Origin: Hyphochytrium catenoides
Taxonomy: Eukaryota > Protista > Hyphochytriomycota
Length of the DNA stretch: 64,000 nucleotides
Direction of reading: 5' to 3'
NCBI GenBank assembly: GCA_900088475.1
Contig: FLMG01000355.1
Span: 326,275-390,274 of the forward strand
Each line of letters starts with the position of its first letter. The first letter of the stretch is position 1. The translations under genes and the position numbers were made by a program. This document shows, piece by piece, positions 1 to 64,000 of this stretch. The notes beneath the pieces were generated by a model that saw nothing but the letters and a program-made list of their open reading frames with translations, was not told the DNA's origin and made no database searches.

Positions 1-602
1 CAAAAGTGCCGTCGCCATTGTTCCGCCACAGAACAGTTTTATCACCGTCTGCGACACACAGAAGGTCTACCAGTCCGTCATTGTCAAAGTCCGCCGCCAG
101 AAGTGCTGTCGCCTGCGCAAGTGCCTGTGGGTCCCCAAACGCCTTCGCGGTGACATCCTGATTCGCAAGAGTGCCAAAGAACGACTATGTAAGTCTATCC
201 GAATGCCATAAGAACTAGATAGCATTATAGGCATGAACCTCGAAAGAGGTAAATCTCTGTCCTTTGTTTCTGTAGAGTCCTCTTGCCACTGCAAAGTCCT
301 CGAAACCATCCCCATCATAGTCTAAGACTGCCACTCCAGACAATAGATTAGAGACGGTAACCTGGCGGCAGGCGGAGCAAGGGTAAGTGCGAAGGAAGCC
401 TAAATCAATGCGAATGGAAGGAAAACTAAGCTGACACAGGGGAAAGCATATCGGTCGCCTCGCTTACATCGTTGGCAGGGATCTCTAGCTTTGAGAAGCT
501 GACCGGTCGGAAAGGGTACTGAAAATTGTACTGTTTCGAGTCTTCTCCGTCACCAAGCTTTACTGATACGAAGGCCAAGGACAGCCACGCCCAGGCCCTC
601 AT
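1..602 (-). CDS. Secreted FG-GAP-repeat (CRTAC1/ASPIC-UnbV-like) protein, 5' part; runs off the window start
   Basis: Hand-spliced phase-0 exons 602-468, 361-239 and 157-1 with GT-AG sites. Hydrophobic leader MRAWAWLSLAFVSVKLGDG, then FG-GAP-like Ca-binding motifs GVAVLDYDGDGFEDFAV..LYRNKG and ADFDNDGLVDLL..LWRNNGDGTF. Missed by the ORF track. Confidence 0.85.
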
Positions 603-2141
603 ACTGCCGCTTGTCTAGTAGAACGCTTCGTTCAAGTCAGGTCGCTGCCTTCTAGACGGCGATGCCCCAGAGTAAACACTGCCGATCTCTAGAGGTAATT
701 TGAGACCGACTCTGAAAGCTCTGACATCGCTCCAGCCTCCAGCAGCAAGGCACAGAATCTACGATGAGCTCGTACAAAAGATCTGCTGACAAGATCTTTG
801 TGTCCCGTCTGACGCCTGACTTCAAGCTTCGCAGTGCCGATTGAGAATAAGTAAGGAAGGAATCAAGAACGCCTTCTATTCTCCGCACTACTATCGTGGA
901 TAAGGGGTAGATTCGATATCAGAACAATGCTCTTGTCAGGTCGTTATGGGTCTTGACGGTCTTCAATCCTCAACTTTCCACGGTCAACAACAGGGTGTCG
1001 TCTTTTGTTCTGGCAGCCCCTGTCTGCAGCATTGGAAGCAAGGCTCCTCTTCAGATCATAAATCGACGCTATCCAGCATGGCAAGAGATGACGTGTCCGC
1101 GGCCACCATTACAAGTGCAAGGACACATCCATACCATAGATGCGCCATTGCCTCAATGCTCCTGTTGGAGTCATCACAACGCGGTCACCTATTGACGACG
1201 ATGCCTTCGTCGTGGTCCTCTATTAACATCAAGCCGGGAAAGCGTCTCCTATGGCGCAACAAACATTATAGAAGATCGGCTTCTTCTCTTACGACTATAC
1301 AAAAGGACATGTATGGCAGACCGAAGAAGAGAGATCTTGTGGTGGCGGCTGAAGAATACGTTAGCACAAAGCCACTCGCCTGCTCTTCACCGCATTGACA
1401 AAAGGGTCCAACAGGGACATTGCCAGGATCTTTCCTAGAACGAAGCCTCTGTCGTCTCTCTTCCGTATTTCCCGCAGGAGGTTAGCTCCAATGCACTACC
1501 CACACGTCTTCTTCCAATTTGTTTGGGAGGAACAGGTCAAGTAATAAGGATGACGACGGTGACACTGAAGGCAGGAGCGTGGTCACGCTCATGAAGGAAA
1601 GAAACAGCCGCCCTAGAGGCGGAGAAATCCCCAACACGAAGAACTATCTTGCCTCTCCCAACAGCAGGTTTGCCGCTTCTACTGATCACCTTTTTTTTGT
1701 AACACATGTATGGCGTCATGGCTTTTGACAACAACTTCAACAACGCAGTCGACGAGCGAGTGGTCGGCGGAGATTAGAGCTGTAACTGTCATCACTGACA
1801 CTACTACTTCCTTTCTCGACAGAAAGAAAGCAACCAATAAGCTCTCACACCGACTTCCCAACAAAACTACATCTCCTACGTAAGAGAAGCCATACAGACA
1901 CAGCTCTTGTCACGACAAGAGAAGAAGAGCCCCTTCAACAACACAGAAAACTACTTCAACATCTCAATCACCCTAGAGAGAGGAGGGAAGCCTACATCAT
2001 CGTCCGCGAACTGTACAAAGTAAGTAACAAATAACTCCTCTCACTCCAGGTCATAGCCACCACTAGAACCACCGACGACCACTCACCACTAAACAACGCC
2101 TATTGCAATTCCTCAGCATCACTATCACAGAGAGTACTCAT

Positions 2142-2421
2142 CACTACTGAAGACCTTCACCTACACCCATCAGTGTACCGAAGGAAATAAAGTGCCATGG
2201 AACCCAAGCCCTAATAAGAGCAGCTCTTCTTGGACCTCTGCCGGTAGACCGTGGAGTAGAGATCTGGTTCGATATTTGCAGGCTATAGTGCTATAGCAGA
2301 TTCTATGCGTATCAAACCAGATTTTCAACTACAAGGTCTACCAGAGGGCCAAGAGCTGCTCTTAGGGGTTGTTGGGTTTCCCATGGCCCTTCATTTCTTC
2401 CTTCAGTAGTAGTGTTGATAG
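2142..2421. repeat. Long imperfect inverted repeat / fold-back (~95-nt core arms), possibly a MITE relic or hairpin-RNA locus
   Basis: 2180-2274 (gaaggaaataaagtgccatggaacccaa...gatctggttcgata) is the imperfect reverse complement of 2310-2404. Inner palindrome gctatag-tg-ctatagc at 2282-2297. Outer match of cactactgaag (2142) with cttcagtagtagtg (2401). Confidence 0.85.
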
Positions 2422-3009
2422 AACCAGCCAGATCTCTACTTCTTCAAGGTCTCACAGAAAAGTATCTTCTGTCCTTGATTCTCATCTAACAAGCGCTACT
2501 TCGTCGAAATTACCTCTCCTACATTAGGCAACGCCGAAGTTACTCATAAAGGGCTTGTGATTATTTAGAATGTTCTCAATGGTCCACTTTGTGTCCACCA
2601 CAGTGCTGTACAGCGTAGTAGCGTGTTGAAATTAGAATTACACAACCCCTATTCGGAATCTGTATGGACGTTACAGTGATGTGATGACCAAAGCCGAATG
2701 TTTCCCCATGATAAAAGCCTTAGCTGTTCTACCGGCAAAAAGATGACAAGCAAATGATAATGAATGACCGGCATCATCAGTGTGCTTCCCACGAAGCGAC
2801 AGTGCTGTTTGCGACGGAGCGGGCGGGAGGAAGCGATCTTGTCTATGATGGGACTTGTCATCGGAACACCACCACAGAAAGAATCTGACATCCTTGGCGC
2901 TGTTTAAGGTCTCTTGCTGGTCAATGCGCTGAGGACTGTAAGGAACAAGACATCAATAACAAGGGAGGGCCATCATCTAGGATTCGAACGCGTAGACTCG
3001 AGGAGCGCC

Positions 3010-3786
3010 ATGGGAGCGAGTACGTCCTCCACCACCGAGAACAATCCCTATGACAACTTCGTTCGAGAGGAGTTCAGGAGGCTCACTGCCGGTCACCATC
3101 CTCCGCGAAAGTATTTGGCCTTGAAAGACCTCATGAAGCTTGGGCGAAGTGAGTTCATTCCGGTTGATTTCTCTCATATTGGGGTGCTCTTTGTCCTAGA
3201 TCAATCGAGGGATGGCACTATCTCCTTGGAAGAGATCTTCAATTTTGTCTCGATCTGCCGAAAGGAGCAGCCTAAGTACACAGCGCATGATTTCGGTACT
3301 CAAATGCATGCATACTGCACACTACGGATGTGGACCTACCTCAACCAGTCCCCAGAAAACAAAGAGAGGTTCATTGACTGGGTCATGCAGCTGATCATTG
3401 AGTCGGTTATGGTGTCCTATACCAGCGAGGATTCCTCCAAGGTCGTCCTTGATGACTCTATGGCCTTTGATAACTCTATGGTGGACCCTCTTGTGACAAT
3501 CAAAGGTGTAAAATTCATTGACACGGAGGCGGTGGCCATTGTGCACGACCTGCTTGGTATACAGACGAACTATGACATCGGCTACCAGACGTTCCTAGAT
3601 CAATTACAGCAGGTTGGGGAGGAGATGGGGCTGATGGAGCTCAGCGACTCGTCATTTGATGAGTATGTGCCACTTCAGGTCATCAGAGACTTCATACGGG
3701 ACTTCATTGGGGGATTCTTGCAGTTTATGGAGGTCTTAGACTTTACGGCTCCGCCAACCACGTCGCCAAATATCAATCCATCGTGA
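3010..3786 (+). CDS. Predicted N-myristoylated EF-hand protein (intronless, 258 aa)
   Basis: First ATG of the 2914-3786 ORF is at 3010, giving MGASTSS (G2/S6 myristoylation consensus). EF-hand loop DQSRDGTISLEE. Confidence 0.8.
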   Translation: MGASTSSTTENNPYDNFVREEFRRLTAGHHPPRKYLALKDLMKLGRSEFIPVDFSHIGVLFVLDQSRDGTISLEEIFNFVSICRKEQPKYTAHDFGTQMHAYCTLRMWTYLNQSPENKERFIDWVMQLIIESVMVSYTSEDSSKVVLDDSMAFDNSMVDPLVTIKGVKFIDTEAVAIVHDLLGIQTNYDIGYQTFLDQLQQVGEEMGLMELSDSSFDEYVPLQVIRDFIRDFIGGFLQFMEVLDFTAPPTTSPNINPS

Positions 3787-5365
3787 GGAAGGGGATGCTG
3801 TTTTTAAACTTTGCTTGGCGGATTGCTGTGGCCAAACTCTCTATTCTGGCGCGCTAGCTGGAAAGCAGACTTGTTGGTCTCTCCCGCCTCGCCTCAAGTT
3901 CGTACGAGGACTGATGATCTACTAGTAGACTCTCTTCCAATGAGCGAGGCTGAAGACAAGACCGTGAAAACTTTTATCATAACTAGACCGGCTTGGACAT
4001 TGTGCTGGATGGGCTGCTGCGCTTCATCAAACTGCCAGTAAGGCACGATGCGAAACTTGAAGAAGGATAACCGCAGTACTTCATTTAGGACGAGATGTCC
4101 AGTTGTTCTAGTCTAGAGGTTCCTTTATAGGAGACTTGTACGTGAAAAATGATCTCACCCGCCTTTGTGTCTGTGCCACGAAAGTGCGCATGCTCAATGA
4201 AGAAAGCAGTATGTTCATCACGCTGCTTAGATGCCGCTTTGTGTTACGGCTATGTAACTCTTAAATTCAACAAGCTCTCTCGTTCTCTTAGTTATACTTC
4301 CAGATTCTTGCAATGCAAGTCCATCATGGAGTAGAAGGTATAACATCTTCAGGGCCTTACCGACTTTAGAGTCTTTGAGAGATTAAAGCAGAAGACTACT
4401 TCCAATAAAGCAAATCCTGGATGTCTTTCAGTCTTGAGCCCAGCATCTTAAGCAGAGATGGGAAGTACAACCTTAAGCTACCACTGAGAATCCACCAAAC
4501 GCCTTAATAGTGCTGCTATACGTAGGTCATACGGGGAAATAAAGCATCGTCGAAATCGAGTAGAAGAGTTATGTTACCGGACTCTCAGACGTGGGGCTGC
4601 TGCTGCTTGCCTTGTCATTTAACATAGTATATCATCCACTAATGAGAATCCCAATCCATCCTCATGAGGCGACACGGTCGTCACTATATGCCTCCTCCTC
4701 GCTCTTGCTTTAACACCACCGCTAATTGGTGGACAAGAATCTCCTATACAACTTGGCTACAGCTCAATTCCCTGGCGAATGTCTTGCCTCTCCACCTACT
4801 CTCAGACTGGAAAGGCTGTGTCAGTGGGCTAGCGGCTGAATAAGATCCGTGCATCATCATCATCTCTCCCTCTCCCGTGTTCTCAATCACGTCTTCACTT
4901 CTCTTGCGCGCGACTTTTCTATATCTGCCTCTTCTACAGTGTCCATAAACGCGTCTCATGGCGTCATCGATTGGAGAAGTAGGCACACGAGTACGATAGC
5001 AAATAGTAGAGGCTTTCCATTATAACAGAAGCAACAAAAAGCTCGCACTGGCGCTTGTTCGCAGGTTAATTAAAGATTGCGGTGCTGGCGGCATTGACGC
5101 TCGTCATCTGAACGGAGTGTGGCTTTCTGTAACAACAGCGGCAACTTCGGCCAAACTCTGTCTTCTGCTGCCTCCCAATAAAATCATCTGTTTCTTTCTG
5201 ATAGAACCACTCACAAACTGAACTTCCCAAAGAGCTAAAGGTTGCTATTTATTACATGATGTAGAACCCGAACTACAGTTCTCGATTGTAGGCATAAACC
5301 GTGAACAACAACAACATTTTGGGGTGTACTTGGAACAACCCAAAATTCAAGCGAGAGAAAGGAGG

Positions 5366-5371
5366 AAAAAA
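5366..5371 (-). terminator. RNA polymerase III oligo-T terminator of tRNA-Leu
   Basis: T6 run on the minus strand a few nt after the discriminator base. Confidence 0.75.
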
Positions 5372-5375
5372 GATG

Positions 5376-5457
5376 TGGGCGAAGTGGGATTCGAACCCAC
5401 GCGTGCGAACACACCGCAACTTGAGTGCGGCACCTTAACCAACTCGGTCATCCGCCC
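5376..5457 (-). tRNA. trnL-CAA: tRNA-Leu (anticodon CAA)
   Basis: GGGCGGATGACCGAGTTGGTTAAGGTGCCGCACTCAAGTTGCGGTGTGTTCGCACGCGTGGGTTCGAATCCCACTTCGCCCA: acceptor stem, anticodon arm CCGCA-CTCAAGT-TGCGG, long variable arm, GTTCGAATC T-loop. No intron. Confidence 0.97.
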
Positions 5458-6782
5458 ATCTGACTGAGAGTCGAAGCCACACCTTTGGTCTATGTACCTG
5501 CCATAGAACAAACACCATTTATTCAATGATACGGTGTACTACGCTGTACAGAATACAGCGGGAGAGTGTGAGAGAAGAGCGAGGAAGAGGACCATTTACG
5601 AACTACACCAACTCTTTTGTCTTTTTCGGGGCTGCCCACCATTTTTTTCCCATGGAAAGAAACATACTTCATCTTGTTGTGTACTAATAACCTTTTGTCA
5701 TCAACTTTGAAAGTATCAATGCTTCCGAAATAATCCAATTCGGCGTTGTGTTTGTGGGAAGAGCCAGTTTTGGGTGATAGAGAGCCAGAGTGCCCAAAGA
5801 GCCATTTCTGGTTCGGAGGCTCTCTTACTCCGTCCCACCTTCAATCTTCGTATCTCTTGCTCTCTCTATCTTGGATCATCCACTCTATCTCCCTCTTGAA
5901 TGGATGTCCGTCTTCTTATCAATGGCTTTGCTCAACTCCTTCTCATCTCTGTCGCCCAAGTAGATATATTGACTACCTCTGTCTCTTCTCCCTGTTGCGT
6001 CTTTCTCTCTCTCTCTCTCTGTATCTCTCTCCCTCGTCTCTCTCTGTGTTTCTGTCTTTCTCTCTCCCACTCACTCTTCTTCTTAGTCTTTCCCACCACT
6101 TCAATCGCAAGGTCAACGGTTTGACATCTGCTGATGTGTTGACGATGAAGAGCTTTGAGCTCCAGATGCATCTTCACAAGTGCAGGCAAACATTCTTAGT
6201 ATGAGCTCCTCTCTCCTGCCCAGTGGGCTGGCTCTATGCACTGGCGGACTACTCTTCTCTTCCACCGTATCGTATCTTATGGCTCCATTGCGGCTGAGAT
6301 TAGGCCCTGGGCGGACAAGGGTTCTGCCTTTAGATAGGATAGCAAGATAACCCCAACCCTTGTGATGAGAGACAATCACCACCATGTTTGTTGCCAGTCT
6401 CTCTTACTTCTGTCTCTCTGCCTCCATTCTCTCTACTATATTTATCGCCTCTTCCCCCCCGCGGCGGAGACTCCATAATCTCCATTTTCTGACTGAGAGT
6501 TCCAGCCACCCCGATCTCAGCTTGCGTGCCATTCTTGCGCAGTCTGACGAAGCTGGCTCACTCTCACACGCTCTCGCTCCCAGTCCCGTCGCTTACACCT
6601 TCGGAACGGGGTTGCCAGACTGAGCCTTTGTTGGTGTCATTTAAATTTTCTCCCTAGCTGCAGACCTTCAGCAGCTTCGGAGTTCGGAGTTCGCGACCCA
6701 GCTAACAGCGCGTCCGCACCTTTATTCTTTTCTCTCTATCTTCATAACTTATCGTGCTTTCGCTGTTTCCAACTGAAGCACA

Positions 6783-8270
6783 ATGCCGCCAAAATCTTTA
6801 AAATACCTGCTAGGCTTGGCCCTGCTGGCGTCCACAGCTGCTGCCAATCAATCTCTCTCCTGCTTCAACTACTCTCCATTTTATCATGAAGATTACTTTA
6901 ACGGAAGGGTAGCAGAACTGCTCGACAGAGACTTCGCGACAGCCAGACGGCGTGGCATTACGTGCGTCAAGACGTTTCACACCGCATTTTTTGGCAATTC
7001 GGTCACTGATGTAGCTGCAAAGCACGGACTTAAAGTTGTACTCGGAGTTTTCATGCAGGATCCAAGCCTTCTGGGGGGGGAAGTAGACAACGCCATCAAA
7101 GCCTGCCAGCAACGTCCTGACAGTCTAATCGGTATCGTCGTGGGCAATGAGAACCTTAACGGGGGGAATCAGGGAGAGTTCTTCGCCATCATTGACAAGA
7201 TCAAAGGCTCTGGCTGCAGAGTCCCCGTCGGAACAGCTCAAAAGTCCCCTACTTACCTGGACGGTACCTTCTCCAAAGAGTTTGCGGAGAAGGTGGACTT
7301 CATGGGCGTCTCTCTTTACTCTTTCTTTGGTCCTATCCCTAACCAGGAAAGACCCATCGAACCCATCAGGGGGCAATTAGATAGACTGAGAGGACTTTGG
7401 GAAGGGCAAGGGCACAAATTCAGAGCCACAGAGATTGGCTGGCCGACAGGTGGAAGCTTTGCTGGCAACGTTGGTTCCTTGGAAACTGGCCAGCGGTTTA
7501 TTGATCAGATTGCAGGGCCGGTCTGTGAGGGGTATTTTGGCGATTGGATTGCCTTTTTCCAAATGTTTGATGAGCCCAACAAGCAAGGAGGGGAATTTGA
7601 GAGGCATTTCGGGCTTCTACAGCCTGACGGCTCTAACAAGCTTAATATTGACGTCCTGATCCAGTGCTCGAAAGATGCTAATGCTGTTGCTGCTCCTCCG
7701 GCGGGGCCAGAGGCTCCTGCACGTGGTCCTCCAGCACCTGCACCTGGCCCTCCTGCACCTCCTCCAGAGCCTGCACCTACTCCTGCTCCGCCAGCTCCCA
7801 CTCCTGCTCCTCCGTCCACGACTCCCATGTATCCACTCGCTACTGATGCTCCAAAAGATTCCACTGAACCAGTGGTCGTCCAACTTCCCGGTGCTACCTT
7901 TACGCCTAGCCCTGCTGATGGTAGCGCCGAAGGCAATGAGGGCCCCGTCGGCCCGGTGAACGATGATGCAGATAATCAATTGGGCGGTGCGCAGGATGAC
8001 TCTGACTATGAAGACGAAGGAGAGGACGATGGAAGCTCTTCCCTTTCTGTGATCGGTAACGACGGCTTGTCCGGCCCAGACAACAATGTGCCCTGCCCCA
8101 TTGGCCAGCTCCCGGTCTCTGTTGAGGGCATTGGGACCTTCTGTACCGCTATTCCTATCTGTGTTGGTGGGATACCTGACGGCAACTGTCCTCCTCAGCA
8201 AGCGGGTCTCCCCAATGGCGCCAGATGTGCTATCGTGAAGACTGGGGTGGCTGGCTGTGTAAGCAACTAA
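6783..8270 (+). CDS. Secreted GH17 beta-1,3-glucanase/glucanosyltransferase with Pro/Ala linker and Cys-rich C-terminal module
   Basis: 495-aa intronless ORF. Signal peptide; GH17 motifs IVVGNE (acid/base), TEIGWPTGG (nucleophile) and FERHFGL; PAPAP linker; C-terminal CP..PVSVEG..TFC...ICVG....GNCP...GLP.G..C..VKTGV.GC. Confidence 0.92.
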   Translation: MPPKSLKYLLGLALLASTAAANQSLSCFNYSPFYHEDYFNGRVAELLDRDFATARRRGITCVKTFHTAFFGNSVTDVAAKHGLKVVLGVFMQDPSLLGGEVDNAIKACQQRPDSLIGIVVGNENLNGGNQGEFFAIIDKIKGSGCRVPVGTAQKSPTYLDGTFSKEFAEKVDFMGVSLYSFFGPIPNQERPIEPIRGQLDRLRGLWEGQGHKFRATEIGWPTGGSFAGNVGSLETGQRFIDQIAGPVCEGYFGDWIAFFQMFDEPNKQGGEFERHFGLLQPDGSNKLNIDVLIQCSKDANAVAAPPAGPEAPARGPPAPAPGPPAPPPEPAPTPAPPAPTPAPPSTTPMYPLATDAPKDSTEPVVVQLPGATFTPSPADGSAEGNEGPVGPVNDDADNQLGGAQDDSDYEDEGEDDGSSSLSVIGNDGLSGPDNNVPCPIGQLPVSVEGIGTFCTAIPICVGGIPDGNCPPQQAGLPNGARCAIVKTGVAGCVSN

Positions 8271-8741
8271 GGGACAAGCCGGCTACCAACGGGTAAAACA
8301 CACATAGTGAGCCATCAGACCAGTGTCTGGGGCCGTAGGGCCGGGAAGCTGCCAATGCTGTCCGTAGGGGTCGCTCTTTTTCCTATAAAGTTTAAATGAA
8401 AGCTCCAAGTAGAGTTACAGCATTCCTCCTCCCCAAGTGCTAGACTGAGATGATGTTCAAGGCTGAAGAATATTCAAGGCAGCAGTGAGCTTCTTCTTTG
8501 GAAGGCTTCTCTAGCCTTTCCGTCCGTTGAGCTGCTCAGTCGATTTGCCAGGGCAGGTGACTCGCAGGGTCTCCAGCATTTCCCTTCCTGCTAAATGCTT
8601 GTTATCTTCTGAACTAGCTTCTTTAACCTCTTGACCATAATCTTGGTGCCTCTCACCGTCTAGTGGTACGATAATCTCTAGCTGAGACATTCTCACTCAA
8701 TTGCAATAAATTAGAATTAACTCCAGAGCTGTCAGTGGCGT

Positions 8742-11315
8742 CTACTTGTTGAAGAGAAAGTGCATGACGTCTCCATCTTGCACAATGTAGTCCTTCCCTT
8801 CTGATCTCATAGCCCCAGCTTCCTTGGACTTCTTCTCTCCCCCGTGCTTCACAAAGTCATCGTAGGAGATAGTCTCTGCTCTAATAAAGTACCTCTCAAA
8901 GTCCGAGTGGATCACCCCGGCAGCTTCTGGCGCCCGAGATCCTTAACAAGTGCCAAAAAAAAAGCGAAGTGCAGAATTAGGCGGAGTGGTCATGTCAAAA
9001 ACAATGGACTTTCAGAGGGACAGTACGCTATTCAGGCCCGGGCGAGGAGAAGACACAGCCTTACCGATTCGAATGTCCCAGGCCCTTGCCTCAGTCTCTC
9101 CCACTGTGTAGAATGATTGGAGGTGAAGGAGACGCTTGGATTCCCTCATAACCTGCAAGGCTGAGAGTCAACAGACTGGGACTGAAAATTTAGGTTGTGC
9201 TGCGTCGCGTCTGACCTTAGTAAGCCCTGTCTCTTTGAGATTGAAGCATTCCAGATACTCCATCTGTGACTCCTCGTCGTCGAAGCCAGCTGCTGCTTCC
9301 TCCAGCCCTGCCGACACCACCAGGCAGTCGGAGCCAGTCCTTTCCGCCTCCTCTTTCACTAGCTGACAAAAGGCATTTCCATCTGCAGCCTCCTCTTCCT
9401 TGACATTGCAGACGTACAGTACAGGCTTGGCGGAAAGGAGTTGGAGGGAGGAGACGTCCTTCCTTAGGTCTTCGGGTACATCTATAGCGTTAGCAGGGAT
9501 GCCCTCTCCCAGAGATGATGACAGGAGCTGAAGAGCTTCACGAAGCTGAACGGCGTCTTTGTCTCCCGATCTGTCAACATCCCAGATCCAGAGGGAAGAG
9601 AGCAGACGGATATCAGACAGCCCAGAAGCAGAAGCGTCATAGCCGTACTCGCAGGAATATTGACGACCAGAGGAAGGAGTTACCCTCTATAGATTCAGGC
9701 CATCGTTTGCAACCTAGGACGCATGTAGTTGAGTGGTCTTACCTTGCTTTTTTTGCCAGGTTGGTCAACCTCGATTCCACAGTCTGTAAGTCTGGGAGAG
9801 GCGGCCAAGCATGGCGTTAAGCGAAGGACGGTCTCTCTTATCACGCGCCCATCCCTGTGTGTCATGTCTCTCCTTCTTTAGCCCACTAGTTTACCCCGCT
9901 AGTTTCCATTCCGTTAGGGGCTTCTAATCTCTCTGTCCTGGTCTGGCTTCAATCAACCTCTCCTGGTTACTTGTCCTGCGTCCATCACGGAAGATTCACC
10001 CATTACGTCCTTCTGCCTACCTGCCAGTACTAGCTCCGAGCGAATCGTCTCCAGGTCCCTTAAGGGGTCTACGGTTGTCTCTACGTGGATAATATTTGGA
10101 TCCTCGAAGCAGCGAATGACGTGAAGAACTACTGCTACTTGACGAATGTTCGATAGAAACTGATTCCCTAGGAACGGCGACGCATTAGTTTATGGGCTAA
10201 ACGCACCCCGATAGCCAGAGCCTACTAAAGAGGTTATGACAGATAATGCACCGCTCGAGTCGGAAGGAATAAAGAGGTGATGGCCCATCGTAGCGTGGTG
10301 AGTCAGGGTCGAAAAGAAGAGGGACCGCCATCAGCAACCAACCTAAGCCTTCTCCCTTGTGAGCGCCTCTCACCAAGCCCGCAATATCTACGAACTCTAA
10401 CTGCATGAATCAACGCCCCAGATAGGAGACAGAACAAGGGTTACGCCAGAGAATAGTGAGAGATTGAAAGAGGAGCCAGACAATAAGCACTGTAGACCAA
10501 GGAGGATAGTTCAAAAAGCAGATAGGCGCTGAAGAGGGCAAGGGATAGACAGAACACGGATGGAGAAGCAAGAGCTGGACACAAATGAAAGAGGCTCATC
10601 CCCAGAACCTATAGGAACAGAGAGGAAAGAAGTGCAGCCGACACCTAGACCGGCCAGACAATATATTGGCGGAGGCGCTGTGTCCCACCTGTGTCTCGAC
10701 TACTCTCTTAGACTTCTCGATTTCTGCCAAGACGTGCAGCCGTGGATCCGGCACTGGCACCCGTGCTACGTTTGGCTCTATTGTGCAGAAGGGATAGTTA
10801 GCTGCTTGAGCTACCTGTACAGATAGAGAGTGATGGTGAGGACCAATCCAAGTTCGGCGTTCTCTCCCGCTGTCTCTCTATCTTGGTGTTGTTCGTGTCT
10901 CAGTTCCTTACATCTACTTGCTATTTTTCTCCCTTGCCCCGTCGCTGTCTCTCCATAATCGGTTCTAATTCTCATGCCGTCTTTCGTTTGCAAGCCCTCC
11001 CCTCCATGCTTCGTTGTCTCTCGCTATCCCTTTCTGCTCCTCGCATCTGGGTCTCTTCCAATGCCTCTTTCTCATGCGCTCTGCCAAGAGGCAACTTCGG
11101 TCACTTTGTGTGTTCTGCTTTGGCCTCCACCGCCTCCTTACCTGACTCTTCGTGAGTGCATTGAATAGCGTGGACTTCCCAACATTGGGCATCCCTACGA
11201 TGCCGATGGGTCGATGATAGCCTCTACTTTGCTGAAAGACAGCGCGCAAGGGCCACCCCTGCGCGGCTCGGAGCAACCTCCTGGCGCCCGGAGTGGCAGC
11301 ACAGAGTCGCAGCAT
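8742..11315 (-). CDS. ychF: Obg-family ATPase YchF/OLA1, probably mitochondrion-targeted (multi-exon)
   Basis: Exons encode [66 protein letters not shown] and the C-terminal [11 protein letters not shown]...[19 protein letters not shown]. Arg-rich, acid-free leader [20 protein letters not shown]. Confidence 0.93.
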
Positions 11316-11910
11316 TACGTTGAAGCAGGGCACACGATGATGAACCTTTCTTGTCAACGCGAGGGCAGAGAGGAAGCGCAAGGCAGCAGGAACGAGCGCT
11401 AGCCAAGCCGATATGCGAGAACGGCGTGCGGCACTGGCTTTTATAAGAGAAAGGAGAGGCCGCCCGCCAAGAAAAACTTGGGGCAAGTGGGAGGGAGGCG
11501 AAGAAGTGAGAGAGAGGCATTGACGAAGAGGTGATGATCGGGGAAGGGCAAAGTGCAGGAGGAGGAGGGACCACCAACAGTGCGAATCCATCATGGGCGG
11601 AATAGGAATAGGTGATAGGTCAATGTGCGGCGTAGCTGTTATTATACACACATTTGCTTTAGTGGTTATTCTTTAGATCAATCGGGTGGCTTACTGCGCT
11701 GACGAAGCGTCAAGGTTATTATGGCACAATCTGTCTGTCTTTCTCCCTTTCTCTTCTCTCTCTCTCTCTCTCTGTCTCTCTTTCTCACTCACACACACAT
11801 TCATATGTTTCCTCTATGTTTGGGCTCTATCTGATCCTCTCCTTCCTTCTTTGTCAGCAGCAAGCGCGAAGAACGGGAGGATAGGATGAACTTGGCTGGG
11901 CCAGCTCCGG

Positions 11911-13712
11911 TTACTTCCTTCCTCGGCCTTTGTCTTTGTCCTTGTTCATATACTGCTCCTTAGGAAAGTTCGTGATGGCTTGCTCCCCATGATACTGAAG
12001 GGCTGCGAGATCATAGGCCTTGGCTGCCTCCACCTCGGTCTCATACAGGCCTAGCTCAATCTTCCTTCCTCCCACCGTGATGCGCGCCCTCCATTTCTTC
12101 TTGTCCTTGCGATAGTACGCACCTCTGAAGGGTTGGTCCTCGGCATGCTCGCTGTGCAAGACCCCAAGTAAGCCAAATCGTTATCCCACCTTCGTCCTGA
12201 AAAGAATCTCTCGCTCTGCTGCCCCTACCATGCGCGGAACTGATAACCGGACGTCTTCCGCCTCCTTCCGTACATTCTAGATTTTTCACTGCGATGTTCT
12301 CTACTTTTCTCTACCCTGTGAGAATCCTTTCTCTCTCTCACACACACACATTAAAGCTTCATAGAAACACTTCTGAATCTTACCTAGGGTCCTGATGTTT
12401 CACCAGTGACTCCTTCAACTCTGGAGGCTCTGGCATAGAACACTGCTGCTTTACGAGCTGATAGTAGCTTGCTGCGGATTTTGTTGTCCTCTCATCCGCT
12501 CTGATGGTTGCCTCATCGATAGCGTCCATGATAAAGGCTCGCACCGCGTCCATGGTGTGAACGCTACCGCTTTGAATCTTGTCTCTCAGTGTCTCTAAGG
12601 GTACCGACCACCAATATAACAGGAGCAGCGAGACAACAGCAAAGCAAGACAGGGGCCAAATGTCAGGACAGAAATGGACCGAAATACAGAGTAGGAGAGA
12701 AGAGTCCATCTCCGCATCATAAAGAGCCCACGGCGGCGGCACAATCTATTGAGAAGTAGGTCGTGGTCACGCTTCCCGATGACTTAAGATAGCCATAATA
12801 GACACATAGACACAAAGACAAACAATCGCCTCATTCAGGCAAAATAAGCAAGAAATGGATAAAGGCTCTTCCTCTACCACTGTGTGACGGCCCCCACCAA
12901 CTTACCAATGGCCCTCGTCATAGAAGGAGCAATCTCTAAGAAGTTATGGTCGGTCAGATTGTTCAGTATGCTCTGAAACCACCGCCGTCTTCTGTTAAAG
13001 TTCACATTTGCCGTTTTCTTCCTCCGCGCCATGGTATCTTTGGTCTGCTGCGGGTATCTGGAGCAAAGATAAGATAGATGGCCTTGCCTAGTCAGGTTAT
13101 GACTTACTTTTTAGGCGGAGCTCCAGGTTTGGCTTTGATCCAGATCTTCAAGGCGTTGTTGAGCTGTGCACGAACTTTGAAAGGCATTTAAGGAACTCTG
13201 CATCGTCCCTGAAGGTGAAGCTATGGCTCACCGGTTTCATGCTCTCGAATCAGTGCCTCAAAAGCTTTGATTAGCGTCGGGCTGACATTGGAGAAGATTA
13301 GAGACGGTAGAATAGCATGAGGCTTAGATGTGAAACGTACTCTGCATTTTCGACTACTTCCTTTAGTTCTGAGGCTACAGGGAAGGGCTTCACTGGATAT
13401 AATGAGGCGAATGTGTCCGTCCTAAGCCGCTTGGTGGCCTCCTGTTGCTCGACAGCAGCAGCCTGCGCCCCCTACAGATGATTAGGCCCCCACAGCCGAC
13501 CTAGATCTTTTACTGGAGGCTCGAAGACTACCAACCTCTTTACGCGTCTCATCCGTAGGAGTCTTTGCGGGAGAAGGCTCTGTAGAGTTTCTCGTCCGCC
13601 TCTTGTTGACGCTGTTTGTGCTATAATGGGCCAAGTAGGTCAAAAGAACAAGGGTTAGACTCATCTATCGTGGCTGTTGGCGTCTCTTCAACCAGTATAA
13701 CCCCTACCTCAT
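11911..13712 (-). CDS. AP2/ERF-domain DNA-binding protein (~340 aa, ~9 exons, AP2 at the C-terminus)
   Basis: Last exon FRGAYYRKDKKKWRARITVGGRKIELGLYETEVEAAKAYDLAALQYHGEQAITNFP is a canonical AP2 domain. Upstream exons join in phase through GT-AG introns (KHQDPR|VEKSRE...QFRAC|EHAEDQ). Start codon is tentative. Confidence 0.85.
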
Positions 13713-14561
13713 ATTTCTCTGGTTGGATGGAAGAGCGCCAGAAGGCCAGGTAACCTCAGCTCAGCATCCAACGCCTCCCTTCCTGTCTGGTTGTATACTC
13801 TGAAGAGACTCCAATGCCTGCCAACCGAATGAAGCTATGAATCCCTCTGCCAGTGCTAGCTAACTGATAGTTGTTGAGCCTTTTATCGAGCTCCGCGGAG
13901 GATCTGGCGCTCCTCCAACAGCAACATCAAAAAGCTCCACACTGAGACTCAAAAATAGATAACCCAGGTCAGCACAATAACCATAATGGGGCTATTGGGC
14001 CTAGGAAGACTCACAGCACTCTAAGAAGGATAGGATCCAAAATAGGTTAACCCAGTTGGCCGATCCTGCTCTTCTTGCTTCTTGTGGCGCCGCCGCTGCG
14101 CGACTTCCAGGAGACAAGCGCACAAAGGAAAAAGTGGAGCAGGCTTGAGCTTCTTGTCTGGCCGTTCTCTCCTCTTTCTTTAAAGCACTTTTGGCTGCTT
14201 GGAGCTTTGTCGGTGCATCACCGCTCTATATGTGACTATGAGCTGCACTTTACTGACTCCAGTTGACCTGAGCATAAGCTAATTATACCTTCTGCCACTC
14301 TATGATATCCTACCTGCGACCTGAGATTGCGTAGGCTCTAGTCGTACTCACGTGTCACCGATCTTTTCCGCTTGTACATTGGAGGCGCTAGCATGTCCTC
14401 TTATGCGGACTGAAAGAGAAACACGAACCTCATTGGCGTCGGCGTAAAGGGAGATTGGGGAAAGGAACTGACACACGTGCTCACAGTTTTGAAGGGATTG
14501 CCTTTGCTCTTGACTCCCTTTGATCCCGCAAAGCACACCCTGAGTTATCCATCCTGACAGG

Positions 14562-17500
14562 ATGGGGGACCTCTTTCGACAGTATGACCATGGCCTTGAG
14601 GAGGTGGGCGAGTTCCCGGCGAAACACGTTATCAATAACCTTACCATGATAGCCGAGGATAACATCGTCAGGGCAGCCGACATCGCAGACTTAATCATAA
14701 AGAAAATCTTCAATGTATGTACTCCAGGGGGACAGGAAAGGGTCAAGGAGGCAGTAGAGTAGGCAAGATAGGAATACCATTCGTTAGAAGCTCTCTCAGT
14801 ATGAATCAACCAGCGACAGGGGAGGCTTGGGAGCGGTAAAGGAAGATGTAGATGACATCGAATACGTCCCAGGAGGGTTCTGCTTGGTGGCCTATGGTGC
14901 AAAGTCTACTGGGCTCTCTCCTTTTGCTCTTCTTCTCTCCGCCTCTCTCGCTTATACGCGTTGCTTTCTGTCTATGCCTTCTCTTCTGGTCTTCCTTTTT
15001 CCTTGAAAATCTTTGGTGTGTGCTGGTTATCTCTATTGCAGACGGCGCCAAGGCGAAAGATTCCCCTGTGTTACCTCATGGATTCGATACTTAAGAACGT
15101 GAGAGACGTGTACATCGGCTTTTTTGGCGCGCACATTGTGGAGATCTTCGACCACTGCTGGGAAACTGTAAGCCACTTGCGTAGTCTATGTTGGACGTCT
15201 ACGATCGACTGCTGACGTCTTATTAACACATTTCCCTCTTTATCTTTCTTTGTGTGTCACTCCGGGCCCTAAATCTGGTGGTGCTTTATCTCATGGGCGT
15301 TGTCTACATAGTAGTAACTTTCCCTTTCCGCTGTTGTTGACCATTATCGTATCGCAAGCTAAGGAAGCATGTCTCTGTTTATCTCATGCACGTTGCTGCA
15401 CGATCATCTATGTAGGTTGGCAGAGATGATGATAGAGCCAGACTCGAACGCCTCTTGCGGACATGGGAAGAGATGCGCCTTTTTTCTGACATGAAACTAC
15501 GAGCAATGAGGGCAAGGGTGCAACAGGGAGTGGCTCAGCCTCTCGTTTATCAGTCTTACGCACCGCAGCCGATGGCTCCTGGACCTCCAATGGTGATGGG
15601 AAGGGGTCCTAGACCAGGGTTCAGGCCAAGACCCCCACCAATGCACCAGCCACCACTCATGCGTCCTGCGGCTCCACCGGTGAATAGGTACATTCTTATA
15701 TCCCTTCCTCTATTCTACCTATCTCTCCGCCTAGGAGCTTTGTCTGTTCTAAGCTGATAGCCCAGCGACGTTTCGTAAGACTCTTCTGCTTATTGTTAGC
15801 CTCTGTCTCACTTCTGTAGCACGGAACCCGTTGACTTGTTTTATAATTTACCTCTCTGTACGGACAACGCTGCGTTCCCTCCTGTTATGCCCTAATCTCA
15901 ATAAATGATAGATTGCAGGGCTTACTCACCTTCTTCTCATCCTCTGTCTCGTCGTTTGGGGCATTGGGCTTTTGCCCCTCCCTGCGACTTGCTTGACATC
16001 GCCCCTGCTAGGCCTGGCCCGGGTGCTCTGCCCCCTCGGTCAACGGAGGATGATGAGCTTCGTCGTATTCTTGTTCAACTGCAAGACAGCATGGGCATTC
16101 CTCCAGATACAAGGATGACTTTAGAGGAAGTGAGACAAGGCAATCCGACCCTTTATGGGCAGCTTCTACAGTATAGAGAGCAAGGTGCCAGCGGATCCCG
16201 CGCAGGACCTCCCACAAGAGGAGCTGGACCGGGACCTATCCCTTCGAGAGCTGGACACATACACCCCGCAGGAGCGCAAGGTCATCCTATTCGAGAGCCA
16301 GCTCCTCTTCAAGGTGAGCCTTCGGAGAACTCATTGCTAGAGCCTTTACCATCATGAGGCCTTTGACTGTCAGCTTGTTTCCTTGTTCTTAATGACTTCC
16401 ACTCCATCCTACTCACCCTCCCCCTTCCTTTACTCCATCCTACTCACTCTTCCCCTCCTTTGTGGTGGCCGGCTACCGTCAGCGAGGCAGCCTGCAGTCG
16501 TAGGTCATCCAAGCCGTACCCAAACTCAGGTGTCTGCCTCAACAATTGGAGGTATGGGTATAATCTCCCTTCAAACTTCTTTTGCTTACTTGCCATACCG
16601 GCTGCTAAGTTCCACCTTGCTAGCTTTGCTGTTGCCAACTCCGACTTCCTACTCTAGCGTACTCCATGTGTCCTTCTTTCTAGATAGATGCGTTTCTAAT
16701 GGGTATGGGGAGCAGCGACCGCGTCTCTTCCGCCAGCTGCGAACAAGAATTTGCAGGAGATCCTTGCACGGCTGAAGTCTCAGAAAGAGCAGAGTCAGAT
16801 CGGGTCTCAAGCCTATCGTCAGCCTGCAGAGCAAAGGTTCGATGGGGGCCGAGTGATCAATGGTAGAGCGTCTGGTGATGCTAGTGGAAGAGGTCGCACT
16901 CCAAGTCCAGGGCCAAGCACAGGTCAGGCGCATCCGTCTCTTTTGCGACCCGCTTTCTAAAGCGGGTCTATATTCGTTGCATCTCTAGTACCTCCATCTC
17001 CTCTCTCTTGTACTCTTTTAACCCGGCCAAACGATCTTATTATGTTTGCAGGTCCAATCAAGCATACACAGTTCACACAGATCAAGAACGATAAAGAGTG
17101 AGTTTAGTGTGTCCTACAATCTCACAGAGGCGGTTCATGGCTGTCCCTGAGTAGCTTTAACCAGCCAATCTAGGGATTCTATCTACATCCATCTCATCAC
17201 TTTTGTCCGGTCCATAAGCCACCATTGTGATTCTGAAGTCGCCCTTCCTTTTTTGACCCACTGTCTTCTCTGACATTCCCCAGCCGCCATGAGATTGTTA
17301 TCATGGCTTTGTACAAGCAGTTTCCCCTGCAATGCGCACAGTGTGGGCTAAGGCTTGAGTCGAAAGAGAAGGTAGTGTATGACCTTCGTCGGACTGCTCA
17401 AATGCCCATCACTGGGTCCAATTATAAACTAGGCATCCGGGGATCGTCGGACCTCTCCATCGCCCTCCTGTTGGCATGCCCTCTGTACTTTCGTCGTATT

Positions 17501-19049
17501 CATTTTTGAGCGCTGTCTCAGCTTTCGAGCTCCCTTGGCCACTTCTGCTCTCAGATTTCGGTTTTGCTCCTTATACTCTTTCTCACTTCGTTGACACACT
17601 GCTGCCTGTATGTTGGCCAGCTCAATGATTCAATATGTTTCACTCTATTGTAGATGGCTTCACACTATGATGCGCATTTCCGGATTAATAAGGCTCGCCA
17701 AGAAAGGGCCCATGGATCCACCTCTCGGTCTTGGTACCAGCTTCTCCGGACCTGGCAGTCGGATTTCAGCGAGTTAGACGAGACCAGAGGAGAGCAAACT
17801 TCCTCCATATTTGAGAGACAGGATTCAGGTATGAGAGCCTCCCTTTATACTCTTAATCAGTTTTCCGGTATCGTGTAGCAACATCATATGGGAGTTAGCC
17901 CTTTATTCGTTACCACACTGCACATGCTGCGGGTTTTGGTACCTTCATAACGTCAGCTGTCTTTTGCTGCCATTAGGTGACACTCCTGAGGAGAACAAGT
18001 ATACGAGCTACTGTGTTCCCGCAGATGATTCCATTACGAAGTGCCGGATATGCGGGTATGTCATTCTCATGTCGGTCCATTGAAAGAGGCTTGAGTTTTT
18101 TAATCTGGCCGTTGGACCGTTGCTGCCTCATCAGAGAGACTTTTGAACGCTTCTACAACGACGAAGAAGAGGAATGGATGTATCGGTAAGTTCACGGCTT
18201 GTGGAGTCAGGCAAATGGCATAGCCGGTCAACCTCAATTTACCTAAAGACTGAAAGCTACAGATCAGATATCCACACCTTGCGACGATAGAACCGCAGAG
18301 GTTCGAAAGATCGGACTGCCTCATTAATATTGCTGAAGACATAGAGCAAGACAGAAAGAGAGAAAGGAAGAGAGAAAGAGGGAGGGAGAGCATTAGAAGA
18401 ACTGCGGGTGGGAAGGACCTGGGAAAGATCTAATTGACATGTTGCTAGCGGTGCTGTCCCAGGAAAAATTTCCAGTGAGACTCCTGGAGGACCGTCAATC
18501 GAGACCATATTCCATAAGCGATGCTCCGATGCTGTCCTCAAACATTCCACTGCCATCACCCAAGGACACCTAGTGCCTTGGTCGCCTGAGGCGAAGCCAG
18601 CGGGGCTAAGTACTATGAGTTGGGCTGATGTGGCAGAAGCTGTAAGAGCTTCACAAGGTGAGGACCCAACTGAAAACAGACGAGATGAAGCTGAAGGAGT
18701 ATCTGGAGGGCCAGCGAGCGAAACAGACCCTGCAAGAGAATGAGGGACAGCGGGTGAAGGAGGAAGGAAAGGATAGCAACAGAAAAAGATTCTTTGTCTT
18801 ATAGTGACTCCTATCGTTCTTCAGGGGTGAACGAGGACATTAAGGCTGAGCCTATCAAGGAAGAGGAAGGCATCCATCCGAAGGTTGAGATACCTCCACC
18901 GGAAGAGGAGCAGAGCGATACTAATGTGTCACCTAAGGAGGTGAGGACAGCCTTTTGCCATGTCTCTTTCTGTCGACAAGACTGAGCCTACCTCTAAGCA
19001 GGAGCCTACAGAGGAAGGAGGACCGCGAAAGAAGCGAGCCCGATTCTAA
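14562..19049 (+). CDS. PCF11: Pre-mRNA cleavage/polyadenylation factor Pcf11 (multi-exon)
   Basis: CID domain (KHVINNLTMIAED; KIPLCYLMDSILKNV; LLRTWEEM), Pro-rich middle, zinc-finger/Clp1-binding region (LYKQFPLQCAQCGLR; HYDAHFRINK..SRSWY; CRICG|ETFERFYNDEEEEWMY; FHKRC). C-terminal exons and the stop are less certain. Confidence 0.92.
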
Positions 19050-21474
19050 ACATTAGTATTAAGTCCATAGGAACAGATCCACAGATCCCGGAAGCACCTT
19101 CCCATAGTCGTTAGCTCCCGCAGCCTGGGCATAACCCAAAAGGACCTAAAAGCTACTAACAGCCTTAACTATCAGGCGTATAGCCAGCAGGCATAGGACG
19201 GAATATGCCGGAAGCCCTCAATTGGAAGACTCTCCAGGGCTCTATCACACTTGGCGCATGGCTATAGAAAGAGGCAGCTCCTCACGGCGTGGTCAAGCGT
19301 CGCAAGAAGACGGCTTGTTGCTTGCGCTAAAAGAGGCTCCAGTCACTTGGGAGTGGTTAGGATCATAGTCAAGGATGATTCATACGATAAAGATTGTTAT
19401 AGATGGACATCCAGGACTATCACTTGTTGCTTTCACGCTGTTAGCTCTGCGAGGAGGTTTTATTAAATTATCATGGGGTTGTCGACGGCGATGGTGGCTG
19501 CAGCCTGTCAGCACTGAATTTAATGACCATTCGGACAAGCAAGCACAACTACCTTCAGACAAGCGTCTGCAGGGACTTCGAGAAGTAGGAATCGAAGGTT
19601 GAGAAGCAGGACGAACACCACTTGATAAGCTTCACTCTATATGGCCTTCAAAGATCCAAGGCCGAGAATCACACCTCAACCGCTAATGGGCGACCTCAGC
19701 TAACAGCTTTATATTCATGGCAATGGCTTTATTTAAAGAGCTGTGACTTATTGCTTAAGAGGGCGGGTCCACATTCCCTCTGAGAGGAGAAGAACTAAGG
19801 CACATAACCAGCTACTGAGCACAGGCCCGAAGTGTCTATAAGGAAAAGATATGCCCAACGCACTGTCTGCTTATGCATTATAGCCGCGAGGCAAGCACAA
19901 GACAACGTAAGCACATTGGCACTTCAATATTTGCTGAAGTAAACCCCATTCAATCACGGGCGTCCTGATGGGAGTACGAATCAGCACATGCACCAAAGAG
20001 AGGTGTTACATCTTACAAATAACAGTGAAGGCCTCCTTATCCTTGACGCAATATCCATGGACACGAAGACTTTCTAAGACACATCTATTGATTGCTCTCC
20101 ATGGCAATGTCAGCCAACTCTGTCCAACAAAATCCCTTCGCGGGGGGGTGGGGGAGAAGAACTTCGCTTGCTGCGGCAAGCAAGTCAGATTGACTACATG
20201 CGGTCTTCCTCAACCAAACGTATCCAGTCCGTTCTCAGACGCCGCTTCACAAGATGAAATGGCCGAGATGCTACAAAGAGTGGATGACAAGTGCACCTAG
20301 TTCTTAGCCATGACCTTAAGATCAATGCCTCAAGCAGAGCCACCAGTGCAGCACTGGATGATCGAAGTGTATCAACAGGCACTATCAAGCGACATCTTTG
20401 TTATCTTAACAGGTCGCGCAAGTTGTCTCCTGACAAGGCTCTGATGGGTCTTGGTTGCGTGGCTTGTGACCTTGCAGTGGTATCTTGCTGAATGACAGCG
20501 GACGCGAGAAGAACGGCCAAGATATCTTTCCTGTAGTGCTGCTCCCCGTACCCTCACCACACATCCCACATTTTAGACAGGCCTTTAAGCCTAACATTTC
20601 TGGACCCCAGAGGAATGTCCTCTAATGTAAGGATCATAGAGACCCAGCTAGCCAGTTCTGATATAAAGACCCTCCTTTTTGATTCTTTCCTTTTAGCATG
20701 GAAAGCTTCCTTTGAATCCTTCCTCACTCTAGCTAGGGCTTTGAGTGAAAGTTCCGTAAAGTACGGAAAGAACGAAGGTTTCAGATTTTCACAAGAGTAT
20801 GCAGCATCCACAACCCCAACCCAACTGACCCTATTCTGAATGTATTTGCTTACATTTAACATAAGTTAATGATTATCAGTGATAGCGTGGGTTCTGCCAA
20901 AAATAACGCCCCAATCCTGGCTCCGTGGCTGTCATCAGAACAGGAATCAGACCTTCCCAGATGATCAGTAAGCAAGGCACAGATGTTACTTCGCAGCTTC
21001 AAAGCTACTACTTCTGCTGCTGCTGCTTCCACTCTGTCTCTTCTATTGCTTTCCTCTCTTCTTTGCCCCACTCTTCTCTTCCTTTCCTCCTCTTCTTCCT
21101 CCCTACACTTCTCACCTCCCTCTCTACTTTCCCCCTGTCTCCCGCATTGCTCTCCCTTGCTTCTCTCCTCTCTTACCCTCCTATATCTCCCTCTATCTAC
21201 TTGGAAGTCCACCTAAGAGCTACTCTCCATGTTTGCAGGTCTTTCAAGCGACATTCACTTTTTGCTCTCCCTGAAGCGACACTTGGACGTGAAGCAAGTT
21301 CCAAGCAAATCAGCTCACTATGCACTTCTTCAGACTCCTCAGCAACGTCAACTCTGAACAATAGTCATTCATAAGTTGTCTCTCCTGCAACAACACTCCC
21401 AAGAGCGCGGTTTTGCGCAGCGTTGGCGCCACCCTAAGGATCCTTTATAGAGCGTCTGAAGTCTATCAGCCACA

Positions 21475-22206
21475 ATGACGGAGATGAAATGCAGATATCG
21501 GACGGGAAAGTGCAGCAATACACGAGCCGTCAAGCAGGACGGAACGCTGCACAACTTGTGCGAAGCACATAGACAAAAAGCTAATGAGAGTCAGAGAAAG
21601 CTGGACAGAAAGAAACAGGCAGCAAAGAACATGCTCCGTTCTCCTCCCTCTCCAGTGAAGAGCTCAGTGCAGCGGTACTCCCCTTATGATCAGAACAAAA
21701 GGATAAAACTTTCCAATGAGACGACTGCAAAGGCCGTCACTTCGAACCCAACATCCACGGTGAAGAAAGAGTCAACACCCCATACTACCAAGCGCGCAAG
21801 CTCTATTGTTGCGGCTTCACCTCAGAAGGAGAATCACATCAAGCCAGCTCTTCACACATCTCAACAGGCTCCTACCAGTAAACCTTTTGCTCACACCAGG
21901 AAGGACACGATTCTCACCTCGCGAGGACGGACTGACCTAATGGTCCGTACGCTGCCTGACGAGAAGTCAATGGTCCTCAACTCTGTGGCCCCAACTTATA
22001 TCCCAGTTGTCAGTCCTGAAAACGCAGCAGACTTTAAGATTGACCGCTTCTTCAACGATGGCGTTTTTAGCTCCAGTACATCTCATTCTTCTCCAACCAG
22101 TGTCACTGCAACTCTCTCGGCACGTGACCTGGCAGTTATGGATAAGCTGGACTTCTGCTCAGATGATGGATGGGACATTCTGATGTCGGATCCTCTTCTT
22201 CTTTAG
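21475..22206 (+). CDS. Putative transcription regulator with an N-terminal Cys3His (CxYxxGKC...HNLCxxHR) basic module
   Basis: 243-aa intronless ORF. CRYRTGKCSNTRAVKQDGTLHNLCEAHRQKANESQRKLDRKK resembles a motif common in oomycete hypothetical proteins. Ser/Thr-rich middle and an acidic-hydrophobic tail (DDGWDILMSDPLLL). Confidence 0.8.
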   Translation: MTEMKCRYRTGKCSNTRAVKQDGTLHNLCEAHRQKANESQRKLDRKKQAAKNMLRSPPSPVKSSVQRYSPYDQNKRIKLSNETTAKAVTSNPTSTVKKESTPHTTKRASSIVAASPQKENHIKPALHTSQQAPTSKPFAHTRKDTILTSRGRTDLMVRTLPDEKSMVLNSVAPTYIPVVSPENAADFKIDRFFNDGVFSSSTSHSSPTSVTATLSARDLAVMDKLDFCSDDGWDILMSDPLLL

Positions 22207-22740
22207 GTTACTTTCAAAAGGTGTACAAGAACTTGTTTCATAGAAGGATGATGGTGAGTCCGTCGAGGTCCCGTTTGCAGAATGCCATGTGGTGCCATAG
22301 AGAAGATTGCGGCCTTGGAGTAGGGTGGCGGCGCTGTGAATATGATGTGAAGTTTGCTAGTCCTCCCTAGATGTAGTCATAAATAGTCCCCTGTGTTTTA
22401 TAAACCTTAACTTAACGATCCTTTATCTATTGCTGCTCGTTGCGAATGGCACTGCTGTGATATGTATGAGCCCCAAAAGACCAGTGGTGCGAGACTGTTG
22501 AAGGTTATTTTGAGTCAGGCATCCGGACTTCTTACGTCCTTTCAGAGGCATTCGAATAAACATTATGGTCGATAATGAACTCTGGTTGACCTACGACTCC
22601 CACAGTTGAAATCCCTATAAAGTTCTCCTACTACCAACGTGGTTGCCATCATAAACGATCATGAGGTACAGACACCAAGCTTGACAACAAGAGACTTAGA
22701 CTCCACTGCTCGACAGAAGTTACACATCTCATACACACTA

Positions 22741-23554
22741 TCATTCTTTTGCATCCACAAAGTCCTTAAAGTGCATGAGGATGATGAGAGTAAGGTCCTA
22801 ATGCTTCTTCCTACCCGATCTTATAGCTGCCGGTTCGTATGTCTGCCTCGAGGCACATGCCTATCTTGTCTGGCTTTTCACCTTCATCTTCCTTGCGATT
22901 GAGCGGGCGGTGTGCTCATCAACAAACCAACGTAAGAACCTGCTACTGCTGCTGCTCAAGCAACCCCGCCAACAAGCTAGCGCCGCACCACAGTCTTCCA
23001 CTGATGACATCTCCAATGACAGAGAGGACATACAATACAGTAGCAAGGTAGTTGAGGTTCCTGGGGGATAACTCAAGCAGCGGAATGTCACGAAGGTATT
23101 TGACTGAATCCAGTATTAGTCTCAAGTTAGCGTTCATATTCGTTATACAAGGTAGATGCAGCTTACACCAGCTTCTGAATAACCCCAGAAATAGCCTCGG
23201 TATTCCTTTATATCCTCTTCTATATCCGTGATCCAAACTTCAACCTGCAGGACAAAGAGCCAAGCTTCACAAGCTTTGCCGCCAAGCTTTTTCCTTCTGG
23301 AACTTCCGTCTGACGAAGGGACATGAAGACTGGGATCGCGCCTTTCAGCCTTCTCGAGACAGCCTTCAGGTCTCGTCAGGCCTTGCTTTTTATTCTTCTC
23401 CCTTCAGGATCTTCTTTCTCTGCATCTCCGTACCGTGCTTCCTCCTCCTCGCCACTCGTCAGCTGATTGTTCTTGAGAGCTGTTTACTTTGCTGGCAACC
23501 GTTACTTGTAGCTTCCTACGGCCTTTTGAGCTGACCTGGATAGCGCATTAACAT
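22741..23554 (-). CDS. Hypothetical small (~105 aa) six-exon protein
   Basis: Five GT-AG introns (donors gtcagc, gtacgg, gtaagc, gtatgt, gtgaaa) join in compatible phases to give MLMRYPALKNNQLTSGEEEEARLDHGYRRGYKGIPRLFLGLFRSWFKYLRDIPLLELSPRNLNYLATVLFLRWFVDEHTARSIARKMKDLTLIILMHFKDFVDAKE*. No family recognised; two acceptors were chosen to keep the frame. Confidence 0.45.
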
Positions 23555-23653
23555 CGGTTCTCGGTCCTCGAGATCCCTGTTCTTTCTCCTCGTTGTTGGC
23601 TCCTTTGGGCTCTGGGTCTCATTGGCGTAACAGACTTCTTCATAACGGAGAGT

Positions 23654-26460
23654 ATGAAGGCCATGTCGTTCTGTAACATGCCTCTATTCAGTATCGGCGT
23701 CGTGCTGTTCGCAGGGCTACTGCCGCCGCCCTGTATGGGTGGGAGCTCGCCCTTGGACGTGCAATCAAGCTTGGCGGAGGTCCGCATTGAGCCTCCTAAC
23801 GGCATGGTTGAAGACTTTCTTTTTGACAAAACAGCGCTTGAGCTCCCTGACCAAGAGCCGTCAGACGGTTTTTCGCCAAATAGTGAAGAAGCATTTCACG
23901 AGTGGCTCCGAGCAGGAGGCTTCGCCTTTCAGGTATCGATAGCGCCAGGCACAGCATCGTTTCTGCGGTAGATACTTAGCTAACAACTGTAACAGTCCAT
24001 TGCGCGATTGACTGAAATGCAGGAAGGACGAGGACGAGGCATGGTCACCACGGGGCCTATTGCTAAAGGAAGCCCTATCTTTGTGTTGCCATTATCACTA
24101 GCAATGAGCAAACGCACCGCCAAACAATCCGGACTCAAGCCTTTCCTAGATGTTAACCCGGCGCTTTCGGAGCAGGCAGTGATGAGCCTTCACCTGCTTT
24201 ATGAGAAGTCCTTAGGAAATGCTTCCGGTTGGGCCCCCTATATGGGGCAGCTTCTGGGAAGAGAGGATCTTCACTCTACTATCATGTGGACAGAGGTAGA
24301 CAGGCTTGATTATCGGAACGTCATCAAACTTTGCTTACAACTGCCTTGCTCTGGATATTGCCCCTTCTACACTGTTACGAATTATTGTTATGCGCCCTCA
24401 AATTGTCCGTCGATGCTGTCTGTAGGAGGAGCTTGAGGAGCTAGCAGGCACACATCTGTATGATGCGACGATTGCTAGAAAGCATGCTCTTGACCGGACC
24501 TTCGAGCTGCTGGAACGGCCAATGACCATGACAATTCAAGAACTAGGAGGTAACAAGAAACTTGCGTTTCTTAAGGCCCTAAGGTGTACTTGCGTTTCCT
24601 AAGGGCATTAGGTGTAGACATTTGTAGGGTCTTTACCTCTTCTCGCGTCCTTGAGCTCGCATATTCCAAAGACCCTTTGAAACACCATGCTCCTCGTAGT
24701 CACAATTATTATGCTAACCCTATCCCTGTGTGAAGGGTCATTCTTTTCTCCGGGAGAGTTTACCAAAGACAAATTCTACTGGGCTGCAGCCACAATTTGG
24801 TGCGACTATGAGCAAGGCATAGTACCATTGACAGTTTTGGTTACCTCTTATGTTTGATCGTTGTCCTATGGGGTTCCGGCACCATGCATGTCCTCAAACT
24901 CTGGACGAGTGTGTCTAGTGACGTTTACTTGCTTGGAAGGAATGAATCCTTCTTCCATCCTCACCTAACCTTTCTCTTACTGCTTACAGGGCCTTTAGCA
25001 CAAACCTTAATTTTGATGATGGGAAAGTTGAGCTGATGTTGATCCCACTCTTGGACTCGCTCTGGCACAGAAGTGGAGAGCTGGTATAGTGGCCGGAAAG
25101 ATTCTTCCTTTGCGTCCGCTTCTCCCTTCTCTCAGCTCTAGCTCTGCTGGAATATTGGCTAATCAAAGTCCTCTCAGTAACTCCTTAGCTTGCTTCCACT
25201 TTCTCTCAAGAACTAATACGCAGTGAAGTTCCTTCTTGCGTTCCTTGCCTTGTCGTGGTTTGCTGTTACGCTTGTTCATCTTCTGGCAAATCGCACGACG
25301 CTCATACTCGCCATTAAGCTTTGCTGACGCTCTCCCCCGCGGTAGAATGGCCTCGTCCTCCATGAACAAAGCAACAATATCACGTTCTACGCAGCGCGGA
25401 ACTATCAAGGCTCAGAACCGGTACACCTAATTGACGTGCTCTTTTCGCTCACAACCTTCGAAAGCAGATATCCATTGGGAATCCCATTGAGCACAGTTCG
25501 AGAGGATTAACCTTGCTAATTAACCTATTCTCAGCTCTTCATCAACCTTGGAACACTCTCTGGCTCAGGGAAGCTTCTGCGATATGGTTTGCCACTGCAT
25601 CGGGATGACCCAGAGATGTTGGCCCTTGAGAGTTCTGTCAAGGACAGACCAGAGCTAAAGAATATTTGGGTCAAGCATCACTTACAAGAGTAAGAGCTAG
25701 GCTACAATGTTCATCCTAACCCTGATTCCATCGTCCTACCCAACCTGTCCTGACACTGGTCCCATTCTCTCTGTAGAGCTGATGTCACTATCAGGATGAC
25801 TAATGGGACCATCAGCATTCCTGACGCCATCTTCACTGCTTATCGTATGAAGGTGAGACGGGCACTCTACATCCCTTCAGCTGCGGCCCAATGTAACAAG
25901 ACTACTCCCGATCTAACCTTCCCCCATTTCTTGTTTCGTTCCCTCAGGCCCTCCTGCCAGAAGAGATAGAAAAGTATGAGGAAAGCGACTTTTCCAGCGG
26001 CTTCAGGTACCGATGACCGCCTTCTCCCCGTGCCAAGAGTGGGTTAGAAAGGAACTGAACTCCAATCTTATTTTAGTGTGGAGGTTGAAGTGAGAATGCT
26101 ACGAACCCTTTCAAAGAAGATTCAGAACAAACTCAGCCTTATAAAGGGCTCACAGCCGGAGGTACTCATGTACTCAATAGACCAAACGATTGGTTCCCTA
26201 TAAGAACTGTGTATCTTCGTCCCATCTTTGATATCCATTTACATGGTCGGCCCGCCCTCATCTGCTTCAGTTCCTAGCTTACAGCCATTCTTCACTCTTG
26301 TGTTTAGGACCTTGAGCTCCTGGCGTCAAAGGACAATCTGCCTTACCGCAAGCGGCAGGCCATCAGCTATCGGACAAGGGAGAGACAGCTTTATCTCGCT
26401 CTGAAGGAAAAAGTCCAGACCTTATGGGCTGACATTCTAGAGAGCGATTTGCCTCTCTGA
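23654..26460 (+). CDS. SET-domain (Rubisco LSMT/SETD3-class) protein with an N-terminal signal-like peptide; active-site motifs degenerate
   Basis: Exons give EEAFHEWLRAGG, GRGRGMVTTGPIAKGSPIFVLP, LHLLYEKSLGNASGWAPYM, WTEEELEELAGT, FYWAAATIW, LIPLLDSLWH, LFINLG..KLLRYGL and an LSMT-like tail RKRQAISYRTRERQL..LPL*. Confidence 0.85.
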
Positions 26461-26537
26461 CTGCAAAGGGTCCAGTAGTTCGTCCTCTGTCTGCGTTGTA
26501 GCCTGTTAATTTGACTTCTCCTTTTGCTTTCCTCTCC

Positions 26538-29500
26538 TCATTCAAAGCAATAAAGCTGCAGAGCCTTCTCACACGCCTTAAAGGTGGCGTTTTGTTTACT
26601 CCCTCCCTTTCCCCTAGCCACCAACCGCCGCCTGATAAAGAGTCCCACAGTGAACTGTCTATTGTGAGGTGGGCCTGTAGTTTCCAGCACCTCAAACCTA
26701 GAACAAGCAACGTTAGCGAAGCTCATTCGTGCTCCGATGCTACTAGCTGCGACGACTCCTCCATTCTCCTCGCCATTCGCTTCAGTATACAATTTATCCT
26801 AAAATTCACCCTTCCTTGACTCTGCACTGGCACTACCTACGCTGCCCGCTAGTTACCCCTGCCCAATCAGTATGTACCATAGTTTAAGGTTGGCGTCTTC
26901 TCCGTTGGCGCTATTGACCGAGTCGAACAGCCTGGTCTTCGAGTCCAGCCACTCCTTCGACACAATGGCCTGTGATAGCAAGACTGAGATTAGGAATACG
27001 CACTGGGAGGCTCCAAAAGCCAAAGCAAGCACTTTCCCACCTTTCGTATCCGTGGGTAGAGCACTTTTCTGGAGAATTTTTCTACCGCTCCAAGTCCCTG
27101 TGCAGATGGAGAGGACAATTAGTCATAAGAATCGGAAGAGAGACTCACCAGCTCCCGGAACTAAACTCGTTGTCTTCTACTACGGCTCATGGTGCTGTAA
27201 TGACCGCCGAGCGCTGTTGGCTTTCACTTATATCTTGGTGCAGTGCTCAAGTTGCGCCCCTTTGCACTCTAACCTCCTCCTCTATTTTCTCTCAGGCCCC
27301 AAACTACGCACTCACCTGGTCTATGTATAGCGCCGCCAAGAATGACTCGAAAGCGTCCGAGAGCATTCCTTGCCTCGCCTTCGTGTCTTCTTCTAGTACT
27401 GCTGACGGGTTGTACCTGATGTAAGGCACGAGTCCGATAGCGCTTGTGATAGCAGCCAGGCGGTTGTTATTAACCAAGGCCGAACGGAGGAGAGTGAGAT
27501 GGTTCTCTTGGTGAACAGGGAAATGATCGTACAGGAATCTAGAAGATGAAGCGGACATGAAAGAACAGTCAGAGCTCTTTTCATCCTCGACTTCTCTACT
27601 CTACTCCTATTTCGGTAAGCCCCGCGGCGGCCTATACGTTCCAGGTCTTACTACTGTCATCCATAGCATGCCTACTTAGCACTTCACGTTCTCAAGTTGG
27701 CACACGGCGCTGTCTACTATGGTATCCCTGTCGCGAGCACCTGGAGATTATAAGCTGCAGGACCGCGTCGCCCAAGAACTCCAAGCGCTGGTTTTGTCCC
27801 AGGCCCATCACATCAGACTCAACAACGAAGTTTGGGTGAGTGAGGCTTTGTATCAAGAGTCGCGGGCTATTGAACTTGATCCCAACATCTTGCTCAAAGG
27901 TCCGGTACCTTTCACGATACAGAGCCAGATCAGACCCATTCAAAGAGGCCAGCGAAGGGTAGGGGCACCTATATGAGGGAAAGGAATGACAAGAACCCAT
28001 GGCTTGCAAAGAAAGGTCGTCCAGAAAGCAGCTACAGTATAACTCCAGAGTAGCTGAACCCAAGGATCAGGATGTAAAGAGACCACAGGGTTGGACAGCG
28101 ATCATGGCATGCATACCTTTCATAAGCTAGAGAGCTCCTAACTTCCTCTTCATCTTTATGCATTCCGGCTCGAATGGTCTTCAGTTCCTCGTTAGACAGC
28201 CATATAGACCGGAGATCAGGCTCCTGGGAAAAGAGAAGATCACCGTATAGTTTTCTGCAAGCAGCCAGCCCCTGAGATCCAGATAATTAGAGTTAGACAC
28301 TTTCTGCCAGTCAATGCCACGGGCTGCATCAAAGACGTCACACTTTTGAGAGCAAGATGAAAGAAACCGCCGTTACATGTCGAAATGACGGTACCACGGA
28401 GACTTCCAGCACGCAGAACGTCGAAGGGACGACGACAAACAAAGCTTACCTGGTCTAAAAATAGGGCTCCAGCCAGCGCCTCTACGCAGTCCGCAAGCAG
28501 GTTCTGCTTATCAAACTTTGACATTCTATCAGATCGGAGTGAGCAGAGAACGTAGTCCTGGAACCTGAATCGGAGAGCGATATCGCATAAAATCTCGTTG
28601 TTGACAATCCCTGAGAGAGGAGACGGGTGTTTGGTTGGAAGAAGAGGGGGGAGGGGAAGAGGGGAGGAGAGTAAGCAAGCAGGAAGGACTCAGCCGGCTT
28701 AACTTCTGCAATCGACAAGCACAAAAAGCGAGTGCGGAAATGCCTGGCGGATCTGAGAACATGGCGTGGGCGAACGGGGTAGCGCGGACGTAGATGTATA
28801 GCATCAGCATGGATAGACTATATGACGTATGGGTACGGAGGAGGCCTGCTCGTGCTGCCCTACCAGCCCTAAACCGTGTAAGCCCTCCTTCTTGTTCTTC
28901 AGGAAGGTGAAAGTAGAGGGAAGTAGAGGTGATTAGCTCTATCACGGCGTCCCCTAAGAACTCTAGGCGCTGATTGTGCCCATCGAAGGACCAACGGAGA
29001 TTGGATGAAGTCCAGCGGAGTGCCACCCGCGAATCTTCCTGATAGGTTGCCTGCACCCCTCGGGCCTGCGCACATTCTATGTAAGGAACTAGAGAAAGGA
29101 AATAGCTTCCCTCTCATAAAGCTAAGGCAAGGAGATAGCCGTAACCTCATGTGAGTTCCTCTTCCGCTGCCGCCTACCCTAGTGTCCGTACATGGGCCCT
29201 CTTAGTGCTTTCCTCGTTTCGTCACTTTGTGGCTAACTTTGCACCCCTAATGACTAGAGTGTTGACCGCTACGCCGACCACCACCACTTATGATTTCCTG
29301 ACTTGGGGCTTTATTCGCACCTTCTGTTTTTCAGTTTCTAGTACATCTCTTTCCATGGTGTGCATCAACCGAGCTCTTTTGGATGTCCCTTCTGAGTCCT
29401 TGCCCTGAAGCAACAGCAGTGCAGCTTGGGCGCTGTCCATACTATCCAATTCGTTCTCCGCAACGGCCTAAACAACGTTGAATATCAGACAAGACCTAAG

Positions 29501-32500
29501 AGAAGAGGTTTCCTACAATGCAGATGATAGTCTCTATTTAACCCTATACCTTCTCAGCCTGAGGGTAGCGGTGTCCGACCCTCACAAGCGCTTTTTGGCC
29601 CTCGGGGGTGTTCAGGGACTGCATGCCTGTTGGGGCCGTTAGTGAATCCGAAAGAATGAAGAGGAAGCACGAGGAATCTTTGATTGAGGGACTAGGCTTA
29701 AATGGAAAGAGAAAGGGAGACGAGAGAAGAATGGTGGAGTGACACGGGGACGCAGAAATAACAATGCACCACCATTTAATTTGAGCATGTCGGAGCTAAG
29801 AAGACAGAGGCACCACTGCGCACCGAGTAGAGAGAAATGTGAATAATGGGAGAAGAGGAAGGTTGCGGAAGGAGGCAGGATAGGGCCAAGTACTCTTGAG
29901 TCACGACGACGTGAGGGAGCTGCTTAGAGGAGGTTTGGATTGGCAAGTTTTAAGAGAATGTGAAATGACAGCAATGTATGCGCACCAGCATCCACATAGG
30001 AAGGATGAGTGAACGCTTGTCTAAGCAGTGCCTTGTTTTTGAAGGTGACACCAATCTTCGCTTCTAGCTTTATGAAGTCTGTGAAGTTTCGGACGTAACG
30101 AAGTATAATAGGCAGAACCCCAGCCATCTACGCAGAGCAACAAATGGAAGGGCGGATAAGAAGAAGGTTACGAAGAAGTCAGAGAGAGCATGCTCACGGA
30201 CGGGCCCATTGAGGCTCATTCACGTTTAGCATCGAGAGACGCGGGACAGACGAACCACTTCAAGGAGAGGAGGCTGTACAGAAAGGACGGTGTAGTCCAA
30301 GTTATGGAACAAAGTATAGAAAAGAAGCGCTCCGACACACTACCTCGGTTATATCGGTTCGGAGGCCCGTAAGGAAGCAAATTTCGCTAAGGAAACATTT
30401 TGAGCTTGCTTCTCCTTGGTCAGCATCAGGCTGTCGCTGATCTTCCGCCATCTTCCAGATCTGTTTACCCATAAAGTACCCCTTGCAGCCTCGAATCTGC
30501 AACTGAACGAGAAATAGAGCATGAGATCACNNNNNNNNNTCAGTACTTCTTCAGCACAACTGAGCCCTTTGCCTTGTGGGCAAATGTTTCCAGAGGGATC
30601 AGTTTTGTACTGAAGAAGAGAATAGTCAACATTTGTACCAATCGTCCTTCTTCTCTCTCTCTCTCTCTTTTTTGGATAGACCTACAATTTTCTGACTAGG
30701 AAGCACCTCATCAACTCGGAAGAATTTCTCTGTGACGAAGAAAGGGTCGGGATTAGCTACGCTCAACTCAAGGACAGATGCAATGCACCCCAAAATGGGT
30801 AAAAAGGTTGACAGAGTCTGCGGCCTACAGTTAAGATCATATGTTGTCCAACTTCTTACTCAGATATGGGGCCGTCAACACCTGGTCTACAAGGTTCTCG
30901 CCATTGTTGATTGCATCCAGCGCTGTAACGGACTGACGGGCCTTCAGAGCTCTGTGGGAACCAAAATATAAACAACGGGCAGAAAAAAGAGGCAATTGAC
31001 ATATTGAAGAAACTTGATATCGGAAAAGACCCGAACAACGAAGCGAGGAGGCGGATCACAAGCACAGTGAACGTATGTCACATACTTAAAACTTATCGCT
31101 CCGAGCACAAAGCACTGAAAGGGAGATAAGGGTTGCGAAGGTAGGGACCCCGCTATGCATGTTCAGAACAGAGGCAAGATAATTCTGAGCTTACTCAACG
31201 ACAGCCTTAAGAGAAAGGTGTGGTGATGTCCCTAGACCGCATTGCGTGGCCGTAGGCAGCTTGGTCGGATCCTCCTTCTACACGTAACGTGAGCGAATAA
31301 TCGTTAGAAAATGACCGCAAGTTTTTGGAAAAATTGGAGGATATGGTGAAGCCGAAAGACCACAGCTAGTGATAGATACAGGCAAGGACTGAGGCTTCCC
31401 TCCCTACCGTTGGGTCTATGAAGCGAGGGTAGAGGTAAAATTCGCAGAGGTCAGCAGGAAGACCGTTAAGAATGACGCTCCGAAACCCGCAAATGGATTG
31501 CCCTGCCAAAGCTAGCTTAGAAGAACGTCCAGAGGCCTAGGGCTGCGCTGCCCGAATATTCCTCTGCATCGACTCTGACAAGATGTCTCTTGGTGCTCCT
31601 CTGACTCGCTCTTCCGCTAGTTAGTATCTTTGGTTCCGAGGGCTCCTCTAACCGCTCTAAGTCTGGTCGGACTCTCTTGGCGCTAGCTAACAGCAAGTTG
31701 CCCGCTTCTCTTCCTTTGTACTCTATTGCTCTCTTCAATACATTCGTCAAGTCCCTTGGGCAACATCATTCTCTATACACCCAGCATACCGATATCCAGC
31801 ACATCTTCCAGCAGCATCTTCGAGAACGCTCCTAGCTCCTCTTCATAGTGGCCTCTTTCTCCCTTGACCAAGTACGCCTCTAGTAAGCTGGCCACATCCT
31901 CTGGAACGGGCTCTGGCTCGAAGGTGACAGACTGCATCACTCTATCTCGAACGAACTCCAGCTAGTAATGGAGTGAAGAGAAACATCAAAAATTGTCAAC
32001 CCCGCAGACGTTCATTGCAAGACAAGAAGCAGATTGATAAAGCATAATGAGACAGAGTCTTGAGCTATCTATTTTGATGAGGTAGCATTGAGCGTACGTA
32101 CCAGAGGGACGGCGGGCAACTCGCCAAGGCGAATGACGAGGAACCCGTCAAACACGAAGTCATTACCATTAACACTAAGCGTCGTCGGGCCTTGGAAGCG
32201 AGGTGGCGTGTCTGTCAACAGCGAAGGTTTAGACTTGTGTCGGTACGCCTATTTTCGTTCTTTCTTCCCTCCGATGCAATGTTCTACCTAAGTCGTCTAC
32301 TTCTTTGAAAGTGGCAACTCCTTCCCGTTATACTGCTCCCATTTATTCCTTTCCAACCCTTCAGCAGTATGCCCTGCTGCTTGGCTTCCCCTGGGCACTC
32401 TTGGGGTAGCACTTCCTCCATAGATTTCTCACCAGGATCAATTTTCCATGTCATCCTTAGACAATGTAATTTGCCTATATCTTCCAGCTTTTCGATTTGA

Positions 32501-33942
32501 AGGTTCTCTACAGCGGCATAAGTCAGAAGGGCACCAAAGTGGTTGAACAAGGGCCTTACCTGGAGGGGGCGAAGCGTTTTTCTTCTCACCTGCAGGGAGC
32601 CAGACAAAGCTTCTTTAGCACACGATGAAAAGAGTAGGACGAATGAAGAAGATCATTGGGTGATAACGTTAGGGACTAGGATGGAGGGGAGACATGTAGG
32701 AGGAGGAATGAAGAAGGTCATTGGGTGATAACGTCAGGGACTAGGATGAAGGGGAAACATGTAGGCACAATAACTAAAGAGTCATGTGGCTTACTGGGTT
32801 CATTTCGCGCTGCGGCCGCTGGACTGCTCCAGTGTCTGTTGGTATCTTTCTTCCGGAAGTTCGTTGGGGTATCCCCACCTAGAAAACATTCGCTTCGTTG
32901 TAAGTGGTCCAGAGATTTGAAGGAGAAGCTAACGGAATGAGAATGAAAGAAGGTCCCTACCTCCACGACTAGACCGGCGCTCCTGTCCACCCCGGTATCT
33001 ATCAGAAGAGCTCCTTCTCTCAGAACGCTGATAGTCCCCTTCATCGATCGCTAGATAGATTGATAGACCACCGGTAGCGGGTGTAGCAAGGTTCACGATA
33101 AGTCGAGGGGAGGAGAGAAGAAGGTGGTGCGGTGAGGCGAAGAAGATCAAGTTGGACGAAAGGATCGAAGCAAACTACTCTCCCCCCGTGATATAGTAGA
33201 ACGACTGAAAGAAAAATACACTAGACACTAGAGGGATCCACTGCACGTTCAGAGAGAGGCATGGAGAGGGAGAGCTGACATAGAGAGGTCGGCCTTCTGA
33301 ATCAGGTTGTGCACCTTTACCTTCTCGGGGTCGTTTCCTTTTGACAGCATCGGCCTTGAAGGGTGTCTCTTCACGGGATGCGTGTCTGGGACTATCTAAC
33401 CTGTAACTCTTATCAGTGCGAGAAGAGTAGTAAACGCCACAGCCCTGGTCCTCTCTCAGCGTGTCTTGTTGCTGATCGGATGTCACTCTATAATCATGCC
33501 AAGTTGTCTGATTACCATGCCCTTGGTTGGTTACAAGTGGATAGACTTGTGAGTGCGGCGAGTTCTCCCGAGCATATTGGACGTTTTGTCGGTAGGCCGC
33601 AGGTGACTGGTAAGAAGAAGGAGGAGGATATGTGGAATGCTGCGGATAGGGAGTCAGCATGTCATACTCCATTGAGGGAGGAGACTGGGTTGATACCCCG
33701 GCCCCATCAGGTCTTTGCTGATAATAGTGCCAAGAAGCCATGCTCTCCGATTGAGGGTATGAGTAATATGCAGGGTGGATGTGTGACTGTGGCTGAGCTT
33801 CTTGGTGGCCACCGTGATAAGAATCTCTTGCAGCACCAGGAGACACCTCTTGACCAGCGGAAGGACTCTGATGGTGGCTGCTGGCGTTCCGTTGGTAAGA
33901 AGACCGACCTAGGTTTCGGCTTATCTGACCAGGTGGTGACAT
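26538..33942 (-). CDS. DROSHA: Drosha-clade class 2 RNase III (oomycete DCL2-like): low-complexity/RS N-terminus, central domain, two RNase III domains, dsRBD
   Basis: RIIIDa: [11 protein letters not shown]...[14 protein letters not shown]...[10 protein letters not shown]. RIIIDb: [37 protein letters not shown]. Then EWLDSKTRL and ds[25 protein letters not shown]. Central [22 protein letters not shown] resembles the Drosha central domain. No helicase seen. Start tentative; N gap at 30531-30539. Confidence 0.9.
32641..32765. repeat. Intronic tandem duplication (2 x ~60 nt, period 65) in the Drosha-like gene
   Basis: gaatgaagaagatcattgggtgataacgttagggactaggatggaggggagacatgtagg recurs at 32706 with a few substitutions. 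Confidence 0.9.
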
Positions 33943-34703
33943 GCCTCCCCGTCCGTAACTACTATCTGTTTCACAAAAGTTTCCTTTCGTGGGCTTCTTA
34001 TATTGTGCTTGGCATCCAGTTCTCACGATGCGTTGAAGCTATAAACTGTCAAGAAGCGCCCTCATACTGGGAGTTAGGGCTGCTCAAAACGTCCGCCAAA
34101 GAGAAGTAAAGATGTGATATATCTCCAGATTGTGCTCTTTCTCTTCCGCCTCATTGGCCCAGGCAAGGGAGGGAGCTCAGCCTAAGACGTTCTTATCTGC
34201 CTCTTCGACCTGCTTTCCTTACCTTTGTCAGCCTACCATCTCACTCTGTCTGTCACTCTGTCTTGGACTCTCTGGCTCCTTCAACCAATCAAGAAAACCT
34301 CCTCCATCTTCTGATGCACTCCACTTTTTCTGGCTCTCTCTCTGCCTTTAACCCCTCCATCCGAAAATGACCCCTCCTGTCTGAAAATACCACCAGTTAC
34401 ACTTCATGCCCCCTAATTCAATACGAGTAGACTGATGACATACATGCATTTGCCCCTGGATTGTCGTACCTAAGCCAAGGGCCTACGAGAACAAATGTGG
34501 GGTTCCGAAAATATAAGGTCTGGTGATGAGAAGCAATATTCCTCGACATGGCCAAGGCAGACAAGCGTAGTAAGAAGAAGAACCACCACCAGTGGCGGAA
34601 AGAGGAAGAAGAACGAACGAAGAAGGTGATGATGGTGATGATTCTGATTTTGCCACCGAGAGAACATTGCCTTCGCTAGGCATGATGGCACCTTGCTCTC
34701 CTA

Positions 34704-34755
34704 CTTTCAGATGATGATTCATCAAGCCACTTTCAGATGATTCAAGCCACTTTCA
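34704..34755. repeat. Short tandem repeat whose copies differ by two 3-nt duplications
   Basis: ctttcagatgatgattcatcaagcca is followed by ctttcagatgattcaagcca. Confidence 0.85.
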
Positions 34756-36718
34756 TGATCACTTCTTATCTTACTGGGTATCTTTCCTATTTATTATATA
34801 TTATCGTTCAAAGAAGAAGCGGCGGCGGAGTCATCATCCATTGATGACCTCTTCTCCTGCTCCTTATCATCAACGACGGGCCAGGAAGTTAAATTGTTCT
34901 TCTTCATAACTTCTTGTCTTCTTATCGACCGCTGCTGCCGTCCAATCTGTAGTTGATGACCGACCCTGAAAGAAAGAAGATCCTCCCTACTTCTTCTTCC
35001 TACTGTTTCTTTTTTTTCAAAAAATAAGTCAAGATAATAAACATCACTACTCATCCACAACTCAAGAAGCGTGTCCATACCTCTCCTCCTCCTTAGGCTA
35101 TCTGGTTCATCAATCACACAGAAGGAAGCCAGCAAGGGATCATCAACTACTACGGAGTTCCATGAGGATTGCGACCTCAGCCACAGCTTTCTCTTTGTAT
35201 CAAGTGTCTTCGTTGTATCTAAACTTCGTTACGTACTTCATCAAGATTGTTATTTTTATTAACAACCGACGACACAAACACCACATCATCATCATCTTTC
35301 CCGCGCACCTCACCGCAACAACCCGCAGGAGAGTCAGCTAGACTAGCAGCAATCAGTTTACTAGATCCTCGTGAAATGTATGGAAAGAAGATGAAGAAGG
35401 AGGGACAAATAAAGAAGTAACCAAGCCCGGCAGCTCCTGCTGCTTCTGGTGGACATTCCGTCGATTCATATTATGTTGACTGCATGATAGGCATATCACC
35501 TATCGGAAGATCGTCGCGGAGGAGGAGGATAATAATAACGCCAAATTTGAATGACTATTTATAACTAATCCCCAACGACGACACGCACGGCAGCATCACA
35601 TGAGTACAGCTGTAGTACCACCCCTCATATCCACCAATTTTCTGGTATTACTCCGTACCACTATCGACAGCGACCCATCAACAGCAGCAAGTAAGTGCCG
35701 TGATGAATATAGTGCTGCGATGATACTGTGGTGAGAGCGCTAGCGCAGTTATTATCTTCCTTACTCTTCATCAACAATCAGTCATCACCACTATTATACT
35801 TAAGACATTCTACAGGACGACGTAGTAGAATAGCGACCGACCAACAACGACACTGTAAGCAAGCAGAAGAGGACATGGCGAGTGTCTGAGCCAGGAGGGA
35901 GAACGCTACGTGCGTCGCCCCTACATCCATCATCATTCATCACCAGGAGGAGTTACCGATCGATGAGGATGATGACTTAGTTAGCGGTGACAGATCCTCT
36001 TCCTACCTCAAGGACGACGTGCAGGGGCCACCCACTGACAAAGTTATTTTAGGCATGTCCCAAACTATTATTCAGACACGAAGGTAAGAAGTTGACCCCC
36101 TTTACTCTCAACCCTCCTGGTCCCCCCAGAGGCCATAGATAGTACCAGGTGGTCCCAACCGACAGATGTCCACAAACTTCGTGGCTACGAATTTCAAAAA
36201 AGCCGTTACTCTGTTTAACTTTGTTGGGGTTGTTTGATGACTTGTGTTGGACGCTCCTCCGGCTCTGCTGCTGCATCAGTCTGAGCAGAGGACAGACAGC
36301 CCATAGAGGGCCAGGCAACCTGAAGCCAACAAGGCTTCGAACAGAGAAGCTTAGCGCAAGACAGAGATGATGTCACGCAGCACGACTCCGCTCCTCCGTT
36401 GTTGGTGGTGGTGTCCTGGTGCTGGGCCGCAGAGGTGAAGAGGAGATGGAGGGTAGGATAACGTAGGTGAGTTCCTCCACTCGGTCGTCAGAAGTGGGCT
36501 GACCGACGTTAGGTTATTGCTCGCTCAAGCCTCCTCAGACAGGTGCAGTGAGTGAGCCTAGAATGGCTCTACTACATGTTTGGAAACCCAAAGGTGCTTT
36601 TTGGCGTTTGACCTCGTTAATGACGACCGATTAGACAGTGAGTCCCACCTTGTAGTGAAGTGCCTAAAGAAACGACCAAGACCCATAACTTTACTGATCG
36701 GCCACATCAGTCCTATGA

Positions 36719-38755
36719 ATGTTAAAAGTAGAGACAATATCTGCCTCTTTCTACACAGAAAAGCCAGGATTCAAGAGCCTTTTTGCGTCGTCATCAAAGG
36801 AACGGCAGGACGGACTGCATCCTCCAGTCCAGACTATCGTCTCAGATCTTTGGCGTGAGGCCATGATGAATAGCAGGGCTGTCTACCCTCTTGCTTCTTC
36901 TTACAATGGAGGACGAGAAGAACGACACATTACCCCCAAAGATCAGCTGCGCCAACAGCAGGAAGTGTTATCGAGACGAGAAAGGACCCAGCTCGGCCTA
37001 AGGATGTTGCTTGACTTCATGTTTCTCCTCTTCGCCAGCATCCTCCTGGCCTCGCTCTACTTGGGCATCTACACAGCCCTAGTCATTCACTTCCCCCAAC
37101 CCGTGACAGTGAGCTACTGCACCGATATATGTCCACCTTCGGACTGCGTGGGCGTCTTTCCTTACCCGACACCATGTGCCCTGTCGTACAGCTTCGGTGG
37201 GTACCTGTATGGAACTATCTTCAATGTCCCAGGCTGCTCCTGCGGAGTTTTGTTTGTCTATGCGGAGACCTTTGGTGTCAAGAGGTGGAGATCAAAGAAC
37301 CGGGATCATAGGACCATGATGAGAAGAAAAGTAGCGGGAGTCTTGACTCTTACAGGACTCTCTCTTTCTCTCTACACGGTCCAAGTCTTTCTTCTTTCCA
37401 ACTTCCACTTTTCTACCCAGCAGACTTTCTACTTTCTGGTGATGCTCTGGGTCTTCTTTGACCGTAGACTCAAAGACTTCATCCTTCCTTTCATAGCTAA
37501 GCTTCTTCCTAACTTGACGGCCGTTGCCTGTTTAGAGTTCGTCTTTCCAACCACTCTGTTTACCGAACTCTCCATTTCTCAGCGGAAAAATGTCTTTGTG
37601 AGCTTTCTTCTGCCTTCTATCTTCTTCCTTCTTTCCTTTATAACAAAGCAGTGTCTGAAGCAGCTGTTGGCAGTCCATGGGGAGGAGCTCTCCTCTGACT
37701 CTATTCTCTTCTCCATGTACGTGGTGTACCAGATGTTGCAGCTCACTGCCAGCATCAGTCGGGGGACCGACACGTTAGCAGTGATCATTGCCTCCACTGT
37801 CTCCTCCTGCGCGGGCTATATTCTCACCGTGGTATGGAACCTGTGGAGATTGGCCAAGGTCACTAGCGAGGAGCAGAGCAAGATCAGTGGGCGTCACCAA
37901 TCTCTCAACTTCTGGACCTTCTTCTGGTCTGGCCTAAACGGAAGGCCAACAGGGACGGCAGAAAGAGTCAGAGCGAGAAGAATTAGCACCCATACAAGCG
38001 ATCAACTAGCAGTTATTCAAGGGACATCGCATGAAGCACCACTGGCGGTGAGCGCGCCAGCGTCAGATACACGACATGACTTTGAGAAAGCTCAGCAAGA
38101 GCAGCCAAAACTACTGGGAGAGAATGGGGGAAGTGGCAAGAGAGATCCTTGTGCAGCTTCAGAAAGGTCTGCACATGCTGGCAAGGGCCGAGAGGTGCCA
38201 GGAACAGAAAGAGGGAAGGGTCGTCCGCAGGCATTTTCGCCTGTACGCCCCTTAGCTCTGCTAACACAGGGGGAGAAGAGCTTAACGAGGCCATCGCTTG
38301 ACCCTTCCGGACATAGTGAACAGAGAAAAGATGAGATAGAGCCAACCGCCATGGAAATATCGGTGTTCAACTCCACCATATTATGGAAACGTATGGCAAT
38401 CAGTATGACTGTGGCGATGGTCTCTGGGGTTGGGGCCCTAACTTCTGTCATACTCTATAGCAACTTCTTCCACTCTACAATCATCACCTCTTCCCCTTGC
38501 TTTGAACCCAAGGCGTCATTCTACACAGCGCTCCGAGTTCGGAGTCAGCATTTCTTTGTGGTGCTGATAGTTGTGGCACTGATGATGGTCTTCATCTCTA
38601 TTCTAGAGATGATGCAGCTCGGCATCCTGAAGAGTTGGCAGCGTGATCGATTGAATATCATACGCACAGCGCTCATTCTACTACTCTGTTATGGACCCTA
38701 CTTCTTGTCCTGGGTTCTCTATAGCATGATAGTCAATAAGGTGAGCGGATGCTAA
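36719..38755 (+). CDS. Uncharacterised multipass membrane protein (intronless; true start possibly 36863)
   Basis: 678-aa ORF with roughly 10-12 hydrophobic segments, a Cys-rich loop (YCTDICPPSDC..PTPC) after the first TM, and a long hydrophilic loop before the last three TMs. Confidence 0.8.
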   Translation: MLKVETISASFYTEKPGFKSLFASSSKERQDGLHPPVQTIVSDLWREAMMNSRAVYPLASSYNGGREERHITPKDQLRQQQEVLSRRERTQLGLRMLLDFMFLLFASILLASLYLGIYTALVIHFPQPVTVSYCTDICPPSDCVGVFPYPTPCALSYSFGGYLYGTIFNVPGCSCGVLFVYAETFGVKRWRSKNRDHRTMMRRKVAGVLTLTGLSLSLYTVQVFLLSNFHFSTQQTFYFLVMLWVFFDRRLKDFILPFIAKLLPNLTAVACLEFVFPTTLFTELSISQRKNVFVSFLLPSIFFLLSFITKQCLKQLLAVHGEELSSDSILFSMYVVYQMLQLTASISRGTDTLAVIIASTVSSCAGYILTVVWNLWRLAKVTSEEQSKISGRHQSLNFWTFFWSGLNGRPTGTAERVRARRISTHTSDQLAVIQGTSHEAPLAVSAPASDTRHDFEKAQQEQPKLLGENGGSGKRDPCAASERSAHAGKGREVPGTERGKGRPQAFSPVRPLALLTQGEKSLTRPSLDPSGHSEQRKDEIEPTAMEISVFNSTILWKRMAISMTVAMVSGVGALTSVILYSNFFHSTIITSSPCFEPKASFYTALRVRSQHFFVVLIVVALMMVFISILEMMQLGILKSWQRDRLNIIRTALILLLCYGPYFLSWVLYSMIVNKVSGC

Positions 38756-39714
38756 TCGCTTTGAATGAAGACGGGCATAGCGTGAGCGTGAGGTTCACAG
38801 CTTCAGAAGCAATGCATCTTCTTCCGGAAGTCCAAAAGGCAAGATGAACGGTGAGGTAGGAAGGAGCACACAGCAGATAGAGACGGATGAATGCACAAGT
38901 TTTAAAACCTCCCATATTCACTAATTTGACATATGACTTTCAACGTTGGCCATAGCGTTTCACCTTACTAGCTACGTAGCTCTCTCAGCAAGCGGAACAC
39001 GCTAGGTAATGAAACTATGCTGACAGCCTCTATGAAGAAGGTGGTGGGCTCGGTGCACACCCTGACATTGTTGTCAGAGCACTCCGCAGAAGGGGATACG
39101 TGGGGATTGATGTGCGCAACATCAAGAACTACTAGCATCAGCCGCAGGAGGATATATAGCGTCAAGAAGCGCCAGTGGCATAGTCGCTGTTCGAACTCTG
39201 GACTCAAGAGACACTGTCCAGATCCTGGTAGCCAGCTTCCATTAGCAGCCAAGAACGAAAGGACTGCAGTAAGCTAGACTTCCGGAAGACGTCTCCTGTT
39301 GCGTCGAAAACTCCGACAAATGTAGCGTCTTATTAGGTCTGTCCCCAGCTCAAAAGTGAATGATGGTCTTATTTATTAGATGGAAAGGCTTACCAGCGGC
39401 CAAGGTGTACGGGTGGAGATGGATGCGGACAAAAGCGCGTTCTCTTCTTCCCATCATTTGGCCCTTCTCATTGCTACATCTATATTATGCAGCTTCGTTC
39501 TAGGGTCTGTTGACACTCCATCACGCTCAAATCTAGTTCGCTCTGGATAGGTGCATCATGGATGGCAGAATGGAATCACTGATGGTGATTTTTCGTTAAA
39601 TAGCGTTAGTGAATGTATAGAAAGATCAACAAAAAGCAGAGGAGAACGGGAACAGAAGACGACACGCTTCAGAGAACAGTGGTCCACTCTCCTACTTTCA
39701 CCATGAGAGGGAGG

Positions 39715-42700
39715 TCACAGGATTGTCTCTGCAGCTAAATCGGAAGGAGAGGACGATGAAGTTGCTTCTTTCGAGTTCGGGTTTGCCTCTGTTCTGCTCA
39801 ATCCTGCCACCTCCAGAACTGAAGAAGGATTCTGTAAAGGTCCACGGCTTCTGTGGCTCTTAGAGCTCAAAGGCTCTCGCGGACTGTCTCGCGACCCTCT
39901 TTTTCTAGACGTAGATGAGGCCGAAGGCTTGAGAGCTCTTCTAAGAAGCTCCATATCTTCACTGCTCTCGCGCCTTCCACGGGTTTGCCTTTCNNNNNNN
40001 NNNNNNNNNNNNNNCCTCCTTGTTCTTGAGGTTCTATGGGATCATCTGAAGGAGCGGATTGCCTCTTCTGTTCTGGCAGCTCTACCTGCTCACTCCTCGA
40101 CAAATGAACTGCATCCCTTCTTATCTGCGACTCGATAGCTCCTTTGTATATGTCGGGTGGCAGCACCTTGCTTTCCAGGAGCAATCTTTCAAGGTTGTCC
40201 AGAGCAACTGCGCTCAACCCGGAAGACAGTGAAGAAGTCAAGAAAGAACCAGGTGATGCCCGCGCCATCAATTCTGCCCGAAGCTCTCTCCAGTCCTTCC
40301 TGAGAAACTGGACAGTGGCTGGATGCTGGAAGAGGAGCGTCACCGACTGATGGTGGACTGTGGCCATATAAGCGCTGTTGAGCGCTTGAAAGGAAGAGAG
40401 AGCGGAGAAGAGCAGCGCAAGCAAACGGTGAAGGGTGACTTCTGCGTCTGGACTCTCCAGAAAGATTAGCACATTCCGCAGCATGGATAACCCTTGATTT
40501 CCTACCAGACGCTTACGGCCGTCGTCCTCACTTCGCTCTGGTCTTGATCTTAGAGCCCCATCAACGTAGGAAAGAGCTTCCCAGATGACGTCTCTAGGGG
40601 TTGCGACAAGGATGTTCACAACTCTCTCCCTTGGCGTAGCCTCATTAGGACGTACCAGGCTGGATAAAACCTTCAGAAACCAGAGGGGATCCTCTCGCAG
40701 CGCTTGAAGACAACCAGCACGATAGACAGCCACTGTAATTGGAGACAAGGCTGCCTGCCAAGTAGCTTTTTGTATTCCTTGGCTCTCAGAGGTACCAGGA
40801 TTTCCGCTTGCAATCAACTCGAAGGAACCGCCAGCCATCAGTTGAACCCAAGCTGTCATGAGTGCCGCAGGCGAGCCCTGGTACTGCAAATGACAGTACA
40901 ATCTACAGATGAAGAAGTTCAAATACCCATACTGGCTTTCTTCAGGTTCTGACGGAAGGTTCCAGTCCTCGCATTCACTTGCATGCCGCTTCAGCCATGG
41001 TTCCAATGACGGAAGCCAGAGCTGATTGGGCCTTCGAGAAGAAGGCCAATAACTTAAAAGCGGCTGTATGACTGAGCTCTCGACCAATCGAGATCTTTCT
41101 CGTACCTTCCCGCCACTGCATAGTGCGGCCCACCACTGCTCTTCTCCTGTGTTGGCCTTCGTACGGCTAAGGAGATAAGCCTCCGTCCCTTTTGCTTCAT
41201 CTTGGTGTTCCTCGTCGCTTCCCAAACCTTCCTCAAATCTGTGTGCAATTGCTTCAATCAATGTGTGACTCCTCACTCTAGCCATCAGCACCTCATAAGC
41301 ATTTTTTGCTTGCTCTCTGCTCCTAGCTGTAAGAGCCGGAAAAAGTGCTTCCGCGCAGAGCAAGCTCGCTAGACGAGGAATAATTAGCAGGTGATCCAGC
41401 TCCACATTCTCCTCATTCAGGAGCAGGAAGTCCACGTACACGATCAATAGGGACCTTGACTCCGTTTGCGCCGGAATCTTAGACAAAAAGGAGGAAGTAA
41501 ATATTAGACTCCAGCTGTGACCGCGAGCTGCCATTCGCAGTAGCTTCAATAAACTCGAAGCTTTCTCTATAAAAGTTGGGTTCAAGGAAGAAGAGAGAGA
41601 AGGTGCAAGAACTGTCATCTGTTGCAGTACTTCTGCTATCATCTCGGCGTCCAAGAGGTCGTTATACTTCTCAAGTAACAATAGAAAGTCCTCTACCACT
41701 CCCGAATGAAGAGAGGGGAAGCCTAAGAGGAGAACCAGGGTCAGGTGACGGAGATCAGGTACTTTTCCTTCATCTGGCTGTAGCAAATAAAGCTTCAAGG
41801 CTGTCTCCAGCCTTAGCAAGGAAGGTCTTTTCTCTCCTACTTGGCCCAGAGAGCCTATGAAAGTAGGGTGATGAGCCAGAGCTGTTCCACTTGAGAACGC
41901 AAGTTTATCCTCGGGCAAAGAGGTGTCTGATCCCAGGCCAAGAAGCTGGAGAAGGGAGTGGGGAGGCGGGTACAGTAACGAGCCCAATGGTTTCCAACTC
42001 GATCGTTGTTCGCTGTAAAGTCGGTTTACGGTCTTTATAACACGCCTCCGGTCTCCAGCGCTGTACATTGTAGGTAAAGAGAAGAAGTATTCTCTCAGCA
42101 GTGCTACGACAGCTTCGGCTACTGGCATTGTCTTCGGCGAGCGCGTCTGGGAGCTTTCAGTACTTAGATTCCCGTCATGGCTGCACCCATAGAGCTCTTC
42201 CAGCTCCTCTCTAGTCATTGAGCATATCTTGAGAACCAGCTGCCGCCCATTGCCATCACTCTCTTCAAACTCGGGCTCTTCCACATATAGCTCGTCAGCA
42301 GTTCTTCCACCTTGTCCTCTATGGCCAGCTGCTCGCGTTCCACTGCTGTTTAGTGCCAACCGCGAATCAAATCGTCCGTCCACCTCCAAACCGGCGGCTT
42401 CAAACTCTCGGAAAAGTTTCTTCTCAACCTCCGGTGGACAGAATGCCGACATCCGTAAAGTCTTTGACAAAAGGAGGAGCAGTGCGGGGACGTCTTGTGG
42501 TAGATGTGAGGGGATGAAGGGAGACATGGGGCTAGTGCGCAGTGATGAGGGAGAGGATAGAAAAGGCGTTTCCCATTTGGCACTCTTGAGCCATTGCCGG
42601 ATAACCGCTGGTGCTGTCTGGCTTAGAACTGGAAAGGTTATAGGTGAGCAGGAACAAAGAACGAGCCAGAGCTTCACGAGATAAGAAACTGAAGGCCCTT

Positions 42701-44700
42701 GTCTGCTATCCTGATACTTGGTTGTCATGGGGGTTTCATTGCCCCTAAAGATAAGAGTGAACAAGAGGCAGAGCTCGTCTGCGAAAGAGACGCTGTGTTC
42801 TTCACCGAGAGAGCCCCGCGAGGACCTTTGAATCGTAAGGAAAAAAGAGACAAGTTGACAGGTAACGGCAGCGAGGGCAGAAGTACAAGGATATCCAGCC
42901 TCTTTCCTGCCTCTCGTACCCATCCTGCAGAGAAGATGGCAGAGCATACCCTTGCAAAGCTCCCTTCGAGACTGAATAATCGAGGAGTTCGCCACCAGAT
43001 ACGGGGCCATGAGAGCCTTCAGCTGTTCCAAACAGGTTTCTGCTTTGCTCTGTCGCTCTCCCTGATCATAAAGGCTGACAATTGTTGTCTCTATCTGGAT
43101 AGAAAGGACAGAGAGAAGAAAGCGACAGCAAGGAAGAACCTTTGCCTGGGGTCCAGTGGCGCTCCCTAGCTGAAGAAGAATAGCACCTAACTTAGCTTGC
43201 AAGGAAAGTATGTCCTCTCTCTCCTCATGCCCACGAGCAGTTGTTAGGAGCCCTAATGTCTCCACAAGAACTTCGGATAGCTCGTCCTCTCCCTCTTCCT
43301 TTTCCTGACTGCTATGTTCCGTCCTAAGCAGCTCGCTCACACGTCGAAGCAATCCCAATACGTAGGCTTCCCTGCCTTCAAGCAATGGAGAGGAAGGAGA
43401 TCTGGACGAGAGGAGCGTCCGGTTGACCACAGAAAGGGCTCGACTTAGAACCTGAACAGCGCTACCGGCAAAAGGCCGTCTTGTGCCTAAATGACAACAG
43501 GTGTGCGATTTACCGTTATCTACGAAGTTTTTTGTCTCATCTGAAGCCAGGATAAGGACAGGACGGAGAAAGGAGAGGATTGGAAAAGGCAGAGGGAAAG
43601 AACGAAGAGGGATGCCAACATCTTATGTCTATACCTCTGTTAGGACTTGCCGAGGGAGAGGTACTGCGGCTTGTTCTGCCTTCAGTGTTTGCCCCAGTCT
43701 TCCTGCCCGAGCAGCTCCGCAGCAGATCTCCAAACCTGCGGAGCGGCCCGTCATTTTCCCTTGTCCTCAGCCTGCGGTCCAGCTCTTCATTCCCTCCTAG
43801 GAGCACCCAGCCTGCTCCGCTCTCTTGAATGAGAAGAAGGAGGTTCTGACCGCGTCCTACCTCTGCTTTTCCTCTTTCCTCATCTTTCTTCCGCCTGGAA
43901 GGCGCGAGGGTGTTATCGGTCGATGCGACCCCGCTCTCCAGCGCCCACTGACAGGCACAAGGCACTGACATATCTCTCATCTTTGCTTGGTGGACCTGCC
44001 ACAGCTCAAGAAGCGTGCTCAAAGTCGACCGCAAGGCTTGCACCCTTTCTCTATCTTCCAGGCCAACCACTCCGCCTTCTTGAAGCTTGGGAGTCAATCT
44101 ACAGATGGAGAGAAAGAAGCTCTTTGTGGCCGCGGAGAAGTAGACGTCCTCTCCTTCTATCCGACGAGAGTCGCCCTTTCCCCCGAGAAGAGCTTGCGAT
44201 ACCAGATCTAATCCAGGGCCAAGCCACTTATGTCGCACCAGCAGGCCGAGAGAGAGTTTTTTCTCTCTTTTGTCCCTCTCCAATCGGTCCAATTCTGCCC
44301 CCAGCACCACCATCAGACTTTGGCAGCTCAGTTCGCCAGTCTGAAGGAGTCCGCCCCACTCTTCCTCTTCAACGGAGAGGATCAATCGAAGCAGTAGTTG
44401 CTTATCATGACTGGGGTCCAGGGACCTGAGGATGCTCTCCAATGAGCGGCAGAACACCTCAACAAGGACATCAGGGCTTCTGCCCCTTAGAGGCAAACCT
44501 TCCGAGCTTGGCAGTGGCGGAGCAAGTTCGTTAGCAAGGCGCTGGCGCCGCGTAAGGACCTGACTAACAGCAAATTCTTTGAGAACTGGGAACCGCTTGA
44601 GAGCCGCTGTAAGCCCTGTCCCTGCGTTGTGAGCCTCCTTACCACTGCCATCGAACTGTTGATTGACGGCACGGCGCACCAGTTGGTAGGCCCCTTCCAT
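39715..44700 (-). CDS. Large (~1600 aa) Leu-rich, probably alpha-solenoid, uncharacterised protein
   Basis: ORFs 44700-43537 and 43430-39867 join through one GT-AG intron (~43619-43488; GIDIRC|TRRPFAGSAVQ). The frame after the 21-N gap (39994-40014) is uncertain, so the stop is 39867 or 39715. Confidence 0.75.
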
Positions 44701-44963
44701 ACTGTGGAGACTTCGTTATGGCATCATCTGCTGCTTGTCAGACCCCAGACAAAGCGAGGGAGATGATGGACCAAGCCGCTGGTCTTCTCTACATCTGACC
44801 CAGCGGGCAAACAGCGGGCTTGACTTACGCTTACGCTGTCCGCTTACCAGGAAACCTCACTGTCTTACTCACTGTCCACCTCGCTGCCATGACAGGAACC
44901 TGGTTCGTCCTCCGCTCATCCAGTGATGTGTATCTTTCATCGTGGGCTGTCGCTCGCTCTCAG

Positions 44964-45001
<38 letters not shown>

Positions 45002-45090
45002 NNNNNNNNNNNNNNNNNNNNNNNNNNNNNNNNNNNNNNNNNNNNNNNNNNNNNNNNCTCTCTCTCTTTCTCTCTCTCTCTCTCTCCGTC
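44964..45090. repeat. (CT)n microsatellite containing an assembly gap (N 45002-45057)
   Basis: Directly visible CT dinucleotide tract. Confidence 0.95.
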
Positions 45091-45576
45091 TCTTTTTATC
45101 TTCACGCTCGCATTTTCTCTTTCTCACGGATTTTGAAGAAGTTTGAAGCTTGATGGACCTTTGAGGCTTAGGTTTAGGGAGTCTGACCTCTCTCTATCAA
45201 TCTACACCTCTGAAAGGCGGCATATTATCAGGTAAGACGCCCCCCAGGAGCCTCGTGCAGATGTTTCTGTCTGGCAGGAAGAGCGAGATCAGAAGCACGG
45301 AAATGATGAGGAAGCAGGGAGACAGAGGAGGAAGGAGAGAGAGAGAGAGAGAAGCGCCGCGAGAGGAGAGAAACGATGTCTTCATCGGCTGCGCTGGAGA
45401 GCTAAAGCCTCCGAGAGGGCAACAGAATGGGATCGAAGTGCCGCTGTCAGGTGCGCGCAACTCTGGGCCAAGGCAAGACACTTGAGAGACAGAAGGACCA
45501 GGACTGAGGGGAAGACACAGGATGAGCTAGAGACAAAGGTAGAGGCACTCAAGAGTGTATCTGTTCATCACTTAGT

Positions 45577-48500
45577 ATGAAGCTTCCTAAAGAGGAAATC
45601 ATCGCGGCAGTAGAGCAGGTAACGGAGGCAGTAGATCTCCTTCTGGCCCCACAGATTGACAACTCTTTTGACCTGTTCGATATTTCCCTGTCTCTTGGCC
45701 GGACTCTTTCTCTGCCTTCTATAGTCCCTTCTCTGACGCATGAGGAAGGCTTGATAAGTCCTAGTGTCCGCTGCTCTAAGCTTGACTTTGTCTCAACCTA
45801 TTTTCACCCGACCTTATCTGTCTCCCTGCTCCCTCTGCCCTCTCTCTCTCACACACTCTCTCTCCTCTTCTTCTCCTCTTCTTCTCTCTTCTTTTCTTCC
45901 TCCTCACTTATTGTTCGCCTCTGTGTATTAACTCAAGACTCTACGTGCGCTAAGTTTACTTCACTCAGTCTCCTTTGTTGATCTGCCGTGATAATGTCGC
46001 TGTCCTCCACATCCCGCCCCATCTCCGTCTTACACCTTTTACTAATCATCTCTGTTTCTCGCCCCCCCTTTCTCTCTCTCTTCTCTGTCTCCGCTTCTTT
46101 GCCCTTCATGCCCTCACCGACTCAGCATGGGCCCTCTGTCACGCCCTCCAAAATCTGTCTCGCGACTGGTTTGCCCCTCAGTGAGGTTGAATATGGTAGG
46201 TAGTCAACCCTCCAGCCCTAGGCATGATCCTTCAATGGTTCTCCCTGTCTCTCCTCATGATTCTCCAGCCCAGGGCCATTACCTCCTCTCTTGTCTCTTC
46301 TGCTTACACGCAGCTCTCCGGTCAGTCTCATCCTTCCAAACCCTCTTGTCCATACCTTGGGAGCTCATCGTCCATTTGAGACTCACTCCACACATTTTCT
46401 TGGCCGTAGAGCTCGCTATCCTTTTGAAAGAAGCTGGAGGACACTTAGAGGTAGAGAGGTTCCGCCCTGTCCCTCTGCCATCCCAAGCCCTTTCTATCAC
46501 CTCTCTTCTCGCTGTCTTCCTTGTGGACTATTAATCGTTGATTTCATACTCTGATTAGTTCTTAGCGTCTGCCCTTGTATATAACGCTCTCTAACATGTA
46601 TGCAGATGACGCTGGAGGACGGTAGAGACAATGTCCTGTATATCTATCCCGCTCATCTTCGGCTCGCCCTTCAGTCCAGAAGCTGGCTTTTCAGGCTCCG
46701 TGCAGTCCTGGAGAGGTGAGGATCATTGCTGCTCTTGGCTCCATTAGATGAGTGGAGCTGTTGCTTCTGGATATCGTAACGACGATCCTACTACTCTTTC
46801 TTCGACTCCTTATCGCTAGCTCGCTGTTTTGCTCTCTCGGGTTCCGTGCTATGCGATGTGGTCAACGAGCAGAAGAGTTGAGCCCCTCAATCGCTCTTCT
46901 TAATAGGATTCTTGGCAGCCTCTACTACACGCTGCGGCTATCATTCGGCCTATTTCTTCTGGTCTCCCTCCTTATCGTCCTGGTGGCAGTGATTGTCGTC
47001 CTTGTTCTAGCGAGCAGCAGAAGGAGTGGCGGTTCCGATGTGGGAGGAGCAGCAATCAGAGCTGTGGGCGGACACCGGACTGACGCTATGTCAAGAGTAT
47101 GTCATGGACCACTTTCGATTTCTAGTCACAGTTAAAGTGCCGTGACGGCTTGTCCCTCCCTCAGGGATTGTCGGCACAAGTCTTCTCGTTCTTCTTTCTA
47201 TCTCTCTTTCGGTATACCTACTTCTAATCTGTCTCTCATCGCACGTGTGTAGTTCCTATGTGATAGTTTGTACATCTTGTGGCATTTCGAGCACAACCCT
47301 TTCTTCGCCGTCCAAGCGGCCCCTCCGCTCCCCGTCCGAAGACGTAGAATGGCGCAGAGAGGTCCAGGAGTTGTGCAAAGAGAGTTTACCCAGCATAGAG
47401 AGACCCAGGGAGAGGAGGTAAGCCCAGGAGCTTTAGGAAACCTCGTTCCGGTAACTGCTACCTTTTCTCTGTCTCTCCACCTCTCGGCCTTGACCCTTAT
47501 GTTCTTGTTCATAAGCTCCTGGGCTATATATCTTTTCTCTTCCTCATCCAATAACGCATTCTTCCTTCGTTCTGCCATCAAGCTTGTTGGCTTTCATGCG
47601 CAGGAAAACGTCGAAGACCCACGCTCCGAGGAAGAGGCTGAAGATAGAGAAATGAACTTTCTTGAGGCAATTTTCTCATTCTTATTTGGTGATGGCCATC
47701 CCGGACCCTCGGAGGTAATGTATCTGCCTTTCTCTCCCACTGCTTCCCTTGTCCTGCCCATCCCCGAAGCTTTTCTCTCTCTTCTGAGCTTTGTTGACCC
47801 TTCTTGCGCACCTCCTCATTCGCTGCGAAGCCTTAAGTTTCTACCGTGAGGCCGTCAACTCTCACTCTGCTGGAAAACAGAGCTCCGGCTGGGTCTTTCT
47901 CTTGCTCTAAGCATTGTCCGATTTGTAGAACGAGAGGTGGCGACAGATAGGGACCATCATTCGGAGATATGATGGCGCGCTCCCAGCCGAGGCTGTCTTG
48001 CCTTTCTTAGAGACGCCTGCTCTTACGGAGGTACCCTCTATCCCTACTTGTCTTACTCTTTGCCCTACATGAGCGGTCCAGTCCATTCTATCGTTAGACT
48101 CGCCAGCGTCTGACTTTTATTCGTCCATAGGCTTTGCTCGTGGGCTTGGGCTTCACATTCTAAGCTTTGCTTTTTGATTAGGAGGAGAGGCATCAGGAGC
48201 TTTACATGATCCCTATTCTTGCCAGATTCAGAGGGGTTCCTGTGGGCGAGCCAACCGGAAAGATGGTTTACTTCTTCCGCGACTTTAGCTCCGCATCATC
48301 TCCGGATAGAATAGCCCTTGTGGACAGAGAAGATAGTGAAGCAAGCTCCCAAGGAGCGGAAGAGCGAAAAGAGACGGTAGACGATATTGCCATCACTAGC
48401 CTTGGCTGTTTCTATAAGGAAAATCGCTGGAATTTCAGTCTTAGCACATCGGCGCAGCAGCAGTATAGCGGTAACTGGAGCTTTCTCTTCGCTTGATAGC

Positions 48501-49324
48501 CGTCAGTCTTTCTTTCCCATATCTCGAACTCTCCGCGAAGGACACTTGATCCTTCTAGATGTTCCTCTCTTGCTCTTTTCTTGACTTCCTATCCCTTCTT
48601 CTGTCTCTCTTACCGCCGTCCTCACAGTATTTCTTGGAGTCGTTAACCTGCTGGGGATTGTCTGGCTTAAGGGAGAAGGAGTCAGAGCTCTCTCTCGGCA
48701 GCTCCCCTTCCTATTCGCGGGGAATGTCGTTCTCTATTTGCTGAACGTTCTTTTGGGCTTTGCTCTCCTTTATCTCATCATTCCCGCTCTCAGGTACGAC
48801 ACGTGGAGAGGAGAGCGTATGTCAGCGGTCAAAAGCTAAATGCCCCATGTCTTGTTCACTTATCCCCTTGCCTATAGATATGGATTGTATGGCTTAATGA
48901 ACAAGGGAGTTGACCAGAGGAACATTCAGAGGATGGTAGGGGCCCTGCCTCTCATTTTCCAGATGCTCTCTTGGGCTTAGCAATGCAATTTTGCTTAAAT
49001 CCTCGTGATAGTCCTGCCCCTTCCAAATATCTTAGATGTATTCTACGTCTTTACGTTAGTGCACATCCTAACAAGTCACCTCCCATAGACATATGCCAAG
49101 CTCTTAGAGGAGGAGCTTATGGACGAAGCGTCTTCGACTTCGGTACATAGACTCTAACCTCCATCCCAACATTGTTTTTTTCTAACCTTTGTTCCCTTGT
49201 TGTCCCCTCTCTATCTTTGCATCACGCCTGCTGGCCCTGTTCCTACTCTGTACGGTGATGGTGATAACAGGTCAAGCTCGCCTACGCACAGAAGTATCTT
49301 AAAGACCAAGTGCCAAGGACCTAG
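45577..49324 (+). CDS. At5g03900-like / cyanobacterial-type conserved membrane protein (multi-exon)
   Basis: Spliced protein: MKLPKEEIIAAVEQHGPSVT..ATGLPLSEVEYELAILLKEAGGHLE..VLYIYP; LRLSFGLFLLVS; MNFLEAIFSFLFGDGHP; ERWRQIGTIIRRYDGAL.AE...PFL; YMIPILARFRGVP...GKMVYFF; ENRWNFS; LGVVNLLG; KLAYAQ. Motif order matches this family as recalled. Confidence 0.8.
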
Positions 49325-49423
49325 GTAGATGCTAGATGGGGCAGACCCAAAAGATAAACCTATGTGGCCCGACAACCATGTAACGCAGGGGCCAACAGTA
49401 GAACAATAAGACCTGCTGGTCCA

Positions 49424-52400
49424 TTAGCGCTTACTTCTAGCCAAGTAGGCTGCTATACCTATGGCCGAAGCCGCTAGGATGACTGGAGAGAGATATTGGT
49501 AGCGGTTTGACCCGCGACCCCGCGTTACTTCCGTGCTAGGGGGAGATCTGCTTTGAGAGCAAGGAGACATTGAGAAAGACACAACAGCTTAGGTTCGAAG
49601 CACACTTCGACATAGCAGAAGTCTCTTTGCGTCACTCCTCTCCCCTAGTGCAGTGGGTTCCAAGCCCCACAACTCTGTATTGGCGACCGAAGTTGGCGAC
49701 TCATGACTCATGCATCAGCTCTCCGTTCGCTATTCACCAGCGACCCCCCTGTCGATGCCTTCTTTGGGACTCACCTTCGAGGCTCCGACGCTGGTGAGGC
49801 TGAGGCTGCCTCCTGCAATGAGTCAAAGATGGTTCGCTGGTTCATCTGTTGGACCATTCCCCAGACGATGCCCCTGTTCCCTGTTGCTTCTTTACTCGAT
49901 CGTGTGTAGACCCGCAGACGAAGGCATGAACGATTTAAGGAGCGGGCTACCGTGACTGCCAGTGCGAGGTCCTCGTCGGTCACCAAGAGTACCTAGGGCA
50001 TAGCACCCTTTAGTGAGAACTCTGAATAAAGTCTTTCTAACAAGATCACCTATCCTCCTGGGCAACTCATTTTCCCCTGTCTCTCAAGAGCCAACTCTCT
50101 CCGCCGCTTCTACTTTCATCTGCTGTCATTCCTTCCCTATCCGAACCGGCGTCACTCTATGTCTAATGAAGCTGCTTTGGCAATGACTCTCTGTTCTGCA
50201 CCTTACCTCGTCATCCTCGTCATCAAGGTACTTCATGAGAGGGATTGCATTCATGCCTGTGCGGCTCCGTACTTCCAACAGCAAACTCTGAATAAGCGAG
50301 AAGAGAATATGGATACAGGCCGGAAAGTTAGTTGTAGCAATATCGTCCTATATCGTCCTTTCCCTGCCTGTTGCTCAGTCCCTTCCCTGTTCCACGCTCT
50401 AATAATAGTGACAACCAGCCGATTGTCAAATCTTATCTATCCCGTCAAGCGGATCACATGTATCATCTCTCAATCACTGTTAGCTGACGCAGGGAAGGGC
50501 TCACCTGAAGCTTGTCAACTCTTGAGATGAATTTGTGCATGTTGCCGGCTTCATCTGTCATTTTGAATGTGAAAAGAAAGGGTGGAAGGCTTGCAGGATC
50601 GTGGCTACTATCCTCGGAGTTCTGTTCTCTACTCCCTCGCGTCTCTTTTCCAGCTCCCGCCATTTGGCTGCTACCTGACCCGCCCGAACCCCCGCGCTGG
50701 ATGCTGCTCATCTGAAGGACAGTAAATAACGTCCGAAAAGAGAAGACAGGATGGAGGTTTAAATGGATGGACAACCCCAGACAAATCTCAAGCTGTTCGT
50801 TATGCAACCCTACCTGATCTACCACCGCATAAGTCAAGTGCAGCACATCAACAACGGCAATAACTTCCCCAGACTCTCCAAGGATCGGAAGATGAAGATA
50901 CTTGCCATCGTGCATAAGATGTAGCTGAAGATGGGGTAGAGCCGAGGATAAAAAGCGGACGATAGAGCCTAGTGAGCCCCATGAGGTGCAAAAGCTATAG
51001 GAATTTAAGCAAATAGGAGGGTTCAATCAACAGCCGAATACTTGGCGCCAAGCAGAGGACATACTTGGCGCCAAACAGAGGACACACAGGGTGGGCACAA
51101 GTCACAGTAACAAGGGATCACCTCGCAGGGTCCTATAGACAGGACTAGCGTAACCTATAGACAGGACTAGTGTAAAGACGAATAGGAACATAGACCTAGA
51201 GGAGTACAAGGAGGAGGCAGAAAGCAGCAATGCAAACAGGGCCGGGAGGATAAGAAAGCTTACGGCGTCAAGTATGGAAGTGTCAAGGTTGGCGTAGTCC
51301 GGGTTTCTAGTCATTACAGTCTCTACGGCGACAGCCTCTGGGTCTATACTACGGCTGATGACGCGATGGACCAGGTCCTTAGACGTGAAGATACCAGCCG
51401 GAATACCCTCCGAGTCAAAGACCATCACTAAGGACACAAGTAAGAGGAAGAGTGCATTCAGAGAAACTTCACCGAGCCCATCGCAGTAACTATGGGCAGA
51501 AACAGATGCCCGAAAGAATTGGTCGACGATAAGCCTTGTTGGCATCTGAACGGGAGAGAGCATGCAACCTTGTGGTACGCTAGACTACTAATTGTTGATA
51601 TCCTACCTGCGCAGTTCCCAGCCCCGAGCATAACTTCTGCCGCCTCTCTGCAGGTCGCACCGCCAGTTACGTGAGGCACGGTGGCTCTGGAGGAAGGAGG
51701 AAGTGAACGCAGAGTGGGAAGAAAGAGCTATGCACGAGTTAGAGGTGTGCGCTCGTTTACAGAGAAGAGACAGCAGTGGCTATATTCTTGTACCTTCTGT
51801 CGCATTTCTTCAAAGAGACTACCAGCTGATTCTCGATGCTTTCCCAATACTTCTTTATCTAGCTGAGAGCATTGGCACAGAGTAAGAGGCGGAGACATGG
51901 GAGTTTTAGCGGTTTGAGAGGGAAAGTAGAGTAAGACGATCCACCTACTTTATCTACCGCATTGAGAAACCGGGAGGACGACTCTTGATAAGCGAGCTCA
52001 ATCTTTGTGATGCAGTCATACAAACACTTGGTGATATCCAGCAGTCCCACCACTTCCATAACACGCGGACCAGATGGAGGAGGATGTCATGTTTGAAGGA
52101 GGATCAGTCATGGTGACGAAAGAGCCCAATGCGCAGAGAATGGGGAGATAGGGCGAAGAGCAGGCTCAAGTCTGTCGGAGAGAGGAGGAATACTCGCAAT
52201 GTAAGACAACCTCTCAGGCCCCAAGGGCACTCTACTAGTCGCCAAGTGGCTCAGCATAAAGCTACTGTAAAGAGAGGATAGGAGAATCATTCAGTACCCT
52301 TTCCATCTTGGAGCACAGGAAGGTGCCTAAAGTGGCCTGTCGCCATGGTGCGGAGCGCGACCATGGCGCTAGCCTCAGGAGTCACCCAGCGGGGATCTTT

Positions 52401-53257
52401 AGTCATTACGGCGGAGACAGGAGTGTCTTCGGGGCTCAGTCCGCGGGCTACTACGCGAAAAGCGATGTCCTAGAAGCAACGAAGGAGTATGTGAGGAAGA
52501 CAAGGTGCAGGAGGAGCCACCAGGATGTAGATCTGAGGTGGGCAGTTGAAGAGCCCTGGCAGGGCATAAAAAGTGGTGGCTTGCCTTGTCTGTGAGGATG
52601 CCAGAGAGAGAGCCTGACTCCGAGGTGAGAATGATGGCATTACACCTCTCCTCTGCCATACGTTTTACTGCCTCTGCCACACTGATCGCATCAGACTGCG
52701 CAGAAACCTAAGTGGCAATATTGTGCGATGGTTAAGAGAGGCAGGCGTTCAAGGGGAAGGGGTGTAAGTCCAGGAAACAGTGGTAGCCACAGAAAGAAGA
52801 AGAGAAAGACAGAGCGACACACTAGTAACAGAACTCTCTCCACTCGCAGCCCACCAAGCAGGTCAACTAAAAGTAAGTTGAAAGGACAGCAAAGAGCTGG
52901 CACAACAAATCCTGGAATTCTTCATCAAGCTCTGCAAACACTTGCAACAGAGAAGAGAAGCTAGAGCACCTATAAAGAAGGACATGAAGATCTTTGAGAA
53001 AGAACGTGAAAGACAATCTCAGAAAAAACGTGAAAGACAATCTCAGGTCGGAACACAGAGTGAATGTGGTGGGAAGATCCCGTGCCGACCTTGCTTGGAC
53101 GGAGGCGGCTCACGGTCCGCCCAAGTTTATGTTGTGCCGCCCTCCTGCTTCTTGGTGTCGCGGTAGGAGTAGGAGCCGCAGCTCTCCCAGTGCTTCGCCG
53201 CACATCATCCGCCAAAGGCTGCTCGTCACCTACTGGGTCCTCCGCTTTCTGCTCCAT
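49424..53257 (-). CDS. CBS-CBS-PB1 tail-anchored protein (plant CBSCBSPB / fission-yeast Mug70-like)
   Basis: RTVSRLRPSK; SGILTDK|DIAFRVVARGL..VMT..FRHLPV; GLLDITKCLYD; GIFTSKDLVHRV; MHDGKYLHLP; PB1 FTFKMTDEAGNMHKF..YLDDEDDE|VLLVTDEDL; C-terminal TM VILAASAIGIAAYLARSKR*. One GC-AG donor near 52584. Confidence 0.9.
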
Positions 53258-56200
53258 CCTTCACTTTGAGACGTTCAATAGAGGACTGCCGATCTGCGCC
53301 TGCAAGTAACCTAATGGGTGGTGATTACCGCTGACATGATGCCTCAAACGTTCTTCTCTATCTCTCTTTTCCTCTCTGTGTCCTACTGCAGTCGCAATGG
53401 TGCTATCGACGGTTCTCTGGAGTCTCTTCCTCTAGGAAATGTCAAATGACGATTTCGTTGACGCTGGCCGCAGGGCACTTAGAGAGGGACACAGAGCAGA
53501 TAGATCGATAGGCAAGACGGCGCAACGGACCACAAGGCAGAGCAGAGTAGAGTGAGAGCAGGCATTAAGTGAAGAGAGCGAGCGAGAGAGAGTGGAGAAC
53601 GAGAGAATGAGGAGCGATTAGGACAGGCTTCCAGGAAAGCAGCAGAAAGATGATGATGCAGACATGTTCGGCCTTCGAAGTGAGACAGAGTTGATTCTTA
53701 GTCAGAGAGAATGGGGTTAAATGTATCATCTAGCATCACAAGAGATAGTCACAAAAGCTGGCAGAGATGGAGAAGGACGCTGAGTTGAAGTACATAACTT
53801 TTTGGAGGAACATTCCACTACACTGTCGGATAAGGGGAGTAGGATCAGGTAATAGGGGCACTTTTGTACAGAGCTACCTGGGGCAAAGGGGAATACGTTA
53901 GGGTCATTGACCTTTGCGGTAGATTCGTTCTGAAGATTTGAGAAACGGATTGTGAACTGACGGAAGCTTCAGAATGTTGAAGCCTCAGATAGGAGAAGAT
54001 GATCAACTGAGGAGTCTGATAGACAAAAGCTCCAGATAACTTTTGACGATCGCGGAGCTCCATCCAAAAGCGTTGCTCCGTGACGTGAGGAAAGACTAGA
54101 TGCAAAAGGTTCATTTCTTTTTGAGTGTGGAAGGATAATGTAAGTGGGAAGGATCTTGACCTTCCGGAGAAGAACGACAGGAGAAGGAAGTCAGGAATAG
54201 CCTTGATAATGTGAGGCATTGAATCTGGTCCCATCCCTACTGCATCATCACTCTCTACCCCAGCTATAACAAGCCTCCAAGGAGTGATCGTTTGCTGGAA
54301 GCTGCAAGTCGCCCCTGCCATTAATCCTCTGCAGACTTTCTGATATCTTGCAATTGCCGCGATATTCTAGTATACCCTGGACTGGTCGGTTGACCCCTAT
54401 ATATTAGCAGCATTTTTCTGGACTCATAGATAAAAGTCCAATCTTGTCTGCAAGGGAACCTCGTAGAATACGAAGCGCTAAGCCTGAGTTGATATGCCGC
54501 GGTGACGCAGAGCACAGTGACGAAGAGGCGTAGAAACGACTATCCAAAGTCGAACCCTCAGACGAGAAAGAAGAGATAAGAGAGACAGTTGGGAAGAAAG
54601 ATCCTGGAAGTTAACTGACCCCGAAACACCATAGAGAGCCTAAACCAAGCAGGAAATGGCCCAACCCCACTTCTACTGCCTCCCTTTTGGGCAGGACCAG
54701 GGGCAACCAGAGGACGGACTAAGTAATCTCACTGGAGGACTCAACCCAATATACAGGCAACTAAAGGTAAAAGAAAGGTGTACGCGTCATCAAGTGCCTC
54801 ATCTATCTATGGGCTATACTAATATATTCCCTACAAGCAACGAGATTCCTCCCTTGCAAATACTGTGCGGCTCCCATGTGTGCCAGTTTGGCCTTGCACA
54901 GAATGGGTTAATAGATGAGCACTTCTTGAACTATCAAGCTTAGCGATGTGTGGCGACTTAGCATTCAGGAAATGGCTTTCTTCCCCTTGGCGGACTGACT
55001 GATAACGCTAGGCTTTCTCCAGTCTGCAGTGAGTGCGAAAGATTCTTCATAAGAGAGAATGAGAGCGTTGGCATTACTAAACCTTGACACCATCAAGATA
55101 GAGAGTTACGAAAGGACAATGATGATTGATCTATCAAGGCCAGCTTCCGCACAGCCAGGTAAGTGATAGGCAATGACTCTCCTCTCACTGGCTCTCTTTG
55201 GAGCGGCAGGAATGTCTGTAGGGTGTTACCTCACACATCGCTCATTACCTTCCTAGTGGCAATACATGGTAATACGTTGACTAGCGCTTTGGAATCCTCG
55301 TTAGCCTTTCTTATATCTTACTCAGACAGGACAGTCGTTCTTCGCTTGTGGTCGTAGGAGCGCTAAGTCCAACGAAGAGCCTGGTCAGTCCCCTGGACCA
55401 CTTGATGACGCTATGAATCTCCCACGGCGCATGTGCACTATTTCTTCTCTTATACGTGCTTCCAGAAGTATCAGGGACACCAATGCTCCGTGACTGGTTT
55501 ACAAGCGCCACCGCGGATAGGCTTTTAGAAGCGAAGCGGTGGAGGATCGTGCATAAGACAATAGACTTTAGCTACCTCTTAGGGCAAGGATGCCTGCCAG
55601 AGAATGCTTCTTCGCCGACTGACTCCGCATACATTGCCTATCTTGTCTCCAACTCTCTGAACAAGTTCCTCTCTCACAAGGCCTCCACCACCAAGGGACT
55701 CGATGCACGATCCACCCACCGAAAGATCTGTCCGTTACACCTTCAAGGTAAGCTTATTAGTAGTGGATCATTCTGTATAGAGATACTGCTTCTCAAGAAT
55801 ACCCACGCAATAACACGGTCATATCAGTGATAGCTAGATGGGTCTTGGGTCTTTTGGTGGGAAAATGGTTGGCTCTGAGACCACGCGCCATGGTCAGGTC
55901 AGACCACTCATTATTCATGAGGCCATTGTGAGGCCTCTGGTCGAAGTGGCGCCACTCCCTATACCTCCTTCCTTCCAAGCCCTTCATTTCCGAAGATTCC
56001 AAAGACCCCATCCAGAGCCCGTGAACTTTGAAGGCAATTGGAGCTTTTCAAAGCATTGCAAAACTTTATGTTAGCGTCTGGATCCCGATCCACGAAGAAA
56101 TGTTGGCAGCTGTAAAGCCTAATCGATTCAGCTTGTTTTGTTGCACCTTCATTTCCTCTGGGATCGGAAGTTCCACCGCTAATAAGCAGAGTTTTGATTG

Positions 56201-56749
56201 CTGAGACGGCTGCCACGACAGTATTGAGACGATTTGGGCCCTTATCCTACTCGCAGTGATGCACTTATGGAGTTTTCAGAGGCGGAAGTGATGACCGATA
56301 ACTTCTTTCCCCATATGATCGACGCTGATTCGATTGAAAGACGGGCGGCTTTTAGCCAGGAGCTTGCCTCGTTGTCTGATCCTCACTCTGAACTCACCGG
56401 GACTCAACTTTTGAGACCTTTCCAACTGCGTCTTTTCTGCGATTCTGAAGTAGCATGCGCTTCTATGGTGTCAAGTGATTACACACTAGATGACGAATCT
56501 GATCAGGCTCAGGCTAAAGGCTTCGTTCGATGTTTTATTGAACGATGTCGGAGGTTTGGTCTATCAAAGTGATGAGCATCGAGGCATTTGTATGATGACA
56601 TTAGCGTTGCCGCTTTCGAAGTCCATGAGGACGTTGATCTGGAACAGCCGATGATGCAATACTATATTTGCTACTCTTGACTGCTTGAATGACGACATTT
56701 AACCACCAAGATCGCTGAGGCTGTTGCTTAATAGTTCTTCCTTTTCCAT

Positions 56750-57090
56750 TGAAGTTGACAATGATTCAAACGAATAGGGACATCTGCAGCGATCATCGCG
56801 TTGAAGATATCACCGGGAAAATAGTAGAACCAAATGAGTCGACTTTGGGAAAGCGAATGCGGGTAATAAACGGTGTGTAAGGAACTGGAAAGCAGTACAG
56901 TGTCTGTTAGCTCATATCAGTAAGGATAACGATAATGTTCTAAGGTGTTTGATCACATTTGCTAAGAGTTGTTTACGCACTGACACAAAGAGTCATTTAT
57001 CTGCTGGGAAAAGTGATGCCACTATCATGGAATCCCAAGCACCTCTTCTCTTCAATCCAGATCCTTGGGAGTATGTGGCCTCTCAAGTAT
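56750..57090 (+). mobile_element. Possible highly decayed Merlin/IS1595-type transposase fragment
   Basis: 56776-56856 reads RDICSDHRVEDITGKIVEPNESTLGKR, resembling the Merlin motif REVC...GKIVEIDESKFGKR. Surrounded by stops and frameshifts; no TIRs found. Confidence 0.35.
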
Positions 57091-57622
57091 AAAGTTTAGC
57101 AGTGTATGACCTACCATACTCTCTGTGTGCGGCCTTAGGAAGACTTCCACCATCGCGCGCTTCCGACGTTCACTCTAATAAGCTAATAGGCCGCTTTCAA
57201 GTCCGCTGCAAAGAGAGAGAGATATTTTATAGATAAAGCGTGGTCAGGACCTCACGACTATAATGATGACAATCATCAGTGAGATCATGAGCTTCCTTCC
57301 CTCCCACTGTCCCCACTGTGGTATCATCTGATAACTGAGGTGATCCAGTTTGAAGAGAGATTCTCGAGTTTGGAGGCCCGCTAACGACATGTGGAGCCTC
57401 CTAACTTTTTTTGACAAGAGAAAATGGGGAGAGTGCGGATCTTCGGCTCACCTCCATAAGAAAAGAAGAGCTTTCTGCAGATGAGTGGATCGCTTGACGA
57501 AGTCTCCACGTGGAAATCTAGCAGTCCCTCTTACGTTTTGCTGCCAAACGGAGGCCATCTACTTTCTAGACAAACTTCCGCGGCTTGGTGAAGGTGCAAG
57601 AGACAGATAATATACTAGCACC

Positions 57623-59244
57623 ATGGCGGACAACGAACTTGCCAGGGCGCTGGCAAGAAGAAGGGCAAAGGCTGGGGAATCGGGAGACGCTTCATCTTCA
57701 CAAGCTGGACAACAGCCGCCGTCGGACAAAGCAAGGTCTCCCACTTCCAAGCCACCCTCTACTGTTGGAATGTCTATACAGGAGCGTATTGCCATGATGA
57801 AGAAGAGCGCGGAGTCCTCCTCCACGCAGCCATCCATAACTGACGTGAGGTCTCCATCTTCCATGCCAAGCCCACCAGTGCTTCAGGCTCAGCGCTCAGC
57901 TGGGAGCTCGACATCATCTGTCTCTGCTGCGCACTCCGCCTCCAGCGAAGCATTCAAGGCTATGAGTTCGCCAGTTAGCGAAGCATCGCCGCTCTTGCGT
58001 ACTCCTTCGATAGAGAAGGTGCCCTCGGTGGCTATGGAAAATCTGACTGTTTCCGAGGGCCAAGGTTTTTCTGCCTCTCCTGAGTCGACAAGTGGAAAGA
58101 AAGTGTCATCTGGGATTCATGAGCGGCTTGCAAAGCTTGGCGCTGTCAATGTGGGTGCTTTCATGCCAGGGGCTGGGTAAGCTTATATTCTACATTGTCT
58201 GTAACTATCTGGCCACACACAGACCCGTTGAACGATTGGCTACCCTCGAATGATAACACGCAGGCCACCAATCAAAAGGACAAGTTACTCTGAAGATTCT
58301 AGGGAGTCGGAAGAGAAGTCTCATAATTCACCATCCTATGAGAACTACGGACCCATCGCTATGCCTGGGATGGCAAAAGCGGGTGGAATAGGCTTGCCCG
58401 GATTAGCTAGCCCAAATCTGCCCAACTCTACAGACCCTGCAGAAGCCGGTAAGCCTTGAATCAGTTCGAAAGCCTTTGCCGTTACTCAGGTTTTCCTCTT
58501 GGCCACACGGACAGGACAAAGCTCTTCAACGATGTCTCATGTGAGTAGTACTCTCTAACCTCTCTTGTGCGAGTGATACCACTAAATCTGTCCATGGCGT
58601 AGACAACCATGTCGCGAGTGACTGGTCCTGGCAAACGACGGCCTGTTAGAAAAGCTCCCATATCAGGACTAGCAGATGTTGGTGCGGTTGAGGTAAATCA
58701 ATTTTTAGCGCCGACACCAGCTTTTTGGGCTGGTCTAACATTTTGGCTGCAGCCTATCGCAACTACTCCCTCGGAGCAAAGTAAGCCGGAAGAGGGTTCC
58801 CTGTTCGCTAATACAAATGAGGAGCCCGGTATCCAAATGCCGCCAACCCAGTCGACGGAGCTCAAGGAAGCGACAGAACCGTTGTTATCCCACCAGCAGC
58901 CACAGCCAACATCCAGCTTTGCGGATGCGTCTGACGACGACGGCTGGGACGATGACCGCCCTCTCTTTGCCACACAGACAAATCAGCATCCTCCCACCCA
59001 TATCTCAAGCCAGCCTGTCCAAGTTCCTTCTACCTTACCCTATGGGCAGACAACACAAGAGAGCTCTTTATCCTCACCTACTCCCGCTGTGTCCCGTCCT
59101 CCTCCCCCGCCAGCTTCTATCGCAGCTAGTCGTCTTGCTGGCGTAACCAGTGGCTTTCGCCCTCCTCCTCCCCCTCCTCCCCGTCCAGCAGGATCTGCTC
59201 AAGATAGCGACGATGACGACAACGATGACAGTCTTTTCGGCTGA
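57623..59244 (+). CDS. Disordered Pro/Ser-rich protein with a capping-protein-interaction (CPI)-like motif (CapZIP/FAM21-like)
   Basis: At least four exons. Spliced TMSH|TTMSRVTGPGKRRPVRK resembles CPI LxHxTxxRPK..RRP. Polyproline tracts and acidic-LF motifs (DDDGWDDDRPLF, DSDDDDNDDSLFG*). Confidence 0.7.
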
Positions 59245-59708
59245 GCAGCCGCATCTTCCGCCAAATAAATCACCTGAACGACACACTGCTGCCCAGAACT
59301 ATTATCATTGTATTGGATTGGTTTGACCTTTGCCTTGGTCGTTGTAGTTGTCCACAGCCCAGGTTCTAAGATTATCATGGTAGTTCGTTCTCACTTTGCA
59401 GGTTGTATCAACCAGAAAATCAGCTTGGTGTGCGGTTAGCGGCTCTATGTAACGCTATTTTTGGCTTGCAGCTTCGCATCTTCTCACCTCACGTCACCGC
59501 CCCGCCTCGCGCCGCGGAGGATGGTTCGGATGCCAGCCGCCGCCCAGCAGAATGCACTGCGAAAGTACGTGTCAGGGTCAATGCGCCTGTCGCGATCAGT
59601 TTCCATCTTGCCAAATTGAGGTCATTCCCCAGAGTTGCTCAGCATCAACGTACATTCCGCTTCTTTATACGGTTAATATCCTCTCTACCTCCAGCCCCAG
59701 AAGCAGCC

Positions 59709-60113
59709 ATGCATCACAACTACCCTTTCGTGCGCGTTCCACGCGCGATGCTCTTTATCTTAACCATCCTTTCGATGGCTTTGATCTCCCAGCGCGCAAC
59801 GACCACTGAAGGGAGCGGCCTGAACATGAAAGGTTATCGAAGAAGCCTTCAGCAGAAGGTGTTTAATGTTCAAGACAATGATTGCGACGAGCTCGTGGAA
59901 CTTCGCCATGGCAAGGTCGTTATCTCGGGCAATACCGCCCATTATACATGTGACCGAGGGTTCATCCTCGATGGTCCTGCCAAGAGGCTTTGCCTAAAAG
60001 ACATCGGCCTATGGTCCGGAATGCCGCCGACCTGCAGAGCCTACTACTCACGTAGGCGGGACAACACATTCCGAAGCGGAGACAGAGGATATAAGCTCGG
60101 TTCAGAAGCCTAG
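59709..60113 (+). CDS. Small secreted single-Sushi (CCP/SCR) domain protein
   Basis: ATG at 59709, hydrophobic signal MLFILTILSMALIS. CDEL..LRHG....GNTAHYTCDRGFILDGPAKRLC....LWSGMPPTC fits the 4-Cys/Trp Sushi consensus. Confidence 0.85.
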   Translation: MHHNYPFVRVPRAMLFILTILSMALISQRATTTEGSGLNMKGYRRSLQQKVFNVQDNDCDELVELRHGKVVISGNTAHYTCDRGFILDGPAKRLCLKDIGLWSGMPPTCRAYYSRRRDNTFRSGDRGYKLGSEA

Positions 60114-60303
60114 AGAGTAACGCAAGAGATAGGGCCATAAATAACGATAGCACGTAGTAAATAAACACAATATTTATTATGATCCGTCACACAAGACTGT
60201 GGACGACTGACTATCAGTACTTCGCATCGTCACGACATAGTTCTAGACCGCGACAAAGAACATCTACTGTCCAATATAGGACCATCTGTCCTTGTTCTCT
60301 CTC

Positions 60304-62828
60304 TTAGCGTCCTACTCCTGTGCCCAGTAAGAAAGGAATCCAAGATCGAGGAATGTAAGCCAGAGCTCCAATATAGACTTGGTCCTGGTGGAAGCTCCTG
60401 GCGTAGTATTCCATGGAATAGAGCACCAAGAGCAGTCCATTACCCAGCGCCAGCATGAGCCACATGAAGATATTCCAAAACCTATCCTTCTTCTTCCCAG
60501 TTAGGAATGTAAATAGCACTCCTGGGCCGCCGAACATCAGAAGTAGAACTGGGTAGAAGTATCCCAAGGCGCACGCAATAATGTACTCGTGAATAACTGC
60601 AGAAATGCCAAACGCCGCTAGTTTGGCTGCGGGTCTGGAGAAACCGGCCAGTTCGTTAAGATCCAGGTAGAGGTAGGAATGAATCCAGTCGTGCACTACT
60701 CCATTCCACTTGCGATAGAAGGTCGCCCAGTCGCGAGCATTCCACCAATCCTCATAGAATTGACGGTCAGCAAAGCCCGTAACCTCTGCTCCGAGATTTT
60801 GTATGGAGTGGAGCACCTGTGAATGTGAGACATCAGTTTGCTTATCCCAAAAGCCCCAATTTCTACTCCTGTCATGCAGCAGAGAAGAGTAGAGAACAGG
60901 AAAGAAGCGCAATTACGTACCATAAAGAACCCCGTCAACATCGTCATCATGCCCGGTAGCATGGAGCGAAAAACCGCCACGATAAACTCCTTAAGCGTCC
61001 AAGGAGTGGACTGATCTGCCTTCTGAATATTGGGCAACGCCATTCTGAAAATGACGAAGAAGTAGTAGATGATGCCCAAGACCTCCAGCAGACGACGGAA
61101 GACGAAGTCCCATCGGACGCGACGCGTCTGAGGATAGTTCGTGCGATATACCAAGGTCGGGATCCACATGAAGTAAAAGAAGCTGCTAGCCTGCATCGTT
61201 AAGGAATAAAGAAGAAGAGGTTAGAGAGATAAGACTATCTTCTCGAAGAAGGCATTTCTATTTTGTACGAGAGAGGACGGGAGCCCCCAAACGACCATGA
61301 CGCCGGAGGGCATCAGGGACTATCACAATCTCTTCCTTTTATCAGAACGCCGGAGTAAACACGAGCATTTGTCACCAAGCGACAACATGGGAAACACTGC
61401 CAACAAGGAATCACAGATATGGAAGACGGACCTCTTGCTCCCAGTAAGACCTGGTCGGAGGATAAAGTGGTTTGAACGCATTTCCGTCCTTCCAGCAAAG
61501 CTTCTCCCTGAAGTACGCATGCATCTTCATGCTCATCCTGGTTTGTTCACAAAGTATAAGCGCTGCAGCTGCAGGCTTCACCACCGCAGCCACACCGGAG
61601 TCATATAATACGATGTACGCGTAGGTGTAGTACAGCGTCTGCACCAGGGAAAGGGTGAGTGGCACAAAAGAGGAGAAGAAATGGAAAGAGACAAGGTCAC
61701 CAGGAGTGCGCTTAACTCTGGAACAAGTCAGTTAAAAACTCTACCGTCAAGTACTAAAGAAAGAAGGATACTTAAACGCGGGCGATAGGAAGATGAAGCG
61801 CACAAGATGATCTTGAAGCGAGCCAAAGTCTAGATGGCAGATGGCAATAATGTATGTCAACAGGGGTCACTGTTTACCTGCAAGAGGACGTAGGTAGATA
61901 GCAAAACCAGTCGTACAGCCCCAGAGCTGATCGCCGTCACATAGGCGAGAGGAATAATAGAGAAGGAGCAGACAAAGAACAGAATCCAGCTTCGAAGAGC
62001 GATTGAGATGCCTTGGAATGCCCAGGTGAGGAGCTCAGCGACGAAAATTGTGCCCGTCTCATAGTAATCGTTGATTGCGACATTCAGCCCGAACATGATT
62101 AGGACCGCAATAGCTAAAAGAAGGGACAGGAACATTCACGGGGCGGGGAGAAGGAAGCAATGAGGAAGACATTGACGACAACGTCAGTAACTGAGCACGA
62201 AGGGCTAGGAACTTACTGAGCACGAAGGGCTAGGGGCTCTAATGCGCACAGAGCCGAGACGCAATAGAATGCAATGAAGCGTAATAAACTCAGCCAGAGT
62301 ACGTGAGAGAGGGTGAAGGGCCTGTCAAGATAATAGCAAGCCAAAATAGCAGAATGCGTCGACGAAGAGGGAATTGAGATAACGTATCCCAGGCAGTGAG
62401 AGTGTCTCCTTACCGATGTTGAAGATCGTCTGATAATGGTCAATAGCCAGCATTCTATAAAGAAGAGACTCTCTTGCCTCGAACAGCTTTCTTCCTCCTT
62501 TCTTCTTTCTAGTCTCTGCTGATGCAGATTCAGAAGAAGAGGCCACAGCTACATTCTCCACCTCATCAAATAAAGCGCCGACCACAGATCTGAGGTTGTC
62601 GATCTCTAGGTTCATCTGTCTTTGAAGCTTGGCGATCTGGCTGTCCACACTGTCTTGCACGGTCGTCATCAGAAACTGAAGCTTAGCTTCCGTCGTCCGT
62701 TTCTCTTTTATAGAAGCTTCAACTAAAAACAGACACAAGTTAGAGAGCCCAAGCAGATAAAGAAGTGGTAAGAAAGGAAAGTGCTAGTGAGGTCGGACCA
62801 GCAGAGACAGACAAGTGAAGCGGAGGGC

Positions 62829-62870
<42 letters not shown>

Positions 62871-63063
62871 GCGGAGTTTGAGTAGGAAGAAAAAGAGTTG
62901 ACCATAGTGCAAGAATTGAGAGAGCAGGACATTTACCCAGCGAGTCCAAACTTGCAGAATTGTCCATGTCCCCTTCGAACCCTGCTGCTCGCTTGTGAAG
63001 GATGTCCATTACGGCCTCCAGCTTCTCCTTAAGGGCAACGTCCTCGCGATCCACTGCTTTCAT
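60304..63063 (-). CDS. SOAT1: Sterol O-acyltransferase (ACAT/SOAT, MBOAT family), multi-exon
   Basis: FEARESLL..IDHYQTIFNI; CEQTRMSMKMHAYFRE; FMWIPTLVYRTNYP; FADRQFYEDWWN..FYRKWNGVVHDWI; catalytic ISAVIHEYII; WNIFMW. Confidence 0.93.
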
Positions 63064-63262
63064 TTCTCTATAGGTTCCAAGCACAAAGAGAGAAGAGACA
63101 TGCAGCGCAGCAAGTGAGGGAAGAGAAAGCGCAAGGTGCCATCAGGATGCCAACATAGGGATTCTTCATAGAAAAAGGAAGAAGAAGATAAGGAGAACTA
63201 GGCTCATCCTGAACGCTCATTACACTCTGAACGGATTGCGCCCATCGCTCACGCCTACCTCT

Positions 63263-63264
<2 letters not shown>

Positions 63265-63297
<33 letters not shown>

Positions 63298-63310
63298 ACT
63301 CTTTCTCTCT
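63265..63310. repeat. (CT)n microsatellite upstream of SOAT
   Basis: Directly visible. Similar tracts at ~6001-6065, ~11750-11800 and ~62829-62867. Confidence 0.9.
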
Positions 63311-63879
63311 TACAGTCCCTCTGCATTACCCCTACTAATGTCACTGGCCTGTCTAACTCGCTTTCGGCCCCTCTGTCTGCTCACTCATATGAAAGAGCGA
63401 AAAAGTAGTTTACCTCTTGCCGCGGCGCGGCTTCGTCTGAGTGTCTGCTTCAGACATATTTACCGTCCGATGATGTGGAGAATCTCAGAGGTCAATGTGC
63501 TGAACAAGCAGGCTTGGAAGGCTAGAGGAAAAGCGTTAACTGAGCTTCTGATAGCCAGGAGCTTGCACCTCAGAAGTCTTGAGAAAGGCAAGCCTAGCCC
63601 GTGCCCTCTTTCTCTTCTTCTCTCTACCTTCTTTCCTTTCTCTCTCTCCACCTGGCTCAGTCACGCCAGCCGCTGTGGTTGACAGGACAGAGACGAAGCT
63701 TCCGGAGAGTGCGGGGGGAGAGCAAGCACTGTTCTATAGCGAGTGACAGAGATTGGAGAGGAAGAGAGATAGATGGATTGCTATGTCGGATGATGGGGGA
63801 AGGAAAAAGAATCGAAAGGAGAGAAAAGATGAGGAGATGTCGATGAACGAAGTGTTGGAGGTACGGAGATAGAAAAGGG

Positions 63880-64000
63880 GGAGAGAGGCCAGAGGGGAGA
63901 GAGAGAGTGCGACAACGACAGACCAGTTAGGGCGAGAGAGACAGAGAGACAGAGAGAGAGAGAGAGAGAGTGTGAGAAAGAGAGAGTGAGTGTGAGAGAG
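63880..64000. repeat. (GA)n-rich microsatellite
   Basis: Directly visible GA/GAGT tract at the window end. Confidence 0.9.

What the first reader, a model, noticed from the sequence alone, without database searches (positions are those of the whole stretch)
34440..36000. Intergenic island saturated with 3-4 nt tandem micro-duplications (candidate localised mutational or footprint system)
Seen: very frequent short stutters of many different motifs (aagaagaag-cggcggcgg-agtcatcatcc, ttcttcttc, ctgctgcc, gataataa, ccaccacc, gacgac), by eye far denser than in other intergenic DNA here (19.1-20.9, 54-57 kb). Internal control: the tandem copies at 34704-34755 differ by two +3 nt duplications. The motifs are heterogeneous, so this is not one expanded microsatellite. 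Established: staggered cuts repaired by fill-in, and excision footprints of 3-bp-TSD transposons (CACTA, PIF/Harbinger), leave such duplications. Inference: the island is repeatedly hit by such a process, or by an undescribed repeat-targeted mutagenesis. It lies just upstream of the Drosha-like gene.
Basis: partly seen in the sequence, partly recalled or inferred. Interest (0 to 1): 0.75.

Follow-up and report, generated by a model that had tools for sequence, protein, structure and literature searches.

The report
Three-base duplication island between two genes
A 1.5-2 kb stretch of non-coding DNA between two genes of a water-mould-like protist has been lengthened by roughly 100-150 tiny three-letter duplications, each copied right next to its original. 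That is far more than in neighbouring DNA and points to a local mutational process whose cause is still unknown.

Summary
Perfect 3-nt tandem duplications reach 50/kb at 34.5-36.5 kb, against 16-18/kb elsewhere (z 13-16 against shuffles). Its two densest 500-bp bins are the top two of 528 bins in 264 kb of this contig.

The excess is almost all at 3 nt, with a minor 4-nt part and nothing at 1, 2, 5 or 6 nt. The island is non-coding, single-copy, free of assembly gaps, and has the host's normal dinucleotide signature.

A model of about 150 randomly placed 3-nt duplications plus about 2 substitutions per duplication reproduces its statistics. About 20% of its length was therefore made this way.

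Paralogous pairs inside stutter islands differ by 7 three-nt gaps per 11 mismatches. Retroelement copies show 38 per 2786, so the process is local, not general decay.

- About half the duplications have no flanking microhomology.
- There is no target motif.
- Arrays never grow long.

This argues against microsatellite slippage and transposon footprints. It is compatible with fill-in of short staggered breaks, as in topoisomerase II (Top2) duplications, but the size mode is 3, not 4.

Weaker islands recur along the contig, and another first-stage note (s1-367417) reported the same stutter elsewhere in this genome. The mechanism is not settled.

The parts
34550..36000 (.). Core of the 3-nt tandem-duplication island (non-coding spacer)
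   Evidence: P(base i = base i+3) is 0.38-0.50 in every 200-bp bin, against about 0.27 outside. Density is about 50 events/kb. Stop codons match random expectation (199 against 199-200). No Pfam, Rfam or terminal-repeat features were found.
36001..36450 (.). Weaker tail of the island, reaching towards the start of the right-hand gene
   Evidence: 19 events in bin 36001-36500, more than 2 sd above the mean. P(d=3) is 0.29-0.33.
34704..34760 (+). Local tandem duplication of a 20-26 nt unit; its copies differ only by two 3-nt duplications (GAT and TCA)
   Evidence: Sequence read, alignment, repeat family D3. It serves as an internal clock: 2 triplet duplications and 0 substitutions.
33943..34440 (.). 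Stutter-free zone rich in CT, next to the RNase III gene start (likely promoter or 5'UTR); forms the left boundary
   Evidence: 7 events per 500 bp. A 12-nt CT-rich repeat lies at 34241-34271. P(d=3) is 0.27.
26538..33942 (-). Left flanking gene: Drosha/Dicer-like, with two RNase III domains, transcribed away from the island
Evidence: Pfam Ribonuclease_3 and Ribonucleas_3_3 match minus-strand ORFs at 27695-28063 and 28532-29056.
36719..38755 (+). Right flanking ORF (678 aa, hydrophobic, no Pfam family), transcribed away from the island
   Evidence: It shows codon-type long-range 3-periodicity, unlike the island.
1396..2907 (.). Second, weaker stutter island in the window; contains a fold-back (arms 2176-2288 and 2291-2408) whose arms differ by five 3-nt gaps out of ten
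   Evidence: 31 events/kb. The arm alignment has 91 matches, 11 mismatches and gaps of 1, 2, 2, 2, 3, 3, 3, 3, 3 and 5 nt.

Best explanation
What it is (shown): a single-copy, non-coding spacer of about 2 kb between two divergently oriented genes. It has been expanded by roughly 100-150 independent tandem duplications of exactly 3 bp, plus about a dozen of 4 bp. The events are spread evenly, fall on any sequence, and are interleaved with point substitutions at about 1 duplication per 2 substitutions. About 20% of the present DNA is the product of these events. The local rate, relative to substitutions, is tens of times that of other non-coding DNA and of dead retroelement copies in the same genome. 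The spacer is therefore a mutational hot zone, not ordinary neutral decay.

How it works (inferred): the duplications look like de novo duplications of unique sequence. I take them to be made when short staggered breaks or nicks are filled in and the ends joined without homology, by NHEJ-type repair. The best-documented example is trapped topoisomerase II. Classical microsatellite slippage or transposon excision fits less well. I take the hot zone to be a place where such breaks recur, for example a nucleosome-free or torsionally stressed intergenic region. The enzyme responsible, and the reason for a 3-bp rather than 4-bp mode, are unknown.
For: Size spectrum: the excess is +36/kb at k=3 (z 14.8) and +5.8/kb at k=4 (z 4.9). 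There is none at k=1, 5, 6, 7 or 8, and a deficit at k=2.

Range of the signal: the autocorrelation peak at d=3 (+0.139) decays to baseline by d=9-12, unlike the persistent 3-periodicity of a real ORF.

Generative model:
- Random sequence plus about 100 randomly placed 3-nt duplications reproduces the run lengths and the spacing between events.
- About 150 duplications with 2 substitutions each reproduces the whole adjacent-triplet Hamming spectrum (208/485/727/576 simulated, 209/484/745/558 observed).
- The same model reproduces the d=3, 6 and 9 autocorrelation.
- It does not produce the 4-nt events (5 simulated, 18 observed).

De novo character:
- 52 of 99 runs are exactly 6 nt, so they have no microhomology on either side.
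- Runs of 9 nt or more are no commoner than random re-hits predict (15 against 12.9 +/- 3.6).
- The longest triplet run in 264 kb is 16 nt.
- 256 exactly bounded sites show no flank motif (information content 0.02 bit or less per position), and units follow the trinucleotide background.

Locality:
- Control intergenic DNA has a k3 excess of only +1.7/kb.
- Most ORF-free gaps are normal, with a median of 16.8/kb.
- Retroelement loci have 13-20/kb.
- 3-nt gaps per mismatch are 7/11 in island paralogue pairs against 38/2786 in retroelement pairs (odds ratio 47, p = 4e-9).

Other support: Ku is encoded in the genome. De novo 1-4 bp duplications by end-filling and NHEJ after Top2 cleavage are documented, and they are enriched in highly transcribed regions (10.1101/2020.05.03.075358; PMC8795545).
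Against: - The documented Top2 signature peaks at 4 bp and includes 2 bp. Here 3 bp outnumbers 4 bp about 6:1, 2 bp shows no excess, and in the 11 weaker islands 4 bp is barely enriched (z 2.5).
- Apart from transposases, I know of no eukaryotic nuclease that makes a 3-nt stagger (own knowledge).
- A pure 3-nt spectrum is also what frame-preserving selection gives.
- No direct evidence of breaks, transcription or chromatin state is available.
- The retroelement baseline is partly coding, and its pairs are not independent.
- The other islands were chosen by their k3 density, so their k3 excess is circular.
- Flanking-gene orientation is not significantly associated with stutter density (p = 0.16), so a promoter link is not shown.
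- Raw reads could not be inspected.
Confidence: 0.42

Rival explanations
1. Cryptic simplicity by replication slippage. An unconstrained spacer accumulates short slipped-strand duplications. The 3-4 nt window arises because 1-2 nt loops are efficiently corrected by mismatch repair, and larger slips are intrinsically rare.
For: - Heterogeneous short motifs far above shuffle expectation are the definition of cryptically simple DNA.
- Most short insertions in other genomes are tandem duplications (Messer and Arndt 2007, as cited in PMC2654908).
- The 3-nt gaps between retroelement copies are also about half tandem duplications, and they outnumber 2-nt gaps (38 against 20). This hints at a mild genome-wide 3-nt preference.
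Against: - About half of the excess runs have no microhomology at all. Slippage needs the primer end to re-pair, so newborn duplications should span 7 nt or more (inference).
- 2-copy runs show no tendency to grow to 3 copies or more, beyond random re-hits, and the genome has no long triplet arrays.
- Slippage does not explain why only about 10% of ORF-free gaps are affected.
- Slippage does not explain the roughly 20-50-fold local rate.
- At least 8 MutS_V loci exist, so a missing MutS-beta is not indicated. They could not be classified.
Confidence: 0.28
2. Relic of frame-constrained evolution. The island is, or recently was, a low-complexity protein-coding region. One candidate is an N-terminal extension of the Drosha-like gene. 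In such a region only codon-sized duplications survived selection.
For: - The spectrum is almost purely 3 nt, with no 1-2 nt excess.
- The island abuts the 5' end of a gene whose first exon is itself low-complexity (Q/S/P-rich ORF at 33175-34026, 11-16 events per 500 bp).
- The summed length of the top five stop-free segments is slightly high (P = 0.02-0.14).
Against: - The stop-codon count equals random expectation (199 against 199-200), and the longest stop-free segment (144 aa) is within expectation (P = 0.07-0.20).
- There is no long-range 3-periodicity.
- 4-nt duplications are three-fold enriched.
- Motif and reverse-complement motif are used equally.
- There are no Pfam hits, and the translations look random.
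- Real long ORFs have the lowest stutter density.
Confidence: 0.07
3. Repeat-targeted mutagenesis or a genome-defence process that stutters duplicated DNA until it is unrecognisable. This is the reader's second idea, and it matches note s1-367417, 'stutter decay of dead DNA'.
For: Both internal paralogue pairs differ mainly by 3-nt duplications: the 20-nt tandem copies at 34704, and the fold-back at 2176-2408.
Against: - The island is single-copy in the 61-Mb assembly.
- 30 retroelement loci, many in multi-copy families at 83-97% identity and several with stops, have ordinary stutter density (13-20/kb).
- Those loci have a gap spectrum dominated by 1-nt gaps.
- The de-stuttered island matches none of them.
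Confidence: 0.05
4. Excision footprints of transposons with a 3-bp target-site duplication (PIF/Harbinger, CACTA) that repeatedly inserted into and left this spacer.
For: The genome encodes about 15 or more PIF/Harbinger-type DDE transposase loci and 5 weak CACTA-type loci. A retained target duplication would be a 3-bp tandem duplication.
Against: - There is no TWA target preference (TAA/TTA units 9 of 256) and no flank motif at all.
- The island contains no terminal inverted repeats, element remnants or resident copies.
- About 100-150 insert-and-excise cycles in 2 kb would be required.
- It does not explain the 4-nt events.
Confidence: 0.03
5. Assembly or sequencing artefact in a highly heterozygous diploid genome assembled from short reads.
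For: The published assembly that fits this genome is a Platanus collapse of a diploid with a SNP frequency of about 0.0275 (PMC5795050). Reads were not available here.
Against: - The island lies in a gapless stretch, with the nearest N more than 3.4 kb away.
- Coverage is reported as 300-600x.
- As far as I know, de Bruijn bubble-popping picks one allele and does not create duplications of unique 3-mers (own knowledge).
- The same signature recurs in about a dozen discrete places and not elsewhere.
Confidence: 0.03

Closest known systems
Topoisomerase II-initiated de novo duplications (yeast top2-FY,RG and K720N; human indel signature ID17 / ID_TOP2alpha)
   Same: Both involve small duplications of unique sequence 4 bp or shorter. 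Both need no pre-existing repeat and have no strong sequence motif. Both are regionally concentrated; in tumours, in highly transcribed regions.
   Different: The Top2 mode is 4 bp, with 2-bp events as well. Here 3 bp outnumbers 4 bp about 6:1 and 2 bp shows no excess. Here it is a germ-line, evolutionary accumulation in kb-scale intergenic islands of a wild-type organism. Dependence on Top2 or NHEJ is untested.
Cryptically simple DNA (Tautz, Trick and Dover 1986; SIMPLE programme). Cited from my own knowledge; the concept is mentioned in papers listed.
   Same: Local regions where many different tri- and tetranucleotide motifs recur far more than chance, in DNA that is not a microsatellite.
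   Different: The classical explanation is slippage, and the motifs are scrambled over tens of bases. Here the signal is almost entirely strictly adjacent 2-copy triplets (d=3, with little beyond d=6). There is no microhomology requirement and no array growth.
Proto-microsatellite birth by de novo tandem duplication (Messer and Arndt 2007, cited in PMC2654908)
   Same: Short insertions are tandem copies of the adjacent bases. A break-and-end-joining origin has been proposed for them.
   Different: In other genomes insertion sizes fall monotonically from 1 bp (own knowledge) and occur genome-wide. Here there is a sharp 3-bp mode confined to islands.
Excision footprints of 3-bp-TSD DNA transposons (PIF/Harbinger, CACTA/EnSpm)
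   Same: A 3-bp tandem duplication can remain after excision. Such transposases are present in the genome.
   Different: There is no target-site motif and no element remnant, and the required density is implausible.

Membership tests
Microsatellite / expanded trinucleotide repeat | One motif repeated head-to-tail many times (about 5-6 copies or more) | tested here: not met
   84 of 99 runs have 2 copies. The longest run in the island is 13 nt, and the longest in 264 kb is 16 nt. Tandem Repeats Finder reports only trivial arrays.
Cryptically simple DNA (slippage-generated) | Short motifs significantly over-represented locally, relative to composition-matched random sequence | tested here: met
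   z = 13-16 for 3-nt and about 5 for 4-nt duplications against order 0-2 shuffles.
Cryptically simple DNA (slippage-generated) | Origin by slipped-strand mispairing: events favoured by existing repeats or microhomology, with arrays tending to grow | tested here: not met
   52% of runs are exactly 6 nt, with no flanking identity. Runs of 9 nt or more number 15, against 12.9 +/- 3.6 under random placement.
Top2 / ID17-type de novo duplication signature | Duplications of unique 2-4 bp segments in non-repetitive sequence | tested here: met
   Met for 3 and 4 bp: context-free, with no motif. 2 bp shows no excess.
Top2 / ID17-type de novo duplication signature | The most frequent size is 4 bp, the distance between the two Top2 nicks | tested here: not met
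   The excess is +36/kb at 3 bp and +5.8/kb at 4 bp. The literature gives 4 bp as the mode.
Top2 / ID17-type de novo duplication signature | Dependence on NHEJ (Ku, Lig4) and on trapped Top2; enrichment where transcription is high | not testable with these tools
   Ku domain loci exist in the genome. No expression or break data are available.
PIF/Harbinger excision footprints | Duplicated triplet equals the TWA target site (TAA/TTA) | tested here: not met
   TAA/TTA units are 9 of 256 exactly bounded duplications, 1.4 times background.
CACTA / other 3-bp-TSD transposon footprints | Elements or their terminal inverted repeats present at or near the footprints, with a plausible number of events | tested here: not met
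   No terminal inverted repeats or other copies in or around the island. About 100-150 events are needed in 2 kb. There are only 5 weak Transposase_21 loci genome-wide.
Low-complexity protein-coding region | An open frame (stop depletion) and codon-type long-range 3-periodicity | tested here: not met
   Stops are 199, against 199-200 expected. Periodicity is gone by d=9-12, whereas the neighbouring ORF keeps it to d=24. There are no Pfam hits.

The most novel reading that the evidence does not exclude
Hyphochytrium-type genomes may carry kb-scale intergenic hot zones. In them a break-and-fill-in or other homology-independent process would insert exact 3-bp tandem duplications at tens of times the background rate. 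That would be a natural, germ-line mutational signature with a 3-bp mode that matches no described enzyme. The stutter density would then be a fossil map of where a site-unspecific but region-specific DNA-breaking activity works: a topoisomerase-like activity, one linked to recombination initiation, or a domesticated transposase.
Probability: 0.3. Interest if true: 0.75.

Novelty: new variant of a known kind. Interest (0 to 1): 0.55.

Why it matters
Small-indel spectra are normally monotonic and genome-wide. A sharply 3-bp-specific, regionally confined duplication process in non-coding DNA would be a new kind of mutational signature. It would be a way in which spacers grow by about 20% without transposons. 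It could also give a sequence-only read-out of recurrent DNA breakage or repair zones in a little-studied stramenopile.

It also carries a practical warning. Period-3 structure here is not evidence of coding. Gene finders and 'dead gene' readings that rely on triplet indels could be misled in this genome.

Tried and rejected
- Codon-usage log-odds track, to look for hidden exons: uninformative, because genes and island score alike.
- BLAST of the 264 kb against itself, to harvest paralogous non-coding pairs for an indel spectrum: almost nothing usable. Only CT/GA-rich low-complexity tracts and one 56%-identical coding paralogue turned up.
- Divergent-promoter hypothesis: 6 of the 8 strongest islands sit between outward-facing ORFs.
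- CpG or other dinucleotide differences (methylation, foreign origin): none.
- Abutting in-phase 'every triplet doubled' pattern: gap = 0 pairs number 10 against 4.9 +/- 2.1, which is not convincing after multiple testing.
- Mismatch-repair loss: at least 8 MutS_V loci exist. They could not be classified as MSH3 or not, because no more genome letters could be fetched.
- Rad51 triplet-stepping mis-registration: considered and set aside. A shifted register would mismatch the whole paired tract in unique sequence (inference).
- Haplotig search for an allelic copy: the island query found only itself. A second query, on another island, could not be scored.
- The de-stuttered island (2061 nt collapsed to 1657 nt) was compared only with the sequences held locally, without a hit. 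Its search against the whole genome or transposon libraries was left out, because the derived sequence has no reference.
- The costly protein searches were not used, since nothing in the island looks like a protein.
Full report
**Identity and setting.** The window is G000:C3463:326275-390274 of a 61.0-Mb assembly in 4759 contigs.
- These numbers fit the published Hyphochytrium catenoides assembly: 4758 scaffolds plus the mitochondrion, diploid, SNP frequency about 0.0275, assembled with Platanus at 300-600x coverage (PMC5795050). Earlier notes call the organism an oomycete-related pseudofungus. I infer the identity from these numbers and did not test it by sequence.
- Left of the finding lies a minus-strand gene with two RNase III domains (Pfam hits at 27695-28063 and 28532-29056). 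Its first, Q/S/P-rich ORF reaches 34026.
- Right of the finding, a 678-aa hydrophobic ORF starts at 36719 on the plus strand.
- The finding therefore sits in a 2.8-kb spacer between two genes that point away from each other.

- Counting maximal runs of perfect 3-nt tandem duplication (homopolymers excluded) gives 51/kb in 34440-36000, against 18/kb for the window.
- The four 500-bp bins from 34501 hold 30, 22, 28 and 19 events, against a mean of 9.1 (sd 4.3). Only one other bin in the window exceeds 2 sd.
- Against random sequences that keep the mono-, di- or trinucleotide content, z is 13-16. For 4-nt units z is about 5.
- In 200 kb more of the same contig the highest bin has 22 events, so the two densest focal bins rank first and second of 528.
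- All ten trinucleotide classes take part, and 84 of 99 runs are 2-copy.
- The internal control is right. The unit at 34704 carries (GAT)3(TCA)2 where the next copy has (GAT)2(TCA)1, with no substitution, and this cannot be written as one 6-nt tandem event.
- At 200-bp resolution the core is about 34550-36000, with a tail to about 36450. The CT-rich 600 bp next to the RNase III gene start are unaffected.
- No assembly gap lies within 3.4 kb.

**It is not coding, not a repeat and not foreign.**
- The number of stop codons in six frames equals expectation (199 against 199-200). The longest stop-free segment, 144 aa, is within the simulated range.
- The identity excess at distance 3 (+0.139) falls to +0.048 at 6 and +0.028 at 9, then to baseline. 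The neighbouring ORF keeps about +0.03 at every multiple of 3 out to 24.
- Ten island ORFs have no Pfam family, and their translations look like random sequence with doubled residues.
- There is no Rfam match and no terminal inverted or direct repeats.
- There is no second copy in the genome.
- The dinucleotide signature is that of ordinary intergenic DNA here.

**What kind of process made it.**
- Size. The excess is +36/kb at 3 nt and +5.8/kb at 4 nt. It is nil at 1, 5, 6, 7 and 8 nt and negative at 2 nt.
- Simple model. Random sequence into which about 100 3-nt tandem duplications are dropped at random positions reproduces three things: the run-length distribution, the number of runs with 3 copies or more (15 observed, 12.9 +/- 3.6 simulated), and the spacing between events.
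- Model with substitutions. The best fit is about 150 duplications with about 2 substitutions per duplication. It reproduces the full spectrum of adjacent-triplet Hamming distances (209/484/745/558 observed, 208/485/727/576 simulated) and the autocorrelation at 3, 6 and 9.
- The model does not generate the 4-nt events, which are therefore independent.
- Collapsing the duplications shortens the island by 20%.
- Microhomology. 52 of 99 runs are exactly 6 nt long, with no identity on either side. After subtracting the chance background, this is still about half of the excess.
- Context. 256 exactly bounded duplications from this and eleven weaker islands show no flanking motif (0.02 bit or less per position). 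The duplicated triplets follow the local trinucleotide background, with modest deviations: TCA/TGA 2.25-fold up, CTA/TAG 0.12-fold.
- The longest triplet run in 264 kb is 16 nt, so nothing here behaves like an expanding microsatellite.

**The process is local.**
- Most ORF-free gaps have ordinary density (median 16.8/kb); only about one in eight is elevated. About a dozen weaker islands (27-39/kb, 0.5-1.8 kb) occur in the extra 200 kb.
- Control intergenic DNA has a 3-nt excess of only +1.7/kb.
- Thirty retroelement loci, several with stop codons and in families 83-97% identical, have 13-20/kb.
- Between retroelement copies the gaps are 111 of 1 nt, 20 of 2 nt, 38 of 3 nt and 12 of 4 nt. That is 38 three-nt gaps per 2786 mismatches.
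- The two paralogous pairs that happen to lie inside stutter islands are the 20-nt tandem copies and the fold-back at 2176-2408. Together they have 7 three-nt gaps per 11 mismatches (odds ratio 47, p = 4e-9). Three-nt gaps are 7 of their 12 gaps, against a 19% share in retroelements (p = 0.0025).
- Caveats. The retroelement pairs are partly coding and not independent. The weaker islands were chosen by their 3-nt density.

**Reading.**
- Transposon footprints are not supported. There is no TWA or other target, there are no elements, and the number of insertion-excision cycles needed is implausible. The genome does encode PIF/Harbinger-type and a few CACTA-type transposases.
- Repeat-targeted mutagenesis is not supported either, because repeated retroelements are not stuttered and the island is unique.
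- Classical slippage explains the general kind of sequence, known as cryptic simplicity. It does not explain the lack of microhomology, the lack of array growth, or the confinement to islands.
- The features best match de novo duplications made by filling in short staggered ends and joining them without homology. This is documented for trapped topoisomerase II in yeast and in human tumours, where such events also cluster in highly transcribed regions. Ku is present in the genome.
- The misfit is the size. Top2 gives mainly 4 bp and also 2 bp, whereas here 3 bp dominates about 6:1 and 2 bp is absent.
- I therefore commit to 'local break-and-fill-in type de novo duplication' as the most likely mechanism at about 0.4. 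Slippage filtered by mismatch repair follows at about 0.3. The responsible activity remains unknown.

**What could not be done.**
No genome-wide scan or haplotig comparison was possible.
- The de-stuttered sequence was compared only with locally held DNA. Its wider search was left out because the derived string has no reference.

**Earlier notes.** Another first-stage note on a different piece of this genome (s1-367417, not followed up) describes 'stutter decay' of dead DNA, so the scan has seen the same pattern before. My retroelement control argues that this is not a general property of dead DNA. Note s1-365037 (the fold-back at 2142-2421) was checked here and holds.

Noticed in passing
window 5985-6075, 34130-34400, 63880-64000; also L014 about 5370-5530 and L021 about 6880-7005: CT/GA-rich low-complexity tracts of about 100 nt, based on the (CT)n dinucleotide, recur next to ORF starts and cross-match each other in BLAST. 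They are probably polypyrimidine promoter or 5'UTR tracts. They are period-2 simple sequence, in contrast to the period-3 islands.
   Followed up: partly
window 1396-2907 (fold-back arms 2176-2288 / 2291-2408): A second, weaker stutter island (31/kb). It contains an imperfect inverted repeat whose arms differ by five 3-nt gaps out of ten, four of them tandem duplications.
   Followed up: yes
L006:9001-10000 + L007:1-800; L012:1701-3000; L014:9401 to L015:800; L017:8501-10000 (contig positions 49001-50800, 101701-103000, 129401-130800, 158501-160000): The strongest of the dozen other stutter islands (31-39 events/kb). They often contain abutting doubled triplets of different motifs.
   Followed up: partly
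pooled islands: Among exactly bounded 3-nt duplications the unit CTA/TAG is almost absent (1 observed, 8.2 expected) and TCA/TGA is 2.25-fold over-represented. This is unexplained.
   Followed up: no
window 34500-36500: Dinucleotide tandem duplications are depleted in the island (56 observed, 77 expected, z = -2.8).
   Followed up: no
G000:C22:1090-1440 and C23:1143-1493; C2547/C2548 (L022/L023); C4672/C4673: Contigs with neighbouring numbers carry near-identical matches at similar offsets (Ku domain, reverse transcriptase, DDE transposase). They may be retained haplotig pairs of the heterozygous diploid, and would be useful for an allelic indel spectrum.
   Followed up: no
L010:6380-9637 versus L004:8383 to L005:1695 (contig 86380-89637 versus 28383-31695, inverted): A pair of 56%-identical paralogous segments of about 3.3 kb in opposite orientation, 55 kb apart on the same contig. 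They are probably a diverged gene pair.
   Followed up: no
own genome: At least eight separate loci carry a MutS_V domain, suggesting a full eukaryotic MSH complement. They are not classified.
   Followed up: no
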